A DNA stretch of 63,986 nucleotides, filler included, from Limisphaerales bacterium (GCA_044225505.1; 12 parts of 12 records of this genome joined end to end with filler, not necessarily neighbours in it), one strand, 5' to 3'. Shown: positions 1-63,986, numbered from the whole stretch's first letter. The notes: generated by a model from the letters alone, not told the origin. Numbers and translations: made by a program.

Positions 1-402
1 GGTTTCGGAGAATAGGAGCGGACTCGCTGCTGCCGGTGCCCGCGAAGCTTCATCGTAAAACCGGCGAGAGTAGCTGACGCAACCGGCCATGACGCAGAGG
101 ATGATTCCGAGGCGGATGGACCCGTTCTTCACCGCCATAACCTCGTTGCCCAGGGCTTCAAGGGCTGCGCTGGTTGCGTAATGGCTGATGGGACTGGTCC
201 GACGCAGCCGAGGGTGTGCCAGGAATTCCGGCCGAGGAGTTGGGACCGGGACTCGGCGCGTGCGCAACAGTTTGGACAGACCTGGGCGGGGAAGCGGATG
301 AACCGGCAATGGCTTGCCCTGCGCCAAAGCCTCGCGCATGGAGTTGACATTCCAGCCGGCTGGTGAAACGGCGCCTAGCCCTCGGATATAAATCCCACTC
401 AC
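1..402 (-). CDS. Beta-ketoacyl synthase N-terminal-like / chain-length-factor-like protein, 3' truncated by the window edge
   Basis: Manual translation from GTG at 402, which overlaps the upstream KS stop: MSGIYIRGLGAVSPAGW...PRLRRTSPISHYA...ASPLLFSET. Open to base 1, so absent from the ORF track. Confidence 0.7.
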   Translation of the reverse strand, partial: MSGIYIRGLGAVSPAGWNVNSMREALAQGKPLPVHPLPRPGLSKLLRTRRVPVPTPRPEFLAHPRLRRTSPISHYATSAALEALGNEVMAVKNGSIRLGIILCVMAGCVSYSRRFYDEASRAPAAASPLLFSET

Positions 403-1633
403 GTCAGTCTTCGAATGATCAGGGACGCGTTAGCTCCGCCAAAGCCGAACGAGTTTGATAAAACATATTCAAGGAATGCATCCGCCGGTGATTTTACCAG
501 CTGAAATTGGGCGGTGTGTTCGGGTTGGCGCAGAGTGCACGTAGGAGGAATCCATTGCCCCTGCAAAGCCATAACGCAGACCGCGATTTCCACAGCGCCA
601 GCGGCGCCGAGCAGGTGGCCAACACTGGATTTGGTCGAGCTAACCCGCAACTGGGAGGCGGTATTACCCGCCCACCGATTCAGGGCAGCGGTTTCAGCAC
701 CGTCGTTCATGACGGTGCCAGTGCCGTGCGCATTTACGTACTGGATCTGACTCGGATGGAGCCTCGCGCTTTGGCAGGCCAATGTCATGGCCTCAAAGGC
801 GGCTGCGCCCCCGGGCTCAGGCTGGGTTAGGTGATGGATGTCCGTGCTCGCTCCATAACCCACAATCTCGGCCAAAACGTTCGCACGGCGCCGCTGAGCA
901 AGCTCTAATGTTTCAAGTGCGAAGACGGCTGCTCCTTCCCCAAGCGCGAGACCATCCCGTTCGGTATCAAACGGTCGGCACTGGGTTGAGGAGAGGGCTT
1001 GGAGTGAGTCGAACCCAGCAAACACAAGCTCGCTCAAAGCCTCATATCCGCCGCTGATGACGCGTTCGGCAAGCCCGTAGCGGATTAATTCCCAGGCATG
1101 GCCAATCGCGTTCCCACCGGAAGCGCAGGCATTAGCGACAATGGTGATCGGGCCAGCAATACCGAAAGCGTCAGCTAGGTCGAGGCCTTGGCGCTGCGCT
1201 TGATAATGAACAATTCGAGCGGCTTGTTGTCGGTGATTTGTCGGTTCGCCAGTGCCCTGCGCGAAATAGGATTGTCCTAACATCATGCCACCGCTAGTGG
1301 TGCCGAGAACGATAGGTACTTGGCCGCCCGGCAACCACCCAGACTGAATCCAAGCCTGATGCGCAGACAAAAGCAGCATTTTTGCTGCGCGATCCATTCG
1401 GTCCAGGTGACGTCGCGTTAGGCGTGTTCGAGGCATTTGATTTGGGATGTCCACTTCGGCCGCGGTTTGGACGCGGCGGCCCGTCACATTGAAACCACGG
1501 ACATTCCGAAAAGCAGAATGACCGCGTCGGAATCCCCAGGCGTTGAGCCAGTCCATACCGAGCAGGTGATCAATCCCGCGCCGGTGATCACGACCCGTTG
1601 GGACCTGCGGGGGTGGAGGGCAGAAAAAAGCAC
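399..1633 (-). CDS. Beta-ketoacyl-ACP synthase (FabF/KAS II family), apparent 1-bp frameshift near 1560-1566
   Basis: Catalytic motifs NACASG, HGTGT, GHLLGAAG and SNSFGFGG in ORF 399-1556. The N-terminal RVVITGAGLIT lies upstream in another frame, from GTG at 1633. Confidence 0.85.
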
Positions 1634-1939
1634 GGGTGGCGGAATTAATCAGCGTTCATGTCTTGATGAAACTAGGAAAGGCTTTCCCTGATGTCAAACG
1701 GACCAAACCCAACGGCAGTACGTAACCCGCCCCTCCTTGGGCAGCGGGTTCAGCGTTGAAGAAGAATACTTCGCGTATGGCTAGGTCGTTGAATATCTAG
1801 ACAGCTAGCCGTTATTTGACTATCAGGTAAAAAACCCTGAATCGGGTCTGGGTGGAGAGAGGACCGATTTCACCCAAACTGACAGATTTCGATTGAACTG
1901 AACCGAATCAACAATACGCTGCTAGCGCGACACCGAGCT

Positions 1940-2317
1940 ATGGCTGCCAAAAAGATACTGGTCGTCGACGACGAAGCAATGGTTCTAGAGTCGGTGCAGT
2001 TGACCTTAACCCATCTCGGTTATGGGGTCGAATCGGCGTCGAGTGGCCTCGAAGCGCTGGATAAACTGTCGAAGGACACTTTTGACTTGGTCGTCACAGA
2101 CCGTCGCATGCCTGGAATGACCGGGGAACAGCTGGCGGCGGAGATCAAAAAACGATGTCCCAAGATGCCTATTGTCTTGCTCACTGGCTTCCCACCTGAC
2201 ACTCCACCTCCTGAAGTAGACACAGTTCTTGTCAAGCCGTTTTCCGTAGTGGACTTGCGCAACACCGTCCTTGAACTGACGAAGGGATCCGAAGACGGAA
2301 AGCGAAAGATTCCCTAG
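1940..2317 (+). CDS. Single-domain response regulator (CheY-like receiver)
   Basis: ILVVDD, DLVVTD..MPGMTG, LLTG and KPF receiver motifs; 125 aa. Confidence 0.9.
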   Translation: MAAKKILVVDDEAMVLESVQLTLTHLGYGVESASSGLEALDKLSKDTFDLVVTDRRMPGMTGEQLAAEIKKRCPKMPIVLLTGFPPDTPPPEVDTVLVKPFSVVDLRNTVLELTKGSEDGKRKIP

Positions 2318-2378
2318 CTATCCATCCGCTGCGGGCTTTCCTGTTGTCAGGGAGTTAGAGTCCACTTACATTGGAGCG

Positions 2379-2975
2379 ATGCGAGAAGCGGCGAGATTTT
2401 TGCGACAGCTCAGGCAGCTCAGTTGGGCATGGTTGATCGGTATCAGTTTGCAGCTCACAAACGGGGCTGACCTCACGGCGCTCCAACTGGTAAAAGAAGG
2501 AAACCGATACGTCGGCGAGCAGGCAAAGGACAAAGTCGTTGAGATTCGGTCCGAGAAGTCGATCGCTGGCCTAACTCCAACGATTTGGCGAGTTGTTTAT
2601 TATGACTCAACGGCCGCCTTGAAAGCAGTCGAAGTCAAGTTCGGTGCCGGGAAGATGCTGGACGTCAAGCGGCCTTTCCGTTTATTGGAGCCTGTGACGG
2701 GCAAACAACAGCCCCTTGACCCAGCGCGAATTAAAGTCGACTCGGATAAAGCAATTCAAACGGCGCTGGACGAGCCGTTGCTCCAAAAACTCACCATTCA
2801 GGCAACTGCTGCGAAATTGGAGCGGGGTGAGGCCGACTTGCCAGTTTGGACTGTTCGTCTCTGGGCAGCCAAGCTCCGCAATCCCAGCGAGCAAGTAGAT
2901 ATCGGCGAAGTGGTTATTTCGGCCGACGACGGGACCGTGCTCAAGAATGAGTTACGCATAAAACGCGTCGACTAG
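2379..2975 (+). CDS. Hypothetical exported protein, possibly PepSY-like
   Basis: N-terminal signal-like segment; DSDKAIQTAL...PVWTV...VVISADDGTVL resembles a PepSY repeat. Confidence 0.55.
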   Translation: MREAARFLRQLRQLSWAWLIGISLQLTNGADLTALQLVKEGNRYVGEQAKDKVVEIRSEKSIAGLTPTIWRVVYYDSTAALKAVEVKFGAGKMLDVKRPFRLLEPVTGKQQPLDPARIKVDSDKAIQTALDEPLLQKLTIQATAAKLERGEADLPVWTVRLWAAKLRNPSEQVDIGEVVISADDGTVLKNELRIKRVD

Positions 2976-3034
2976 TCGTTCGTCGAGTCTTTCTGATTCG
3001 GATGCAATGTTGTTGAGCCGCCGAATGGCTCGTT

Positions 3035-4234
3035 ATGAAACATCCCCTGGATTCAGTTGAAGCCGTTCTACAGGACTTGAGAGCGGGGCGTTTGGTGATC
3101 GTTGTCGACGACGCGGATCGCGAGAACGAAGGCGATCTCATTCTGGCCGCCGAGTGTGTCACGCCCGAAGCGATCAATTTCATGGCCAAGTATGGTCGCG
3201 GTCTGGTTTGCGTGCCGACGACCGAAGAGCGGCTCAAACAATTGGGAGTTGAGCGGATGGTTCTGCAAAACAGGGAGACGTTCAAAACCGATTTCCAAGT
3301 TAGCGTCGATGCTGCAAAGGATATTACCACCGGGATCAGTGCGGCGGACCGCGCGCAAACAATTCGAGTAATGGCTGATCCAACCGCGGTCCCGGACGAT
3401 TTGGTCCAGCCTGGGCATGTTTTTCCGCTTCGGGCCAAGCCTGGCGGCGTCCTGCAACGCGCGGGTCACACCGAGGCGGCTGTTGACTTGGTGCGGCTAG
3501 CGGGTTGCCGCCCCATCGCGGTCATCTGCGAGATCATGAGCGAAGACGGTTCGATGGCTCGACTTCCCGAACTCGTCGAATTTGCCAGGAGACACCAGCT
3601 TCGGCTCTGCTCAATCGAGGCGCTCATTCATTTTCGACGCACGCGAGAGAAGTTAATCGAGCGCATCGAAGTTGTCCAAATGCCGACCGATTATGGGGAA
3701 TTCGAGCTGCATCTGTATCAGTCAAAACTAGACGGTCAGCATCACCTCGCGCTCGTAAAAGGGGACGTGCAAAATCAGGAGAATGTGTTGGTGCGAGTTC
3801 ATAGTGAGTGTCTTACGGGAGACGTTTTCGGTTCAAGACGATGTGATTGCGGTCCGCAACTCCATCAGGCGATGCGTCAGATTTCCGATGCTGGGCGCGG
3901 AGTTGTGGTTTACATGAGGCAGGAGGGACGAGGCATTGGCTTGGCGCCCAAGATTCAAGCTTATAAGCTTCAAGAGAGTGGCTACGATACTGTGGAGGCG
4001 AATCGGAAGCTCGGCTTTCCCATGGATCTCAGGGAATACGGTTTAGGGGCGCAGATTCTGGCTGACCTCGGCCTGAAAACAATCCGACTGCTTACGAACA
4101 ATCCCAAAAAGTTGGTTGGTCTGGAAGGTTACGGGTTGGAAATCGTCGAGCAGGTGCCCATTCGCATTCCGTCCAATCCCCACAACGAGAAGTACCTTCA
4201 AACTAAGCGGGAGAAGCTGGGGCATCTGATTTAA
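3035..4234 (+). CDS. ribBA: Bifunctional DHBP synthase / GTP cyclohydrolase II
   Basis: DDADRENEGDL, RAGHTEA, VRVHSECLTGDVFGSRRCDCG and QEGRGIGL motifs. Confidence 0.97.
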   Translation: MKHPLDSVEAVLQDLRAGRLVIVVDDADRENEGDLILAAECVTPEAINFMAKYGRGLVCVPTTEERLKQLGVERMVLQNRETFKTDFQVSVDAAKDITTGISAADRAQTIRVMADPTAVPDDLVQPGHVFPLRAKPGGVLQRAGHTEAAVDLVRLAGCRPIAVICEIMSEDGSMARLPELVEFARRHQLRLCSIEALIHFRRTREKLIERIEVVQMPTDYGEFELHLYQSKLDGQHHLALVKGDVQNQENVLVRVHSECLTGDVFGSRRCDCGPQLHQAMRQISDAGRGVVVYMRQEGRGIGLAPKIQAYKLQESGYDTVEANRKLGFPMDLREYGLGAQILADLGLKTIRLLTNNPKKLVGLEGYGLEIVEQVPIRIPSNPHNEKYLQTKREKLGHLI

Positions 4235-4246
4235 TCCTAACCTTCT

Positions 4247-4729
4247 ATGCTCGCTCAGGTAAGAACGACTGTTCGAATTGCCGACTCGAAGGCGCGATTT
4301 GCCATCATCGCGTCTCGTTACAATCGACGCTATGTGGATGGAATGTTGCGTGCCGCGCGCGCGACGCTGACCCAGAGGAGTTCGCAGCGTCTTGTGGTAT
4401 TGCGAGTGCCTGGAGCCTTTGAAATTCCTGTCGTCGCGGCAACGCTAGCGCGCCGTGGCCCTGAGGCGTGGGGAGCGTTGATCTGCCTAGGGGTCATCCT
4501 TCGAGGGGAAACGACTCATGCTCAGCATATTGGCGAGTCGGTGAGTGCGGCCCTAGCCCAAATCCAAGTGAACAGTCTGGTGCCTATCGTCCACGAAGTT
4601 TTGCTCTTGGAAAATGAGGAACAAGCTAAAGTTCGATGCCTGTCTCGACTTCACAATCGTGGCGCTGAGGCAGCGCAGACTGCGCTTGAGATGGTTAAAC
4701 TTATGAGGCTCATTCGAAATCACGCTTAA
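4247..4729 (+). CDS. ribH: 6,7-dimethyl-8-ribityllumazine synthase
   Basis: VPGAFEIP and LGVILRGETTH motifs; directly downstream of ribBA. Confidence 0.93.
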   Translation: MLAQVRTTVRIADSKARFAIIASRYNRRYVDGMLRAARATLTQRSSQRLVVLRVPGAFEIPVVAATLARRGPEAWGALICLGVILRGETTHAQHIGESVSAALAQIQVNSLVPIVHEVLLLENEEQAKVRCLSRLHNRGAEAAQTALEMVKLMRLIRNHA

Positions 4730-4850
4730 TGCGCTCTTGGCGAAGCTGACGGAGTGGCAAAGGGAACTGGCAGGCGAATGTGATGTGAATAAAGGGGCTT
4801 ACGGTGTGATCTAAGGACTTTGAAGAAGGCGCGAAAGACAGGCTAGCTGA

Positions 4851-4872
4851 CTTTGTGAAAAGTTTCACAAAG
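4851..4872. promoter_or_regulatory. Palindromic operator TTGTGAA-N4-TTCACAA (Rex consensus; also fits CRP-type TGTGA-N6-TCACA)
   Basis: CTTTGTGAAAAGTTTCACAAAG has 9-bp perfect inverted arms and lies immediately upstream of a putative -35. Confidence 0.75.
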
Positions 4873-4875
4873 CAC

Positions 4876-4904
4876 TTGCACCCGGAAAATGCGAGTGATA
4901 GTTT
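4876..4904 (+). promoter_or_regulatory. Putative sigma70 promoter
   Basis: TTGCAC-N17-TAGTTT with an extended -10 TG, upstream of ATG 4940. Confidence 0.5.
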
Positions 4905-4939
4905 GCCGTTATCGTTTGCCAGATCTCGATCCGATAACT

Positions 4940-5647
4940 ATGAACATTAACTTGCGCTGTTGTTGTTTAACGGCTGCTGCTTTGATTGGCCTCGTCCAAG
5001 TCGCTTCTGCGGCCGACATTACGGGAAAAATTACACTAAAGGGAACGCCTCCTCCGGAGGTGCCAATTCCGTTCGACCCGAGCTGCGGAAAACTACATAC
5101 GGAAAAAGCCACGACCCGGCATTACGTCGTTGGCTCAGGTGGAGAGTTGGGTGATGTGTTTATTTACATCAAAGAGGGAGCGAAGCCCGGGGGCGCGGCG
5201 GACAAACCGGTTGTGCTCGACCAGGTCGGCTGCGTTTATACTCCGTATATTTTCGGACTGCAGACAAATCAGAAGCTTGTGATCAAGAATTCCGATCCTG
5301 GAATTTTGCACAACATCCACATTATTCCTGACGCCAAGTCTGGGAATAAGGAATCCAATCAAGCCCAATTGAAAGGACAAGATCTCGTTAAGACTTTCGA
5401 CAAACCTGAAGTGCTGCTCCACTTCAAGTGTGATGTGCACAACTGGATGCACGCATATGCAGGAGTGCTGGATCATCCGTATTTTGCGGTGAGTGCCAAA
5501 GATGGTGGTTTTAAGATCGCTGGAGTGCCTCCGGGTAAGTATGTGGTTGAGGCGTTTCACCGGAAGGCAGGCAAACTAACGAAAGAAATCACCGTTGGCG
5601 ATGACAGTCAGACGGCGGATTTCGCGTTTGAAGTTCCCGCGAAATAA
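4940..5647 (+). CDS. Exported cupredoxin-like / carboxypeptidase-regulatory-like domain protein
   Basis: Signal peptide; LDQVGCVYTP, LHNIH and KCDVHNWM motifs; upstream of heme A synthase. Confidence 0.75.
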   Translation: MNINLRCCCLTAAALIGLVQVASAADITGKITLKGTPPPEVPIPFDPSCGKLHTEKATTRHYVVGSGGELGDVFIYIKEGAKPGGAADKPVVLDQVGCVYTPYIFGLQTNQKLVIKNSDPGILHNIHIIPDAKSGNKESNQAQLKGQDLVKTFDKPEVLLHFKCDVHNWMHAYAGVLDHPYFAVSAKDGGFKIAGVPPGKYVVEAFHRKAGKLTKEITVGDDSQTADFAFEVPAK

Positions 5648-5712
5648 GTGTTCAAGTCTAGTGTTGTTACCTGTGCCGCTGCGAGTCATCCCGCAGCGGC
5701 TTTTCGTTGCCA

Positions 5713-6074
5713 ATGACCCGTTCTTTGGCTCATCCCTGGCTCGATCGGTTTGCGTGGTTCACCGTCTTCACGACCCTCGCCCTGATTGGCTTGGGGGGAC
5801 TGGTGACCAGCAAGGGCGCCGGTATGGCCGTCCCGGATTGGCCCACGACCTACGGATACAATATGTTTCTGTTTCCGGTGCGTCTCTGGATGGGGGGAAT
5901 TTTTTATGAGCACACGCACCGCCTGGTGGCATCGTTCGTTGGTTTCTTAACGACCGTTTTGGCGATTTGGATTTGGGTCTGTGAGGAGCGTCGCTGGCTC
6001 CGTTGTCTAGGGGTCGTCGCTTTCGCTGCTGTCGTGCTGCAGGGCGTGTTAGGAGGGCTCCGTGTAACGTTATA
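5713..6074 (+). CDS. ctaA: Heme A synthase (COX15/CtaA family), truncated at contig end
   Basis: GGLVTSKGAGMAVPDWP, FYEHTHRL and LQGVLGGLRV motifs. Confidence 0.85.
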
Positions 6075-6174
6075 NNNNNNNNNNNNNNNNNNNNNNNNNN
6101 NNNNNNNNNNNNNNNNNNTTAATTAATTAANNNNNNNNNNNNNNNNNNNNNNNNNNNNNNNNNNNNNNNNNNNN
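6075..6174. other. Artificial contig spacer; same spacer at 11891, 17596, 23256, 28917, 34439, 39872, 45196, 50519, 56598 and 61858 (100 bp each)
   Basis: 44 N + TTAATTAATTAA (stops in all six frames) + 44 N, repeated identically. Confidence 0.99.
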
Positions 6175-6189
6175 TCGAAAGGATAGTGC

Positions 6190-6640
6190 GTGGGATTTGG
6201 TCATGAGCAGTTGGACGTGTCCCGGGCTGCCATCGCTGACGTGGGCTGAGCGCATCATTTCTGTGTGGACCTGAAAGGTCACCGCAACGCGAAGGATCAG
6301 CTTCTGCGCGCTTCGCAGGCGATCCCGCTGAACATCGCCGAAGGCAATGGAAAGGCAACCGACGGCGATCGACGGCGTTATTTCGAGATTGCACGCGGCT
6401 CTGCCCTGGAGTGTGGAGCCATTCAAGATGTGTTACAGGTGTGCGGAGCTCTCGCCGCGGAGGAAAACACGAGCCGCAAGCCGATGTTGGACCGTATTGT
6501 CGCGATGCTGACGAAACTCGGGCAGCGTGGGGACACGGTTCACGAGGAATCGGCTGATCACGACGTGCCCAGCAAGGATACCGATACCAATACCGATTCC
6601 GACCCCGAAGGAAGTATGCAACCGGAAAATCGCCAACCGG
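6190..6640 (+). pseudogene. Four-helix-bundle protein (23S rRNA IVS protein / Avd-like family) with premature stop
   Basis: GTG 6190 gives MGFGHEQLDVSRAAIADVG*, with in-frame TGA at 6247-6249, then KDQLLRASQAIPLNIAEGNGK...YFEIARGSALEC. The frame now runs on into the antitoxin ORF. Confidence 0.8.
6577..6608 (+). repeat. Degenerate hexamer tandem repeat (GATACC)n at the 3' end of the four-helix-bundle gene
   Basis: GATACCGATACCAATACCGATTCCGACCCCGA; homologous to 62814-62840. Confidence 0.85.
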
Positions 6641-6696
6641 GCGCTCGGCAAATAAGCGCCCTTGCCCGTGCATCGTTGCAGAATTGCCTTTGCCGT

Positions 6697-6912
6697 ATGC
6701 CGACCGTTAACGAAATCGAGAAGCTGGCCCTGGCGCTGCTAGAGACGGACCGGGCGATTCTTGCCTCCACGCTGCTCGATTCACTGTCGCCGATCCTGGA
6801 CGATGAGGACGAGGGCATAGCGGAGGCGTTGCGAAGGGACTCGGAGCTCGAGGCAAATCCATCGCTCGGTCTGAGCCTCGAGCAGCTAGACCAGCGGATC
6901 ACGCAGCTTTAG
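6697..6912 (+). CDS. Putative addiction module antitoxin component, no adjacent toxin
   Basis: MPTVNEIEKLALAL..DRAILASTLLDSL...EALRRDSEL pattern; 71 aa. Confidence 0.7.
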   Translation: MPTVNEIEKLALALLETDRAILASTLLDSLSPILDDEDEGIAEALRRDSELEANPSLGLSLEQLDQRITQL

Positions 6913-7000
6913 AGTCGCTCTCTGGCCGCGAAAATCGATCCTACGCCCTAAAGTTAACACTATCGAAATCCACAAACTCGTCTGCGACAGTGGACGCTTG

Positions 7001-7213
7001 TTAAATTCTGCCATTCTTCTTCAGATATGTGATCCCGGTCATCGTTAGCATGGGCAGGACATGCGCCAAGTCTTTGTCGTCGATGACCACGACCGAAGTT
7101 CTGCCTACCGCCACCTGGTATCGCTCTCGGACACGATACTTCGCGCCGTCCGCCATTTTGATCTCAAACGGAATCCCTTCATTGATGGCCATCTGGATTT
7201 GGTCACGTGTCAT
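7001..7213 (-). CDS. Small hypothetical protein
   Basis: MTRDQIQMAINEGIPFEIKMADGAKYRV..., 70 aa, just downstream of an attC-like site on the same strand. Confidence 0.65.
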   Translation of the reverse strand: MTRDQIQMAINEGIPFEIKMADGAKYRVRERYQVAVGRTSVVVIDDKDLAHVLPMLTMTGITYLKKNGRI

Positions 7214-7267
7214 ACAACCTCTGACCGAACATGCCGGAACGTTCGACAGCTCGCAAGCGCGACCAGG

Positions 7268-7378
7268 GCCTAACGACAAGGTGAGCGAAGACGAGGAGCG
7301 CGCGCAAGGCTTCTGCCCCTCCGTCGGCATTACGCCTAGACCCGCTGCGGCGGTTCGCCGTCACTATCTGGGTTGGGC
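7268..7378 (-). mobile_element. Degenerate attC-like site
   Basis: Minus strand GCCCAAC...TTCGCTCACCTTGTC-GTTAGGC; R'' and R' are near-complementary, L-box pairing is imperfect. Confidence 0.5.
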
Positions 7379-7499
7379 TTCATGCTTTCGCCGTATGCTC
7401 CTGACTGCATGGCAAGACTTGGATCGCCGAGGTGATGTGCTCATTCATGCAGCAAATCGTCCAAGGCACTCGCCACCGAAGGGGCTTACGTCTCCTGGC

Positions 7500-8699
7500 T
7501 CAGCCGCCCAGCCCGCGCCAGAGCATCTCCAACGAGAGGAGCATATACGAGGTGGCCAAGGCCGGTTCTTTCTCCCACCATCGCGCATTGTCGTTCATCC
7601 AGGAGCCGTCGGGTTTTTGAAGATTGATCAGCTTCAAGGCCAGGTCCTGGCGCCAGTGGGGATGGCCAGCTTTGATCATTTCCACATCGCTCGAGCCGGA
7701 TGCGGTCAATGCTTTCGTCATGGTGTGGAAGTAGAAAAACAGTCCCGCGGAACCCATCCCAGGGTTCTCTTCCAAGGTATAGTTGTTCTTCAGCCATTCG
7801 ATCACCGCGCTGACCCGAGGATCGTCCGGCGAAAGCTTGGCGTAGACGTAACTCAAAAGCCCCGCGTAGCTGATACTGCCGTAGGATCGAAGCGTGACCC
7901 GGCCGGTCGTGGTGTTCGTGTCCCCACCCGCGTTGCTCCGACCGGAATGGTAAACAAACCCGCCGAGGTCTTTGGGGGCGGACGAGACCCAAGGTTCTTT
8001 GTTGTGGCTGGGCAGATTCTGGCAGCTTTGCAGGAAGTGAATGGCAGCTTCCCAGTTTAAGTCATTGGCTTGGCCCGCAGTCTGGTCCGCGACGAGGCGC
8101 CGGCTGTAATGCATCGCTTCCAAAGCCAACAAGGTGTTGCTCATGTCGGAGACCTTGTCGGACGGGAGCCCGTACCCGAAACCGCCGTCGAACGGAGTAT
8201 CGAGCTTTCCCTTTTCACCGAAATCATGTTGGGTCCCGATCAGGAAACCCCGGGCTTTACGGACGACGGGATCGTATTTCGGATCGTTACTGGCCAGGAA
8301 TGCCATCATCGAAACGGCGGTGTTGTAGGTGGGCAGATTGGTGATGCAAATACTGCCGTCAGGACGCGCTTGTTTGAGGAGATAGCTCAGCGCTTTCTGC
8401 AGCTGGCCCGAGTCTTGGCCTCGGTATCGATCCATGGGATCGCCACAGAACGCCATGGCCGCCAAGCCCGTCACGGCGGGGTGATCGGCGGTTTGCCAAT
8501 AGCCTGCTGGCTCCTGATGTTTAGCCAGCCAGTCCAGGCCACGATCGATGGCATGCTGGATCTCGTTTCGAACGGATTGGTTGTCTTGAGTCAAGACAAC
8601 CGCTGGCGCAGAGGTTGGCTCCGCTACGGAGTTTAGAATAGACGCGCCCGCGAGCGCAGCTGCGGAAAAAGTCCAAAGGGCGGCTGGAAGAATCTTCAT
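7500..8699 (-). CDS. Exported prenyltransferase/squalene oxidase repeat (terpene cyclase-like) protein
   Basis: QW-like repeats (GLDWLAKHQEPAGYW, LINLQKPDGSW), DGGFGY and DMSNT; signal peptide. Confidence 0.85.
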   Translation of the reverse strand: MKILPAALWTFSAAALAGASILNSVAEPTSAPAVVLTQDNQSVRNEIQHAIDRGLDWLAKHQEPAGYWQTADHPAVTGLAAMAFCGDPMDRYRGQDSGQLQKALSYLLKQARPDGSICITNLPTYNTAVSMMAFLASNDPKYDPVVRKARGFLIGTQHDFGEKGKLDTPFDGGFGYGLPSDKVSDMSNTLLALEAMHYSRRLVADQTAGQANDLNWEAAIHFLQSCQNLPSHNKEPWVSSAPKDLGGFVYHSGRSNAGGDTNTTTGRVTLRSYGSISYAGLLSYVYAKLSPDDPRVSAVIEWLKNNYTLEENPGMGSAGLFFYFHTMTKALTASGSSDVEMIKAGHPHWRQDLALKLINLQKPDGSWMNDNARWWEKEPALATSYMLLSLEMLWRGLGG

Positions 8700-8992
8700 G
8701 GTGTCTTGAATAAGCCCCAAAGAAGGTTTGGAGGCAAACGATTTCGCTCTTTGGGGATAAAATGTCAACACGAGCTTAACTGTATTAAGACCAACCCTTT
8801 ATAGACCGCCTGACTCTGGTCTCCGCCATTCCTAGAGGGGGGCGCTCGTGGACCTTGGAGGTGGTGGCGGTGGCGTCATGCAGACTCGATGGCACGGCGT
8901 AAGGGCGATTTTCTGTCATTGCTTGGAACGTCGTTCCCCGACAGGATTCGCAGACAACACCAAGGATGGTGTTGAGCATGTCCCCTCTATTC

Positions 8993-9020
8993 TTGACTCA
9001 CCCTGGGCGGCACTTATTAT
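8993..9020 (+). promoter_or_regulatory. Putative sigma70 promoter of eno
   Basis: TTGACT-N16-TATTAT ending 35 bp before the ATG. Confidence 0.55.
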
Positions 9021-9051
9021 GCGCGGCTCAGTTGAGTAGCACTCCTATTGA

Positions 9052-10329
<1,278 letters not shown>

Positions 10330-10391
10330 GCCCGTAGCGCTCTCAACGCGTTCTCTTTGCGAATCCAGCCGTGGTTAACGCGGCTGGATTT

Positions 10392-11153
10392 TTATTTGGA
10401 GCGCTCGAGCGGCGGCCGCTGGAACACGAGGATGTGTTGCCGAGGTAGCACGCCGATGGTTTGCACCCATCGTAGCGGAAGAGTGTTCATCTCTTTCCGC
10501 ACTTGGGCTTCGGTCATCTTGTGAACCTCTTTGATCGGCACGTTCGGATCTTCCCCGCGATACTCGACAAAGACCACACGTCCGCCCGGCTTTAACGCCT
10601 GACAGATCGAGTGCATCATCTCGTGAGGGTGGGAGAATTCGTGATACACATCGACCATGATCGCCAGATCGATCGATGCCGGGGGTAATGCGGCGTTGGT
10701 GATGCTTCCAAGCACCGGCACCACGTTCGTGATGCCTCGCGCTTTCATGTTCCCGGCCAGGATCTCCAACATCTCCGGCTGCACATCGACGGCGTAAACC
10801 CGGCCGGTGTCCCCCACACCTTGAGCCATTCGCCAACTCAAGTAGCCACTGCCCGCGCCAATGTCCGCAACGGCTTGCCCCCGCTGCAAAGCCAAGGCTT
10901 GCAACAGAATGCTCGGACGCTCCTCCTCCTCCCGCTCGGGACGTTCGAGCCATTCCGCGCCTTGATGCCCCATCACCTGAGCGATTTCACGGCCATGGAA
11001 GAACTTCCCTGTCCCGTTGGGGTCGTGCGGTTCGCGGTATTCGTAGGTAGCGACCGCGGGTTCGGAAGCGGCCTGGCCGTGTAATAGCGCCGGGAGACCA
11101 AGCAGAACGCAGCTCAGATTGAGCACAAACGCCCGGGGGAAGAATCGGCTCAT
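10392..11153 (-). CDS. Class I SAM-dependent methyltransferase with signal peptide
   Basis: VADIGAGSGY, YAVDVQ, VDVYHEF and LKPGG motifs. Confidence 0.9.
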   Translation of the reverse strand: MSRFFPRAFVLNLSCVLLGLPALLHGQAASEPAVATYEYREPHDPNGTGKFFHGREIAQVMGHQGAEWLERPEREEEERPSILLQALALQRGQAVADIGAGSGYLSWRMAQGVGDTGRVYAVDVQPEMLEILAGNMKARGITNVVPVLGSITNAALPPASIDLAIMVDVYHEFSHPHEMMHSICQALKPGGRVVFVEYRGEDPNVPIKEVHKMTEAQVRKEMNTLPLRWVQTIGVLPRQHILVFQRPPLERSK

Positions 11154-11206
11154 TGGCGTGGGTCGCTACGGGGCCGGTCAGGGTTACAGGATCTCCCGTC
11201 CGACGC

Positions 11207-11890
11207 CTATGTCTTTTTCAGAGTAAAACCAGGCGGCAACTTTGGCCCCGAAGAGGGCTCGGGCGGAGCTTCTGCCATGGGTGCTTCGGGCTGGGCTCCA
11301 AGGCCAAGGTCTTCCAGGCGTTTACGGGCCTTCTCAGCGGCCGCGGTATTGCCGTATTCCGAATCGATCCGTTGGAGCAAGGCGAGACACTTTTCGTGTT
11401 GGTGAAGCTTGGTGTAGAGATTGCACAGATGAATCGCGGCCCAGCCCCATTTTTCCGCCTGTAGCTTCTGTTTCAACACCTCTTCATACTCCAGCGCAGC
11501 GGCCAAAGGATTTGCCAGGTCTTTCTCGTAAATCTCCGCGATTCTCAGGGCCACGTGCTGTTCCCGAGGATTCTTTTTCAGGTATTCGCGCATCAGGCCA
11601 ATGGCCTCGAGGTGATTCCCATCCGCCCAAACTTGCTCGGCCACGTCGTATTCGGGATTGGCCATCCCCTCCCCTTCATCGTTGTAAAGCGCCTTCACAG
11701 CCCGGCCGCCCAAGTACTGGGCGACGTCGTGCCCGAGGAACAACCCAAGTCCCACCACCGAAACGAAGAAGCAGGCGCCGTAGGTGAGCATCCGCGCATA
11801 CCCCCCACGAGTGCGCGGACTTTCGTCCTTATTCAAAGCTGGCACTTCGGTGAGGCTGGACTGGGAAGCATCGGAAGGCTGATGCATCAA
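11207..11890 (-). CDS. Membrane-anchored TPR-like protein, 5' possibly truncated
   Basis: One TM helix followed by helical TPR-like repeats; reaches the contig edge. Confidence 0.7.
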   Translation of the reverse strand: MMHQPSDASQSSLTEVPALNKDESPRTRGGYARMLTYGACFFVSVVGLGLFLGHDVAQYLGGRAVKALYNDEGEGMANPEYDVAEQVWADGNHLEAIGLMREYLKKNPREQHVALRIAEIYEKDLANPLAAALEYEEVLKQKLQAEKWGWAAIHLCNLYTKLHQHEKCLALLQRIDSEYGNTAAAEKARKRLEDLGLGAQPEAPMAEAPPEPSSGPKLPPGFTLKKT

Positions 11891-11990
11891 NNNNNNNNNN
11901 NNNNNNNNNNNNNNNNNNNNNNNNNNNNNNNNNNTTAATTAATTAANNNNNNNNNNNNNNNNNNNNNNNNNNNNNNNNNNNNNNNNNNNN

Positions 11991-12268
11991 CCACGCTGCT
12001 GCAGTTTGAACGAAGCGAACTGGTCCGACGCGCGGTCATGGAGCTCTCGGAGGCGTATCGCAGCGTGGTGGTCTTGCGTCACTACGAAAATCTTAAATTC
12101 CGGGAGATTGCCGAAGTGCTCGGGGTCCCGGAAGGCACTGTCAAATCCCGCATGGCTGAAGCCTTGACGCAACTGCACCGAGCCCTGGGACCAGCTCTTT
12201 CGGAAAACCAATCGAGTTTATGTCATCATTCCAAGATCAAAAGGCCGGAACAAAGCCTGGCATTTTAG
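11991..12268 (+). CDS. ECF sigma-70 factor, region 4 (5' truncated)
   Basis: VVVLRHYENLKFREIAEVLGVPEGTVKSRM. Confidence 0.88.
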
Positions 12269-13023
12269 GTCACCCCACTCCCGAAGAGTGGATGGCGTTC
12301 CTTTACAAAGAATTGCCCCGGGATCGCGCGGCCGCGCTCCGCCAGCATCTGACCCAGTGCGGGACATGTCAGGGATCGCTCCGAGAATGGAACGCGGCGG
12401 TTGCGGACTTGAATCGCTGGCATGAGCCGGCAAACGTCCCGAACGAGCGCGTGGTCAAACTCCCGGCGATGGTCAAATGGGCGTTAGCCGCGCTCGTCTT
12501 GATCGGAATAGGGTTTTCCTTCGGTCGATTCTCGACTCCGCACGTGGATCTCCAGCAACTGCAAGCGGCCGTCGAAGGTTCGTTACGCACCACGCTCGTG
12601 GGTACGGTCCGGCAGGAAGTGCAGGCTCAATTGCTCGCCGACTGGAAAACGGCATTAAGCTCCACCCCATCCGCGACCCCGACCCCGTTTCAACGGGAAC
12701 TGCGCAAGGAGATGAGCGAGTGGGTGGGACAGCGTCTGGCGGCGGCGGCGTTAGGGCAGCAGCAAGTGCTGACCGAATTCGCGGCCGGCATTCAACAGAC
12801 TCGCGCTCAGGATCAGCAAACGTGGCTCACGTTGCTGGCTCAAGCAGAAGAACGTCATGATACCGAGCATTTAGGTTTGCGGCGCGCGCTCGAAACCGTC
12901 GCGCTCGTGGCTGCCGACAAGTTTCAGCGCACGGAGAGTGAATTGGGACAATTGGCGTCCCTGACTCAAGCCAACTGGACGTCGGAGGCGTCCGAACCCT
13001 TGAAGAACACGGTAAATCCTTAA
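12220..13023 (+). CDS. Zinc-finger anti-sigma factor with TM helix and coiled coil
   Basis: HLTQCGTC (Hx3Cx2C) motif and a TM segment; follows the ECF sigma gene. Confidence 0.8.
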   Translation: MSSFQDQKAGTKPGILGHPTPEEWMAFLYKELPRDRAAALRQHLTQCGTCQGSLREWNAAVADLNRWHEPANVPNERVVKLPAMVKWALAALVLIGIGFSFGRFSTPHVDLQQLQAAVEGSLRTTLVGTVRQEVQAQLLADWKTALSSTPSATPTPFQRELRKEMSEWVGQRLAAAALGQQQVLTEFAAGIQQTRAQDQQTWLTLLAQAEERHDTEHLGLRRALETVALVAADKFQRTESELGQLASLTQANWTSEASEPLKNTVNP

Positions 13024-13035
13024 CCTAGAATCCCT

Positions 13036-14034
13036 ATGAAGATCCTGATTACGGCCTTGGTTTTATCTACATCGCTCGGTTGGGCAGCAGAGTATGCGGA
13101 ATCCGAAGACGCACCGGTAGCTGGAGAAGAACAAGAAATCGTCGTCAAACAAAACCTTGACCGCTTAATGGAACATACGAAACGGCTCAAGGAACACGTG
13201 GCCAAGCAGGCCGAACACGCCATCGAGCTGGCCAAATCGAAGATCGCTCTGGCTGAACTCTCGGAACCTGGCGAACTCGGAGACATCCCCGCAATTGAAA
13301 ACGGCGTCGGCTTTGCCTTTGCGGGCGGCAACCGCGCTGCCACTCAACCCCTCTTAATCCGAACGAGCGACCTCGATCCCGCAACGACGGCCAACCTTCA
13401 GGAAGACTTGGCGGTCATGTCCCGCATTCTCAGCAAGAATGTCGGAAAAGAAGGACACGACTCTGCCATGGGCATCGTCATCTCCGCGATTCCCGGAATG
13501 CGGCGGCCCCAAAGTCTTTACCTGGAAGGGTACGGAGCCCTCTTTATGCTGAGCGTCAAATTCCCGCTGGTCCCCGCCGTGCCCACGAATGACACGACTC
13601 CGGAGAAGCCAGTGGATACGACTTGGGAAGAGACAAAACGCGAGCTCAATGGAGGCAAACCGGGGAACTTCCGCGTGTTCACTTTACCGCCGGGCGCCGA
13701 TGCCACGGCCGAGTTCAGTCAGGAGCAAGTCGACAATTTGAAGCGGGAGTTGATCGAATCATTGAAAAACGCCAGCAACATTCGCAACCTGAAGCCGGAT
13801 GAATTTGTGACTGTGGTGGTGCTAGGCAATCGCGCGAGCGGCGGTGGAACTCGCGTCAAGCGCGCCACGGCCCGCGGCGGCGCACCGAAGAAAGTCGACG
13901 TTTACGTCACGGCAGAGGCCAAGCGCGAGAGCACCCTCACGCTTCGCGCCAAGAAATCCGACATCGACGCATTCGCCAAAGGCACCGTTGACGAAGCAGA
14001 GTTTACGAAGCGCACATCCGTCTCAGCCTACTAA
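13036..14034 (+). CDS. Hypothetical exported protein in the ECF/anti-sigma operon
   Basis: Signal peptide, 332 aa, 12 bp after the anti-sigma gene. Confidence 0.7.
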   Translation: MKILITALVLSTSLGWAAEYAESEDAPVAGEEQEIVVKQNLDRLMEHTKRLKEHVAKQAEHAIELAKSKIALAELSEPGELGDIPAIENGVGFAFAGGNRAATQPLLIRTSDLDPATTANLQEDLAVMSRILSKNVGKEGHDSAMGIVISAIPGMRRPQSLYLEGYGALFMLSVKFPLVPAVPTNDTTPEKPVDTTWEETKRELNGGKPGNFRVFTLPPGADATAEFSQEQVDNLKRELIESLKNASNIRNLKPDEFVTVVVLGNRASGGGTRVKRATARGGAPKKVDVYVTAEAKRESTLTLRAKKSDIDAFAKGTVDEAEFTKRTSVSAY

Positions 14035-14190
14035 GCGTCAGGCCGAGCTCTCTCGTTTATCCTTCTCTCGAGCGCAGAGCGCGGTTGTCCGCCGAAACTT
14101 CGGCGGAAGCCGCGCTCCATCGTTTTTGAAGAGGCACGTCGCGATCTCAGCGACCGTAAAAGATACTCGGCAACGGCGCCTCGCGGGGGT

Positions 14191-15678
14191 ATGGATACCC
14201 ACATGGCCAGTGGTTCCATTCTGCGAGTCGGACTTCTCATGTTCTCGACATCATTGCTCGCGTTGACTCTCGCGGCCGCCAGTGCCCCGTCGGAGAATCC
14301 CTCCCCGATCCCACTGCGCTCTCGCTTGGAATTGTTTGTCGACGATTCCCTGATCGAGCGACTGCAAGGCGCGACGTTGAAAATGCACTCCCCCACGCCA
14401 GCGGGAGAAGTTCTCCGGTTCGACCGGCCGTGGGAAGGTGCGTTTAGCGCATATGTCACGGTGATTCACGACGGGGACCTCTACCGCATGTATTACCGCG
14501 GATTGCCGATCTCAGGCCGCGATGGTTCCGAGGACGAAGTGACTTGTTACGCCGAGAGCCAGAATGGCATCTTGTGGACCAAACCCAACCTGCGCCTTTT
14601 CGAGGTGAAAGGCACTAAAGACAACAATGTCGTCCTGGCCGGACAAGCGCCATTTTCCCACAACTTCGCTCCGTTTCTCGACCGGCGGCCAGGTGTTCCA
14701 GCGGACCAGCGCTATAAGGCCATCGCTGGAACCTCACCCAAAGGGCTGTATGGCTTTGTCTCACCAGACGGACTGACCTGGCGCAAGCTCCGGGATTCGC
14801 CACTGATCGATAAAGGGGCGTTTGACTCGCAAAATGTCGCTTTCTGGTCGGAGTCGGAAGCTTGCTACGCTCTTTATCTGCGAACCTGGAGCAGCGGTGA
14901 GTTTCGCGGATATCGGACCGTTAGTCGTTCCACATCGGCCGACATGTTGCATTGGACCGACCCGGTAGAGATGACTTTCGGCAACGCCCCGTTGGAACAC
15001 CTCTATACCAGCCAGACTCACCCGTACTTCCGTGCCCCGCAGGTTTACATCGCTCTGCCCATGCGTTTCATGCCTGGGCGGAAGGTGCTCACCGCGGATC
15101 AAGCCCGTTCGCTGGGCGTCGACCCAGGATACGCGAGTGATTGCGCGGAGACGGTGTTTCTCACCAGCCGCGGCGGCAACACTTACACTCGCCAGTTTAT
15201 GGAAGGGTTCATTCGGCCTGGCGTCGACTTGGGCAACTGGGCATCGCGCGCTGGGTTGTCCGCGCTTGGTGTCGTCCCGACGTCGCGCACGGAAATGTCT
15301 CTCTACAAACAAGCGCACTACGCGCAGCCGACCGCTCACCTGCAGCGCTACACCCTTAGAACGGATGGTTTCGTTTCCGTCAACGCTCCGTTCGCGGGTG
15401 GCGAGTTCTGGACGAAGCGCTTTACGTTCGAAGGCCAGGAACTCGTGGTAAACTTTTCCACGGGAGCGGCCGGCAGCGTGCGCCTGGAACTGCTGGACAA
15501 TTCGGGCAAGCCGATTCCTGGCTATGGACTGGCGGACGCAGGCGAACTCATCGGCGATGACGTCGCCCGGGTGGTCACCTGGCCGTCCAACTCTGATCTG
15601 AAACAACTCGTCGGCCTTCCGGTCCGCTTGCACGCGGTCATGAAAGATGCCGATCTCTACGCGCTACAATTCCACTGA
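14191..15678 (+). CDS. Exported glycoside-hydrolase-like beta-propeller protein
   Basis: ELFVDD, YRMYYRG, Asp-box-like SPDGLTW and SADMLHW, LRTDGFVS. Confidence 0.7.
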   Translation: MDTHMASGSILRVGLLMFSTSLLALTLAAASAPSENPSPIPLRSRLELFVDDSLIERLQGATLKMHSPTPAGEVLRFDRPWEGAFSAYVTVIHDGDLYRMYYRGLPISGRDGSEDEVTCYAESQNGILWTKPNLRLFEVKGTKDNNVVLAGQAPFSHNFAPFLDRRPGVPADQRYKAIAGTSPKGLYGFVSPDGLTWRKLRDSPLIDKGAFDSQNVAFWSESEACYALYLRTWSSGEFRGYRTVSRSTSADMLHWTDPVEMTFGNAPLEHLYTSQTHPYFRAPQVYIALPMRFMPGRKVLTADQARSLGVDPGYASDCAETVFLTSRGGNTYTRQFMEGFIRPGVDLGNWASRAGLSALGVVPTSRTEMSLYKQAHYAQPTAHLQRYTLRTDGFVSVNAPFAGGEFWTKRFTFEGQELVVNFSTGAAGSVRLELLDNSGKPIPGYGLADAGELIGDDVARVVTWPSNSDLKQLVGLPVRLHAVMKDADLYALQFH

Positions 15679-15696
15679 CCGAACGTCCGCCCGAAC

Positions 15697-16881
15697 TCAC
15701 CCCAGAGGGTGCTCGCGTTTTGCGAGCGGCAAGTTGACCGTCGCACGACGAAGCGCAGATTCGTAAACGGCCATGACGCATTCGAGAGCCTTTGCGGCGT
15801 TCAAGCCACTGCACTGAGGCTCCCGTTCCGTCACGATGGCATCCAACCAATCTCGGACCACTCTGCGATTAGCCGGGCCAAAACCACGTTCATCCGCCGA
15901 AAGACCAATCGAAGGATCGCCCCGCAGCGGAGTCCATTCCTCGGAAATCTTAGCCTCGCTTGACGTCGTTACCCGGCGCTGAAAAACAGCCGGGTCAATG
16001 TCCAGCGCAATCCGCGCGGCGCCTTCGCTTCCGAGCAACTCGATTCCCCAGTGACCCAAGGTCTCTCGCAGCCGTTTCCGACTGGTAAAGGTCGCGGTCA
16101 CGCCTTTCGGAAATTGAAACCTGGCCTCAATTTCATCCCCCGCGATCCATCCGATCCTTTCGGACGCCGAGCGCCTATCCACGATGGTGATCTCGCGTCC
16201 TTGCTGCCACACTTGCGCAGAACAAGTCAGGACGTCCCCGGCTAAGAGTCGCATGGTATCAAAAATATGCGTCCCCAGGACCAGAAGATCTTCACCTCCA
16301 GCTCGGGCATCTTGCTTTCCCCAGGATCGCAATTGGATTAACTCTCCCAGAAGTCCATCGGCTAAAGCCTTTTGGAGATGGACAACGCAAGGCGCCAGCC
16401 GCATCTGGTGAGCGACGGCCAATCGTAATCCTCGACGGCGCGCGAGCGCCAAAATCTCATCGGCTTCGACCAGCGTGGTGGTGACCGGCTTCTCGCAGAG
16501 CACATGACAACCTTTGTTGAGCGCCGCCAAGATCATTTCGTGATGGCGCTCCGACCAACGAGGCGCAACCACAACGAGGTCCAAAGGTTCGCGTGCGAGC
16601 ATCTCTCGGTAGTCAGCGTAGTGGCGCTGGGCGTGAACGCGCTCCGCGACTCGAGCGCGTCCCACAGGGTCCGGATCGGCCACGCTCGTGACTTGCACTG
16701 AGTCGAATCCTTCCAGGGCGCGGTCCAGATTATGTCCGTAGTCCCCGGCGCCTGTGCAGCCGATGACCGCGGCGCGCCAGCGCTGGGCAGTTTGCGGGTA
16801 TAGGCATCTCGCAGACGCCCAACCCGCGAACGACGCCCAACCGGTTCGTTGGAGAAAATGCCGCCGGGATATCCAGGCCAT
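15697..16881 (-). CDS. Gfo/Idh/MocA oxidoreductase with Tat signal
   Basis: SRRHFL, HVLCEKP and GTHIFD motifs. Confidence 0.9.
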   Translation of the reverse strand: MAWISRRHFLQRTGWASFAGWASARCLYPQTAQRWRAAVIGCTGAGDYGHNLDRALEGFDSVQVTSVADPDPVGRARVAERVHAQRHYADYREMLAREPLDLVVVAPRWSERHHEMILAALNKGCHVLCEKPVTTTLVEADEILALARRRGLRLAVAHQMRLAPCVVHLQKALADGLLGELIQLRSWGKQDARAGGEDLLVLGTHIFDTMRLLAGDVLTCSAQVWQQGREITIVDRRSASERIGWIAGDEIEARFQFPKGVTATFTSRKRLRETLGHWGIELLGSEGAARIALDIDPAVFQRRVTTSSEAKISEEWTPLRGDPSIGLSADERGFGPANRRVVRDWLDAIVTEREPQCSGLNAAKALECVMAVYESALRRATVNLPLAKREHPLG

Positions 16882-17091
16882 ACAAACCTGATCAAAGACA
16901 GGAGGGATCTTCTCTTCAAGGGAAATGAGCAGCGAGCAACTTGCCAAACTGGGACAGGCGTGGAACAGGTATTCGGGAGGTCACAGTCGCCATGGCGGCT
17001 TTTCTCACCTATGATTTCAATGGACTGCTGCGTCTCGAATGGCGCTTCGAGAGGAAAGCTGATTGTTACCTTTGGGCGATGGGTTAGGACG

Positions 17092-17595
17092 ATGCGGGCA
17101 GGCTGGGCAAACGTTCTGGTGATGGCTGGGCTGACTGGAGCTTTGCCGGGGCCGGCGGCAGCCACGCCACCCGCCGGTTCCGGATTAAGCACAAACTGTG
17201 TGCAAGCTCCTGTGGGGATTGAAAACTGGTGGCCTGGGGACGTTTCGAATTAGCATGGAGCCCCCCCTCACTTTCAACGGCAGGATAGACGAAACGGCCT
17301 TGTTCAGCGCTCCGCTCGATATGGACAGTCTCGCGCCGATCGTCCAGGCGGGCGCGGCGGGGATTTGTAAAGGCCCAAATTTCATCGGCGTTGGCCATGC
17401 GCGAACTGGGCCAGTAACATTTGAAGTTCTCGGCCAGCGTAATAAAGACGTCGTGATTTGGATTTCTCAGGACTTAATAGTTTGGGAACCTGTCTTGCAG
17501 CTGACCAACCCTTCTGGGTTACTCGGCTTTGCCGCTCCGCCAAGCCCAGGGGTATCGCAACGGTTCTATCGGCTAAGCCCGCTGTCGACACGGAG
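17092..17595 (+). pseudogene. Internally deleted and frameshifted exported LamG-domain protein
   Basis: Signal peptide plus NCVQAPVGIENWWPGD* (LamG start) abuts FNGRIDETALF...AGAAGICK (LamG end) in another frame, followed by a SQDL..W...FYRL tail. Confidence 0.6.
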
Positions 17596-17695
17596 NNNNN
17601 NNNNNNNNNNNNNNNNNNNNNNNNNNNNNNNNNNNNNNNTTAATTAATTAANNNNNNNNNNNNNNNNNNNNNNNNNNNNNNNNNNNNNNNNNNNN

Positions 17696-17956
17696 GACGT
17701 CTCGGGAATCCCTGGCACCTCGTATCCGATTCGTTTGGACGTCTTTGGGACCGTTGGGCCGAACGAGACGGTCTTTGTCAGTGGAGTAGGGGAAGACCTT
17801 GATTCCAAGACGACGTTCGGCACTGCTCTCATCACCGTTATCCCCGAACTTTCGGCGGTATGGTTGGTCTTGCCCGGACTGGTATGGATGTTATTCCTTC
17901 GCTCGCCTCTGATCACAAAGCTCTTGGACCGTAATTCGCGTCCTGCGGACTTCTAG
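17696..17956 (+). CDS. C-terminus of a PEP-CTERM-like sorted protein (5' truncated)
   Basis: VIPELSAVWLVLPGLVWMLFLR: PE(P)-like motif, TM helix, basic residue. Confidence 0.5.
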   Translation, partial: DVSGIPGTSYPIRLDVFGTVGPNETVFVSGVGEDLDSKTTFGTALITVIPELSAVWLVLPGLVWMLFLRSPLITKLLDRNSRPADF

Positions 17957-18128
17957 AATGGGCTTCGGAGAGGGGTTCTCCGAATCAAGAGTCAACATCC
18001 GGTTGTTCACAAAGGGTGGACCCCAGCTGGGCAGTTGACCGCTTCCTAGGTCTTAAGCTGGCACTTCGATTCCCGGGACGATCGCTTCGAGATGTCCGGA
18101 AATCCCAACTGTGGCTACCTTCAGTTAA

Positions 18129-19985
18129 GTGAACAGAGCGACGGATCAGGAACTTTTAGTAAGCTACGCGCGCGCGGGCTCCGATCCTGCATTTGCGCAA
18201 CTCGTGGAGCGCCACGTGGATCTGGTCTACAGCACTGCACTGCGGTTGGTCGTTGACCATCACCTGGCAGAGGACGTTACCCAGAGCGTGTTTGTGGCGT
18301 TAGCTGGAAGTGCTGCCAAGCTTCAACACTGCCGAAGCCTGGCGGGTTGGCTGCACGCCACCACTCGCAACCAGGCCGTGGTCGTCGTGCGCCGGGAAGC
18401 GCGTCGGCGAGTGCGCGAACGGGAGGCTGTAGATATGAACAGCAACGATGTTGCAGAGGCTGCTTTGTGGACTCAAATGCAGCCGTGGCTTGACTTGGCG
18501 CTCAGTCAACTCGCATCCAGCGACCGCGAGTTGATCTTGCTCCGTTACTTTCAACGCAAGACGGCGCGTGAAATCGCGGGGGTGCTCTGCCTGAGCGAGG
18601 ACGCGGCCCAGAAGCGCCTCAGCCGTGCTTTGGAGCGTTTGCGGATCGTCCTGGCTCGACACGGAGTGGGCGCATCGGCTGCCGCGCTCGGCGTGGCCTT
18701 GAGCGGGCATGCGGTCCTGGCAGCCCCGGCGGGATTAGCAGGCTCGGTCGCGTCTCACATTGTCAGCTTGGGATTGGCAACGACAACCGCTGGCACCGCG
18801 TCGGGAATTATCGCGCAACAGGCTCTCTATCTCATGGCTACCAAAAAACTCTTCACCGCCGGGACTATCATTCTCCTTGGGTTGGCTGTGGTACCTCTGG
18901 TCATACGCCCACGCGAGCGCGCCACTCAAACCTACGTGCAGTTTGAGCCGGCCACGCTCCCGAGTCGAGCTGGTGTTCAAATATCCGCGCCATTCCGCTG
19001 GAGCGATCTGGAATCGAGAGATTATCGCCAGTATATCGCGAACCTACGGTCCAGCGGCGCGCCCGAACAGCTGATTCGAGACACGGTCAGCTTGGAGATC
19101 TACCGCATCTATCTGCCCAAGCTCCGGGCAATCTGGGCGGAACGGCAGGGACAAGAGCGCCCTTATTGGCAAAAGCAGCTCGATGAACAGCTCTCACCTG
19201 ACCAGTGGAAACGCTTGCGTGATGTGCTTGATGATTGTGGCGCTGTGCTGGTGAGTCTTTTTGGGCCAGGCGCTCGGATGCAAGACGCCTTGAACGTGAT
19301 CACGTGTCAGCCGGATTTTTATAGTCTTCGGCTCGCCTGGTTACCGGATGAACCGCGGGCGAAAGCTGGAGCAATCTTAGAAGCGTTCGACTCGACCGTC
19401 AGCGCACTGGGCCACCGCGAGGAGTCGCAGACAGAAGTTGAGGAGCGGCAGGAAAAAAGGATCGCTGCTCTCCGCGACGTCTTGACTCCGGCGGAATTGG
19501 ATGAATTCCGTCTGCGCGAAGATCCCAATGCCTCTATAATCCGGATGTATACCCGTTATTCGGACCTGACCCCGGACGAGTTCTCGAAGCTGGTTAAGAC
19601 AGGACACAATCAACTGCTGGTGGGTGGGTTGACGTTAAATCAACAAAAAGAGAATCAAGCTAGACTGGCAAAAGTTCTCGGTGCCGAGCGCGCGGCCGCA
19701 GTGTTGAAGACTTCGGACCTGACGTACGCCGCAGCGCGAGAATGGGCCGAAACCCTGGGACTGCCGCTCGATGTTGCGGAACGAGCCTGGGAGTTGAAAT
19801 GGGAGGCGATCGCAGCGCACGATCAGCTGGTCAAAGCGCAAGAACTGCCTGCGGACGCACGTCAGAAACAGCTGACCGAGCTAGAGAGCAAAATGCGACT
19901 TGCCTTCGTCGAGTTGTTGGGTCCGGACGGGTTTCGCCAGATCCGGCGCGATGGCGCGTGGTGGGAAGTCATTAAACGAGACTAG
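18129..19985 (+). CDS. ECF sigma-70 factor with TM helix and long helical C-terminal extension
   Basis: DQELL, AFAQLVERHVDLVYS, AEDVTQ and EDAAQKRLSRAL; TM around aa 245-260. Confidence 0.88.
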   Translation: MNRATDQELLVSYARAGSDPAFAQLVERHVDLVYSTALRLVVDHHLAEDVTQSVFVALAGSAAKLQHCRSLAGWLHATTRNQAVVVVRREARRRVREREAVDMNSNDVAEAALWTQMQPWLDLALSQLASSDRELILLRYFQRKTAREIAGVLCLSEDAAQKRLSRALERLRIVLARHGVGASAAALGVALSGHAVLAAPAGLAGSVASHIVSLGLATTTAGTASGIIAQQALYLMATKKLFTAGTIILLGLAVVPLVIRPRERATQTYVQFEPATLPSRAGVQISAPFRWSDLESRDYRQYIANLRSSGAPEQLIRDTVSLEIYRIYLPKLRAIWAERQGQERPYWQKQLDEQLSPDQWKRLRDVLDDCGAVLVSLFGPGARMQDALNVITCQPDFYSLRLAWLPDEPRAKAGAILEAFDSTVSALGHREESQTEVEERQEKRIAALRDVLTPAELDEFRLREDPNASIIRMYTRYSDLTPDEFSKLVKTGHNQLLVGGLTLNQQKENQARLAKVLGAERAAAVLKTSDLTYAAAREWAETLGLPLDVAERAWELKWEAIAAHDQLVKAQELPADARQKQLTELESKMRLAFVELLGPDGFRQIRRDGAWWEVIKRD

Positions 19986-19986
19986 G

Positions 19987-21255
19987 ATGAGAACACTGAC
20001 GTCTATTGCCGTTGGAATTTTGGTAGTCGGCGGACTCGTTGTCGGGATGTGGTGGCAGCCTCGCCCGAAACGAATCGTTCAGGCGCCGGTTCGGAGCGTC
20101 GTCCTGTCGACGAACGGGCCGACCCACGATCCGGCCCGGTCCGCAACGGAACCAAACCGTGCGCGACAGAGTCCGTGGGCCGCCCTCCGGACGGGCGACT
20201 ACGACGGGTTTGTCCTATTGCTCCGGCAATCAGGTTGTCCAGAAGAAACAGTGCAGCTGTTTGCGACCGCGGCGCTCGGGCGCGAAGCGCAAAAGCGGGT
20301 CGAAGCGCCGGAACTTCTCAAAGCCAAACGATCGGTCTATTGGCGCGACGAGCTCCAGGAGAGAAAGCCCACTTGGCCCGCGGCGAGCCAGCAGGAGCGC
20401 GCTCGGATCGAAAAGACCCTGGCCCAATTGCTGCAGGTTCCCGGAGGCGCAATCACGAAGGAATTCATCGAAGTAAATTCACCACCGGATTGGCTCGACC
20501 GGGGGTTGCGGGTTCAGCTTTCGGAGATCCTTGCGCGCCAGGAAACCGAGCTGGACCCGTACGCCACGGGAGCGATGAGCGATACGGAACGAGCGGAGCT
20601 TTTAGAACTTAAGCGCCGCCACCGCGCGGAGTTGGAACAGTTGCTCGGTCGCGAAAAACGGGAGGAGTACGAAGCACGCGAATCGCTGGAGGCGGACTTT
20701 GTGCGCCGCAATCTGCCCCCGGCCAGGGACGAAGCTGAATTCCGGCGAATGGTCGCGGCGGCCAATGACGTTGGCATGACGATGACGGAGGTTCTCACCG
20801 ACTCTCTCCCCGCGGCAGCCGTCCCAGGTAAACCCACGTTGCGGTCGCGAGTGTTGAACCGCCTTCGCGAGCTTAGCGATCCCACCCGGAGCGCGGAATT
20901 AGAGGAAGCCGCCGCTGCGGAAGAAGAAGCGCGCAAGAACCGGCAAGACGCTGAGCGGGAAAGGCAATCTCTGGCTGATTTACAGGTGTTGGCGAGAGCA
21001 GGCGGAGTCGATCTGAACGATGAGGAGGCGCATCGTTTGCATGCAGCTGTGCGCGAACGCGGAGCACAACTGGATCGGGAGTTGGGCGATCCAGGGAAAA
21101 TGCCTGAAGCGGAACGGGCCAAGGTCATGCAGCGAGTGAAAACGGAGATGGAGAGCGTCGCGGTAAGCACCCTGGGGGAGAAAGGCCGAGTCGTGTTTGA
21201 GCAAATGCTCAAGCGAGATCTGAAAGACGAGAACCAGGCCAAGCCAGGTCCCTGA
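19987..21255 (+). CDS. Membrane-anchored helical protein paralogous to the ECF C-terminal extension
   Basis: N-terminal TM; WAALRTGDYDGFVLLLRQSGCPEETV matches WSDLESRDYRQYIANLRSSGAPEQLI in the upstream gene. Confidence 0.75.
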   Translation: MRTLTSIAVGILVVGGLVVGMWWQPRPKRIVQAPVRSVVLSTNGPTHDPARSATEPNRARQSPWAALRTGDYDGFVLLLRQSGCPEETVQLFATAALGREAQKRVEAPELLKAKRSVYWRDELQERKPTWPAASQQERARIEKTLAQLLQVPGGAITKEFIEVNSPPDWLDRGLRVQLSEILARQETELDPYATGAMSDTERAELLELKRRHRAELEQLLGREKREEYEARESLEADFVRRNLPPARDEAEFRRMVAAANDVGMTMTEVLTDSLPAAAVPGKPTLRSRVLNRLRELSDPTRSAELEEAAAAEEEARKNRQDAERERQSLADLQVLARAGGVDLNDEEAHRLHAAVRERGAQLDRELGDPGKMPEAERAKVMQRVKTEMESVAVSTLGEKGRVVFEQMLKRDLKDENQAKPGP

Positions 21256-21414
21256 GCGGTATAGTTGCTGGCGCGGGAGAGTAGCAGCACCATGTGGAGT
21301 GATGCGTCTCGCGGATGGGGCAACAAGCGGTTGGTGATTGCGAACATCGGCGTGCAGTCAAACGCACACCCGTCGGTCGACGCTTTGGAATGATGTTTGC
21401 CTCAAATCGAGGCG

Positions 21415-21639
21415 ATGAGTGCATGCGCATTGAAATGCTCCACGTGCGGTGGCCCCATGCTTCTCGTGAAAGTCCTGCCGCACAGCGTGGGGTACTTGAC
21501 CAGGTACCGGTCCACCTGTGCCGATTGCGACGGACAGAAAGCGACGACATCCTGGCCGTATGAAGTCGGACGCCGGCTGTTCATTCATGGGGACAGTGAC
21601 GAATTGCCTTGTGAACCGGTGGCGCTGGTCTTTCGTTAA
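21415..21639 (+). CDS. Possible small zinc-ribbon protein
   Basis: CSTCGGPM...CADCD (two CxxC motifs); short and otherwise unsupported. Confidence 0.3.
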   Translation: MSACALKCSTCGGPMLLVKVLPHSVGYLTRYRSTCADCDGQKATTSWPYEVGRRLFIHGDSDELPCEPVALVFR

Positions 21640-22259
21640 GGGGGGGATGACGCGCTCTTACGTGATTAGATGTCTCCGGGGAGAGCGGTAGGATACGAGC
21701 GTCGTCCCCACCCATCCGATGCGTGAAGATCACGCAACGGCGCAAGTTGTTTTCACTTCTCCAGCCTCTCATCGCTGGGAGTTTGCCGATTCTGGGGTCG
21801 TCGATGATCTGACGGCGGAGAGCTTCGCTGACCGAACACCGACCCGTTTCAGGAGACTTTCTCGAATCAACTCTGCATGGATCTCAATGCGTTGGGTGCA
21901 TATCCCCAAGCAGTGGGGATTAATAATCAGCCTTTTGTTGCCGCGATCAGGAGTTTCTTGCGTGGACTTTCCACCACACGGCAACGGTGTTCTCGCCCGT
22001 TGGCAAAGTCATGAAGACGGCTGCGAACGAGGCGCATCGACTCCTTCTTAGCGGATGAGTCGCAGTTCAACCGCCGGTTGAGAGGCAGCCGTTCAATATC
22101 GATATTGCCTACGGGCTAACGACACTTACGTGACACCTGGGAACGCCGCTTTGTGAGTGTTCACGGATTGCTGCATATGTCAGAAAAGAATCTGCTTTTG
22201 GTGAGCGCCTGTGTTATTAACATCCTGTACGACCGTATGTATCCGCCCAGCTCACCCCG

Positions 22260-23255
22260 ATGACATCTTCTAAAAGACGTACCATAGCCTTGGTGGGAGC
22301 GGCAATTCTCGTTCTCGGCCTGGTTCTTGTAAAATCTCGCCAGTCCCACGCGCCCACGTTCATGGCGGCGCAGCCAAGTGGGCTTCCTCCGGGAACGAAT
22401 CACGTCACCTATGATTTCCTTAGTCCTCTGCCGTTTGCAGGCGGAAAAATGACGGTGACGGCAGCGAGTCAGGGAGGTGGGACATTTCTCTACGATTTGG
22501 AAGCGCGAAAGTTTGTCGGTCGGTTTGACAATGGCTGGCCTCTTTTCCAGGACGGAATCCATTCACGAGTTTTGTGCCAACAACAGGGTGGGCCGTTTCC
22601 AAGCTTGACCGAGATGTTTCGGAGCACGATCCGTCGGTGGTTTACGCCGGGCGTGCAGGGGGTGGGTTTCCTGACGGAGCCCCAGACGTCCTGGTTGATC
22701 GATTTGCAGCAGAACAGGGCAGTGAAGTTGGGTGTGTTGCCGCAATACCCGACCATGACTTACCTACCGTCGCCGGATCTCCGGTATGGCGTGACGGGGA
22801 TTGTCGGAGGGTTGACCAATGCTTTCTACTGTTTTGATTTGCAGGAGCCCAGCTTGAAGCCACTTCCTGGGATCGGTTGGCCGTGCGGTTGGTGGAGCAC
22901 CAACACATTAGTGACGTTTGAACCGAGCTCGGATTTCATGGCTTTTGAGGTGCCCTCGCGGCGGAGTCTTCTGCTTCTAAAGCGAGAGGTAATTGAAGAG
23001 TTTTTCCAGCATTCAAATCTGTCGGCCGACCCAGCCAAGGCCAGAATTTTCACGAGCTGGAACGGGCGGGAGTACGACTTTTACCTAACGGACACAAACG
23101 AGAAATGGAAGGCGAATGAATCGTATATGATTAAGCTTGAGCGACCGGGTGGGACAATGCGATTGGTGGCGCCGCGATTCAAGTTTGAGTGGTCGGATAG
23201 CATTGACGCGACGGGCCGCTATTATATTTATTCCGGACGGGAAGCTGGCGACCGG
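22260..23255 (+). CDS. Hypothetical membrane-anchored protein, beta-propeller-like (3' truncated)
   Basis: N-terminal TM; repeated aromatic-D-L strands (LYDLE, LIDLQ, CFDLQ); open to the contig end. Confidence 0.65.
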
Positions 23256-23355
23256 NNNNNNNNNNNNNNNNNNNNNNNNNNNNNNNNNNNNNNNNNNNNT
23301 TAATTAATTAANNNNNNNNNNNNNNNNNNNNNNNNNNNNNNNNNNNNNNNNNNNN

Positions 23356-25021
23356 CACTAACGGCCTGCCGCAACTGGCCCAGCTTACGGCTGGAGGCCA
23401 TTACCTATCCTCGGACGACCCGGGAAAAACGTTTGCTTCTGGCGATTCGCCTGGGGTGCTGAAGATTCGCTGGCCTTCCGGACAGATAACAACCGAAACG
23501 AATCTTCTGCCGAATAGACTCTACCAAATTCACGAGCCCAGCGGCTTCACAAAAGGTCATCTTGAGCCGCCAGTGCCGGCCAAACGGTTGCGGTTCGAGC
23601 CGCGAGTAGTGGAACAAGCAGGCAAGCCTAACCAGCCCGTTGATTTCGTTGTGGAACCTTCGCTTCCGCGATTGCAGTCCATCCGCTCCCCAAGTCTCGC
23701 CCTGTCCGGTAACAAAAGCTCTGAGTTGCAACTCTGGATCGGTCAGCGGCAAACCCGGTTACGGACCAGTTCACAGAAGTTGTTCCTGCAACCTCGGGAG
23801 CTGGGGAATGTTCGCTCCGTTACTGCCATGATTCCATGGGGCGAGGACCTCATCACGGCCACCGATGCGTGGCAGGGGACGACCCGAACCAATTCCAGGC
23901 TCGTTTCGCTCGAGCGGAAGACGGGCGTCGAACGAGTTATTCTGGCACCTGTTCCTGCGATATCATGCCTGGCTGTTAGCACCGCGGCGGTGACGAACCT
24001 GTTTGTCGGAGGCGGCTCGATGCTCGGCGATTACCCGAATAGTAGTCCCAGTGCATTGATGCGGTGGAAGGACGGCACTTTTCAATCAGCGATCACTACA
24101 AACTTGGGTTTGGTGACGGGAGCGATCTTCGCCCGCCTTGGTGATTCCGCCGGTCCTGATTTGATTACAGTCAGTGAGTGGGGACCACCGCGCATTTTTG
24201 ATGTTGATAACGGCGAACTCAACGCGTGGGATCCGCCGGTCCATTTCCAAACAAATTCCGTTCGAAAACTCGGAGAGTTGAGCGGGTTATGGCAAAGCGT
24301 CGCGGCCGAAGATCTGGACGGCGATGGGCGGAAAGATCTTGTCCTCGGAAACTGGGGATTGAACTCACCTTTTGCACTCTACACCGGCCCCGCGTCCTCT
24401 CCGGAAGTTTCGATACGCCCCCTCTCTCTGTATCACGCGATATTGACCGGAAGCGCACGGACCTGTTTTCAATGTTATCGATCCGCTGATGGACGCGAGT
24501 TGCCCATTCTCGCATTAAACGATCTGTCGCGTCACTTACCGTGGATAAGTGAATCATTTCGAACCTACCGTGGCTTCGCGAACGCCGATGCCGCCACCAT
24601 CCTGGGCGGCCAACTCTCAGCCATGCAACGACTCGAGTGTCGCTGGCTCGCTTCGCTGGTCCTGTTTAATCGTGGCAGTTATTTTGAGGCGTTCGCATTA
24701 CCAGACCTCGCGCAAACCGGGCCAATCTTCGCCTTGCAGGCCGCAGATTTTGATGGCGATGGGCACCTTGACGTTTACTGCGCCCAAGGTTTCTTCGGAT
24801 ATAACTTCAACGCCGGCCGCGATGACGCGAGTGAAGGAGTTTTTCTTCTGGGCCGCGGAGGCTCCACCTTTGACGCAATATCGACAGGCGATGCGGGATG
24901 CCGGCTTTTGGGCGAACAACGCTCGGTTTTGTCGAAAGATTTTGACGGTGACGGAAAGCCAGATCTCGTTGTTGGCGAATACGGTGGAAATGTTACACTC
25001 TTGCTGAATCGCCGACCATGA
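23356..25021 (+). CDS. ASPIC/UnbV + FG-GAP (VCBS) repeat protein (5' truncated)
   Basis: AGGHYLSSDD...LKIRWPSG (ASPIC); DLDGDGRKDLV, DFDGDGHLDV and DFDGDGKPDLV. Confidence 0.88.
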
Positions 25022-26727
25022 GTTTGAAGTTTATTGCCGCATCCCTCGCCCTGACAGCCTTGCTCCAGACAGAACTCACCGGACAGTTGCGAGGAGCCAC
25101 CTCTGTTCCAAACCCGTCGGCGGCCACCCATATCACCTTCACAGAACACGTTGCCCCCATTGTTTTTCGGAGCTGTGTTCCTTGTCATCGAGCTGGTCGA
25201 GCGGCCCCTTTCGCGTTGCAGACCTATCGCGACGCGGCAGATCGTGCGGACAAGATCGCCTCCGTCGTTGTCTCGCGACGCATGCCGCCCTGGCAGGCCG
25301 ATCCAATGTGCGGTCCGTTCGCGAATGCGCGTTTGTTGACGACGAATGAAATTCAAACAATCGCGCAGTGGGCGGCCAATGGTAAGGCAGAGGGAGATCC
25401 AAAGTTTCTCCCGCCCCTGCCAGTTTTTACTGAAAGGTGGCAGTTGGGCCAGCCGGACTTGCTCGTTTCGACAAAGATTCCTTACAAACTGAAACCGTCG
25501 ACGAACGACACCTATTACAACGTCGTTCTGCCCGTTAAATTGGATCGTCCGCGCTTCGTGCGCGCCGTCGAATTCTCTCCCGGAGGAGCCGGCCTCGTGC
25601 ACCACGCCTTCCTTCGATTCGATCGCAGCGGACGATGTCGGCAAATGGCCGCCGAGAACGGTGATGTCGGATTCCCCGGGGTGCACCTTCCCACCGGCGC
25701 TTTCAGCTCGGACTCGCAATTTCTCAGTTGGCAGCCTGGTCGTCACGCATCGGAGGTGCCGAAAGGAATGGCCTGGCAACTTGTTCCAGGGACAGATCTG
25801 ATCCTGCAATTGCATCTTCCCGCGACTTCAATCTCCGCGGATATCGCGCCCTCGGTCGCTTTCTATTTCACGGACCAGCCGCCGACTCGGCGCGGATACA
25901 AAGTTCGACTGACCAGCTTCACTTTTGAAGTTCCGGCGCACGCCACCAACTACACAGTTCGGGAGGAGTTTGTCGTTCCAATTGCCACCACGGTGGTATC
26001 TCTGCTGCCGCATGCGCACCTTCTCGCCAGGACCGTGCGCGTGACACTGACAGAGCCAGGCGCACAGACCCGCACACTCCTGGATATCCCGCGCTGGGAT
26101 TTTCAATGGCAAACCGACTATAACTTGCAGCCCGAGATACCGATTCCATCCGGCAGCCGCCTCGCTGTGGAATTCACCTACGCGAATCCGAATTCTTTTC
26201 CGGTGAATTACGGGCCTAACACCTCCGACGAAATGGCCGAACTCTGGCTGCTGCTGGCGATCAACAATCAGGCTGAGTATGACGCCATGGCGAAAGCCGA
26301 GTCGCCCCTGGTCATTCGCGACAGTATTGCCTACAACCGCTATCGCGTGCGAGTCGACCCTCGCGATTGGCGGGCTTATCTGCAAATCGCCAACGCTCTG
26401 CTGACTCGGGACGACCCCCAGGCCGCACTTCCTGAAATCGAGCGGGCGGAGGCCATTGCTCCGAACGAGTCCGAACCGCATTATTGGGCGGGCTTCGCTC
26501 TTCGGGAATTGAACCGAATTGAGGAAGCAGAATCAAAGTTTTACACAGCTCTGCGGTGTGATCCGAAAAACTGGCAGGCCCACGGAACACTTGGCCTGAT
26601 CTTCCTCGGTCGAAAGGATTACCAGGAAGCCGCCAACCGTTTTCGAGCTGCTCTTGCGATAAATCCTCGTGACCGAATCGCGCGTCAAGGGCTCGCTCAA
26701 GCGGAAGCAGCTTCCCGCCGCCAGTGA
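25018..26727 (+). CDS. Exported c-type heme + copper type II monooxygenase-like + TPR protein
   Basis: CVPCH; VHH, LQLH, PHAH and DEM copper ligands; C-terminal TPRs; ATGA overlap with the upstream gene. Confidence 0.82.
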   Translation: MSLKFIAASLALTALLQTELTGQLRGATSVPNPSAATHITFTEHVAPIVFRSCVPCHRAGRAAPFALQTYRDAADRADKIASVVVSRRMPPWQADPMCGPFANARLLTTNEIQTIAQWAANGKAEGDPKFLPPLPVFTERWQLGQPDLLVSTKIPYKLKPSTNDTYYNVVLPVKLDRPRFVRAVEFSPGGAGLVHHAFLRFDRSGRCRQMAAENGDVGFPGVHLPTGAFSSDSQFLSWQPGRHASEVPKGMAWQLVPGTDLILQLHLPATSISADIAPSVAFYFTDQPPTRRGYKVRLTSFTFEVPAHATNYTVREEFVVPIATTVVSLLPHAHLLARTVRVTLTEPGAQTRTLLDIPRWDFQWQTDYNLQPEIPIPSGSRLAVEFTYANPNSFPVNYGPNTSDEMAELWLLLAINNQAEYDAMAKAESPLVIRDSIAYNRYRVRVDPRDWRAYLQIANALLTRDDPQAALPEIERAEAIAPNESEPHYWAGFALRELNRIEEAESKFYTALRCDPKNWQAHGTLGLIFLGRKDYQEAANRFRAALAINPRDRIARQGLAQAEAASRRQ

Positions 26728-26740
26728 CCTGATTGCACGA

Positions 26741-27526
26741 TTATCGGAACGCCGCCCATGCCTCGCTGTGCGGTTGGTTATCTCTGTTCCACATTCGCAT
26801 GACCTCATCCTTCAGACCGAACAATTGATCAGTCGTGAACATAGCGGTATGTCCGTCGGCGAATGCGGCGTTGAACTTTGATCCATGCCGTTTTTTCTGG
26901 GCGGCTTGCTGCTCCTGCCCGCGCGAGGATGTCACATTGTGATAATACGCCCGAGGCGAAAAGAGCGAGATCGTACCGTCGCCCGACAGGACCGTGTCCC
27001 CGTAACTGAGCATCTGCGAAGGCGAGATAATTTCCTCTTCACGGACATGCTTGTTCGGTCGCCATTGTCCGTCCGATCCGATAAAAGCGCTTCCGCCAAG
27101 TCCGCCTCCCCCCACACCGGCATCATTAATATCGTAATCGCGGGCCAGCGGATAAAACACCCCGCCGTTCGCCTCAAACTGGCCGGCCATGCCGAAATTG
27201 GTCGCACGCTGGATACCTAACCCCGGACAACGGTAAAGCTCGTTGGTCCAATAATTGAGCGTGTACGGCCGGAGTTGGTCCACCCAAAAGCCCGCGGTCG
27301 TGCCTGGCTCCCACCACCAGCCATTGGGATAGGCATGATAATCCGCGGTGTAGAGCGCGGTGGCGAGGCTGATTTGACGGAGATTATTGCGGCACTTGGC
27401 AGCGAGCGCGGAGGTCTTGGCCTTGCTCAGGGCCGGCAGGAGCATTCCGGCGAGAATCGCAATGATCGCAATGACAACCAGGAGCTCGATCAAAGTGAAC
27501 GCCAATCTCGAACGGGGCGGGTGCAT
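26741..27526 (-). CDS. Prepilin-type N-terminal / H-X9-DG (DUF1559-like) protein
   Basis: [25 protein letters not shown] and [14 protein letters not shown]. Confidence 0.92.
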
Positions 27527-27718
27527 GGCGCCATAAAACCAAGTTCGCGCGCAAGTTCGGTGGCGGCCGTGAAGAGCGGTTTCTTCGTGAGTTTATCCAG
27601 GACTTTCGTTCGTCCGCGGCGCTCGGGGAATTGGATCAGTTCTGTCTGTCTCACCTCAGCTTGAAAAAACTTTGTCCAATTTGGCGCCGGGGCCGGAAGT
27701 ATTGATAGAATCCCATAA

Positions 27719-28273
27719 ATGTCACCTGATTCGATGCGCCCGTTTGAGGATCAAAGCGCTTCGCAGCAGCGTTTTCTTTCGCTGTTTCTGCGCAGTGAGC
27801 GGGAGATTTTTCGTTATGTCGCGGTCCTGGTACCGAACGTGTCAGACGCCGAGGACATTGTGCAGCAGACGGCTGTTGCGCTTTGGGAGAAGTTCGATGC
27901 CTACGATCAAACCCAGCCTTTCACGCCTTGGGCTTGCCGTTTTGCCTTGAACAAAGCCCGGCAGTGGATTGAGCGGCGGCAACGATGGCAGGCTTTGCTT
28001 GAAGGAGGACTGGCCGAGGAACTGGCCCAACGGCGAGAGCAATTACGTCCGGACCTTGAATGCAGGCTGAAAAATCTTGAACAGTGCCTGGTTAAATTGC
28101 CTGAAGAGCAACGCTCATTGGTCGAAGGCTATTATTATCACCGCACCGGTATTGAGGAACTGGCCGAACACTCCGGCCGGACGGTCGCTGCCACTTACAA
28201 AGCTCTGCAACGAATTCGGCAAGCGCTTCAGCTCTGCGTGGAGAGTGCGTCGAGGCCGGAGGGAGTCACATGA
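27719..28273 (+). CDS. ECF sigma-70 factor (Rhodopirellula/Verrucomicrobium type)
   Basis: DAEDIVQQTAVALWEKF, FTPWACRFA and YKALQRIRQAL. Confidence 0.9.
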   Translation: MSPDSMRPFEDQSASQQRFLSLFLRSEREIFRYVAVLVPNVSDAEDIVQQTAVALWEKFDAYDQTQPFTPWACRFALNKARQWIERRQRWQALLEGGLAEELAQRREQLRPDLECRLKNLEQCLVKLPEEQRSLVEGYYYHRTGIEELAEHSGRTVAATYKALQRIRQALQLCVESASRPEGVT

Positions 28274-28916
28274 AAATCGTGTTTCCTTCGCGCGAATTCG
28301 ACGATGCCGTGGCGGACGTTTGTCACGGGCTCCCCTCCAATGAGCAAGCACGAGCTCTGAATGAAATTCTCCGTAGAAACCCCGCGGCGCGAGATGAGTA
28401 CGTTCTGCGGGTCCAACTTCATTCGCGCTTAGCCTCTGATCCAGATCTCTTCACTATGGCTTCGGCACCGCCCGAAGGGAAGGTGCTGACCATGGTGTCT
28501 TCCGTGCGAAGGCAACGCCGCAAAATCCCGTGGTTTTTGAGTCTGGCAGCCTGCGCGGCTCTTCTTGCTGCGGGAATCTGGAGCATGCGCCTCCGATTGA
28601 CGGCCGAAAAGCGGATCGCGACCACGAGCAAAGCAGTCGCGCTGCTGAACGGAACGGTGGACGCACGGTGGAACGCTCGCGAACCAGCGCGCTTGAGCAC
28701 TCCTTTGGAACCGGGCTGGCTGCGATTGGAATCGGGTTTGGCACAAGTGGTCTTTTACAGCGGCGCGCGAGTGGTCATCGAGGGACCGGCTGAATTTGAA
28801 CTCATATCTCGAAATGAGGCTTCGTGCCGGCGCGGTCGGATCGTTGCGGATATTCCCGCGCAGGCCCGGGGTTTTCGAATTCAAACCCCCGAAGGCAGCG
28901 TGACCGACCTCGGCAC
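28270..28916 (+). CDS. FecR-domain anti-sigma factor (3' truncated)
   Basis: TM helix, LRLESGLAQVVFYSGARVVIEGPA and FRIQTPEGSVTDLG; overlaps the sigma stop. Confidence 0.85.
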
Positions 28917-29016
28917 NNNNNNNNNNNNNNNNNNNNNNNNNNNNNNNNNNNNNNNNNNNNTTAATTAATTAANNNNNNNNNNNNNNNNNNNNNNNNNNNN
29001 NNNNNNNNNNNNNNNN

Positions 29017-30987
29017 GGATTGACCAGCTTTGTGCTCCGGACGGGACGGGCGCTCCTGGTCAATCGACGGTCGATCATTCGCAGACAAGCCGACGGAGTC
29101 GCTGTGCTGGTGGATGGGTCTGAAGAAATGCCCTATGTCGAGGTTGGCACACCGGCGGCCGTATGGCTTGGAGCGCCGCTCAACGTGCGGGGGCAAACGT
29201 TTGGTGTTTTGGCCGTGCAAGACTACCGAGAGGAGAAAGCGTACGGCGAAGAGGAAAAGCGCATTCTCACTTTCGTCGCGGAACAAACGGCCCTCGCTAT
29301 CGACCGAAAGCGCGCGGAACGTGCGTTGCGACGCCGAAGCGACCAGGTTGCCCGGCACCGCGACGTTCTCCTGGAACTGGCGCAACGGGATCGATCGGAT
29401 TTCGGCGATGCACTCCAGCGGATCTGTCAGTTAAGCGCGGACTCGTTGCACGTGGCCAGGGTGGGATACTGGGCCTTGGAAGCAGATAACGCCGCGCTGG
29501 TCTGTGGAGCACTTTACTTGCGTGACTTGGGCCAGGTGGACCTTTCCCTCAAGGGCACTCGGTTAAATGCGCAGGATTGTCCGGCGTACTTTGCCGCGTT
29601 GGCGGTGAAGCGCCCGATCGTAGCGAATCGCGCTCTCACTCACCCCGCGACCTGCGGGCTGGCGGAAGGATACCTTTCCAAGCTCAACATTACGTCGATG
29701 CTGGACGTTCCGGTCTGGCTGCATGGCCGCGTCATGGGAGTCCTTTGCCACGAACATGTGGGCGATCCCCGGGAGTGGTCCGGCGAAGAAATCGATTTTG
29801 CTTCGTCTCTCGCGACGATGGTCTCGCTCTCGTTTGAAGCCGCGCAACGGGCGCGTTCGGAACAGGCATTGCGGGAATCCGAGCAGAAGTTCCGGGCATT
29901 GTTTGAAGCGAGCAGCCAGGGCGTTATGCTTCACGATGAAGAACGGTTTCTGGAAGTGAATCCGGCAACCGTCCGCATCATGGGATACGAACGGGCTGAA
30001 GATTTGATCGGTCGCCACCCCGCAGAGATGTCCGTCCCGGTGCAACCAAACGGCGAGTCTGCCGAAACCTTGGCGCGCCGCCATATCCAGGAATGCATGA
30101 CGCGCGGCAGCGTGCGCTTTGAGTGGCTCGCTCGCAACGCCCGCGGAGGCGAGATTCCTCTGGAAGTCATTCTGACTCGGATCGCCATGAACGGTCGGCA
30201 AATGATCCAGGCGGTCATTAATGACATTGCCGATCGAAAGAAAGCCGAGGCCGAACTGCTGCGCGCCCTGGCTAGAGAAAAGGAGCTCGGTCAGTTGAAA
30301 AGCAACTTCGTCTCGATGGTTTCGCACGAGTTTCGAACGCCCTTGGGAATCATTATGTCGTCGGCCGAGATATTGCAGGACTACCTCGAGCAACTCGAAC
30401 CGGAAGAACGCCAGCACCACTTGCAATCCATCGCCAAGAATACTCGGCGCATGTCCGACCTGATGGAGGAAGTCTTGCTGCTCGGCCGATTCGAAGCCGG
30501 AAAAATGGATTACCAACCCGCCGAAATTGACTTGGCGAGCTTCGCCCGTCGCCTGGTGGATGAAGTTCTTTCCGCCACGGACCGGCGTTGCCCGATCGAG
30601 CTGCGAACGGCTGAGGCCACCGCCGCAAACGCGGACGAACGGTTGCTCCGGCATATCTTCACCAACCTCCTTACCAACGCGGTGAAGTATTCCGAGGCCG
30701 GCCGGCCCATCCGCTTTACGATCTATGCCGAAGGATCGGATGCCGTGTGTTCGGTGCAAGATGTCGGGATTGGGATCCCGGAAGCGGACTTGCCCTGGCT
30801 TTTCAATGCGTTCCACCGCGGTCGCAATGTGGGTCAGCGTCCGGGGACCGGGCTGGGCCTAGTGATTGTAAAACGCTGTGTTGAACTCCACGGCGGCCGA
30901 ATTAAGATTGAGAGTCAGGTTGGATCCGGCACGACCTGCGTGGTGCGGTTGCCAGTGTTTGACGGGTCACCAGAGGCGTTGCCTTGA
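29017..30987 (+). CDS. GAF-GAF-PAS sensor histidine kinase (5' truncated)
   Basis: VSHEFRTPL H-box, NLLTNAVKYS, DVGIGI and GTGLGL. Confidence 0.95.
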   Translation, partial: GLTSFVLRTGRALLVNRRSIIRRQADGVAVLVDGSEEMPYVEVGTPAAVWLGAPLNVRGQTFGVLAVQDYREEKAYGEEEKRILTFVAEQTALAIDRKRAERALRRRSDQVARHRDVLLELAQRDRSDFGDALQRICQLSADSLHVARVGYWALEADNAALVCGALYLRDLGQVDLSLKGTRLNAQDCPAYFAALAVKRPIVANRALTHPATCGLAEGYLSKLNITSMLDVPVWLHGRVMGVLCHEHVGDPREWSGEEIDFASSLATMVSLSFEAAQRARSEQALRESEQKFRALFEASSQGVMLHDEERFLEVNPATVRIMGYERAEDLIGRHPAEMSVPVQPNGESAETLARRHIQECMTRGSVRFEWLARNARGGEIPLEVILTRIAMNGRQMIQAVINDIADRKKAEAELLRALAREKELGQLKSNFVSMVSHEFRTPLGIIMSSAEILQDYLEQLEPEERQHHLQSIAKNTRRMSDLMEEVLLLGRFEAGKMDYQPAEIDLASFARRLVDEVLSATDRRCPIELRTAEATAANADERLLRHIFTNLLTNAVKYSEAGRPIRFTIYAEGSDAVCSVQDVGIGIPEADLPWLFNAFHRGRNVGQRPGTGLGLVIVKRCVELHGGRIKIESQVGSGTTCVVRLPVFDGSPEALP

Positions 30988-31003
30988 ATCACTCTAGATA
31001 ATT

Positions 31004-31651
31004 ATGCCAAACATCCTGGTCATCGAAGACGAGCCGGAAATGAGGCGAAATCTCCTCACGATCCTGAAGCTGGAGAAATTCAATGCCACCGGTGCGGAGA
31101 ACGGCCGGGTTGGCGTCGAACTGGCCAAGAAAGCCAGGCCCGACCTCATTCTTTGCGATGTGATGATGCCCGAGCTGGATGGCTACGGAGTTCTGCAAGC
31201 CCTCCGGCAGGATCCCATCACCATCAGTACTCCTTTTATCTTCCTGACAGCGAAGGGCGAAAAGCCTGACATCCGAGCGGGGATGAACCTGGGCGCGGAC
31301 GATTATTTGACCAAGCCAGTCGGAAAAGCCGATCTCTTGAATGCCATTAGCGCGCGTCTGCGGCGGCAGCACGAGCAAGCCCAGCAGGAGTTCAAACCAA
31401 ACTTCTCCTCGTTTCAGCCGCTGCTCACCCTCGGTCTCACCCCACGCGTCGCGGAAGTCCTGCTCTGGGTCGCCCAAGGAAAGACCAACGCGGATATCGC
31501 GACCATCCTGGGAATTAGCGAATCCACGGTAAAAAAGCACCTCCTCGAGATTTTCCAAAATCTGGGGGTCGAAACCCGCAGTTCAGCCACCCTCCGTGCG
31601 TTGGAGGTGCTGAGTTCAGCAGCCGCGCAGCCCGACCCAACCGGAAAGTGA
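31004..31651 (+). CDS. Response regulator, receiver + LuxR HTH
   Basis: ILVIEDE, LCDVMMP and LTPRVAEVLLWVAQGKTNADIA. Confidence 0.95.
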   Translation: MPNILVIEDEPEMRRNLLTILKLEKFNATGAENGRVGVELAKKARPDLILCDVMMPELDGYGVLQALRQDPITISTPFIFLTAKGEKPDIRAGMNLGADDYLTKPVGKADLLNAISARLRRQHEQAQQEFKPNFSSFQPLLTLGLTPRVAEVLLWVAQGKTNADIATILGISESTVKKHLLEIFQNLGVETRSSATLRALEVLSSAAAQPDPTGK

Positions 31652-31739
31652 CCGCCCCGGCCAGGCGTCGACCCGGATGAAGGCATTATGGGACGCCCAG
31701 CACAGCCGCGTCCCACTAGCCCAAGCGATCGACTTCAGG

Positions 31740-32267
31740 TTATGCCGGCTTCGTTGCTGGCCCGCGCTGAATCTCACGGTTCGCCACGCCTTTCTCGGTT
31801 TGGCGCCGGCGGAAGTTCTCATACGCCGCGCGGTGCTCTGGGTACTTGATGCCCAGAATCGACGTCGCGAACAGCGCCGCATTCACGGCCCCGGGCTTGC
31901 CGATCGCCAGCGTCCCGACGGGAACGCCGCCCGGCATTTGAACCATGGAAAGCAACGAGTCGAGCCCGTGCAACGATTTCGATTCCATCGGCACGCCCAA
32001 AACCGGCAACGCCGTCTTGGCAGCAGTGACTCCTGCCAAATGCGCCGCGCCCCCAGCCGCAGCGATGATGATCTCCAAACCGCGCGCCGCAGCGCCGGAC
32101 GCATATTCGAATAGCAGATCTGGCGTTCGGTGCGCCGAGATCACCTGCACTTCATAAGGCACTCGCAATTCATCCAACTGCGTAGCCGCGTGTTGCATCG
32201 TTTCCCAGTCCGATTGACTGCCCATTATAATTCCTACGAGGGGAACCTTTTGATTATCTGAAGCCAT
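31740..32267 (-). CDS. purE: N5-carboxyaminoimidazole ribonucleotide mutase
   Basis: [21 protein letters not shown] and [11 protein letters not shown]. Confidence 0.97.
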
Positions 32268-32529
32268 AAACGGGCTCAGCTTTTACAGACAGTCCGCGTC
32301 GGCGTCTATCCTTGATTCACGTCCAAGGACGATTTCACTTCTGCCCAGGCCGTGGCGATGCCGAACGTTAGCCCCAGCTTCTTCCTCCGGACCGCGGCTA
32401 TGCCGCAGGCTAGCTGCAGCATCCCAATCACCGTCACCCGTTGCTTTCAGTCCCCACCCTGCGGCTGATCCTTCAGAAACGGCCGCGCCCCAACTCTGCC
32501 AAACATTGTCACTCTGGGCGTTGGCCGTT

Positions 32530-32880
32530 ATGCTGAGGTGCTTGGCCGACTTACCTCCAATTGAGGAGTTCACCGATGACGGCGCGGAGCTGATCGCGTA
32601 TCTGGAAAAGATGCGTGACCGGGCCTGCTCCACTTGCGGAAATCGATTATGCGCCCATCATTTGCTCGCGAGCGCCGCCTTGGGGACGGCAAAGGCGCCT
32701 CGTTGTTTTTCGTGTCTAGCGCGAGCGATGGATCAGCCTGTCGCGGCCCTCGCTTCCACCCTCTATCAGTACTACCAAGCCAGGTCCTGTTACACCGTTG
32801 CGTGGCAATGGGCCTGCAAAGAAGAGCAAGTTGCGGATGAGCCCCTGCCCTCGTGCTTGGCCTCGCTGAATCAGGGCTGA
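32530..32880 (+). CDS. Small Cys-rich hypothetical protein, possibly metal-binding
   Basis: CSTC...CAHH...CFSC...C...C. Confidence 0.6.
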   Translation: MLRCLADLPPIEEFTDDGAELIAYLEKMRDRACSTCGNRLCAHHLLASAALGTAKAPRCFSCLARAMDQPVAALASTLYQYYQARSCYTVAWQWACKEEQVADEPLPSCLASLNQG

Positions 32881-33116
32881 GGTGCCGGCAGCGTCTTTAG
32901 CTCCACTGTGACGTGAGCAACCCCATCCTTCATCTCGATCTGGCGATCGACGCAGCGAAAACTCGCGCCTTGGATAATCACTCGATCACCGACTGCCGGG
33001 ATGCAGCCTGTCGAAAACGGACGGTCACTCCCTATCTCCCGGTCTGCCACCAAACGAACTTGGACATCGCTCTTGGGCAAGAATGCCAGGGCTTTATCGA
33101 TCATCGCTCGGCACAT
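32871..33116 (-). CDS. Small hypothetical protein
   Basis: IPAVGDRVII..FRCVDRQIE suggests a small beta fold; 81 aa. Confidence 0.5.
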   Translation of the reverse strand: MCRAMIDKALAFLPKSDVQVRLVADREIGSDRPFSTGCIPAVGDRVIIQGASFRCVDRQIEMKDGVAHVTVELKTLPAPQP

Positions 33117-33664
33117 TCGTCTTTCCCCGGAGGGATGTCCAGGCCTCAGCGATCTTTTACTGATGCCGCGCGATGTCCAACCAAGTCTGAAACCAATCGG
33201 ATCCGATCCAGCCAGCTGAGGACGGGTTCTGTAACAGGTTCATCAGGCTGGATTCTTCTTCGGAAGAAGCGGCCGCGTTCAGGGTCAGGTCAGAGTTATC
33301 GTGTAGGGTCATCATAGTTTCTTGCACTATTGGAACTGGTTAAATGGAGGTGGGGTCCAAAACGATTAGCGCGTCGCGCAGGGCTGCGGAACGGACGGAG
33401 AAGTCGCAAACCCTTGATGGCGAACAAGAGTCTCTAGATTACCGGCCACGTAGCCTTGGTTCGCTCCGGCCGACTTTCTGTTCTTATCGTCCTGGTTCAT
33501 GACACGTTCGTCCACTTTTTGGACCCGCACCTACTCATTAAAACGGTTAGAGCCCCTGAACGGTAACCTCCATCCTGGATTACCAATCGGCGTCGACTTT
33601 GGGTTTAGATTAGTAGAACTACGCAGTGGCCCGGAAAGCCATTCGTATGGTTCCAGATCAATTT

Positions 33665-34051
33665 ATGAGTCTCAGGACACGCCGTGGAAGAGTCATACCC
33701 ATTTCTAATGCAGGCTTTACCCTGGTCGAGATCCTGATTGTGGTCGCGATTATCGGTCTGCTGGCCGCGGTGGCGATTCCGAGCTTCGCCCGAGCCCGTG
33801 GATCCGCGCAAAAGAGTGGGTGCATTAATAATCTGCGTCAGATTGACGGAGCCAAACAGCAATGGGCATTTGAAACAAAAGCGAGCGATGATACCCGTCC
33901 CACGCAGGACGATCTCACGCCGTTCCTGCGCGATAACCAGTTCCCCCATTGTCCAGCGGCCGGCAACTATCGCATCCGCCGAGTCTCCCGATTGCCAGTC
34001 TGCGATCTCACAGGTCACAGCCTGATCGATCCAGACGGTCTCCCGGATTAA
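33665..34051 (+). CDS. Type IV pilin-like (prepilin N-terminal methylation) protein
   Basis: GFTLVEILIVVAIIGLLAAVAIP, CINNLRQIDGAKQQWA and CPAAGNY. Confidence 0.9.
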   Translation: MSLRTRRGRVIPISNAGFTLVEILIVVAIIGLLAAVAIPSFARARGSAQKSGCINNLRQIDGAKQQWAFETKASDDTRPTQDDLTPFLRDNQFPHCPAAGNYRIRRVSRLPVCDLTGHSLIDPDGLPD

Positions 34052-34610
34052 CCGACCGGATAGAGCACTCGGTCCAGTAATCTCAGCGCAGCGCTGAACT
34101 GGTTAAGGCGCGCGCCTGAGCCCATCGAAGCGTGCCGTGGAACCGACGAAGGGAACCGCGCCTGGGTGGCGTCCTCGTCCTTGATTCTGATCGTGCTTTT
34201 GCTCTTACGCCTCTGTCCAGTCACTTGTCTTGATGGGCGCCTTCCGGAGCAGAGACGGAGGGCCGCGGGACTTCCAACCGTGGCGAAGCAGAGTGGCTTA
34301 CTCGTTGCGCGATAGCGTCTCATCCCATTTCCCCTGGCCAAAGGGTGTCTGTCGAAAAACTCGGGCTTGACCTTTGAGGCGGGCAGGAGTTGCCTTCAGG
34401 CCTTGCGAAACGAATGGCCCCTAAACACGCTAGGACATNNNNNNNNNNNNNNNNNNNNNNNNNNNNNNNNNNNNNNNNNNNNTTAATTAATTAANNNNNN
34501 NNNNNNNNNNNNNNNNNNNNNNNNNNNNNNNNNNNNNNATGATCTCTGGCTCTCTCTCAGACCACTAGAAAGCTTGGCGCTTGCTCGCGCCTGCGCTAAA
34601 GTCGCGCCCC

Positions 34611-35240
34611 ATGAAACGCATTCTTCTTCATTCGCTGGCTCTATTGACAGCCGGCTCCTTTCACCTATACGCAGCTACCGAGGAAGGGTTTGTCTCCCTG
34701 TTCGACGGTAAGAGTTTCGATGGCTGGAAACGCGCCGTCGAGCATCCGAACACTTGGAAGATCGAGGACGGGACTTTGGTCGCGCGCGGTGAACGTTGCC
34801 ACCTGTTTTATGTTGGAGATCCGAAGCCGTTTAAGAATTTCGAACTGCGCGTTGATGTCATGACAGAGCCGAATTCCAACGGCGGCATTTACTTCCACAC
34901 TCGTTACCAGGAATCAGACTGGCCGAAATATGGTTTCGAGTGCCAGGTGAACGTCTCTCATGGCGACTGGAAAAAGACCGGCAGCCTCTATGACGTCGTG
35001 AACGTTCCGTGGTCGCCTGCCAAAGATAACGAGTGGTGGACGCAGACGATCATCGTTCAGGGGCGGAAGGTCACCGTTAAGATCAACGATCAGATTCTGT
35101 TTGAATATACCCAACCCTTAGGCGCTCAGGCAGGCAAAGACTATACGCGGGTGCTCGATGAAGGGACCTTTGCTCTTCAAGCCCACGATCCCAAAAGCGT
35201 TGTCCATTTTAAGAATATTCGAGTGAAACGCTTGGATTGA
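34611..35240 (+). CDS. DUF1080 (3-keto-disaccharide hydrolase) family protein
   Basis: SLFDGKSFDGW, NGGIYF, TGSLY and ALQAHD...FKNIRVK. Confidence 0.92.
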   Translation: MKRILLHSLALLTAGSFHLYAATEEGFVSLFDGKSFDGWKRAVEHPNTWKIEDGTLVARGERCHLFYVGDPKPFKNFELRVDVMTEPNSNGGIYFHTRYQESDWPKYGFECQVNVSHGDWKKTGSLYDVVNVPWSPAKDNEWWTQTIIVQGRKVTVKINDQILFEYTQPLGAQAGKDYTRVLDEGTFALQAHDPKSVVHFKNIRVKRLD

Positions 35241-35252
35241 TTCTCCTCCGTT

Positions 35253-35304
35253 TGAAGCGAGAAGTGAGGTTTGTGCCAACGCGCGAGCCTCACTTTTGCT
35301 TCAG
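35253..35304. terminator. Long inverted repeat between convergent genes
   Basis: TGAAGCGAGAAGTGAGG...CCTCACTTTTGCTTCA. Confidence 0.45.
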
Positions 35305-35436
35305 AGCTCCGTTCCGGGCAGAGGACACTTCTGGCCTCACCCCAATTTCTGCTGCCGACAGAAGCCCGCTCAGCAACGCAAATTTCTTACTGTCGGCCGG
35401 TAAAGACCGACGGCTTCTGCTTCGTCAACAGACATT

Positions 35437-36813
35437 TTAGAGCGCCCAGCCGTCTCGATATTTGTACTGGAGATACTGCTCGGCCTCCGGATTATTCGGG
35501 ATCTTCATTTGGGCGCTATCCCAACTGAGCTCTTCGCCCCCCATCCGAATGGCCACGCTTCCCAGGAGAACGGCTTCGGTTAGCGGTCCAGCAAAGGAAA
35601 AATCGGATTGCGTAGGAGATCCGGTCTTGCATGCCGCAATCCACTCTTCGTGATGGCCGATAGAGCGTGGTAATGTTTTTGGCGGCGGCGTAAACGAGGC
35701 ATGTTTAGAATCGGGAATCAAGCGTGGCGTTTCTCCACCCCAACCGCGAACAAGGATTTTACCTTTATCGCCTACAAAGATGATCCCATCTTCGGCATCG
35801 AGAGGTTTGTCGTCTTCCAGTTCATCCGGACGTTCAGGCAGCAATCCGCCATCGTACCAATGAACTTTGACGGGAGGCATCTCTCCGCGTGCAGGAAACT
35901 GATAGTGGACGATCGAGGCCACCGGCACTGTCTCCTTGAAGAGCGGTGTTGAACTGGCGTGCACGCTGGTCGGAGGGCCAAGCTTTAATGCGGAGAATAC
36001 AGGAGCCAAGTTATGAATCCCCATGTCTCCTAATCCACCTGACCCGAAGTCCCACCATCCTCGCCATTTAAAAGGAACGTAAGCAGGGTGGTAGGGACGC
36101 CAAGGAGCTGGGCCCAGCCACAAATCCCAGTCCAATGTCGCAGGGACAGGCGGCGTCTCCGAAGGACGTTCGATGCCTTGTGGCCACCAAAGCGGCATCT
36201 TGCCGCGATGCGTTGGACGGTCGGACCAGACATGAGCTTCGCGGACAGGCCCGATCGCCCCGGACCAGATCCATTCTTTGATCAGACGATTGCCTTCAAA
36301 AGCCATCCCCTGATTCCCCATCTGGGTAGCCACCTTAGCCTCAGCCGCAGCTTTGGTCAGCGCGCGGGCTTCCGCGACGGTGCGGGTGAGCGGTTTCTCA
36401 CAATAGACGTGTTTATGTCGCTTGAGAGCGGCCATAGACGCCACCGCGTGGGTATGATCAGGCGTCGCGACCACCACAGCGTCGATGTCCTTTTGCTGAT
36501 CCAACATCCGCCGAAAATCCCGATGGATCTTAGCTTTGGGAAAGCGCTTCAGATTAGCGGCGGCCCTAGCTTCGTCGACGTCACAGAGCGCCACAATGGT
36601 CTGACTCTGCACACCCTCGATGTCATCCGCGCCACGCCCCCCTGCCCCAATGACGGCAATATTCAGTTTTTCACTCGGTGGCGTTCCACTTTGTCCTCCG
36701 AGCACATGGGATGCCGCAACCAAGAAGGTTGCGGTGCAAGCACCGGAGTTGCGGAGAAAGGCTCGCCGCGTAAGTGCGTTCGTGGAAATTCGGCTTGGGA
36801 AATTGGTTTTCAT
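35437..36813 (-). CDS. Gfo/Idh/MocA oxidoreductase with Tat signal
   Basis: TRRAFL, IGAGGRG, TPDHTH, HVYCEKP and WDLWLGPAP. Confidence 0.93.
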   Translation of the reverse strand: MKTNFPSRISTNALTRRAFLRNSGACTATFLVAASHVLGGQSGTPPSEKLNIAVIGAGGRGADDIEGVQSQTIVALCDVDEARAAANLKRFPKAKIHRDFRRMLDQQKDIDAVVVATPDHTHAVASMAALKRHKHVYCEKPLTRTVAEARALTKAAAEAKVATQMGNQGMAFEGNRLIKEWIWSGAIGPVREAHVWSDRPTHRGKMPLWWPQGIERPSETPPVPATLDWDLWLGPAPWRPYHPAYVPFKWRGWWDFGSGGLGDMGIHNLAPVFSALKLGPPTSVHASSTPLFKETVPVASIVHYQFPARGEMPPVKVHWYDGGLLPERPDELEDDKPLDAEDGIIFVGDKGKILVRGWGGETPRLIPDSKHASFTPPPKTLPRSIGHHEEWIAACKTGSPTQSDFSFAGPLTEAVLLGSVAIRMGGEELSWDSAQMKIPNNPEAEQYLQYKYRDGWAL

Positions 36814-37021
36814 GTCGCAAGGATCCGAGGGTTGGCCAAGTATCGCCAGTTCTGGGATCACTAGAGAGTCGGCACAAACCGAATATACGTCAATCTCGGA
36901 TCGATGATCCGACATCGCTTATTTGGGATCGCCCAAGAGTGTGGTTCTTCGCCGCGGGAGTTTGTGGTCCTCTGAATAGAACCGCATTGCACCGGAGCCG
37001 AGGGCTGCGCATTCTACCATC

Positions 37022-38380
37022 GTGACATCGTTGAACGCACCACAGACCTCCGAGCCCTCACGGGGACCCGAGGCGGGGCGGTTTAGTTGGTCGATCTTGA
37101 TTCACTTCGGGGAGATAGGCTTAAAGGGGCGCAACCAGCAAATGTTCCGCAGGCAGCTGCGGCGCAATCTCCGTTTAAAATTGAGGTCGTTCGCCTTAGA
37201 TTGGTCAGTCGAGGAGACGGTCGGACTCTACCTTGTGCACGTCCCGCCGGGAGACGAAGCCACGGCGCACATCCCTAGGATCGTCGAGGGACTGCGCCAG
37301 GTCTTCGGAGTGGTCTGGTTAACGTCGGCGTGGCGGCTTCCAGCGTACAGGTTTACCCCTGCCAGCCAGGCCGATGACCTGGCTGAGATCAGTCAACGGG
37401 TCGTCGAATTAGCGAGTCGTCAATTTGTCTCTCAAAAAACCTTTTGCGTCCGCGTGAATCGGGGCAACAAGCTGCTGCCGTTCAAATCGACGGAACTAGC
37501 TGCGCATTTGGGCCAAATCATTCGAGACCACACCAAGTGGCAGACGGTCAACTTGCATCGTCCCGACGTTACGTTCCACCTTGATCTCAGAACGGACGCA
37601 ACGTTCTTATTTGGAGAACGGCTTAAAGGTCCAGGAGGCTTGCCTGTCGGCACCTCCGGTCGCGCCTTAGCCCTGTTTTCTGGCGGCATCGATTCGCCAG
37701 TTGCCGCGTATCTCATGGCGAAGCGAGGCTGCCGGATAGACTTTCTTCATTTTACCGCAACCCACACAGATCCCGAAGAAATCCTACGATCGAAGATCGG
37801 TCGATTGGCCAGGCATCTTTGCCAATATACTTTGGGTGCCCGACTTTTTGTCGTTCCTTATACCCACTTCGACCTGGCGTTGCTCGGGCAAAAACTCGAC
37901 TACCAACTCGTCCTTTTCCGGCGGTTCATGTTTCGGGTTGCGGAATTCCTCGCTCGACGGAGTCACGCGCGAGCTCTGGTTACCGGCGACAATCTCTCTC
38001 AGGTCGCGTCTCAGACCATGACCAACCTGGTAAGTGCGTCACAGGCCAGCGATCTCCTCATACTCCGACCGATCGTCGCCTTTGACAAAGAAGAGACCAT
38101 CGCGCTTGCCGAAAAAATCGGCACATACGAAATCTCAATTGAATGCTACAAGGACTGTTGCGCGTTAATCAGTGGCCATCCCAAGACTCGGTCTGACCCA
38201 GACCGAGTCGCCCAACTCGAGGCAAAAGCTTTTCCCAACTACCCAACTCTGATTGAACGCACCCTCGCCGATGGTATTTGCCTCGAACTCCCGGTAGCGC
38301 TCGCCACTTCAGTTCGTCCTGCCCTTCCGTTGCTGCAGGCGATTGCCCCAAAGGATTCAACCCCAGCGAAACCCATTTAG
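37022..38380 (+). CDS. thiI: tRNA 4-thiouridine(8) synthase, THUMP + PP-loop, no rhodanese domain
   Basis: FGEIGLKGRN, GPGGLPVGTSG, SGGIDSPVA, TGDNLSQVASQT and DCC. Confidence 0.92.
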   Translation: MTSLNAPQTSEPSRGPEAGRFSWSILIHFGEIGLKGRNQQMFRRQLRRNLRLKLRSFALDWSVEETVGLYLVHVPPGDEATAHIPRIVEGLRQVFGVVWLTSAWRLPAYRFTPASQADDLAEISQRVVELASRQFVSQKTFCVRVNRGNKLLPFKSTELAAHLGQIIRDHTKWQTVNLHRPDVTFHLDLRTDATFLFGERLKGPGGLPVGTSGRALALFSGGIDSPVAAYLMAKRGCRIDFLHFTATHTDPEEILRSKIGRLARHLCQYTLGARLFVVPYTHFDLALLGQKLDYQLVLFRRFMFRVAEFLARRSHARALVTGDNLSQVASQTMTNLVSASQASDLLILRPIVAFDKEETIALAEKIGTYEISIECYKDCCALISGHPKTRSDPDRVAQLEAKAFPNYPTLIERTLADGICLELPVALATSVRPALPLLQAIAPKDSTPAKPI

Positions 38381-38518
38381 GGCGGCTCTGATTACTCTTT
38401 TGGACCGTGAGGTCCAAAACCCGTCCGAGATTACCGGAGCAGACTTCGCCTTGGAACTCCGCTCTCTCCGGTTCCGAAATGATCCCGCGATCTCGGCCGA
38501 ATCCTGCCACCGTCACGG

Positions 38519-39517
38519 TCAAAAGCCGTCTTTGCCCTCCGCAGAATCCGTGAGTTGAAACAAGGCTTTCGGGTAGGGCGCGAAGAATCGTTGGGCTGCC
38601 AAATAGTTTTGCTCGAACCGAAGGACCCAAGCCTCCAGCACGGTAAGCAGAGCACTTAACGGCAAACGGTCGCCACGATACTCTTCCAACTGCTGCAAAA
38701 AGTACTTCCGCTCCCCTGCCGTCAGACGGGGTGAGACGTAACCGAAGGCATGGAGCAGAGCGTTCCGGTTGGAACTCGACCGTGGTGGCGCGGCCATAAC
38801 CTTCGGAATCAAGTCTGCATAATTGCGAAACACCTGGGAGACAGGCAAGCCGTCGGGGTTCGCCACGACCCTGCCTAAGGCGGTCAGACCCCGTTGACTG
38901 TATGCCATGAGCTGCAGTTTGTATTCCGTGTGAAACTGGACCAACCCTGCCATACGCCCGATAGCGGCAAGTCGCCTCAACCGCGCTCGCGCGAACAGGC
39001 CAGTCAAAAAGTGGTGACGCAGACGAAAATTGGTTAGACGACCTTCATCCTCCACCACTGCGCCTGGAAAGCGACGGAGGACTGCCTCAGCGAATACGCC
39101 CGAAGATTTCTCGGATGGATGTCCGCTCGTCGAGAAGGCTTTGACATCACGCACTCCGCACGATGGAGATCGACTCTTAAGAATGAAACCATCCACCGAT
39201 CCGGCGGAGTCCAGAAAACTTTCTGAGAATCCAGCCATTGCCGCAGTCAAATCCCGTCCGGTGGCTGGCTGGACCAACCGACGGTTCGTTCCATCCGAGA
39301 CGATGCGAATGGGATCTCGGGGTACGCCTAGCCCAATTGCCACTTCCGGGCACACTTGTCGGAATGCAACGTGTTGGCCGAGAACTTGGACAAACTGATT
39401 TTGCAGCACTTGCCCATTGTAGCGCACGGCCGCGAACCCCAGGCACTGACTGACCACGACCACGGGTCTGGCGTCGTCCTCGAGCGAAGCCTTGTGAGCC
39501 ATCAGTGGTTGCGACAT
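38519..39517 (-). CDS. DUF523 (TudS) - DUF1722 fusion, YbgA/RudS-type desulfidase
   Basis: SQCLG..VRYNG, VCPEVAIGLGVPR, LKSRSPSCG and EDEGRL; then FHTEYKLQLMA...HAFGY (DUF1722). Confidence 0.9.
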   Translation of the reverse strand: MSQPLMAHKASLEDDARPVVVVSQCLGFAAVRYNGQVLQNQFVQVLGQHVAFRQVCPEVAIGLGVPRDPIRIVSDGTNRRLVQPATGRDLTAAMAGFSESFLDSAGSVDGFILKSRSPSCGVRDVKAFSTSGHPSEKSSGVFAEAVLRRFPGAVVEDEGRLTNFRLRHHFLTGLFARARLRRLAAIGRMAGLVQFHTEYKLQLMAYSQRGLTALGRVVANPDGLPVSQVFRNYADLIPKVMAAPPRSSSNRNALLHAFGYVSPRLTAGERKYFLQQLEEYRGDRLPLSALLTVLEAWVLRFEQNYLAAQRFFAPYPKALFQLTDSAEGKDGF

Positions 39518-39630
39518 GAGATCTGAGTAAGGCAGCGCGAGCCTCTGGTCAAACGTTGGCGTCGAGGTTTTACGTTTTATTTAACAGCCGGGTTTCATTC
39601 CAAATTGAATGTGCAGAGTTCGCGCTCAAG

Positions 39631-39871
39631 TTAAGCCTGCTCCGCCAGGCATTCCTTCAACCCAAGCGTCAATTCCGAGTGCCTGAATTCGAATCCGGTG
39701 CGGAGCAATTGTTGCGGCTCCACTCGTGCGCTCGCCAATAGTGCCTCATTCGCAAGTTCGCCCAGCACGACCCGCAGCACAAAGGCTGGCACTCGCAGGA
39801 CCGTCGGTCTCGACAGCACTTGCCCGAGGACTTTAACAAACTCGAGATTCTGCACTGGCGTTGGTGCGACC
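39631..39871 (-). CDS. C-terminus of a TIGR01777 epimerase-family protein (continues from 61136-61857)
   Basis: RVPAFVLRVVLGELA..LLASARVEP..L..GFEF; 57-bp overlap with the end of contig 56698-61857. Confidence 0.88.
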
Positions 39872-40010
39872 NNNNNNNNNNNNNNNNNNNNNNNNNNNNN
39901 NNNNNNNNNNNNNNNTTAATTAATTAANNNNNNNNNNNNNNNNNNNNNNNNNNNNNNNNNNNNNNNNNNNNAGAATTCATCCACTTCGTGGCAAAGACGA
40001 AGGGACAAAA

Positions 40011-40859
40011 GTGAATGCGACCACAGACAATCTTGGCATCATCGCTGGCAGCCGTGCTTTGCCGTTGGATTTGGCACGGCTGGCACGTGCCGCTGGGGTG
40101 CGTCGGATCGTGGCGGTTGCATTTCGAGGGGAAACGGAACCAGGTTTAGCGGACCTGGTCGACGACATTGTCTGGATCAAAGTGGGACAGCTTGTCAAAA
40201 TGATTGACGCATTTCGGGAACGCCATATCACTCGCTGCGTCATGGCGGGTCAGATTAGCCCGAAGAATCTGTTCGACTTACGCCCAGACTTTCGAGCGCT
40301 TTCCATCCTGGTCCGATTGAAGGAGCGTAACGCGCGAACCATTTTTGCCGCTATTGCCGATGAACTCCACCGGGACGGAGTCGAATTGGTCGATGCGCGT
40401 CCTTGGTTAAAACCAATTTTGCCTGAAGTAGGATACAGCCTAGGTCCGGCTTTGACCGATCAACAACGCCAGGATGTCGATTTCGGCTACCGCATCGCCA
40501 AGGAGATGTCGCGCTTAGACATTGGTCAAACGGTCGTGGTGAAGAACGGCACTGTCCTGGCCGTTGAAGCGTTTGAAGGCACGGACGATTGTCTGCATCG
40601 CGGCGGAGCGTTGGCCGGCAAAGAGGGGAAGGCCGTCGCGATTAAGGTCGCCAGCGCCAGCCATGATTTTCGTTTCGACATTCCGTGCATGGGTCCCCAG
40701 ACCGTGGCTGTCTGCGCGGCGGCGAGAATCGCCGTTGTAGCCTTCGAGGCCGGAAAAACGCTTCTCTTGGATAAAGCGGAGTTTGAGCGCGATGTCGCGC
40801 GGGCCAAGATTGCATTGACTGCCGCCGGTGAGCCGACCTCTGCACCGGGACCGGTGTAA
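40011..40859 (+). CDS. lpxI: UDP-2,3-diacylglucosamine diphosphatase LpxI family
   Basis: LGIIAG, LDIGQTVVV, AVEAFEGTD and DFRFDIP. Confidence 0.9.
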   Translation: MNATTDNLGIIAGSRALPLDLARLARAAGVRRIVAVAFRGETEPGLADLVDDIVWIKVGQLVKMIDAFRERHITRCVMAGQISPKNLFDLRPDFRALSILVRLKERNARTIFAAIADELHRDGVELVDARPWLKPILPEVGYSLGPALTDQQRQDVDFGYRIAKEMSRLDIGQTVVVKNGTVLAVEAFEGTDDCLHRGGALAGKEGKAVAIKVASASHDFRFDIPCMGPQTVAVCAAARIAVVAFEAGKTLLLDKAEFERDVARAKIALTAAGEPTSAPGPV

Positions 40860-40960
40860 CCCCAGGTCCAGCGTAACGTGGCCGGTTCGTGGGTGCTTGC
40901 GCTAGGGTGAGATTAAGGACCGCGGCTGACCTCAGCAACTCTTAACCACGCGCGGTAGCG

Positions 40961-43018
40961 TCAGCCTTCGCGCAGACACTCATTGATCGCCCGCCCGAGA
41001 ATATCCCCTCGATAAGGCTTCTGCACAAAGCGAAAACCACGCCCCTGGCTGATCTGGTCGGCGCTATAGCCGCTCGTCAAAATCACTTTTAAACTCGCCT
41101 TATCTCGTTGTAATTCCTGGGCCAGCTCAAATCCGGTCAAGCTGTCTGGGAGAACGAAATCACTGAGCAGCACGCGAATCGAATCACGGTGCTTTTTCCA
41201 GATCTCAATCGCTTCCCAGCCCGATGCGGCATCCAGAACGGCATAGCCCAGCCCCTCCAGCACCAGTTTCGCCAATTCTCGAACCCCATCTTCGTCATCC
41301 ACCAGCAAAATGACCTCGCCGCCACCCCGGACGCGGGACGAGACCGGAGCGGGGCGCTCTCGAGTCGACGCCATCTCCATACACGGGAACCAAACGCGGA
41401 AGGTCGTTCCTTGGCCTAGCTGGCTCTGAACCTCAATCCAGCCTTGATGCTGCTTAACTATCCCGTAGACGGTCGACAAACCCAACCCTGTTCCTTTTCC
41501 GGGATCCTTTGTCGTAAAGAAAGGATCAAAGATCCGGCGCATCGTGGCCTCGTCCATCCCAAGCCCCGTATCTGTAACAGTCAGACAGATGTAGTTTCCA
41601 GGATGCGCATCGGGATGACAGCCTGGAGCCAAAACATCGAGAGCAACAAAAGAAGTGGCAATGACCAGCTTACCTCCGTTCGGCATCGCGTCTCGCGCAT
41701 TGACCGCGAGATTCATCAAGACCTGATCCAGCATTCCAGGATCCGCTTGGAGAAAGGGCAGATCAGCGCCTGCCTGGACCGAAAGGCGAATGTTGCTGCC
41801 TAAAACGCGATCCAGGAGTTTGCCCATACTAGCGACACTCGCATTAATATCGACCGTTTCGGCACTCATCGTCTGCTTTCGGCTGAATGAAAGCATTTGG
41901 CGCGTCAGGTGCGCGGCCCGTTCGACCGCGTCGAGCACGGTTTTGAGCGACATCGCCGCGCTTGCCGAGAGGGAAGGATCATCTAGAGCCAAAGTGACGT
42001 GGCCATGGATCACCGTCAGGACATTATTGTAGTCATGCGCTAAACCAGATGCCAACTGACCGACCGACTCCAAACGCTGCAGGTGCTGAATCTGGTTCTG
42101 ATGCTTTTGAATCTCATTGTCGCTTCGCTCACGTTCTAACTTTGCCCCAATGACATTCGCGAGGCCTTCCATGAACCGCAACTCATCATCCGCGAAATCA
42201 CGACGGCGTGCGGTGTATCCACCGAGAATCCCAAACACGCCTTTCTCCTTCCCTTTCACAGCGACACTGACGCCGCTCACAATCCCATTCTCTCGCAGGA
42301 AATCCCCGTCCGCCGGCACGCCTTCCCGGCCCAGATCGGTGAAGACCAGGTCTTCCCCCGATAACGCTCGCCCGGTCAAGCTCCCCGGGGCGGGGCGGGG
42401 CAGAATCTTTCCGACATAATCGGCACTCCAGCCAAACCCAGCCACGACCTTCAATCCGGGCGGATTCTCCGACACTTGCAGCAGGGTGCAAAACTCCACG
42501 TCTAGAGTGTAGACGACGAATCGGCCAACCAAGTCTATCAAGGTAGCGAGACTTTCACTTAAGGCGCATTGCCCCATGGCCGCGATCGCCACTTGCTGTT
42601 GCGCTCTGGTATTGAGCACCGATTCGCTCTGCCGCCAGGCCAGGCGTTGCGCCGTATAGCTTTGCGCGGTCAAAAGGGCAGCCGAAACTGCACCAGCGTC
42701 GAATGGCCTGGCCAGAAAGGCGTCCACGCCTACTTTGACCAACGTCATTCCTTGATCCAAACTCGGGCGCTCGACGACCATCAAAACGTAGCTGCGCCGG
42801 CCAGAGGGTTGAGTGCCACGAAGCCTCCTGCAAAAGTCTTCGCTTTCCGTGAGGGCGTCCGAATCCAGGACGATCAAGGCAAATTCCTCCTGCACACACT
42901 GTCGCTTGGCGTCATCAAAACTGCTGCAAATCCTCGGGGCGCAACCATGGGCCGCCAAGCAATTCGGCAGCAAGCTGTCCTTTTGGTGAGTTTGGACGAG
43001 CAGTGTTTTCATGGCCAA
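40961..43018 (-). CDS. Hybrid sensor kinase REC-GAF-HisKA-HATPase-REC
   Basis: GLAHDYNN, NLAVNARDAM, FFTTK..GKGTGLGL and a C-terminal ILLVDDE. Confidence 0.95.
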   Translation of the reverse strand: MAMKTLLVQTHQKDSLLPNCLAAHGCAPRICSSFDDAKRQCVQEEFALIVLDSDALTESEDFCRRLRGTQPSGRRSYVLMVVERPSLDQGMTLVKVGVDAFLARPFDAGAVSAALLTAQSYTAQRLAWRQSESVLNTRAQQQVAIAAMGQCALSESLATLIDLVGRFVVYTLDVEFCTLLQVSENPPGLKVVAGFGWSADYVGKILPRPAPGSLTGRALSGEDLVFTDLGREGVPADGDFLRENGIVSGVSVAVKGKEKGVFGILGGYTARRRDFADDELRFMEGLANVIGAKLERERSDNEIQKHQNQIQHLQRLESVGQLASGLAHDYNNVLTVIHGHVTLALDDPSLSASAAMSLKTVLDAVERAAHLTRQMLSFSRKQTMSAETVDINASVASMGKLLDRVLGSNIRLSVQAGADLPFLQADPGMLDQVLMNLAVNARDAMPNGGKLVIATSFVALDVLAPGCHPDAHPGNYICLTVTDTGLGMDEATMRRIFDPFFTTKDPGKGTGLGLSTVYGIVKQHQGWIEVQSQLGQGTTFRVWFPCMEMASTRERPAPVSSRVRGGGEVILLVDDEDGVRELAKLVLEGLGYAVLDAASGWEAIEIWKKHRDSIRVLLSDFVLPDSLTGFELAQELQRDKASLKVILTSGYSADQISQGRGFRFVQKPYRGDILGRAINECLREG

Positions 43019-43270
43019 TTAATGTTGGGAAGACCGCGCTCCCCGACGACTTCGGACGACAAGGTGTCGCGGCCGCCAAGACAATTCTTCACGCTGCACC
43101 CAACTGGGCATGTCCGGAGTCTATGGGTTCCAGAGGAAAATGACAATCGCCTCTCCAGAATTTGTCTCCAGACCTCGACCGAAGCAGAAAAAGTGCGTTA
43201 AGTCTTGGAACTTCACGAAGGTTTTCGCTACAACAGCAGAGCCATACCCAAATGACCTGAGGATCGTTCT

Positions 43271-43972
43271 ATGAGAGACCGATCGTATATTGCTGAATTA
43301 CGCGGCTTCACCCTGATCGAACTTCTTGTGGTGATTGCCATCATCGCTGTTCTGGCTTCCATGCTCCTCCCTGCCTTGAGCAAAGCCCAGGCGTCTGCCC
43401 GGAAGGCAAGATGCACCAGCAATCTGCACAACCTGGGATTGGCCATGTTGATGTACGCCGACGATAACGACGGCTTGGTGCCACGAGGGAATGATCCTCT
43501 TTGGTGGAAAGTCCTCACCCCGAGCCTGGGCGGCCAAACCACCAATGACTTCAAGAAGGTCGGCGTTTACCTCTGCCCGAGCTACCCGGACAAACGTCAA
43601 CTGATCTGCTACGTCGTTAATGCTTGGAAATTCAACAGCCCCACGGACAAAGTTGGAGCCGAGGAGATCGGCTTGGTTCGCCAGAGCAAGATTCAGCAAC
43701 CTACCGCCACGATTTATCTCGCCGACAATGAAAACGGTTCTTGGCGCCCCATCATCAGCAGCCTGAATAATATCGGTTCGATCGAACTCAACGATGTGTG
43801 GAGCCAGAGCCACCTGCCCTTCTCCGCCACGAGCAAGACATTGAATCGCGAACGCCGGGTTGCCCGAGCTCGCCATGGACTTGGACCGAACCTGCTCTTC
43901 TACGATGGCCATGCCAGTTGGAAGAAGTCCGATCAGATCAACATCGAGGATTGGCGGGAAATTCGGAACTAA
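43271..43972 (+). CDS. Prepilin-type N-terminal / H-X9-DG (DUF1559-like) protein
   Basis: [18 protein letters not shown] and [14 protein letters not shown]. Confidence 0.92.
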
Positions 43973-43987
43973 ACCCAGGCATTACCC

Positions 43988-45040
43988 ATGAAATCCCTGT
44001 TTCTGACACTCTCTCTGCTCGCCGCAGTGCATCTGGTGAACTCTGCCGAGGCGCCGCCCCACGCCCCGGCGATCGACTTTCGAGTAATCTCCAAGGGCGA
44101 TTTGTCCGGGAGCTACCAAGCGTTCCCAGACGCGTGCCGACTCCAAGACGGTTCGATCCTTTGCGTCTTCTACGCCGGCTATACTCATGTCTCGCTGCCT
44201 CGCGAGGACTTTCCCAAGGGTGGCCGCGTCTGCAGTGTCCGATCGACCGATGAAGGCCGACATTGGAGTGCACCTCGGATCCTCTTGGACAGCCCACTCG
44301 ACGACCGGGATCCTCATATCGCCCAATTAAGCGATGGCACACTGCTTTGTACTTTCTTCACTTACCAACCGCGGCCAAACCAGGAAACGCTCTGTGAAAC
44401 AGCGCTCGTGCGATCTCGTGACAACGGCGAGACTTGGGACGAGAAGCCTCAAGTGCTGGCCTCGGGATGGCCCTCCTCAGCTCCGGTCCGGCAGCTCCCC
44501 AATGGACTGTGCCTTTTGGGAGTCTATCGGGAAGAGAGCGGCTCTGCTTATGGAGGCGTCCTACGCTCTACGGATGGAGGTCGAACGTGGTCATCGCCCA
44601 TTCCGATCGGGCAAGGCAGTGGGGTTCGGCTCGATGCGGAGACCGATCTCGTCCGCTTAACCAACGGCGTCCTCTATGCCGCGCTGCGCGGCGATAAGGT
44701 GCCGATGCACTTTGCCACCAGCGCCGACGACGGCCTTACGTGGTCGGCGGTGCGCAGCCTGGGATTTCCTGGCCATTGTCCTCACTTCACTCGTCTAAGC
44801 AGTGGACCTATTCTTTTGGTGCATCGCTTGCCTAAAACCGCGTTGCACGTCAGCTGGGATGATGCCAAGACCTGGAAAGGTCCCTTCCCAATTGACTCCA
44901 CCACCGGCGCGTATCCATCCACCGTCGAGCTGAAAGACGGTTCGGTCCTGGTCGTCTATTATGAAGAAGGTCCAGGGAGTGCGATTCGCGCGCGTCGATT
45001 TCACCTCCAGGCGGAAGGGATTCAGTTCGACCCACTGTGA
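43988..45040 (+). CDS. Exported sialidase-family / BNR Asp-box protein
   Basis: Five Asp boxes: STDEGRHW, SRDNGETW, STDGGRTW, SADDGLTW and SWDDAKTW. Confidence 0.88.
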   Translation: MKSLFLTLSLLAAVHLVNSAEAPPHAPAIDFRVISKGDLSGSYQAFPDACRLQDGSILCVFYAGYTHVSLPREDFPKGGRVCSVRSTDEGRHWSAPRILLDSPLDDRDPHIAQLSDGTLLCTFFTYQPRPNQETLCETALVRSRDNGETWDEKPQVLASGWPSSAPVRQLPNGLCLLGVYREESGSAYGGVLRSTDGGRTWSSPIPIGQGSGVRLDAETDLVRLTNGVLYAALRGDKVPMHFATSADDGLTWSAVRSLGFPGHCPHFTRLSSGPILLVHRLPKTALHVSWDDAKTWKGPFPIDSTTGAYPSTVELKDGSVLVVYYEEGPGSAIRARRFHLQAEGIQFDPL

Positions 45041-45295
45041 CGGCAGACTCGATGCCCTTCGGTAGTGCGGTAATCGATAAGCCCTCGCACCTACGCGGCG
45101 AGGGTGATGGCGCGCCGCAAGGCGCGGGACAGGCGCAGACCCGTCCTTACACGTCGACCTGAACGAGGAAGCAACGCCGCAGGCGCGCGAACGAANNNNN
45201 NNNNNNNNNNNNNNNNNNNNNNNNNNNNNNNNNNNNNNNTTAATTAATTAANNNNNNNNNNNNNNNNNNNNNNNNNNNNNNNNNNNNNNNNNNNN

Positions 45296-46268
45296 GGTCG
45301 GTCGCTCCGTTCCGCGGCCAAGGGCGTGTTTCACTGAGAATCTTAATCTCTACTCGGCAGGCGTAACGATCTGCCACGCTGCGGACGGTTCCATCTCCGG
45401 CCAACGCTAACAGCGCCTGCTTCGCTCCGGTATAAACGTCCGGTGCGAACGCGCGCAGTTCTCCTTCTGCCCAGGCGTCCTGGGGCACCCGGTTTAGTCC
45501 GGTGCCGCCACTGATCGTTCCTACGTTAAACGTGAGGTTCTTGGAGTAATCAGTGAGAGCCGCGATCTGCTCGACGGTGCGCCCGAGTTGTTGAATAGCG
45601 TTGGCTCCGTGCGCATGTTTGCCGCCGGCATGCGCGGCTCGTCCGATCGCTTTGGCTCTCCAGGTCGCCCGGCCTTTCCGCGCCACGACAAGTAATCGGT
45701 CCGCCCCGAGGCGGCCTTCCGCTTCAAAGACCAATGCCGCGACCGTGTTTGGGCTGAAGCGGCTCCGGCACAGGGCCCCGAAATCGTGCGACAGCACTTC
45801 TTCGGACGAATTCCAGAAGAGCTGCCAGGTGACGGTCTCAAACACTGCCGGCGCTTGGGCGCGCAACGCTTGCAGAACGAGCCACATCATCAAGGTGCCC
45901 CCTTTGATGTCCTGCGTGCCGGGACCATAGATACGGTCGCCTTCCGGTTGCCACTGAAAGCCGTTGCGCCTTTCTTCTTCCGGCGAGAAGACCGTGTCCA
46001 GGTGCGACACCATGGCGAGGGTCGCTGCTGATTGTCCCGGGCGGGTGAGTACCAAATGGTCGCCGTAATTGGGGTTTACAGACGGAACTGATTCCGCGGT
46101 GAAACCGAGTTCGGCAAAACAGTCGGCGGTGAACTTTCCGACCTGATCCACGCCCGCTTTATTGGCGGTGTAACTGTTCAGGCGGACCATCCGTTCCAGG
46201 ATGTCGAGCCCGCGGGGCATGAGTTGTTGCAGGTAAGCGATAGTTGGGGCGGTCGGATTAGACGCCAT
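45296..46268 (-). CDS. M20 family peptidase (glutamate carboxypeptidase-like), 3' truncated
   Basis: SHLDTV, GPGTQDIKGG, SEE, GRAAHAG and NVGTISGG. Confidence 0.9.
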
Positions 46269-46479
46269 GCCTTTGACGGTAACCGATTCAACCGACTGCG
46301 CCAAGGTGGCGACTCTCCAGGAAACGCTGCGACAAGGCCTGCAGCTGCCTCAAATGGCTGCGGGGCGCTGTTGGGGCGCCAAGGACGACGAGCGAGACTC
46401 GTCCTCGACCAGGGCTGCGGCAATTCTGTTCAGTATGGAGTTGCGCAGTCCGCAAGCTTCTGATACCTACTTAAGTCAC

Positions 46480-46553
46480 GCGGGTGTGGTTCAATGGTAG
46501 AATGCGGGCTTCCCAAGCCTGAGACGAGGGTTCGATTCCCTTCACCCGCTCCA
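46480..46553 (+). tRNA. tRNA-Gly (CCC)
   Basis: GCGGGTG/CACCCGC acceptor stem, anticodon loop TTCCCAA, GGTTCGATTCC T-arm, encoded CCA. Confidence 0.96.
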
Positions 46554-46812
46554 TTGATTATCAACGGTTTTCGAAGGAGTGCAGTAAAGTGCAAGTAAAT
46601 GCCCCCCCTTTCGAAGTGATTTTCAGCCCTGCTTTTTTCCTGGCGTGACGGCGCACGCCGTTGTGCATTTCAATGTCTGGATGCGATGCGATCGTTCGGG
46701 ACGTTCAGAGTGAGGACGACCTGCCGCCGTTTTGGTCCGCGCCAGCGTTATAGATGAGCCACAGTATAGCGCAACGTAAACGCGACTGCCCTTGAATTGG
46801 AGGTCCGGTCGG

Positions 46813-48219
46813 TCATTTCACATTAATGATTACACGACGATAGGCGTGAAGACCGGGTGAACCGTTGTCTTACAGTTCCAGAATCACATGGATGTGTTTT
46901 CGGCCTGCGTTCGACGGGATGGAAACCGTGGCGGCGGATGACGAGGCATTTTGAATCGTCACATCGCCGTCATAAGAACTCGGTTCCTTGTAAAAGGACC
47001 AGGCGTAATTCAGCGCATTCTTGTCGGGATCACTTGAACCGTTGGCGTCCAGCCTCACGGTGGAATCCGGAGCGGCGGTGACTTCCAAAACCTTTCTGGT
47101 CTTATCTCCGTTCACCACGGCAATTGGAGGGTGGTTGGCATCCTGATACTTGCTGGTGACGCTCCAGTCCATGCGCGCCGCGAAATCGTTGTCGTATCCC
47201 TTGCTCCAACGCTTGATCGCTGCGGCCTTCTCCGAGGTGTTTCCTTGCATGTAGTAAGGATCATACTGTGTCTCTCCCACTTTGTTGATCTTGGCGACCT
47301 CCGACATGCTGCGAATGCCCGCCTGCTTATCGAGGCCGAACCGACCGCCCCAACCACCCTGGTCAATCTTTTCGGGATCGTTTAATCCGTTCGGAAAGAC
47401 ATGCAGGAAGGCCGGTGTATCGCCTTCCGTGGCCCATTTTGTGTCTGGATAAACGGCTCCTAACGGGCCGTGGCTTTGGATGTCGTTGCGTTGATAAGGA
47501 CCATTCTTTGGAGGTTGCCAGCCGTATACAGCGGTGGCGCGAATGAACAGAACATCGGGAAAGTTCCTGGCTATCCACGCCCCTGCGTCGTCTTGGCCCA
47601 GAATGTCAAACACGCGGACCTTGCTGAGGAATCTTGCAAGGTCCTCTTGGGACCTCGTTGCCCGGACTTTCCAGATGGCCTGGGCCAGATTGTTTCCGCC
47701 GCCCCAGAATTGAACCCACACGGGTCGCGGATCGTGTTTGTCCACCGCGGTGATGATGAGGTCCGATCCCTTGGTGTCCTTGCCATCGCCCACGTCACTC
47801 ATGCCGTAACCCGTCTGGCCAAGGACGGAGATGGATTTCAGAGACTCGAAAGAGGGATAGCCCTTCGCGTGAACCTGAAGATTGGGCAGAACCTTGCCGT
47901 AACCATCGACGATCTTGTTGAGCAAGGTCGTGTTGTTCTGGTTCGTCTTCCAGCAACCGGTCGAGACGATCAGACCTTCGATGTCGAACTCGTTGGCGGA
48001 AACCAACAGGCGGACCAGGGATTGTTCGTCGTCGGGATCGGCGCCGAGGTCTGTGGTGACGATGATGCGCGGCTTGTGGCTGGTGGAACCATTAGCAGCA
48101 GCACCGCCCAGTTGAGCCATCGCCGACCCTGCCCACGCCGCAAGGGCGATAAACAGGATCCGGCTGATTCTTGAACGGATCAAGTGAGGCTTCTCTGATC
48201 GAAACAATGTCGCGCGCAT
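46813..48219 (-). CDS. DUF1593 (nucleoside-hydrolase-like) protein with C-terminal Ig-like domain; premature TAA at 46870-46872
   Basis: TTDLGADPDDEQSLVRLL, EGDTPAF and DFAARMDW. After HVILEL* the frame continues DNGSPGLHAYRRVIINVK* to 46813. Confidence 0.85.
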
Positions 48220-48231
48220 GGTTTGAAACGG

Positions 48232-49293
48232 TCACCGCAATGTCCAGTTCGCGCGTTCCTTGAACTCTGCCTGGAAGTCTGCCCGCCACGTGCGGATGGT
48301 CTCGCCTCCGGTCCCATCCACATAATGATTCGTGCCGTCCTTGCGCTTGTATTGGCCGCCCCAACTGGGCTGGGTCGGATCATCCGGGTCGTTGATTCCG
48401 CGATTCGCACTGACCAGATATAGGAAAGCAGGTGAATCGCCTTCGATCACTCCCGGGCCGGCTGCGCCGTTGGGCGGATAAATTGCGCAGAGAGGCCCAT
48501 GGTTGGTAATGATGTTCGCTTCAGCCCACGCACGATTGTCGCTGCCGAACATGCCTTGGTAGGTCTTTCTCGACTCGATGATGAACAAGTCCGGGAACTC
48601 TTTCATTAGCCATTCATGCGTGGCGTCCTGGCAGGCAATCAGAAAAACGCGCAGCTTGCCGATGAAAGCCTTCAGCTCGGGTTCGCTCCGAGTGTTCTTC
48701 ACATCCCAAAGCGCTTGAGCGACCTCCCGTGGACCGCCCCAAACGCCAAAGTAGATCGGCCGTGAATCCGGCTTGTCCGCAGCGGCAATGATTGCATTTG
48801 ATGCCTCGCTGTCCTTGCCCTTCCCGATGATCTCAGTGTGCAGCTGCTTCCCGCATCCCCATTTGATCCTGATGCCGTTGTTGTTCCCCTTGCCCTCAAA
48901 AGTGACTGCACGCAGCACGTCCGCGGTGGGATACCTGGGATCATGTCTCCTCAGGTTCTCATCCACCTTGTCGTATTCATCCAGCACAGCCAAAATGTTC
49001 TTCTTCTCGGCGACCATGCCGTAAGTGCCGGCTGACGCGATCAATCCCTCGATATCGAATTCATTCGCATACAGAAGAAACCGGACCATCGACTGGACGT
49101 CATCCGGATCGCTGTTGGTCACGGGAAACGGAGGGAAGTCCGAAGTCACAATCACGCGCAGTCGCTCGGTGTTCTTGGTGGAATTGGCTGTGGCGCTGGC
49201 GTTCGCTTCAGCCGCGTGTGCCGTGAACGCAGTGAAAGCGAACATCAAACAGGTTCCTGCGGAGATTGTGAGTGCCTTACATCTCGTATTCAT
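48232..49293 (-). CDS. DUF1593 (nucleoside-hydrolase-like) exported protein
   Basis: SDPDDVQSMVRFLLYANEFDIEGL, EGDSPAF and SWGGQY. Confidence 0.88.
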   Translation of the reverse strand: MNTRCKALTISAGTCLMFAFTAFTAHAAEANASATANSTKNTERLRVIVTSDFPPFPVTNSDPDDVQSMVRFLLYANEFDIEGLIASAGTYGMVAEKKNILAVLDEYDKVDENLRRHDPRYPTADVLRAVTFEGKGNNNGIRIKWGCGKQLHTEIIGKGKDSEASNAIIAAADKPDSRPIYFGVWGGPREVAQALWDVKNTRSEPELKAFIGKLRVFLIACQDATHEWLMKEFPDLFIIESRKTYQGMFGSDNRAWAEANIITNHGPLCAIYPPNGAAGPGVIEGDSPAFLYLVSANRGINDPDDPTQPSWGGQYKRKDGTNHYVDGTGGETIRTWRADFQAEFKERANWTLR

Positions 49294-50409
49294 GGGGCGT
49301 GGTGGTCGCAAGTGAACCAACAACTCCATGCTTGCTCAAGCCGGGAACGAAAAGCCGAACACCTGCGCCAACCTCGAAGAAACGGCCACCAGTGATCGCA
49401 CATCGGCGCGGTCTGGAGTGTGCCTCGGTGGCGGGGACCCTTTAACCTCACCGAAAAATGGACGCAAATGGTGGTATTCCGGCTAAGTATTGCGCACGAA
49501 TCACAGAATTTCCGAACAAAGCAGCTCTCGCAATAGTCACGAGGGTTCAATTCCCTTCACCCGCTCCAAGCCCTCCAGCCCAAGAGTTTACACCATCCAA
49601 AGTCCCCAAAGTAACAACACCTCGCTGTTCGTGAGGGTCGTTCGCCGAGGGGATTTCCTCCAACGGGCGTGCCAAAGCTCGAGACTCCGATTTTTCGCTA
49701 AGACCTCATCCCGGGAGTCGCAGAGAAGTTGGCTCCATCGTGTTCTCGTTCTCTTCTCCGCAATCGCCGAGGCGTTCAAATACGTTTCGACCCAACCATT
49801 TCAAATTCCTCAATGCCGGCTGCATTCCAAATGGCTGGCGTTTTCCGGGCGAACGCCAGCCAAGACCGAAGAATGACTTCTTTCAATCTTAACTAAGTTG
49901 AAAGGCTGAAAAGCGCCGTATCGGAGCCCAGCGGCTGCGTGGGCTCGTCTCTAGACTCATGAGATCTTCCCCTTGCACTCGTCACGTTGCTTCCTATGAC
50001 AGCGCCAAGGAACCTGCTGGACAGACCAACAAGCTGAGCTGGTGCGCAACATTTTAAGGACAACCTTACCTTACCGAAGTGCTAGCATGGACTGTTACGC
50101 TGTCTGAGGCCGCCCGGGGAGAGCTAGCCGCCAAAGCCTGTCCCATGGGGCAACCGATAAACCCTGCATGGCCGAAGGCAATACTCTCGAGATTGCCGAA
50201 CCGTGAAAGCAGGATTCTGATGTAATGTCTGGAACTTTTCGGCGATGCTGTGCACCGAGTTTTCGAAGCGCCAATTGTGGGGGACCACAAGAAGTTTCTT
50301 TTGGCTCAAGGTGTCTGCTCAAAGGGCCCGGCCTCGACCGCTGCTCTAGGGTCGGGTTCCGGTGCGTTATGGATATGAAGTCATGAATGCAAAACCTGCA
50401 CCCGTTCTG

Positions 50410-50518
50410 ATGCAGAAGCTGGACAGCGCGCCCTATTTCCATCCCATCCAGGCCGAGGAAGCGGTCAGCGCCGGCAAGCATGTTTGCGGCGCCCAGCCGA
50501 TTGCTGTGGCCGTGCATG
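50410..50518 (+). pseudogene. Degenerate Gfo/Idh/MocA oxidoreductase fragment
   Basis: PYFHPIQAEEAVSAGKHVCGAQPIAV resembles the GKHV..EKP region but lacks the N-terminal Rossmann fold. Confidence 0.4.
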
Positions 50519-50618
50519 NNNNNNNNNNNNNNNNNNNNNNNNNNNNNNNNNNNNNNNNNNNNTTAATTAATTAANNNNNNNNNNNNNNNNNNNNNNNNNN
50601 NNNNNNNNNNNNNNNNNN

Positions 50619-50748
50619 GTGATCCGCTTAATCTCCGGTTCTTCCGTTCAATGCCACGTCCTCGGCCGTCCCGTCGAGACTTGGAATCGCGCCCATTCAA
50701 GCTCGGCGTTAAAACGCCGAGCTATTCTCGAGTTGCCCCATCCGGGGC
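50619..50748. repeat. Right part of a REP/REPIN-like palindrome; first 75 bp duplicate 56523-56597
   Basis: CCTCGGCCGTCCCGTCGAGACT, CTCGGCGTTAAAACGCCGAG and GCCCCATCCGGGGC are inverted counterparts of 56399-56488. Confidence 0.75.
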
Positions 50749-50841
50749 GCCAGGAGGCAATTACCGAATGGCATTAGAATTTATCCCGCCGGAGTTCTCG
50801 CCTGATCGACAGCGCCCGGAATCATCCGTTGCTTACCTCCC

Positions 50842-51357
50842 ATGCATCCGTTCCGGCGGACTAAAGTCCGCGTTCCTCTTCAATTTGGCGCGCTGACCTT
50901 TGCCGGGCGTGTCCCGCGTCTACCGATCGCGTATGGCCACGCCTGGCGGCACTTCCGCCAGACCGCAGAGTTGTCCAGCCAGCCGTATGCCCGGCTCCTG
51001 ATGGCGTTGCGCCAGCAGTTGGGCGAGCACAACGGGCGGTTCCAATTCCACTATCTGCTCAGTGGAACCCACACGCACAACGCGATCACTTTGAGCCATC
51101 GTCTGGAATACTCGTGGAAGGGCCAGACGGGGGCCATCGCCAAGATCCGGCCGTATGACGACTCCCAAGCCGGAGTCGCTTACGTCACGAAATGCCTCTC
51201 GGGGGCGGATGTGTATGAGATGAACAAATTCATCTCGGCCGATCCGGTGACGCTCTCCAGTTCCCTCTATCGGGTGATCCGATCGCTGGAACGCATCGCG
51301 GAAGACACCCGGCTTGCACTGACGAAAAAACGGGCAAACCTACTGGCCCGCCAGTGA
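50842..51357 (+). pseudogene. Degenerate HUH rolling-circle replication protein-like ORF
   Basis: Motif I-like QFGALTF, motif II-like GEHNGRFQFHYLL (first His replaced by Q), motif III-like AYVTK. Confidence 0.5.
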
Positions 51358-51379
51358 CACTCACCTCAAGGGTCCCAGG

Positions 51380-51419
51380 GCGGGGAGCGGTGCGGCGCGC
51401 CAGCGCCGCCCGCCCCCGC
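51380..51419. other. GC-rich hairpin after the Rep-like ORF (candidate origin or terminator)
   Basis: GCGGGG-A-GCGG-T-GCGGCGC-GCCA-GCGCCGC-CCGC-CCCCGC. Confidence 0.5.
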
Positions 51420-51797
51420 TCTGGGTGGCTTGAAGAGAACCTTTGTACGGATGAGGCAGCCGCGCGCGGCGATTCTACCCCCATCTTCAGGATACCGGAC
51501 CGTGCATCAAGACGCCCTATAAGTGAATTGCGTGCGAAGTCTGAGAGGCAATTCCAGAAAAACAGGCTGTTCACCGAAAATCGCAGCGATACCGGCGGCG
51601 CTCTGCGCACTACAGAAACAAATTCCGAATGAGACCTCTTCGATTCTACGGGACTGACCCTCCCGCTTTGCCTCCAAATATGTCACTATTCATCCCTGAC
51701 CCCTTTTACACTGGCGTCCATTGCGTCTGTGCTACTTACGCGCGCGGCGCTATCGCGAAACAGCTTATTTCCAAGACCTTGCGCCGTCCTCCACAAA

Positions 51798-51826
51798 TGT
51801 GGACGTCTGGTGTGGACGTCTGGTGT
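51798..51826 (+). repeat. 13-bp tandem direct repeat
   Basis: TGTGGACGTCTGG twice, then TGT. Confidence 0.85.
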
Positions 51827-51886
51827 CACCGGAACAAGTCCCTGGCAACCTGAATGTTGGCGATTTTGCTATCGTTAAAGGTGAGG

Positions 51887-52171
51887 CTATGGCGAGCTTT
51901 TAGGGTACGTTTCTTGGCCGTAGGCAACTGCCGCCTCCCGCAATGCCCAGCCCTCGTCCGCCCCTTCGGCTAGCTCCGTTTCTTGTCGCGACAAGATCAG
52001 CGGTTGCATCCGCTTGACAGAGCCCGCGCTCCCGACCAGCAGGTGAACGGGGTTGAACGCCACGCAATCATCTAAGAGCGACAACTCACGCTCCTGGAGC
52101 CTTTGCCGCAGCTTGGCCCGGCAAGCGTCTCGGTCGTGCCCGAACCTCAGCAGGAACGCCCGGAGACCCAA
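51887..52171 (-). pseudogene. Internally deleted Y1/RAYT (IS200-like) transposase
   Basis: AFLLRFGHDRDACRAKLRQRL...LLDDCVAFNPVHLLV is a degenerate YC..NHVHLL HUH motif, joined to a C-terminal remnant. Confidence 0.6.
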
Positions 52172-52469
52172 CCGACCCAGTGGCCCAGGAAAGGACGCAC
52201 CGCCCTAAACCTTTGACGCGGCCGCTCATTGCGCCGCGTATTTGAGAATCTTCAATGACGGTATCGCCGTCGAGTGATCGCCCCAAACCACTGACTGGTA
52301 ATTACTAACACACAACACAATCATCGTCCCCTACTCTCGGTCTCCGTCGTGGGGCCAAAGACAAGCAAGGCCCAAAAGCTGCCTTCATGGCGCCAATATG
52401 TTCGCCTTAATCACGGGCTGGTATTGCCCCACGATTCATCGTCGTTAGAAATTTGGGGGTTAAAGAAAT

Positions 52470-54014
52470 ATGTCCAGCCCTTCATTTCCTCCTGTGGGCG
52501 TGATCGTCCTTAACCGCATGGGATTCGGACCTCGTCCTGGCGATTTGGAAAAGTTCCAGAGCCTGGGAATCACCGACGCCGAGCGCATCGCCGCTTACGT
52601 GGAGCAGCAAGTCCACCCCGAAACGCTGGATGACAGCGCTCTGCAAGAACGCCTGCGCCAGACCGGATTTATCACTGCAAAAATCACTGACTCAGCTCTG
52701 GGCCGACCACGTCCAAAGCCCGGGCGGAAACGACTGGACCAATCGGGTTCGACCGTTCAACGAGACAGAGCGCGCCACCTTTTTGCGTGCCATTTACAGC
52801 CGACGGCAACTCAACGAAGTGCTCGCTGACTTCTGGCACAACCACTTCAACGTGCTTGGAACGGGCTCCTGGGCCGCGCCGGTCTGGGTCCACTATGACC
52901 GGGATATCATTCGCGCGAACATCTTCGGCAATTTCCGGAAGATGCTCGAAGACGTCGCCACCAGCTTGCCCATGCTGGTCTACCTGAACAACTACGCCAA
53001 CACGGTAAGTGGTCCGAACGAAAACTACGCTCGCGAATTGTTTGAGCTTCATGGTACAAGGGCGAGAGAACTACTTTGGCGTCAAGCGCCAAGATGAAGT
53101 CCCGGTGGACGACCAGCGTATCCCGCTGGGCTATGTCGACGACGATGTCTACGAAAGCACTCGCGCCTTCACGGGGTGGACCATCGATTTCGATACAGGC
53201 ACGTTCGCCTACAAAGCGGATCAGCATGATCGATTCCAAAAGTATGTGTTAGGTCGTTTCTTGCCGTGCTGACCAGGCTCCTATGAAGGACGGGCGCGAC
53301 GTGCTCGACCTTATTGCCGCGCACCCTGGCACCGGCCGTTTCATTGCCCGAAAGCTCGCCCGCCGCCTGATCGCTGACGACCCACCGCAGCGGGTCGTGA
53401 ACGAAGCAGCTCAGGTGTTTTTCAGCCAGAGAGCCGCCCCGGACCAGCTGCGCCAGGTCATTCGCACTATCCTACTCTCACCCGAGTTTCGAACGACGTG
53501 GGGTGAAAAAGTGAAGCGTCCCTTCGAAGCGGTCGTTTCAAGTTTGCGAGCAATCGACGCGGACATCGATTTGCCCCTCAACGATGAAATGAGCAACTCC
53601 TTCTTCTACTACTATGCCCAGGCTGGACAACCGCTCTTTCGTTGGCCAACCCCTGACGGATACTCCGACCGAAGAGCCAAGTGGGTCGGCAGCAATCCAC
53701 TGGTTTCTAATTGGCGGATGAACAATTGGATCGTGGAGATGAAAAACTGGTGGAACCATAAATACGAAATCTTCAATCCCATCCGCGTTTTGCCGCCAAC
53801 AGTCCGTTCCGCCCAAGACATCGCCGACTTCTGGATTGACCGCATCCTGCACCGGCCTTTAGCCGATTCCGCCCGCGCTGAAATAGTCGACTTCCTAGCT
53901 CGTGGCAGGGATCCAGCCATGGCCATTCCTAGTTTCGACGACGAAAACACGCGCGAGCAAGTGTGGGGGATGGTCGCGCTCATCCTTTCCACGCCGGAGC
54001 ATCTGGTCCGATAA
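52470..54014 (+). pseudogene. DUF1800 family protein split by three frameshifts (about 52675, 53060 and 53267)
   Basis: LNRMGFGPRPGD, LADFWHNHFNV, PNENYARELFELH, DVYESTRAFTGW and HPGTGRFIARKL...KVKRPFE are spread over four ORFs. Confidence 0.85.
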
Positions 54015-54040
54015 TCTCCTCCACCGATCATTTCCTCGCA

Positions 54041-56008
54041 ATGAAAACGTCTCGTCGTCAATTCTTGGTTGGTTGCTCCGCCGCGATCGCCGCCCTGGCC
54101 GGGTCACGTCTCCGGTCGCTTGCCGTCGGAAGCCCTTCCCACAACTCGGATGTGCTCGTCATCGTTTTTCTCCGCGGAGGGATGGACGGTTTGAGCCTGG
54201 TTCCGCCTCTGGCCGGCGAGGATCGAGTCTACTACGAGCAGGCCAGGCCGACGCTCCGCATTCCCACCTCGGGCGCGGGGGCGGCCCTGCCGCTCAATAC
54301 TCAGTTTGGACTGCATCCAGCCGCGGCCCCCCTCCATAACCTGTTTCAGGCTGGTAAACTGGCCATCGTGCAAGCGGTCGGCAATGCCGGAAGCCGCAGT
54401 CACTTCGACGCACAACGCTATATCGAACTCGGCACCCCGGGAAACAGTTCGACCCCTACCGGGTGGCTCACCCGTGCCGTGGACAATTCCGGTCTGGCCA
54501 ACAACATTTTGATGCCAGCGCTTGCGACTGGCGCCGCCACCCCCACGTCGCTCCAAGGGAGCGACCAGACCATGAATATGGACTCGACCGATTCATTCAG
54601 TTTGAGCCGGATCGGCCATTGGACCTGGGTGCAGGGCGAACAACAAATCGCTCTGCGCCGCATTTACACAGCCGGAGATACTTTTCTGCACGACGCAGGA
54701 GTTCAAGCCCTCAACGCGGTCGGTTTGATCGAGTCCTACGTGACACCCAAATACCAGTCATCCGGCAAGATTGCCTATCCGGAAACCGAGTTTGGCAACC
54801 ACTTGAAGATGATCGCCCAAATCATCAAACTAGACGTCGGGCTCCGCGTCGCCACGATCGACTTGGGCGGCTGGGACACGCACCAGGACCAGGGTGTGCA
54901 ACTCCAAGGCCACTTCTCCAATCTGGTCCGGGAACTCTCAAGTGGGCTGGCCGCGCTCTATAGCGATTTGGAATATACCAATTCAGGCTCACTCGCCCGG
55001 CGCTTAACCATTGTCGCCCAAAGCGAGTTCGGCCGTCGGATTCGCGAAAACGCCAATCGCGGGACTGATCACGGAACGGCTAACCCCATCCTGGTGCTCG
55101 GAGGCAACGTCCGTGGTGGCCTATTCGGCACTTGGCCGGGGCTGCATCCCGACCAACGCTTCGACGGCGCGGATCTCGCCGCGACCACGGACTATCGCCA
55201 AATCATGAGCGAGATCCTGATTCGCCGACTCGGTAACCCACATCTCGGCCAGATATTCCCAAAGTTCGAGCCATACCAGCCGTTGAACCTGGTCGCAGGT
55301 CCCGACTTGGCACCGGACTTGTCCGTGCCCACCCCAGACGCGCCAGCCAACCTAGTCGCCGTTCTAGCCGAAGCCGGAATGGTCCGCCTGAATTGGACAC
55401 GCGTCGCTTATGCCAGCAACTATCGAATCGAACGCCGGACCCAGTCGGACGCCGCTTGGCTGCTCGTGGCGACCCTCGGAGCCGATCGCAATAGCTTTGA
55501 TGACCTAACCGTTCCGAGCGGTGAGTCCGTGTCCTATCGGTTGCAAGCGTTCAGCAGTTACGGGGAAAGCCCGTTTACTTCACCCGTAGCACCGGCCGCG
55601 AAGACTGCCATTGAACAGTGGCGCTTGCGCTATTTCGGATCGACTGACAATTCGGGCCCGGCTGCCGACACGCATATTAGCTCGGAAGACGGCCTGTCTA
55701 ACTTCACCAAATACGCTCTGGGACTGGATCCGCTTGTCCCCGCGTTCAAACGAACCATCGGGTTTCAACCGGGACGTCCCAGGACCGAATACACCTCGGC
55801 CGGATTGTCTTTAGTCTACGTACGACCTACGAATCGAAAAGACGTCCGATACCAGGTCCTCGCATCGGACGGGCTCGACCAGTGGACTCCCATCCCGGAA
55901 AAAAGCGAGGGTATCGCGGACGGCATGGAGCGCTGCCGCGCCACTGCACCTCAGGGCGGCGCCAAGATGAAGTTCTTGCGGTTGACAGTCGAACCAATCG
56001 GCTTGTGA
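54041..56008 (+). CDS. Tat-exported DUF1501 protein fused to FN3 and a C-terminal surface domain
   Basis: SRRQFL, FLRGGMDGL, RSHFDAQ, GGWDTH and SEFGRR...GTDHG; then PDAPANL..LNW..YRIER (FN3). Confidence 0.9.
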   Translation: MKTSRRQFLVGCSAAIAALAGSRLRSLAVGSPSHNSDVLVIVFLRGGMDGLSLVPPLAGEDRVYYEQARPTLRIPTSGAGAALPLNTQFGLHPAAAPLHNLFQAGKLAIVQAVGNAGSRSHFDAQRYIELGTPGNSSTPTGWLTRAVDNSGLANNILMPALATGAATPTSLQGSDQTMNMDSTDSFSLSRIGHWTWVQGEQQIALRRIYTAGDTFLHDAGVQALNAVGLIESYVTPKYQSSGKIAYPETEFGNHLKMIAQIIKLDVGLRVATIDLGGWDTHQDQGVQLQGHFSNLVRELSSGLAALYSDLEYTNSGSLARRLTIVAQSEFGRRIRENANRGTDHGTANPILVLGGNVRGGLFGTWPGLHPDQRFDGADLAATTDYRQIMSEILIRRLGNPHLGQIFPKFEPYQPLNLVAGPDLAPDLSVPTPDAPANLVAVLAEAGMVRLNWTRVAYASNYRIERRTQSDAAWLLVATLGADRNSFDDLTVPSGESVSYRLQAFSSYGESPFTSPVAPAAKTAIEQWRLRYFGSTDNSGPAADTHISSEDGLSNFTKYALGLDPLVPAFKRTIGFQPGRPRTEYTSAGLSLVYVRPTNRKDVRYQVLASDGLDQWTPIPEKSEGIADGMERCRATAPQGGAKMKFLRLTVEPIGL

Positions 56009-56023
56009 AGGCACCCGTGACAG

Positions 56024-56327
56024 GGGTCACTCCCGCCGATACGCATGTGCGATGTTCAACCAAAGTGCCTCACGATGGCTTGAGCCACTCCCGGACACAG
56101 CCGACAGCGTAGGCAACTGCGCCCATCATCCACGAAGCGGCGATTCATGGCCAGGGCCTGTAATCACAAGCCATTCTCAAGTTTCTGTTGTCGCTCCCGT
56201 CCATCAGCAACGCTTTATATCGTCCGCTGAGGATATTGCCCCCCCAGTTTCCACGCCATTCCAAGAACCAGCCGCTGCCTTGTCTCAAGCGTCAACATCG
56301 ACATTGCATTCTGCGGGCCTGACCCCT
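56024..56327 (-). mobile_element. RAYT transposase remnant between GGGGTCA / TGACCCC inverted motifs
   Basis: Minus strand about 56160-56235 reads LSGRYKALLMDGSDNRNLRMACDY, resembling the HLFxGRYK...YxHLNP region of RAYTs. Confidence 0.55.
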
Positions 56328-56398
56328 TCGAACGCACGGTGTATTCGGAATCATCGGATCGCGGGATTTATCCTAATGCCATTCGGTAATTCTTTTCA

Positions 56399-56597
56399 GT
56401 CCCGGAAGGGACAGAATGAGAGAAGCCCGGTCGCTTTAGCGCCGGGTGCTCAAGTGAGAGGGCCCAAGCCCCGGAGGGGCGGCTGAGGGCGGCGAGAAAG
56501 GGCGTTTGGGTTCTACGACCTTGTGATCCGCTTAATCTCCGGTTCTTCCGCTCAATGCCACGTCCTCGGCCGTCCCGTCGGGACTTGGAATCGCGCC
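56399..56597. repeat. Left part of a REP/REPIN-like palindrome
   Basis: Nested hairpins GTCCCGGAAGGGAC, CCCGGTCGCTTTAGCGCCGGG and GCCCCGGAGGGGC. Confidence 0.75.
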
Positions 56598-56892
56598 NNN
56601 NNNNNNNNNNNNNNNNNNNNNNNNNNNNNNNNNNNNNNNNNTTAATTAATTAANNNNNNNNNNNNNNNNNNNNNNNNNNNNNNNNNNNNNNNNNNNNATC
56701 GCCTGGTGCAACGGTAGAATTGGTGCCAATCCGCGCTTATCTCTCAAAACCGCGGTGATTGTCCCAGCGATCGCCGCGCGTTCGGAGTGCGAAGCAAACT
56801 GGGGACAGCAGGTCGGGCTTAGTATGGGTCGGTTCGAACCGTTCGGGGCTAGCCGAAAAGACTGGCGTGACACTGTCAGTGCCTATGTCGGT

Positions 56893-58134
56893 ATGAGTTC
56901 AGTGAGGCAATTGTGTCAGGCGGCAGTGGGGTTGGTCGCGATGGCGACCGCAAGTTCACTGGCGGGTCCATTCGATCTAACCGCGGGGGGAGCTTGGCGA
57001 GACCCTTCGGTCATGAAAGTTCGAGTGTTGGGGGACTATGCCTACGCGAGGGTGTGGCGGAGCGGCCTTAATGAAGGTTCCGCCTTCGTTGTCATCGACG
57101 TTAGGGAACCCCGCCAGCCTACCACCGTTGGCAGTCTTGAACTCAGGCCTGAAACGGACATGCAGTTTGCTCCGCCATCCTATGCGCCATTAGGGATGAG
57201 TGTCTCGGAGGGCCTGGCGTGTTTCGCAGCTCGCGGAACCATTGAGCTGGTTCAAGTCAGTGATCCACGACAACCACGCCTCGTTGCGTCCTGGCCGGCA
57301 GCCGAAATCGGGATGGTTGTGGATGTCGCCGTGGTGGCGAGTCACTTGTACACATGCGGCCGCGGTGGCATGCAAATTCTGGAGGTGACGGATCCGGCTC
57401 ATCCGCACGTCTTGTCCACGCTGGCAGGTTCGTTCACCTGCATCCAAGTGGCTGACTCTTGGGCCTATCTGGGCAACGACCAAGGTCGCGGCATTTCGAT
57501 TGTGGATATCCGGGATCCCATGCGTCCGGTTCTGTTCGGCGCCGGGCCTGACACAGATCGAGTCACGGCCCTCTCCGTTTCCGGTGGACGCGTCTTTGCC
57601 GGGGTCCATTGGGGATTCTTCCTCGGTTTCTTGGAGGGCTCGTTGGCGGTGCTGGATGTGAGCGAGCCAACTCACCCGAGCCTGATAACGGAAGAAAGCA
57701 CGACTTGGCCTTCCGCGGCAAACGCCATCCAGCTGATCAATGGAATGGTTCTGTCCGCGCATTGGCCCGGACCTGGGATTACCGTTGTGGACGTCACCAA
57801 CCCGAAGCTTCCCACGAGGGCGGGTGCCCTTCTTCCGGGGGTAAATTATGTTAGCGACGTCACCGTCTCGGGCTCGAAAGCGTACGTGGCCGCGGTCACG
57901 GATGGGCTGCTGATCTGCAGTTTCGGCGGGCCTCGGACTTTTAGCGGACCTCCCCAATTGTCCGGGGAGAACGTGACTCTGTCCTGGAACCCATCTGCGT
58001 TCGGGATGACTTTGCAGACGAAGGACACGCTGGCTGATGGTGAGTGGCAGGATGTTCGCGACACTCAGCAAGCTCGGACTTGGACGGGAGTCGCCAAGTC
58101 TGGTGGATCATTCTTCCGACTGATCGAGAGGTAG
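56893..58134 (+). CDS. Exported LVIVD-repeat protein with C-terminal surface domain
   Basis: FVVIDVREP, ILEVTDP, IVDIRDP, VLDVSEP and VVDVTNP repeats; ends W...FFRLIER. Confidence 0.88.
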   Translation: MSSVRQLCQAAVGLVAMATASSLAGPFDLTAGGAWRDPSVMKVRVLGDYAYARVWRSGLNEGSAFVVIDVREPRQPTTVGSLELRPETDMQFAPPSYAPLGMSVSEGLACFAARGTIELVQVSDPRQPRLVASWPAAEIGMVVDVAVVASHLYTCGRGGMQILEVTDPAHPHVLSTLAGSFTCIQVADSWAYLGNDQGRGISIVDIRDPMRPVLFGAGPDTDRVTALSVSGGRVFAGVHWGFFLGFLEGSLAVLDVSEPTHPSLITEESTTWPSAANAIQLINGMVLSAHWPGPGITVVDVTNPKLPTRAGALLPGVNYVSDVTVSGSKAYVAAVTDGLLICSFGGPRTFSGPPQLSGENVTLSWNPSAFGMTLQTKDTLADGEWQDVRDTQQARTWTGVAKSGGSFFRLIER

Positions 58135-58428
58135 ACTAGCGTCGAGGCGAGTGCGGGCAAACTAATGTCGGATCCAGTCCGCGACCATCGCATTCAGATG
58201 CTCACGAACCTTAGCTTGGTCCTTGGTCATAAGAGCCGACTCACGCGGTTAGCGTCGCCACTGAGTATGACGGAGGCAGTCGCGCTCCTCAATGCCAGGG
58301 CGTTTTCATAGCGCCCACCTCTGCGAGGAATGTGCCGTCTGCGTTGGTCGTTTGCACAACTCGAAAATTCGCGCCTTGTGTGAAACTGTATTTTTGATAA
58401 TATTCCGCCAGGTCACTCGTTACCGTCT

Positions 58429-59787
58429 ATGAATCGAACCTGGCGAATTCCACGACGTACCTTTCTAAGAGGACTCGGCACTGCTGTTGCCTTGCCCCTG
58501 CTAGAGTCAATGATGGCGCCTGTTGCGTTGGGCAAGGACGCTCTGCCAGGAGGAAAGGCCCCGCAGCGGATGGGATTTATCTACATTCCGAACGGCGCCA
58601 ATATGGATGACTGGACGCCGCGGGGCATCGGACGCGAGTTCGAGATGCCGTACGTTCTCGAGCCGCTCGCTCCATTTAAGAGTGATATTCTCGTCCTATC
58701 GGGCTTGGCGCATGACAAGGCACGACCCAACGGCGATGGCGCGGGAGATCATGCGCGAGCTTCGGCTGCTTTTCTGACAGGTTGCCAAGCGCGCAAAACC
58801 CCAGGCGCCGATATTCGCGTGGGCATCTCGGTGGATCAGGTCGCGGCCCAAAGAATCGGTGACCGGACGCGCTTTGCTTCATTGGAGCTGGGTTGTGACC
58901 GGGCGCAATTAGCCGGGAACTGCGACTCCGGGTATAGCTGCGCTTACTCCTATAATATTGCCTGGAAAACGCCCTCGAGTCCGTTACCGCCCGAAGTGGA
59001 TCCGCGGTTGGTCTTTGAGCGCTTGTTTAGCACTGGAAGTGCTTCCGAAGTTGCGGAGAGTCGCGAGCGACGCGAACGAATGCAACGGAGCATATTGGAT
59101 TTTGTTTTAGAGGATGCGCGACAATTGCAGGGGCGTTTAGGTTACACCGACCGACGAAAGCTCGACGATTATCTGACGTCAGTTCGGGAGTTGGAGATTC
59201 GCATTCAGCGTGCGAGTCAATTTGCCACGGCGCTTCCCGCCTACGATAAACCGACTGGAATACCGCAGGACAATGAGCAACACGTCCGCTTGATGATGGA
59301 TTTGCTGGCGCTGGCGTTTCAAACGGACACGACGAGGATTAGCACCTTCGTGATGGCGCATGATGGCAGCAATCGGCCTTATCCATCAATTGGTGTCTCC
59401 GATGGGCACCATGACCTGTCCCATCATCAAAATGATGAGGAGAAAAAGAAAAAGATTTCCCGCATCAACCGTTATCATTTATCGCAGTTCGCATATCTCG
59501 TTCAGAAACTGAAGTCGATATCGGAAGGGGCGGGGACTTTGCTCGATAACTGCATGATTGTTTACGGCAGCGGGATAGCCGACGGGAATAGTCATGCGCA
59601 TCACGACTTGCCGGTGCTCTTGGCCGGGCAAGCCGGTGGAACGGTCGAGCCTGGCCGACACGTCCGTTATCCCAAAGATACTCCGATGGCGAACCTTTAC
59701 CTCTCGATGCTCGAACGGGTAGGAGTGCGGCCCCAGCGATTCGGAGATAGCACCGGGCTCCTAGCCGATCTGGGAGCTGCGGGATGA
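58429..59787 (+). CDS. DUF1552 family Tat-exported protein
   Basis: RRTFLRGLG..VALPLLESM, YIPNG, GDH, CDSGYSCAY and HHDLSHH. Confidence 0.92.
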   Translation: MNRTWRIPRRTFLRGLGTAVALPLLESMMAPVALGKDALPGGKAPQRMGFIYIPNGANMDDWTPRGIGREFEMPYVLEPLAPFKSDILVLSGLAHDKARPNGDGAGDHARASAAFLTGCQARKTPGADIRVGISVDQVAAQRIGDRTRFASLELGCDRAQLAGNCDSGYSCAYSYNIAWKTPSSPLPPEVDPRLVFERLFSTGSASEVAESRERRERMQRSILDFVLEDARQLQGRLGYTDRRKLDDYLTSVRELEIRIQRASQFATALPAYDKPTGIPQDNEQHVRLMMDLLALAFQTDTTRISTFVMAHDGSNRPYPSIGVSDGHHDLSHHQNDEEKKKKISRINRYHLSQFAYLVQKLKSISEGAGTLLDNCMIVYGSGIADGNSHAHHDLPVLLAGQAGGTVEPGRHVRYPKDTPMANLYLSMLERVGVRPQRFGDSTGLLADLGAAG

Positions 59788-59945
59788 ACCGCGCGTTCGT
59801 GATTCGAACCGAACTGGGGAGTTCGGGAATTTGATTTGTTGGATCGGGTTTTGGCTGATAAGGAGTTAGTGCAACGTGGTGCCAGAGTGGGTCGTGGACG
59901 ACGAAGTTTCACGAACTTATTCACTGGTCCATGCGCCATTGTCAC

Positions 59946-60905
59946 ATGAAAGCAATTCGAGTCTTTGCACCGGGAGAACCCGAAGTCATGCGTTTAGAGG
60001 ACGTGGAAGATTTAAGACCTGGCGACGGTCAGGTGCTCGTCCGCATCCGCGCCGTTGGCGTCAACCCGGTGGAAACCTACATCCGCTCGGGACGGTATCC
60101 ATTACCGCCGATGCCGTACACCCCTGGAACTGATGCGGCCGGAATTGTCGCTGGCGTTGGCCGTGACGTGGGGGATATTGAAGTTGGGGACCGTGTTTAT
60201 ACGGCAGGGACGTTAACGGGTGCGTACGCCGAGGCGGCTTTGTGTAAAGCTTCCCAGGTCCACCCATTACCGGAAGAAGCCACCTACGCTCAAGGGGCAG
60301 CCTTGGGAATCCCGTACGCGACGGCCTATCGGGCGCTTTTTCAGAAAGCACGGGCTGAGGCTGGGGAGTTTGTCCTGGTGCATGGTGCGAGTGGTGGCGT
60401 CGGCATAGCCGCGGTCCAACTAGCTCATGCCAAGGGTTTGCACGTCATCGGGACGGCGGGGACCGATCGAGGGAGACACCTCGTGGCGGAGCAAGGCGCG
60501 CACCACGTTCTCGACCATGGAGCCGCGGGTTATCTGGAAGAAGTGAACCGTCTGACAAATGGGAAAGGCGTCGACATCATCATCGAAATGCTGGCCAACA
60601 GTAATCTCGGCAAGGATTTAGCCGTCCTAGCGCGCGACGGGCGAGTCGTGATCGTGGGCAGCCGCGGCACGGTGGAGGTGAATCCCCGGGATGCTATGGT
60701 TCGTGATCTCGCCGTCTATGGGATGCTCCTCTTCAACACGCCTGAGAACGATTTGGCGCATATCCACGCCGCGTTAGTTGCTGGCTTGGAGAACGGCACC
60801 GTGCGCCCGATCGTGGGGAAGGAAATGCCTTTGGCTGACGCTCCCCAGGCGCACCGAGCTGTCATGGAGGCGGGGGCCTACGGGAAGATCGTCCTGATTC
60901 CCTGA
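59946..60905 (+). CDS. NADPH:quinone reductase (zeta-crystallin/MDR family)
   Basis: GVNPVETYIRSG, PGTDAAG and VLVHGASGGVG. Confidence 0.93.
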   Translation: MKAIRVFAPGEPEVMRLEDVEDLRPGDGQVLVRIRAVGVNPVETYIRSGRYPLPPMPYTPGTDAAGIVAGVGRDVGDIEVGDRVYTAGTLTGAYAEAALCKASQVHPLPEEATYAQGAALGIPYATAYRALFQKARAEAGEFVLVHGASGGVGIAAVQLAHAKGLHVIGTAGTDRGRHLVAEQGAHHVLDHGAAGYLEEVNRLTNGKGVDIIIEMLANSNLGKDLAVLARDGRVVIVGSRGTVEVNPRDAMVRDLAVYGMLLFNTPENDLAHIHAALVAGLENGTVRPIVGKEMPLADAPQAHRAVMEAGAYGKIVLIP

Positions 60906-61135
60906 GATAAGGGAGGTTAGCCGATCCTCTGGTGACTGATGGGCGGACCTGGCGGAGAGTTCGTTCAAAGGACCGCATCGGTTCGTATGGCGTGCTGTGT
61001 TCAAGGCCAGTCGCCCGACCGCGGCGATTTATCGGGCCTAGGTTGGCCAGCGACCCCGCGCAGTTTGGCTAGGCGCGCGGGCAGAACTCGGAAAGGGCAA
61101 CGAATGACATTCCACGCGCTTCACTGTTGCTGGCT

Positions 61136-61857
61136 ATGAGGATTCTGGTTAGCGGCTCACACGGGCTTGTCGGTTCTGCCTTGGTCCCTTGGCTTCGAAA
61201 GCGTGGGCACCATGTCGTATTCCTCAATCGTTCCCGGAGTGCAACCAAGGCCGGCGAGGTTTATTGGGATCCGGCCACGGGTAAAATCGACTTGGCAAAC
61301 GCGGGCGATTTGGATGCGGTGGTGCACCTGGCGGGCGAGAACCTGGCGGGCGGACGTTGGACGACGGCCAGGAAAGCTCGGATCTGGAGCAGTCGAGTGC
61401 CGGCAACGCGCTTACTGGCGGACACGATTGTGCGCTTGCCCACACCGCCTCGCGTGTTCGTGTCAGCATCCGCAATTGGGTATTACGGCAGCCGTGGGGA
61501 CGAGATTCTAAATGAAGAAAGCGGTCGAGGCGAAGGATTTCTGGCAGATCTCTGTGAAGCGTGGGAGGCAGCCGCCAGACAAGCGTCAAGCACGACTATC
61601 CGAGTTGTCTGCCTTCGGTTCGGCGTTATTCTCAGCGGCCGGGGAGGGGCTCTGGCAAAAATGCTGCCGTCCTTTCGATTAGGCGTTGGAGGACCTCTCG
61701 GGAGCGGGCGGCAATATTGGAGCTGGATTACGCTCCACGATACGGTCTCTGCCATCGCCCACGCGCTGGAAGCGGACGGGTTATTTGGTCCTGTCAACGT
61801 GGTCGCGCCAACGCCGGTGCAGAATCTCGAGTTTGTTAAAGTCCTCGGGCAAGTGCT
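61136..61857 (+). CDS. TIGR01777 epimerase-family protein, N-terminal part
   Basis: ILVSGSHGLVG, VHLAGE, SASAIGYYG, FLADLCEAWE and GSGRQYWSWI. Confidence 0.92.
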
Positions 61858-61957
61858 NNNNNNNNNNNNNNNNNNNNNNNNNNNNNNNNNNNNNNNNNNN
61901 NTTAATTAATTAANNNNNNNNNNNNNNNNNNNNNNNNNNNNNNNNNNNNNNNNNNNN

Positions 61958-62011
61958 GGCCGCATCCAACTGCTGTGTGACGCCTGCCGCGAGGCGTTTT
62001 CAAAGGTGTAA
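61958..62011 (+). CDS. 3' end of a cassette ORF (stop codon inside attC R'')
   Basis: GRIQLLCDACREAFSKV*; the TAA lies within GTGTAAC. Confidence 0.5.
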   Translation, partial: GRIQLLCDACREAFSKV

Positions 62012-62101
62012 CAAGTCGATGCATCGAAGGAGCAGCGAGCCAGCCCTTTGTGGATCCGAGCGCCCTCGGGTGCTGCTCCTCGATGATCTTCGTCGTTACG
62101 C
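62006..62101 (+). mobile_element. attC site 1
   Basis: R'' GTGTAAC; GATGCATCGAAGGAGCAGC pairs with GCTGCTCCTCGATGATC leaving two unpaired bases; R' GTTACGC. Confidence 0.88.
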
Positions 62102-62104
62102 AGA

Positions 62105-62602
62105 GTGAGCGCCTGGCACGTCATCTCACTTTTTGTGTTCTTTTCGGCGACAGTGATTCGTGCTGATTCGCCGTTGCCTCCCGCCAAGCGATATCAGGTC
62201 GAGAGCCCGTCGAAAAAGTTCATAGCGACGGTTGATCCAAAAAGCGGCGTGACCGTCCAGTCTGCTGGCGCTAAGGAGTCGCTCTGGCGGGCAAAGAGGG
62301 TTTGGTCTCGGGATAGTGTTCTTGCCGACGACGGAGAGCACTTCATCACCGGCTACAACGGTTTGAACCTGATCCCGCTCGACTACACGACTAACTTGGT
62401 CCTGATTACGTTTTGGCATCGAGACCGGAAAATCCGGGAAGTCACGGTGGGGGATCTGTTCCCGAACACCCACATCCTACGGCGGACAGTGTCACACTAC
62501 GACTGGGGCCATATCCAAGGCATCGAGGACAACATTCTTCTCGTGGAGCGGTGCGACAGAAAGAAGCTCAGGTTTGACTTCCGAACAGGGGCGATCAAAT
62601 GA
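62105..62602 (+). CDS. Gene-cassette-encoded exported hypothetical protein
   Basis: Signal peptide, 165 aa; starts 3 bp after R' and stops 1 bp before the next R''. Confidence 0.85.
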   Translation: MSAWHVISLFVFFSATVIRADSPLPPAKRYQVESPSKKFIATVDPKSGVTVQSAGAKESLWRAKRVWSRDSVLADDGEHFITGYNGLNLIPLDYTTNLVLITFWHRDRKIREVTVGDLFPNTHILRRTVSHYDWGHIQGIEDNILLVERCDRKKLRFDFRTGAIK

Positions 62603-62603
62603 T

Positions 62604-62696
62604 GCGTAACGAGACATTGGACCGAGCAGCGGCGGGCCAGACTCTTGCCACTTCGGAACCTCTCTTGCTCCGCTGTCGGTCGATTCGTCGTTGGCG
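62604..62696 (+). mobile_element. attC site 2
   Basis: R'' GCGTAAC; ATTGGACCGAGCAGCGG pairs with CCGCTGTCGGTCGAT with unpaired bases; R' GTTGGCG. Confidence 0.88.
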
Positions 62697-62915
62697 CAAA
62701 AGAGGTGTCGGAATCGGAATCGGGATCGAAAGGATGCGGCCTGGGATTTGGTCGTGAGCCGTTGGACGTGAACCACGCTGCCATTAACTACGTGGGCCGG
62801 TTCTATCCAGGAACGATACCGATACCGATACCGACCCCGAAGGAAGCATGCCGCCGGCAAATCGCCAACCAAGCGCTTCACCGAATGCAGCTCCGCCGCG
62901 TCGGTGACCTTATCG
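62691..62915 (+). mobile_element. ORF-less gene cassette: internally deleted four-helix-bundle cassette with inverted hexamer repeats
   Basis: 62726-62797 matches 6175-6246 and 62814-62870 matches 6577-6638. (TCGGAA)n at 62708-62731 is inverted relative to (CGATAC)n at 62814-62840. Confidence 0.82.
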
Positions 62916-62921
62916 TTAGCC
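62863..62921 (+). mobile_element. attC site 3 (59 bp)
   Basis: R'' CGCCAAC; TCACCGAATGC pairs with GCGTCGGTGA; R' GTTAGCC. Confidence 0.85.
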
Positions 62922-62932
62922 AAATTTCGCAG

Positions 62933-63986
62933 ATGATGCGTTTTCCATTTTGGTGCATTTGCCTGATCGCAGTCTTGATACTTCTGAGCGTGCATGCCTT
63001 CGGGGAGCCGTTCCGAAATCTGGGTTTCGAGGAGGCCGTTACCAATAACATTTCGCTGCTCGAACGCCCAGCCGGGCAGATCGGGTTGGGTCCCGTTTCC
63101 GAGTTATTGCCTGGGTGGCAGCTCTCGCAGGGTCCCAACGCTTTAACTGATGTCGGCGTGGTGATTGGGCCGTTTGATCCTCCCCCCACCGAACCCGCTC
63201 TTTTCAGTTCGTTTCCAGCGCTGGAAGACTTCATAGAGGGGAGTTACGCGCTGGCGCTCAGGAGTTCTCGTGAGATGCCGTGTTCTTTGGTTCAGGAAGC
63301 AACGATCCCAGCGGACGCTTTTAGCCTTCGTTACAAGCATTTGGGAGATCCATTCAGAGTTGAGTTCAATGGCCAAACAATTCCGCCGTTGCTTGGGCGG
63401 TTTGCCGACGCAGGTGGATCGCCGCAGTATCCCGCGTTTAGTATTGGCGCTTTTCGGGGCCAAAAGGTCGCACTAAGGTTCATCCAGCAATTAAGCGATA
63501 GGGATACGTCTCGCACGTTTTTAGCCAGTGCCATTGATCAGGTGGAATTCAAGGGAGCGACTCCTATTGATTACTGGGCGGCAAAGGATTCGGGCGTTCC
63601 TGGGATCTCGCTTCGGCGGGTTGCGGAGGGCCCTAACGGCGCGATAACAGTCGGAGAGCGCGGAACGATTCTGACATCAACGGACGGCCAACGATGGCTG
63701 CTCGCGGCAAGCCCAACCACCAACTCCTTGTATGGCGTGGTCTATGGCCAGGGACTTTGGATAGCAGTGGGAACCAAGAGCACAATCCTCACGTCCTTCG
63801 ACGGACGGCAATGGTTTCTTCGGGCTACGGATGAGGCGGGCAGCTTTTCTGCCGTGACATACGCGAGGGGCATCTTCGTAGCGGTGGGACGACAAGGTTC
63901 ATATGGCAATCCGCAAGGCAGGCTTTGGACTTCGGTGGACGGGGTGACGTGGAGAGACAAGAGTCCCTTTTCGGGTGCGGGGGTGT
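62933..63986 (+). CDS. Large exported protein with BNR/Asp-box propeller repeats (3' truncated; not in ORF track)
   Basis: Manual translation MMRFPFWCICLIAVLILLSVHAFGEPFRNLGFEEA... is open to the window end, with TSTDGQRW, TSFDGRQW and TSVDGVTW repeats. Confidence 0.85.
   Translation, partial: MMRFPFWCICLIAVLILLSVHAFGEPFRNLGFEEAVTNNISLLERPAGQIGLGPVSELLPGWQLSQGPNALTDVGVVIGPFDPPPTEPALFSSFPALEDFIEGSYALALRSSREMPCSLVQEATIPADAFSLRYKHLGDPFRVEFNGQTIPPLLGRFADAGGSPQYPAFSIGAFRGQKVALRFIQQLSDRDTSRTFLASAIDQVEFKGATPIDYWAAKDSGVPGISLRRVAEGPNGAITVGERGTILTSTDGQRWLLAASPTTNSLYGVVYGQGLWIAVGTKSTILTSFDGRQWFLRATDEAGSFSAVTYARGIFVAVGRQGSYGNPQGRLWTSVDGVTWRDKSPFSGAGV

Follow-up and report, generated by a model that had tools for sequence, protein, structure and literature searches.

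Our analysis indicates that the 225-bp interval at 62691-62915 of the window (the whole 63,986-base stretch of DNA that was analysed) is probably, at about 70%, a dead relic cassette devoid of an ORF that was copied by an integron integrase. The preliminary description had taken it for a derivative of a four-helix-bundle gene, a view that is borne out by PF05635/TIGR02436 homology and by an internal deletion. The ancestral cargo would have been a self-contained module of the intervening-sequence (IVS) type, made up of a 5' hexamer array, a ribosome-binding site, a PF05635/TIGR02436 gene of about 130 codons and a mirror-image 3' array, and in single-stranded form the two arrays would pair into a stem that encloses the gene. 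Codon 20 may then have been fused to the last few codons by a single internal deletion of about 320 bp, which brought the arms to about 88 nt from each other, and a later change would have turned the start codon into CTG. As the gutted cassette kept its attC, the integrase may well have continued to excise it and insert it anew at G|TT, and duplication of arrays would have added copies, which could account for at least seven with the same joint, one of them first behind an attI. In the window copy a helix of 25 positions (21 paired) could still form, and it would enclose nothing; we infer that in this copy the arms are inherited rather than selected.

The cassette and its parent gene

The window joins 12 contigs (C98, C99, C101 ... 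C119, C298) of a 9.04-Mb draft genome in 342 contigs, through linkers of the form N44-TTAATTAATTAA-N44 at 6075-6174, 11891-11990 ... 61858-61957. Because these contigs are separate, adjacency across a linker is an artefact of concatenation, and the "full" copy on C99 and the "empty" copy on C298 are not array neighbours. The cassette sits in contig C298 (2,029 bp, window 61958-63986), and window 6175-6720 corresponds to positions 1-546 of C99. The features are as follows.

6175..6655, + strand: the genome's sole full-length copy of this type of gene, at the start of C99, with a four-helix-bundle domain, a GTG start, TGA at codon 20 (about 6247-6249) and its 3' arm at 6577-6608
62604..62696, + strand: attC of the preceding cassette, from R'' GCGTAAC (62604-62610) to R' GTTGGCG (62690-62696), recognised by its bottom-strand fold and sequence relatives
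62691..62915, + strand: ORF-less cassette of 225 bp that opens with the TT of the upstream core and closes with the G of its own, with the same borders as the sister at C60:64749-64969
62708..62728, + strand: 5' arm, (TCGGNA)3 TCG, here TCGGAA TCGGAA TCGGGA TCG
62729..62734, + strand: AAAGGA ribosome-binding site, abutting the 5' arm, placed as in gene-bearing metagenome relatives
62741..62800, + strand: remnant of codons 1-20 of the four-helix-bundle gene, with CTG for ATG, LGFGREPLDVNHAAINYVGR, 79% identical to C99 1-72
62801..62813, + strand: deletion joint and last bases ahead of the tail, TTCTATCCAGGAA, the same joint as in 7 of the 8 short copies aligned
62814..62840, + strand: 3' arm, (CGATAC)3 CGACCC CGA, which intact genes translate as an (Asp-X)n tail
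62863..62921, + strand: the cassette's own 59-nt attC-like site, CGCCAAC (62863-62869), a CACCGA/TCGGTG stem and GTTAGCC (62915-62921), repeated behind other cassettes

With the TT of one GTTRRRY core at its start and the G of the following core at its end, 62691-62915 represents one integron cassette. The preliminary description had proposed a 225-bp cassette there with a ribosome-binding site, about 20 codons, both arms and an attC-like site, and every one of these parts was found in its place. When compared by BLAST with the genome, the cassette matches contig C99 at positions 1-72 and 408-471 only, and these matches at both gene ends indicate that about 320 bp of the gene are missing, close to the 310 bp or so that had been estimated before. 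The first remnant codon is CTG in the window copy and ATG in the sister copies, whose N-terminus reads MGFGHERLDV...VGW. No NCBIfam model matched the cassette's own 95-aa frame, and because just 20 N-terminal codons are left the cassette is a remnant and not a member gene of PF05635/TIGR02436. A scan for promoters and terminators found none inside the cassette (no sigma-70-like promoter) and one promoter-like site upstream, at 62574-62603. The 2,029-bp contig holds no rRNA or other Rfam family at E<=1, and the cassette is flanked by cassette ORFs and attC sites, not by an rRNA helix.

The gene at the start of C99 is matched by TIGR02436 with 57.3 bits (cut-off 24) and by PF05635 with 60.5 bits (cut-off 33.8; match at window 6265-6600), and among solved structures 2gsc is the closest to it in sequence. 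The PF05635 "intervening-sequence protein" family is functionally uncharacterised according to excerpts of two reports (PMC4990558; bioRxiv 10.1101/2024.02.27.582315), and an excerpt of a third describes it as resembling or related to the four-helix bundle Avd of diversity-generating retroelements, DGRs (PMC10053308). The likeness to Avd is that of a distantly related fold; in contrast to DGRs, no reverse transcriptase or template/variable repeats lie nearby, and the arms are not DGR repeats. The preliminary description had used 6190-6640 as its full comparison copy. A four-helix-bundle gene does lie there, but codon 20 (C99:73-75) is TGA where the sisters have TGG, so the only full-length copy is itself dead, and the end of the contig cuts away its 5' arm. 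The left breakpoint of both main deletion classes coincides with this nonsense codon (...GGGCTGG| and ...GGGTTGG|). The gene interior (C99 83-311) has no match elsewhere in the genome save in the C100 paralog. The paralogs on C100, C319 and C56 carry arms of other sequence, which are again mirror images of each other (e.g. CGTAAT/GATTAC arrays).

The genome encodes an integron integrase, IntI, at C60:69303-70238 (TIGR02249, 267.6 bits, cut-off 265), with cassette arrays flanking the gene on both sides, and a degraded intI is found in C311. The interval C60:64,400-68,900 is an array of small units split by attC-like palindromes; it contains small genes, HicAB-like ones among them, and the present element in several copies. 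One of these, the sister at C60:64749-64969, is 93-94% identical to the window cassette and directly follows 132 bp that copy the intI 5' end and attI at 88.6% identity, which places this "empty" cassette first behind an attI. On C311 the first cassette that can be recognised next to the degraded intI is an "intermediate" copy. As a separate observation, C60:64380-64745 (an N-terminally truncated intI with a copy of the attI region) and C60:69303-70300 (the complete intI, attI and a second array) form tandem integron platforms 4.6 kb apart.

The borders of the copies are shared and their surroundings are not. To the left of G|TT the seven copies with the same joint (C298, C60, C132, C148, C162, C252, C324) have unrelated sequence, and homology among copies stretches 17-25 nt outward from the 5' arm, where it meets the G|TT core, and on the other side runs through the 3' arm and enters the attC. 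Between the window copy and the C60 sister, divergence sets in immediately right of the G|TT of their common 59-nt attC-like site, which recurs after C60:64788 and after two other C60 cassettes, and whose fold at 62863-62921 is no better than those of shuffles. On its bottom strand the attC at 62604-62696 folds into one imperfect hairpin with the R boxes paired (-19.3 kcal/mol). It has relatives in the arrays of C60, C273, C311 and C221, with 15 sites on 7 contigs counted by sequence similarity, a figure that does not size the arrays. Borders, repeats and folds, and not scores under a calibrated attC model, served to identify the attC sites reported here; a home-made structural attC finder was dropped, having returned 7 sites in the 6.3-kb C60 array as against 6, 6 and 3 in controls of the same length.

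With GTTRRRY borders and the G|TT crossover, an IntI and attI in the genome and differing array contexts, 62691-62915 is, on sequence grounds, best explained as an ORF-less gene cassette of a chromosomal integron, and IntI itself appears to have done the copying of the gutted cassettes. The integron assignment made beforehand is upheld, as IntI scores above the TIGR02249 cut-off and the same G|TT borders lie behind attI and behind unrelated attC sites. None of 12 further genomes from the same family contains the cassette DNA, one of them showing a 44-bp attC-like match only. The C132 and C252 copies had been suspected of carrying an insertion sequence in their attC, and no transposase-sized ORF was recognisable downstream in C132.

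Mirror-image arms in the window copy and in the gene family

The complementarity of the arms in the window copy is imperfect yet exceeds chance. The best ungapped register pairs 21 of 25 positions (fraction 0.84), and the duplex has an energy of -34.2 kcal/mol compared with -20.2 +/- 3.8 in 200 shuffles of the 3' arm, none of which reaches it. The preliminary description had called the arms complementary, which holds up against the shuffles (0/200), yet the match is not a full one (21/25). The window copy does carry terminal inverted repeats that close a stem around an insert.

Such arms are a trait of the family. An ungapped inverted-repeat score was calculated for each gene by comparing its upstream 200 nt with its downstream 240 nt, with the maximum of 150 random genomic controls as the threshold. 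Among relatives from the genome collection, 70 of the 74 evaluable loci (of 80) exceed the control maximum, and inverted repeats have a median score of 22.2, direct repeats of 8.5 and controls of 8.0. By record title, relatives with both gene and arms include Rhodopirellula sp. SWK7 (L119) and an Akkermansia muciniphila MAG (L045, L046). In the window's subfamily, metagenome relatives pass at 52 of 59 evaluable loci (of 80). The presence of flanking arms in homologs had been set beforehand as the test on which the proposal could fail, and these two sets, 70/74 genome and 52/59 metagenome loci, speak in its favour. In the subfamily relatives from metagenomes, (TCGGNN)n is followed by GAAAGGA and ATG upstream of the gene, and an in-frame (GAY-NCC)n tail downstream mirrors the 5' arm.

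One could imagine that the arms resemble each other by composition only, a repeat in the 5' UTR and an acidic (Asp-X)n coding tail being complementary by accident. It is true that the hexamer equals two codons and that the 3' arm of this subfamily is read in frame to give a D-x-D-x tail. However, the duplex energy of the window copy was reached by none of the 200 shuffles, the arm pattern yields 30 arrays in the genome and 0 in the reversed-genome control, and the relatives pass the inverted-repeat test while their direct-repeat score stays at background. In the sister subfamily, moreover, the stop codon precedes the 3' array, which mirrors the 5' array all the same. Unit order is also mirrored beyond that of unit-shuffled arms (mean z 1.78; 16 of 65 loci at the 5% level and 10 of 65 at 1%), and at some loci the palindrome runs on into unique sequence; from these two properties it follows that the two arms are one true inverted repeat and not two arrays of one motif. 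Chance or compositional resemblance is ruled out by the shuffles, the family-wide inverted-repeat tests and the mirrored unit order, and we give it practically no weight.

Two other tests of the arms were set aside. RNAduplex on 150 x 200 nt gave -94 kcal/mol for cognate and -74 kcal/mol for non-cognate pairs, with 11 of 74 loci below the 1st percentile, and was rejected because the loci share the same hexamer. A strict criterion of ATC/GAT every 6 nt found both arms in 23 of 74 loci and in 0 of 2000 controls; it undercounts, since many relatives use units of the GAGTAA or GAGCAA type, and was superseded by the ungapped inverted-repeat score.

Among 380 arm mismatches in 2,589 positions there was no G.U excess on either strand (72 vs 63, p=0.49), and RNA-level selection is therefore not demonstrated.

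Several metagenome relatives are plainly bounded by attC: of 26 loci inspected by eye, at least L125, L126, L127, L137, L138 and L140 show GTTRRRY ... RYYYAAC ... GTTRRRY. Regex-based attC marks near the metagenome relatives, with all three present at 2 of 59 loci, are unreliable. Other modules are placed differently. In different Chthoniobacter-like genomes (L047, L048, L053, L104, L121) the module lies between the same two conserved genes, as a syntenic intergenic insertion and not as a cassette. At L045, L046, L050, L068 and L100 the palindrome continues for 15-19 bp past the hexamer arrays into unique sequence, and this extension is common to the unrelated genomes of L050, L068 and L100, in the manner of the terminal inverted repeat of a transposable unit.

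Gutted copies and the fate of their arms

A catalogue anchored on the gene start lists 17 copies in the genome. Eight of them are "empty", or short, with the 3' arm at +72 to +77 nt from the anchor, and 7 of these 8 have one common joint. Another seven are "intermediate", with the arm at +144, one shared out-of-frame joint and a frame of 26 codons left. The remaining two are the full-length copy with the nonsense codon (C99) and a truncated one (C74). The preliminary description had asked for full and empty copies to be counted, and this count (17 anchored, 8 empty, 7 intermediate, 1 full with a nonsense codon, 1 truncated) is the answer. A third class of joint is seen in C5, C313 (x2) and C53 (x2), and at least four deletion classes keep both arms. 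With a strict arm pattern of at least 3 units per arm, 22 arm pairs of the window cassette's hexamer type are found in the genome, with loops of 48-390 nt, and 0 of them enclose an intact gene.

The repeats are also abundant beyond the catalogue. Metagenome contigs from three studies give a summed depth of 58-182 over 62670-62870 compared with about 5 in the flanks, with its peak over the 3' arm; a depth of this kind in contigs reflects repetition, not expression. A genome-wide TRF run returned 174 period-6 arrays of at least 3 copies, 73 of which derive from AATCGT (28), ACCGAT (19), AATCGG (18) and ATCCCG (8). All four are arm types of four-helix-bundle modules, and one AATCGT pair only, that of C100, encloses an intact gene. 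Some copies have mixed arms. The empty copy at C148:3460-3731 has its 5' arm replaced by units of the CGTAAT type, and both there and at C324:756-1003 long CATAAT/CGTAAT arrays, the arm type of the C100 paralog, lie just past an R''-like box, giving hybrid modules.

How the arms have fared in the gutted copies can be judged from the seven with the same joint, in which conservation is 0.75 for the 5' arm, 0.83 for the coding remnant and 0.96 for the 3' arm. The 3' arm is the most conserved segment, with 24 of its 27 columns invariant. The remnant peptide is not conserved and its start codon is lost in the window copy, and the 5' arm has been swapped in C148 and is degenerate in C162. A comparison of the window copy with its 94% sister revealed no compensatory changes. 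The median pairing fraction is 0.85 in 21 gutted copies and 0.88 in 52 gene-bearing metagenome modules (score p=0.02, fraction p=0.06, for copies that are not independent). Arms decaying at the neutral rate in empty copies had been named as a result that would tell against a working stem, and the data divide on this point: the 5' arm is indeed less conserved than the dead remnant, whereas the 3' arm and the pairing level point the other way. Neutral decay of the arms is not demonstrated, because the 3' arm is unusually conserved and pairing in the gutted copies is near the gene-bearing level. Even in the absence of selection, arms might stay alike through replication slippage and templated correction of quasi-palindromes.

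Many short, internally deleted copies that keep the inverted ends of a gene-bearing parent are the mark of MITEs, and in REP/RAYT "REPtrons" a small gene is flanked by repeats that form hairpins and that are found on their own as well. The gutted copies studied here likewise keep inverted arms, and their hairpins both flank a small gene and stand alone. The cassettes might thus be non-autonomous elements of a comparable kind, with the mirror arms serving as cis sites for mobility or copying of the four-helix-bundle module, through a DNA or ssDNA hairpin, and with the protein supplied in trans or dispensable; in a variant, the stem of the arms would draw the flanking attC hairpins together and boost excision by IntI. 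The 22 gutted arm pairs with 0 intact among them and the survival of arms in several deletion classes are what such elements would leave behind. The bottom-strand ssDNA fold of attC-cassette-attC has z = -2.96, and the number of repeat units varies, one metagenome contig having an extra GTCGGA. Two further sets of copies agree with it. On C79 (6050-6880, x4.5, and 8290-8790, x2.5; locus L204) tandem units of about 200 bp lie on either side of a transporter-like gene of 459 codons that is read from the opposite strand, each unit having a 5' arm, a 57-nt interior, a 3' arm and a truncated attC; this looks like satellite-like amplification of a hairpin shell outside a normal cassette. On C34 (7944-8091 and 8316-8463) the arms are those of C53/C313 and the interior is reverse-complemented, as expected from recombination between inverted arms, which also predicts the reversed gene polarity seen in some Planctomycetota relatives.

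Against this, all well-resolved copy borders are the integron G|TT and not the ends of the arms, and among the copies we saw neither target-site duplications nor insertions delimited by the arms. The genome is without a cognate intact four-helix-bundle gene, the paralogs of C100 and C319 carrying other arm sequences. Sparing of the arms in four deletion classes is not so unlikely by chance, a few per cent by a rough estimate, and the classes are maybe nested and not independent. MITEs and REP/RAYT also differ from the present case in that the borders here are integron cores and no transposase or HUH enzyme takes part. We therefore regard arm-driven mobility as quite improbable, and return to a relic moved by its attC.

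Intervening sequences, ORF-less cassettes and a possible role of the stem

Intervening sequences with an ORF occur in the 23S rRNA of Leptospira, among others. The best described for our purpose is that of helix 45 in Coxiella burnetii, where excerpts of PMC4990558 report a PF05635 (S23p) ORF in a loop closed by a 28-bp stem, its excision by RNase III, cutting of this stem in vitro by the recombinant enzyme, and a long-suspected origin of ORF-bearing IVSs from mobile DNA. The module studied here is alike in that a PF05635-family gene is enclosed by terminal inverted repeats that form a stem. It differs in that the cassette lies outside rRNA, its stem consists of tandem six-base units, it is carried by an integron and its gene has been deleted. 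By analogy, our best guess is that the arms of an intact module would form a closing helix in the transcript, which RNase III would cut, freeing the mRNA of the small gene from the host transcript.

The same analogy raises the possibility that the stem is the working part, as in an IVS emptied of its gene: the hairpin would be kept although the gene is lost, and its processing by RNase III or a similar enzyme in array transcripts would insulate or stabilise the mRNAs of neighbouring cassettes, much as rRNA intervening sequences that lack an ORF continue to be excised. Excerpts of bioRxiv 10.1101/2024.02.27.582315 describe many of the rRNA insertions at known IVS sites as short and ORF-less, and report that they are frequent at the sites which also take ORF-bearing ones. 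According to this report and PMC4990558, IVSs are cleaved by RNase III. A stem of this kind would agree with arms that pair in gutted copies nearly as well as in gene-bearing relatives, with the 24 invariant columns of the 3' arm, and with the pairing of the arms in both the MFE and the centroid fold of the 225-nt RNA. Solo hairpins are found as well: at L129, L131, L134 and L150, all from metagenomes, intact subfamily genes have complete hairpins with loops of 13-50 nt on one or both sides, an arrangement that allows alternative pairings, either as local hairpins or as a gene-enclosing stem. Opposed to this are the lack of a G.U excess among arm mismatches and of compensatory changes relative to the 94% sister, a 5' arm that is conserved less than the dead remnant and is swapped or degenerate in two copies, and a z-score of only -1.1 for the fold of the whole cassette. 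Weighing these, we consider a processed, insulating stem unlikely.

The preliminary description had gone further and suggested a new module in which the stem could act without the protein. The cassette itself, its origin by deletion and the family-wide arms bear the description out in part; neither a new system nor a stem that acts alone is supported by the arm mismatches, which have no G.U bias, or by the interior of the cassette, which has no promoter, terminator or Rfam match. Arms with no visible decay, a conserved 3' arm, deletion classes that keep the arms, 22 gutted pairs and solo hairpins do together fit a hairpin kept or copied for its own sake. On such a view, to which the tandem hairpin units of C79 also lend support, the hexamer hairpin, and not the protein, would be the persistent core of the four-helix-bundle module, kept and multiplied after loss of the gene as an "empty intervening sequence" in integron arrays, with possible roles as an RNase III-type processing or insulating site or as an ssDNA clamp that joins the flanking attC hairpins and raises the cassette's own rate of excision and re-insertion. 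We find this doubtful, and the dead relic cassette remains our preferred reading.

ORF-less gene cassettes are a known class in integrons, and those of oral origin have been studied for promoter activity, according to excerpts of PMC6557892 and PMC1382264. Like them, the present cassette is bounded by attC, has no usable reading frame and is found in cassette arrays; unlike the oral ones, it has no sigma-70-like promoter inside and has a traceable origin as a gutted, hairpin-enclosed gene. A literature search that left most subscription journals outside its range found nothing that ties PF05635 genes to short-tandem-repeat hairpins or to integron cassettes.

What the copies suggest is that a package of gene and hairpin travels as an integron cassette and that, after gutting, the shell of hairpin and attC goes on multiplying. 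The full, intermediate, empty and tandem copies amount to a natural "protein-minus" series, which would be able to separate roles of the stem from those of the protein. If the stem is inert, they would make a clear case of sedentary integron arrays filling with dead, self-copying cassettes.

In a single metatranscriptome run (X20), reads cover only window 63632-63780, outside the cassette. An open frame at 62645-63985 runs from the previous attC through the empty cassette and in phase into the gene of the next cassette, and this read-through is probably coincidental. The gene of the next cassette likely has its real start at ATG 62933 or 62936, which is followed by a signal-peptide-like N-terminus.
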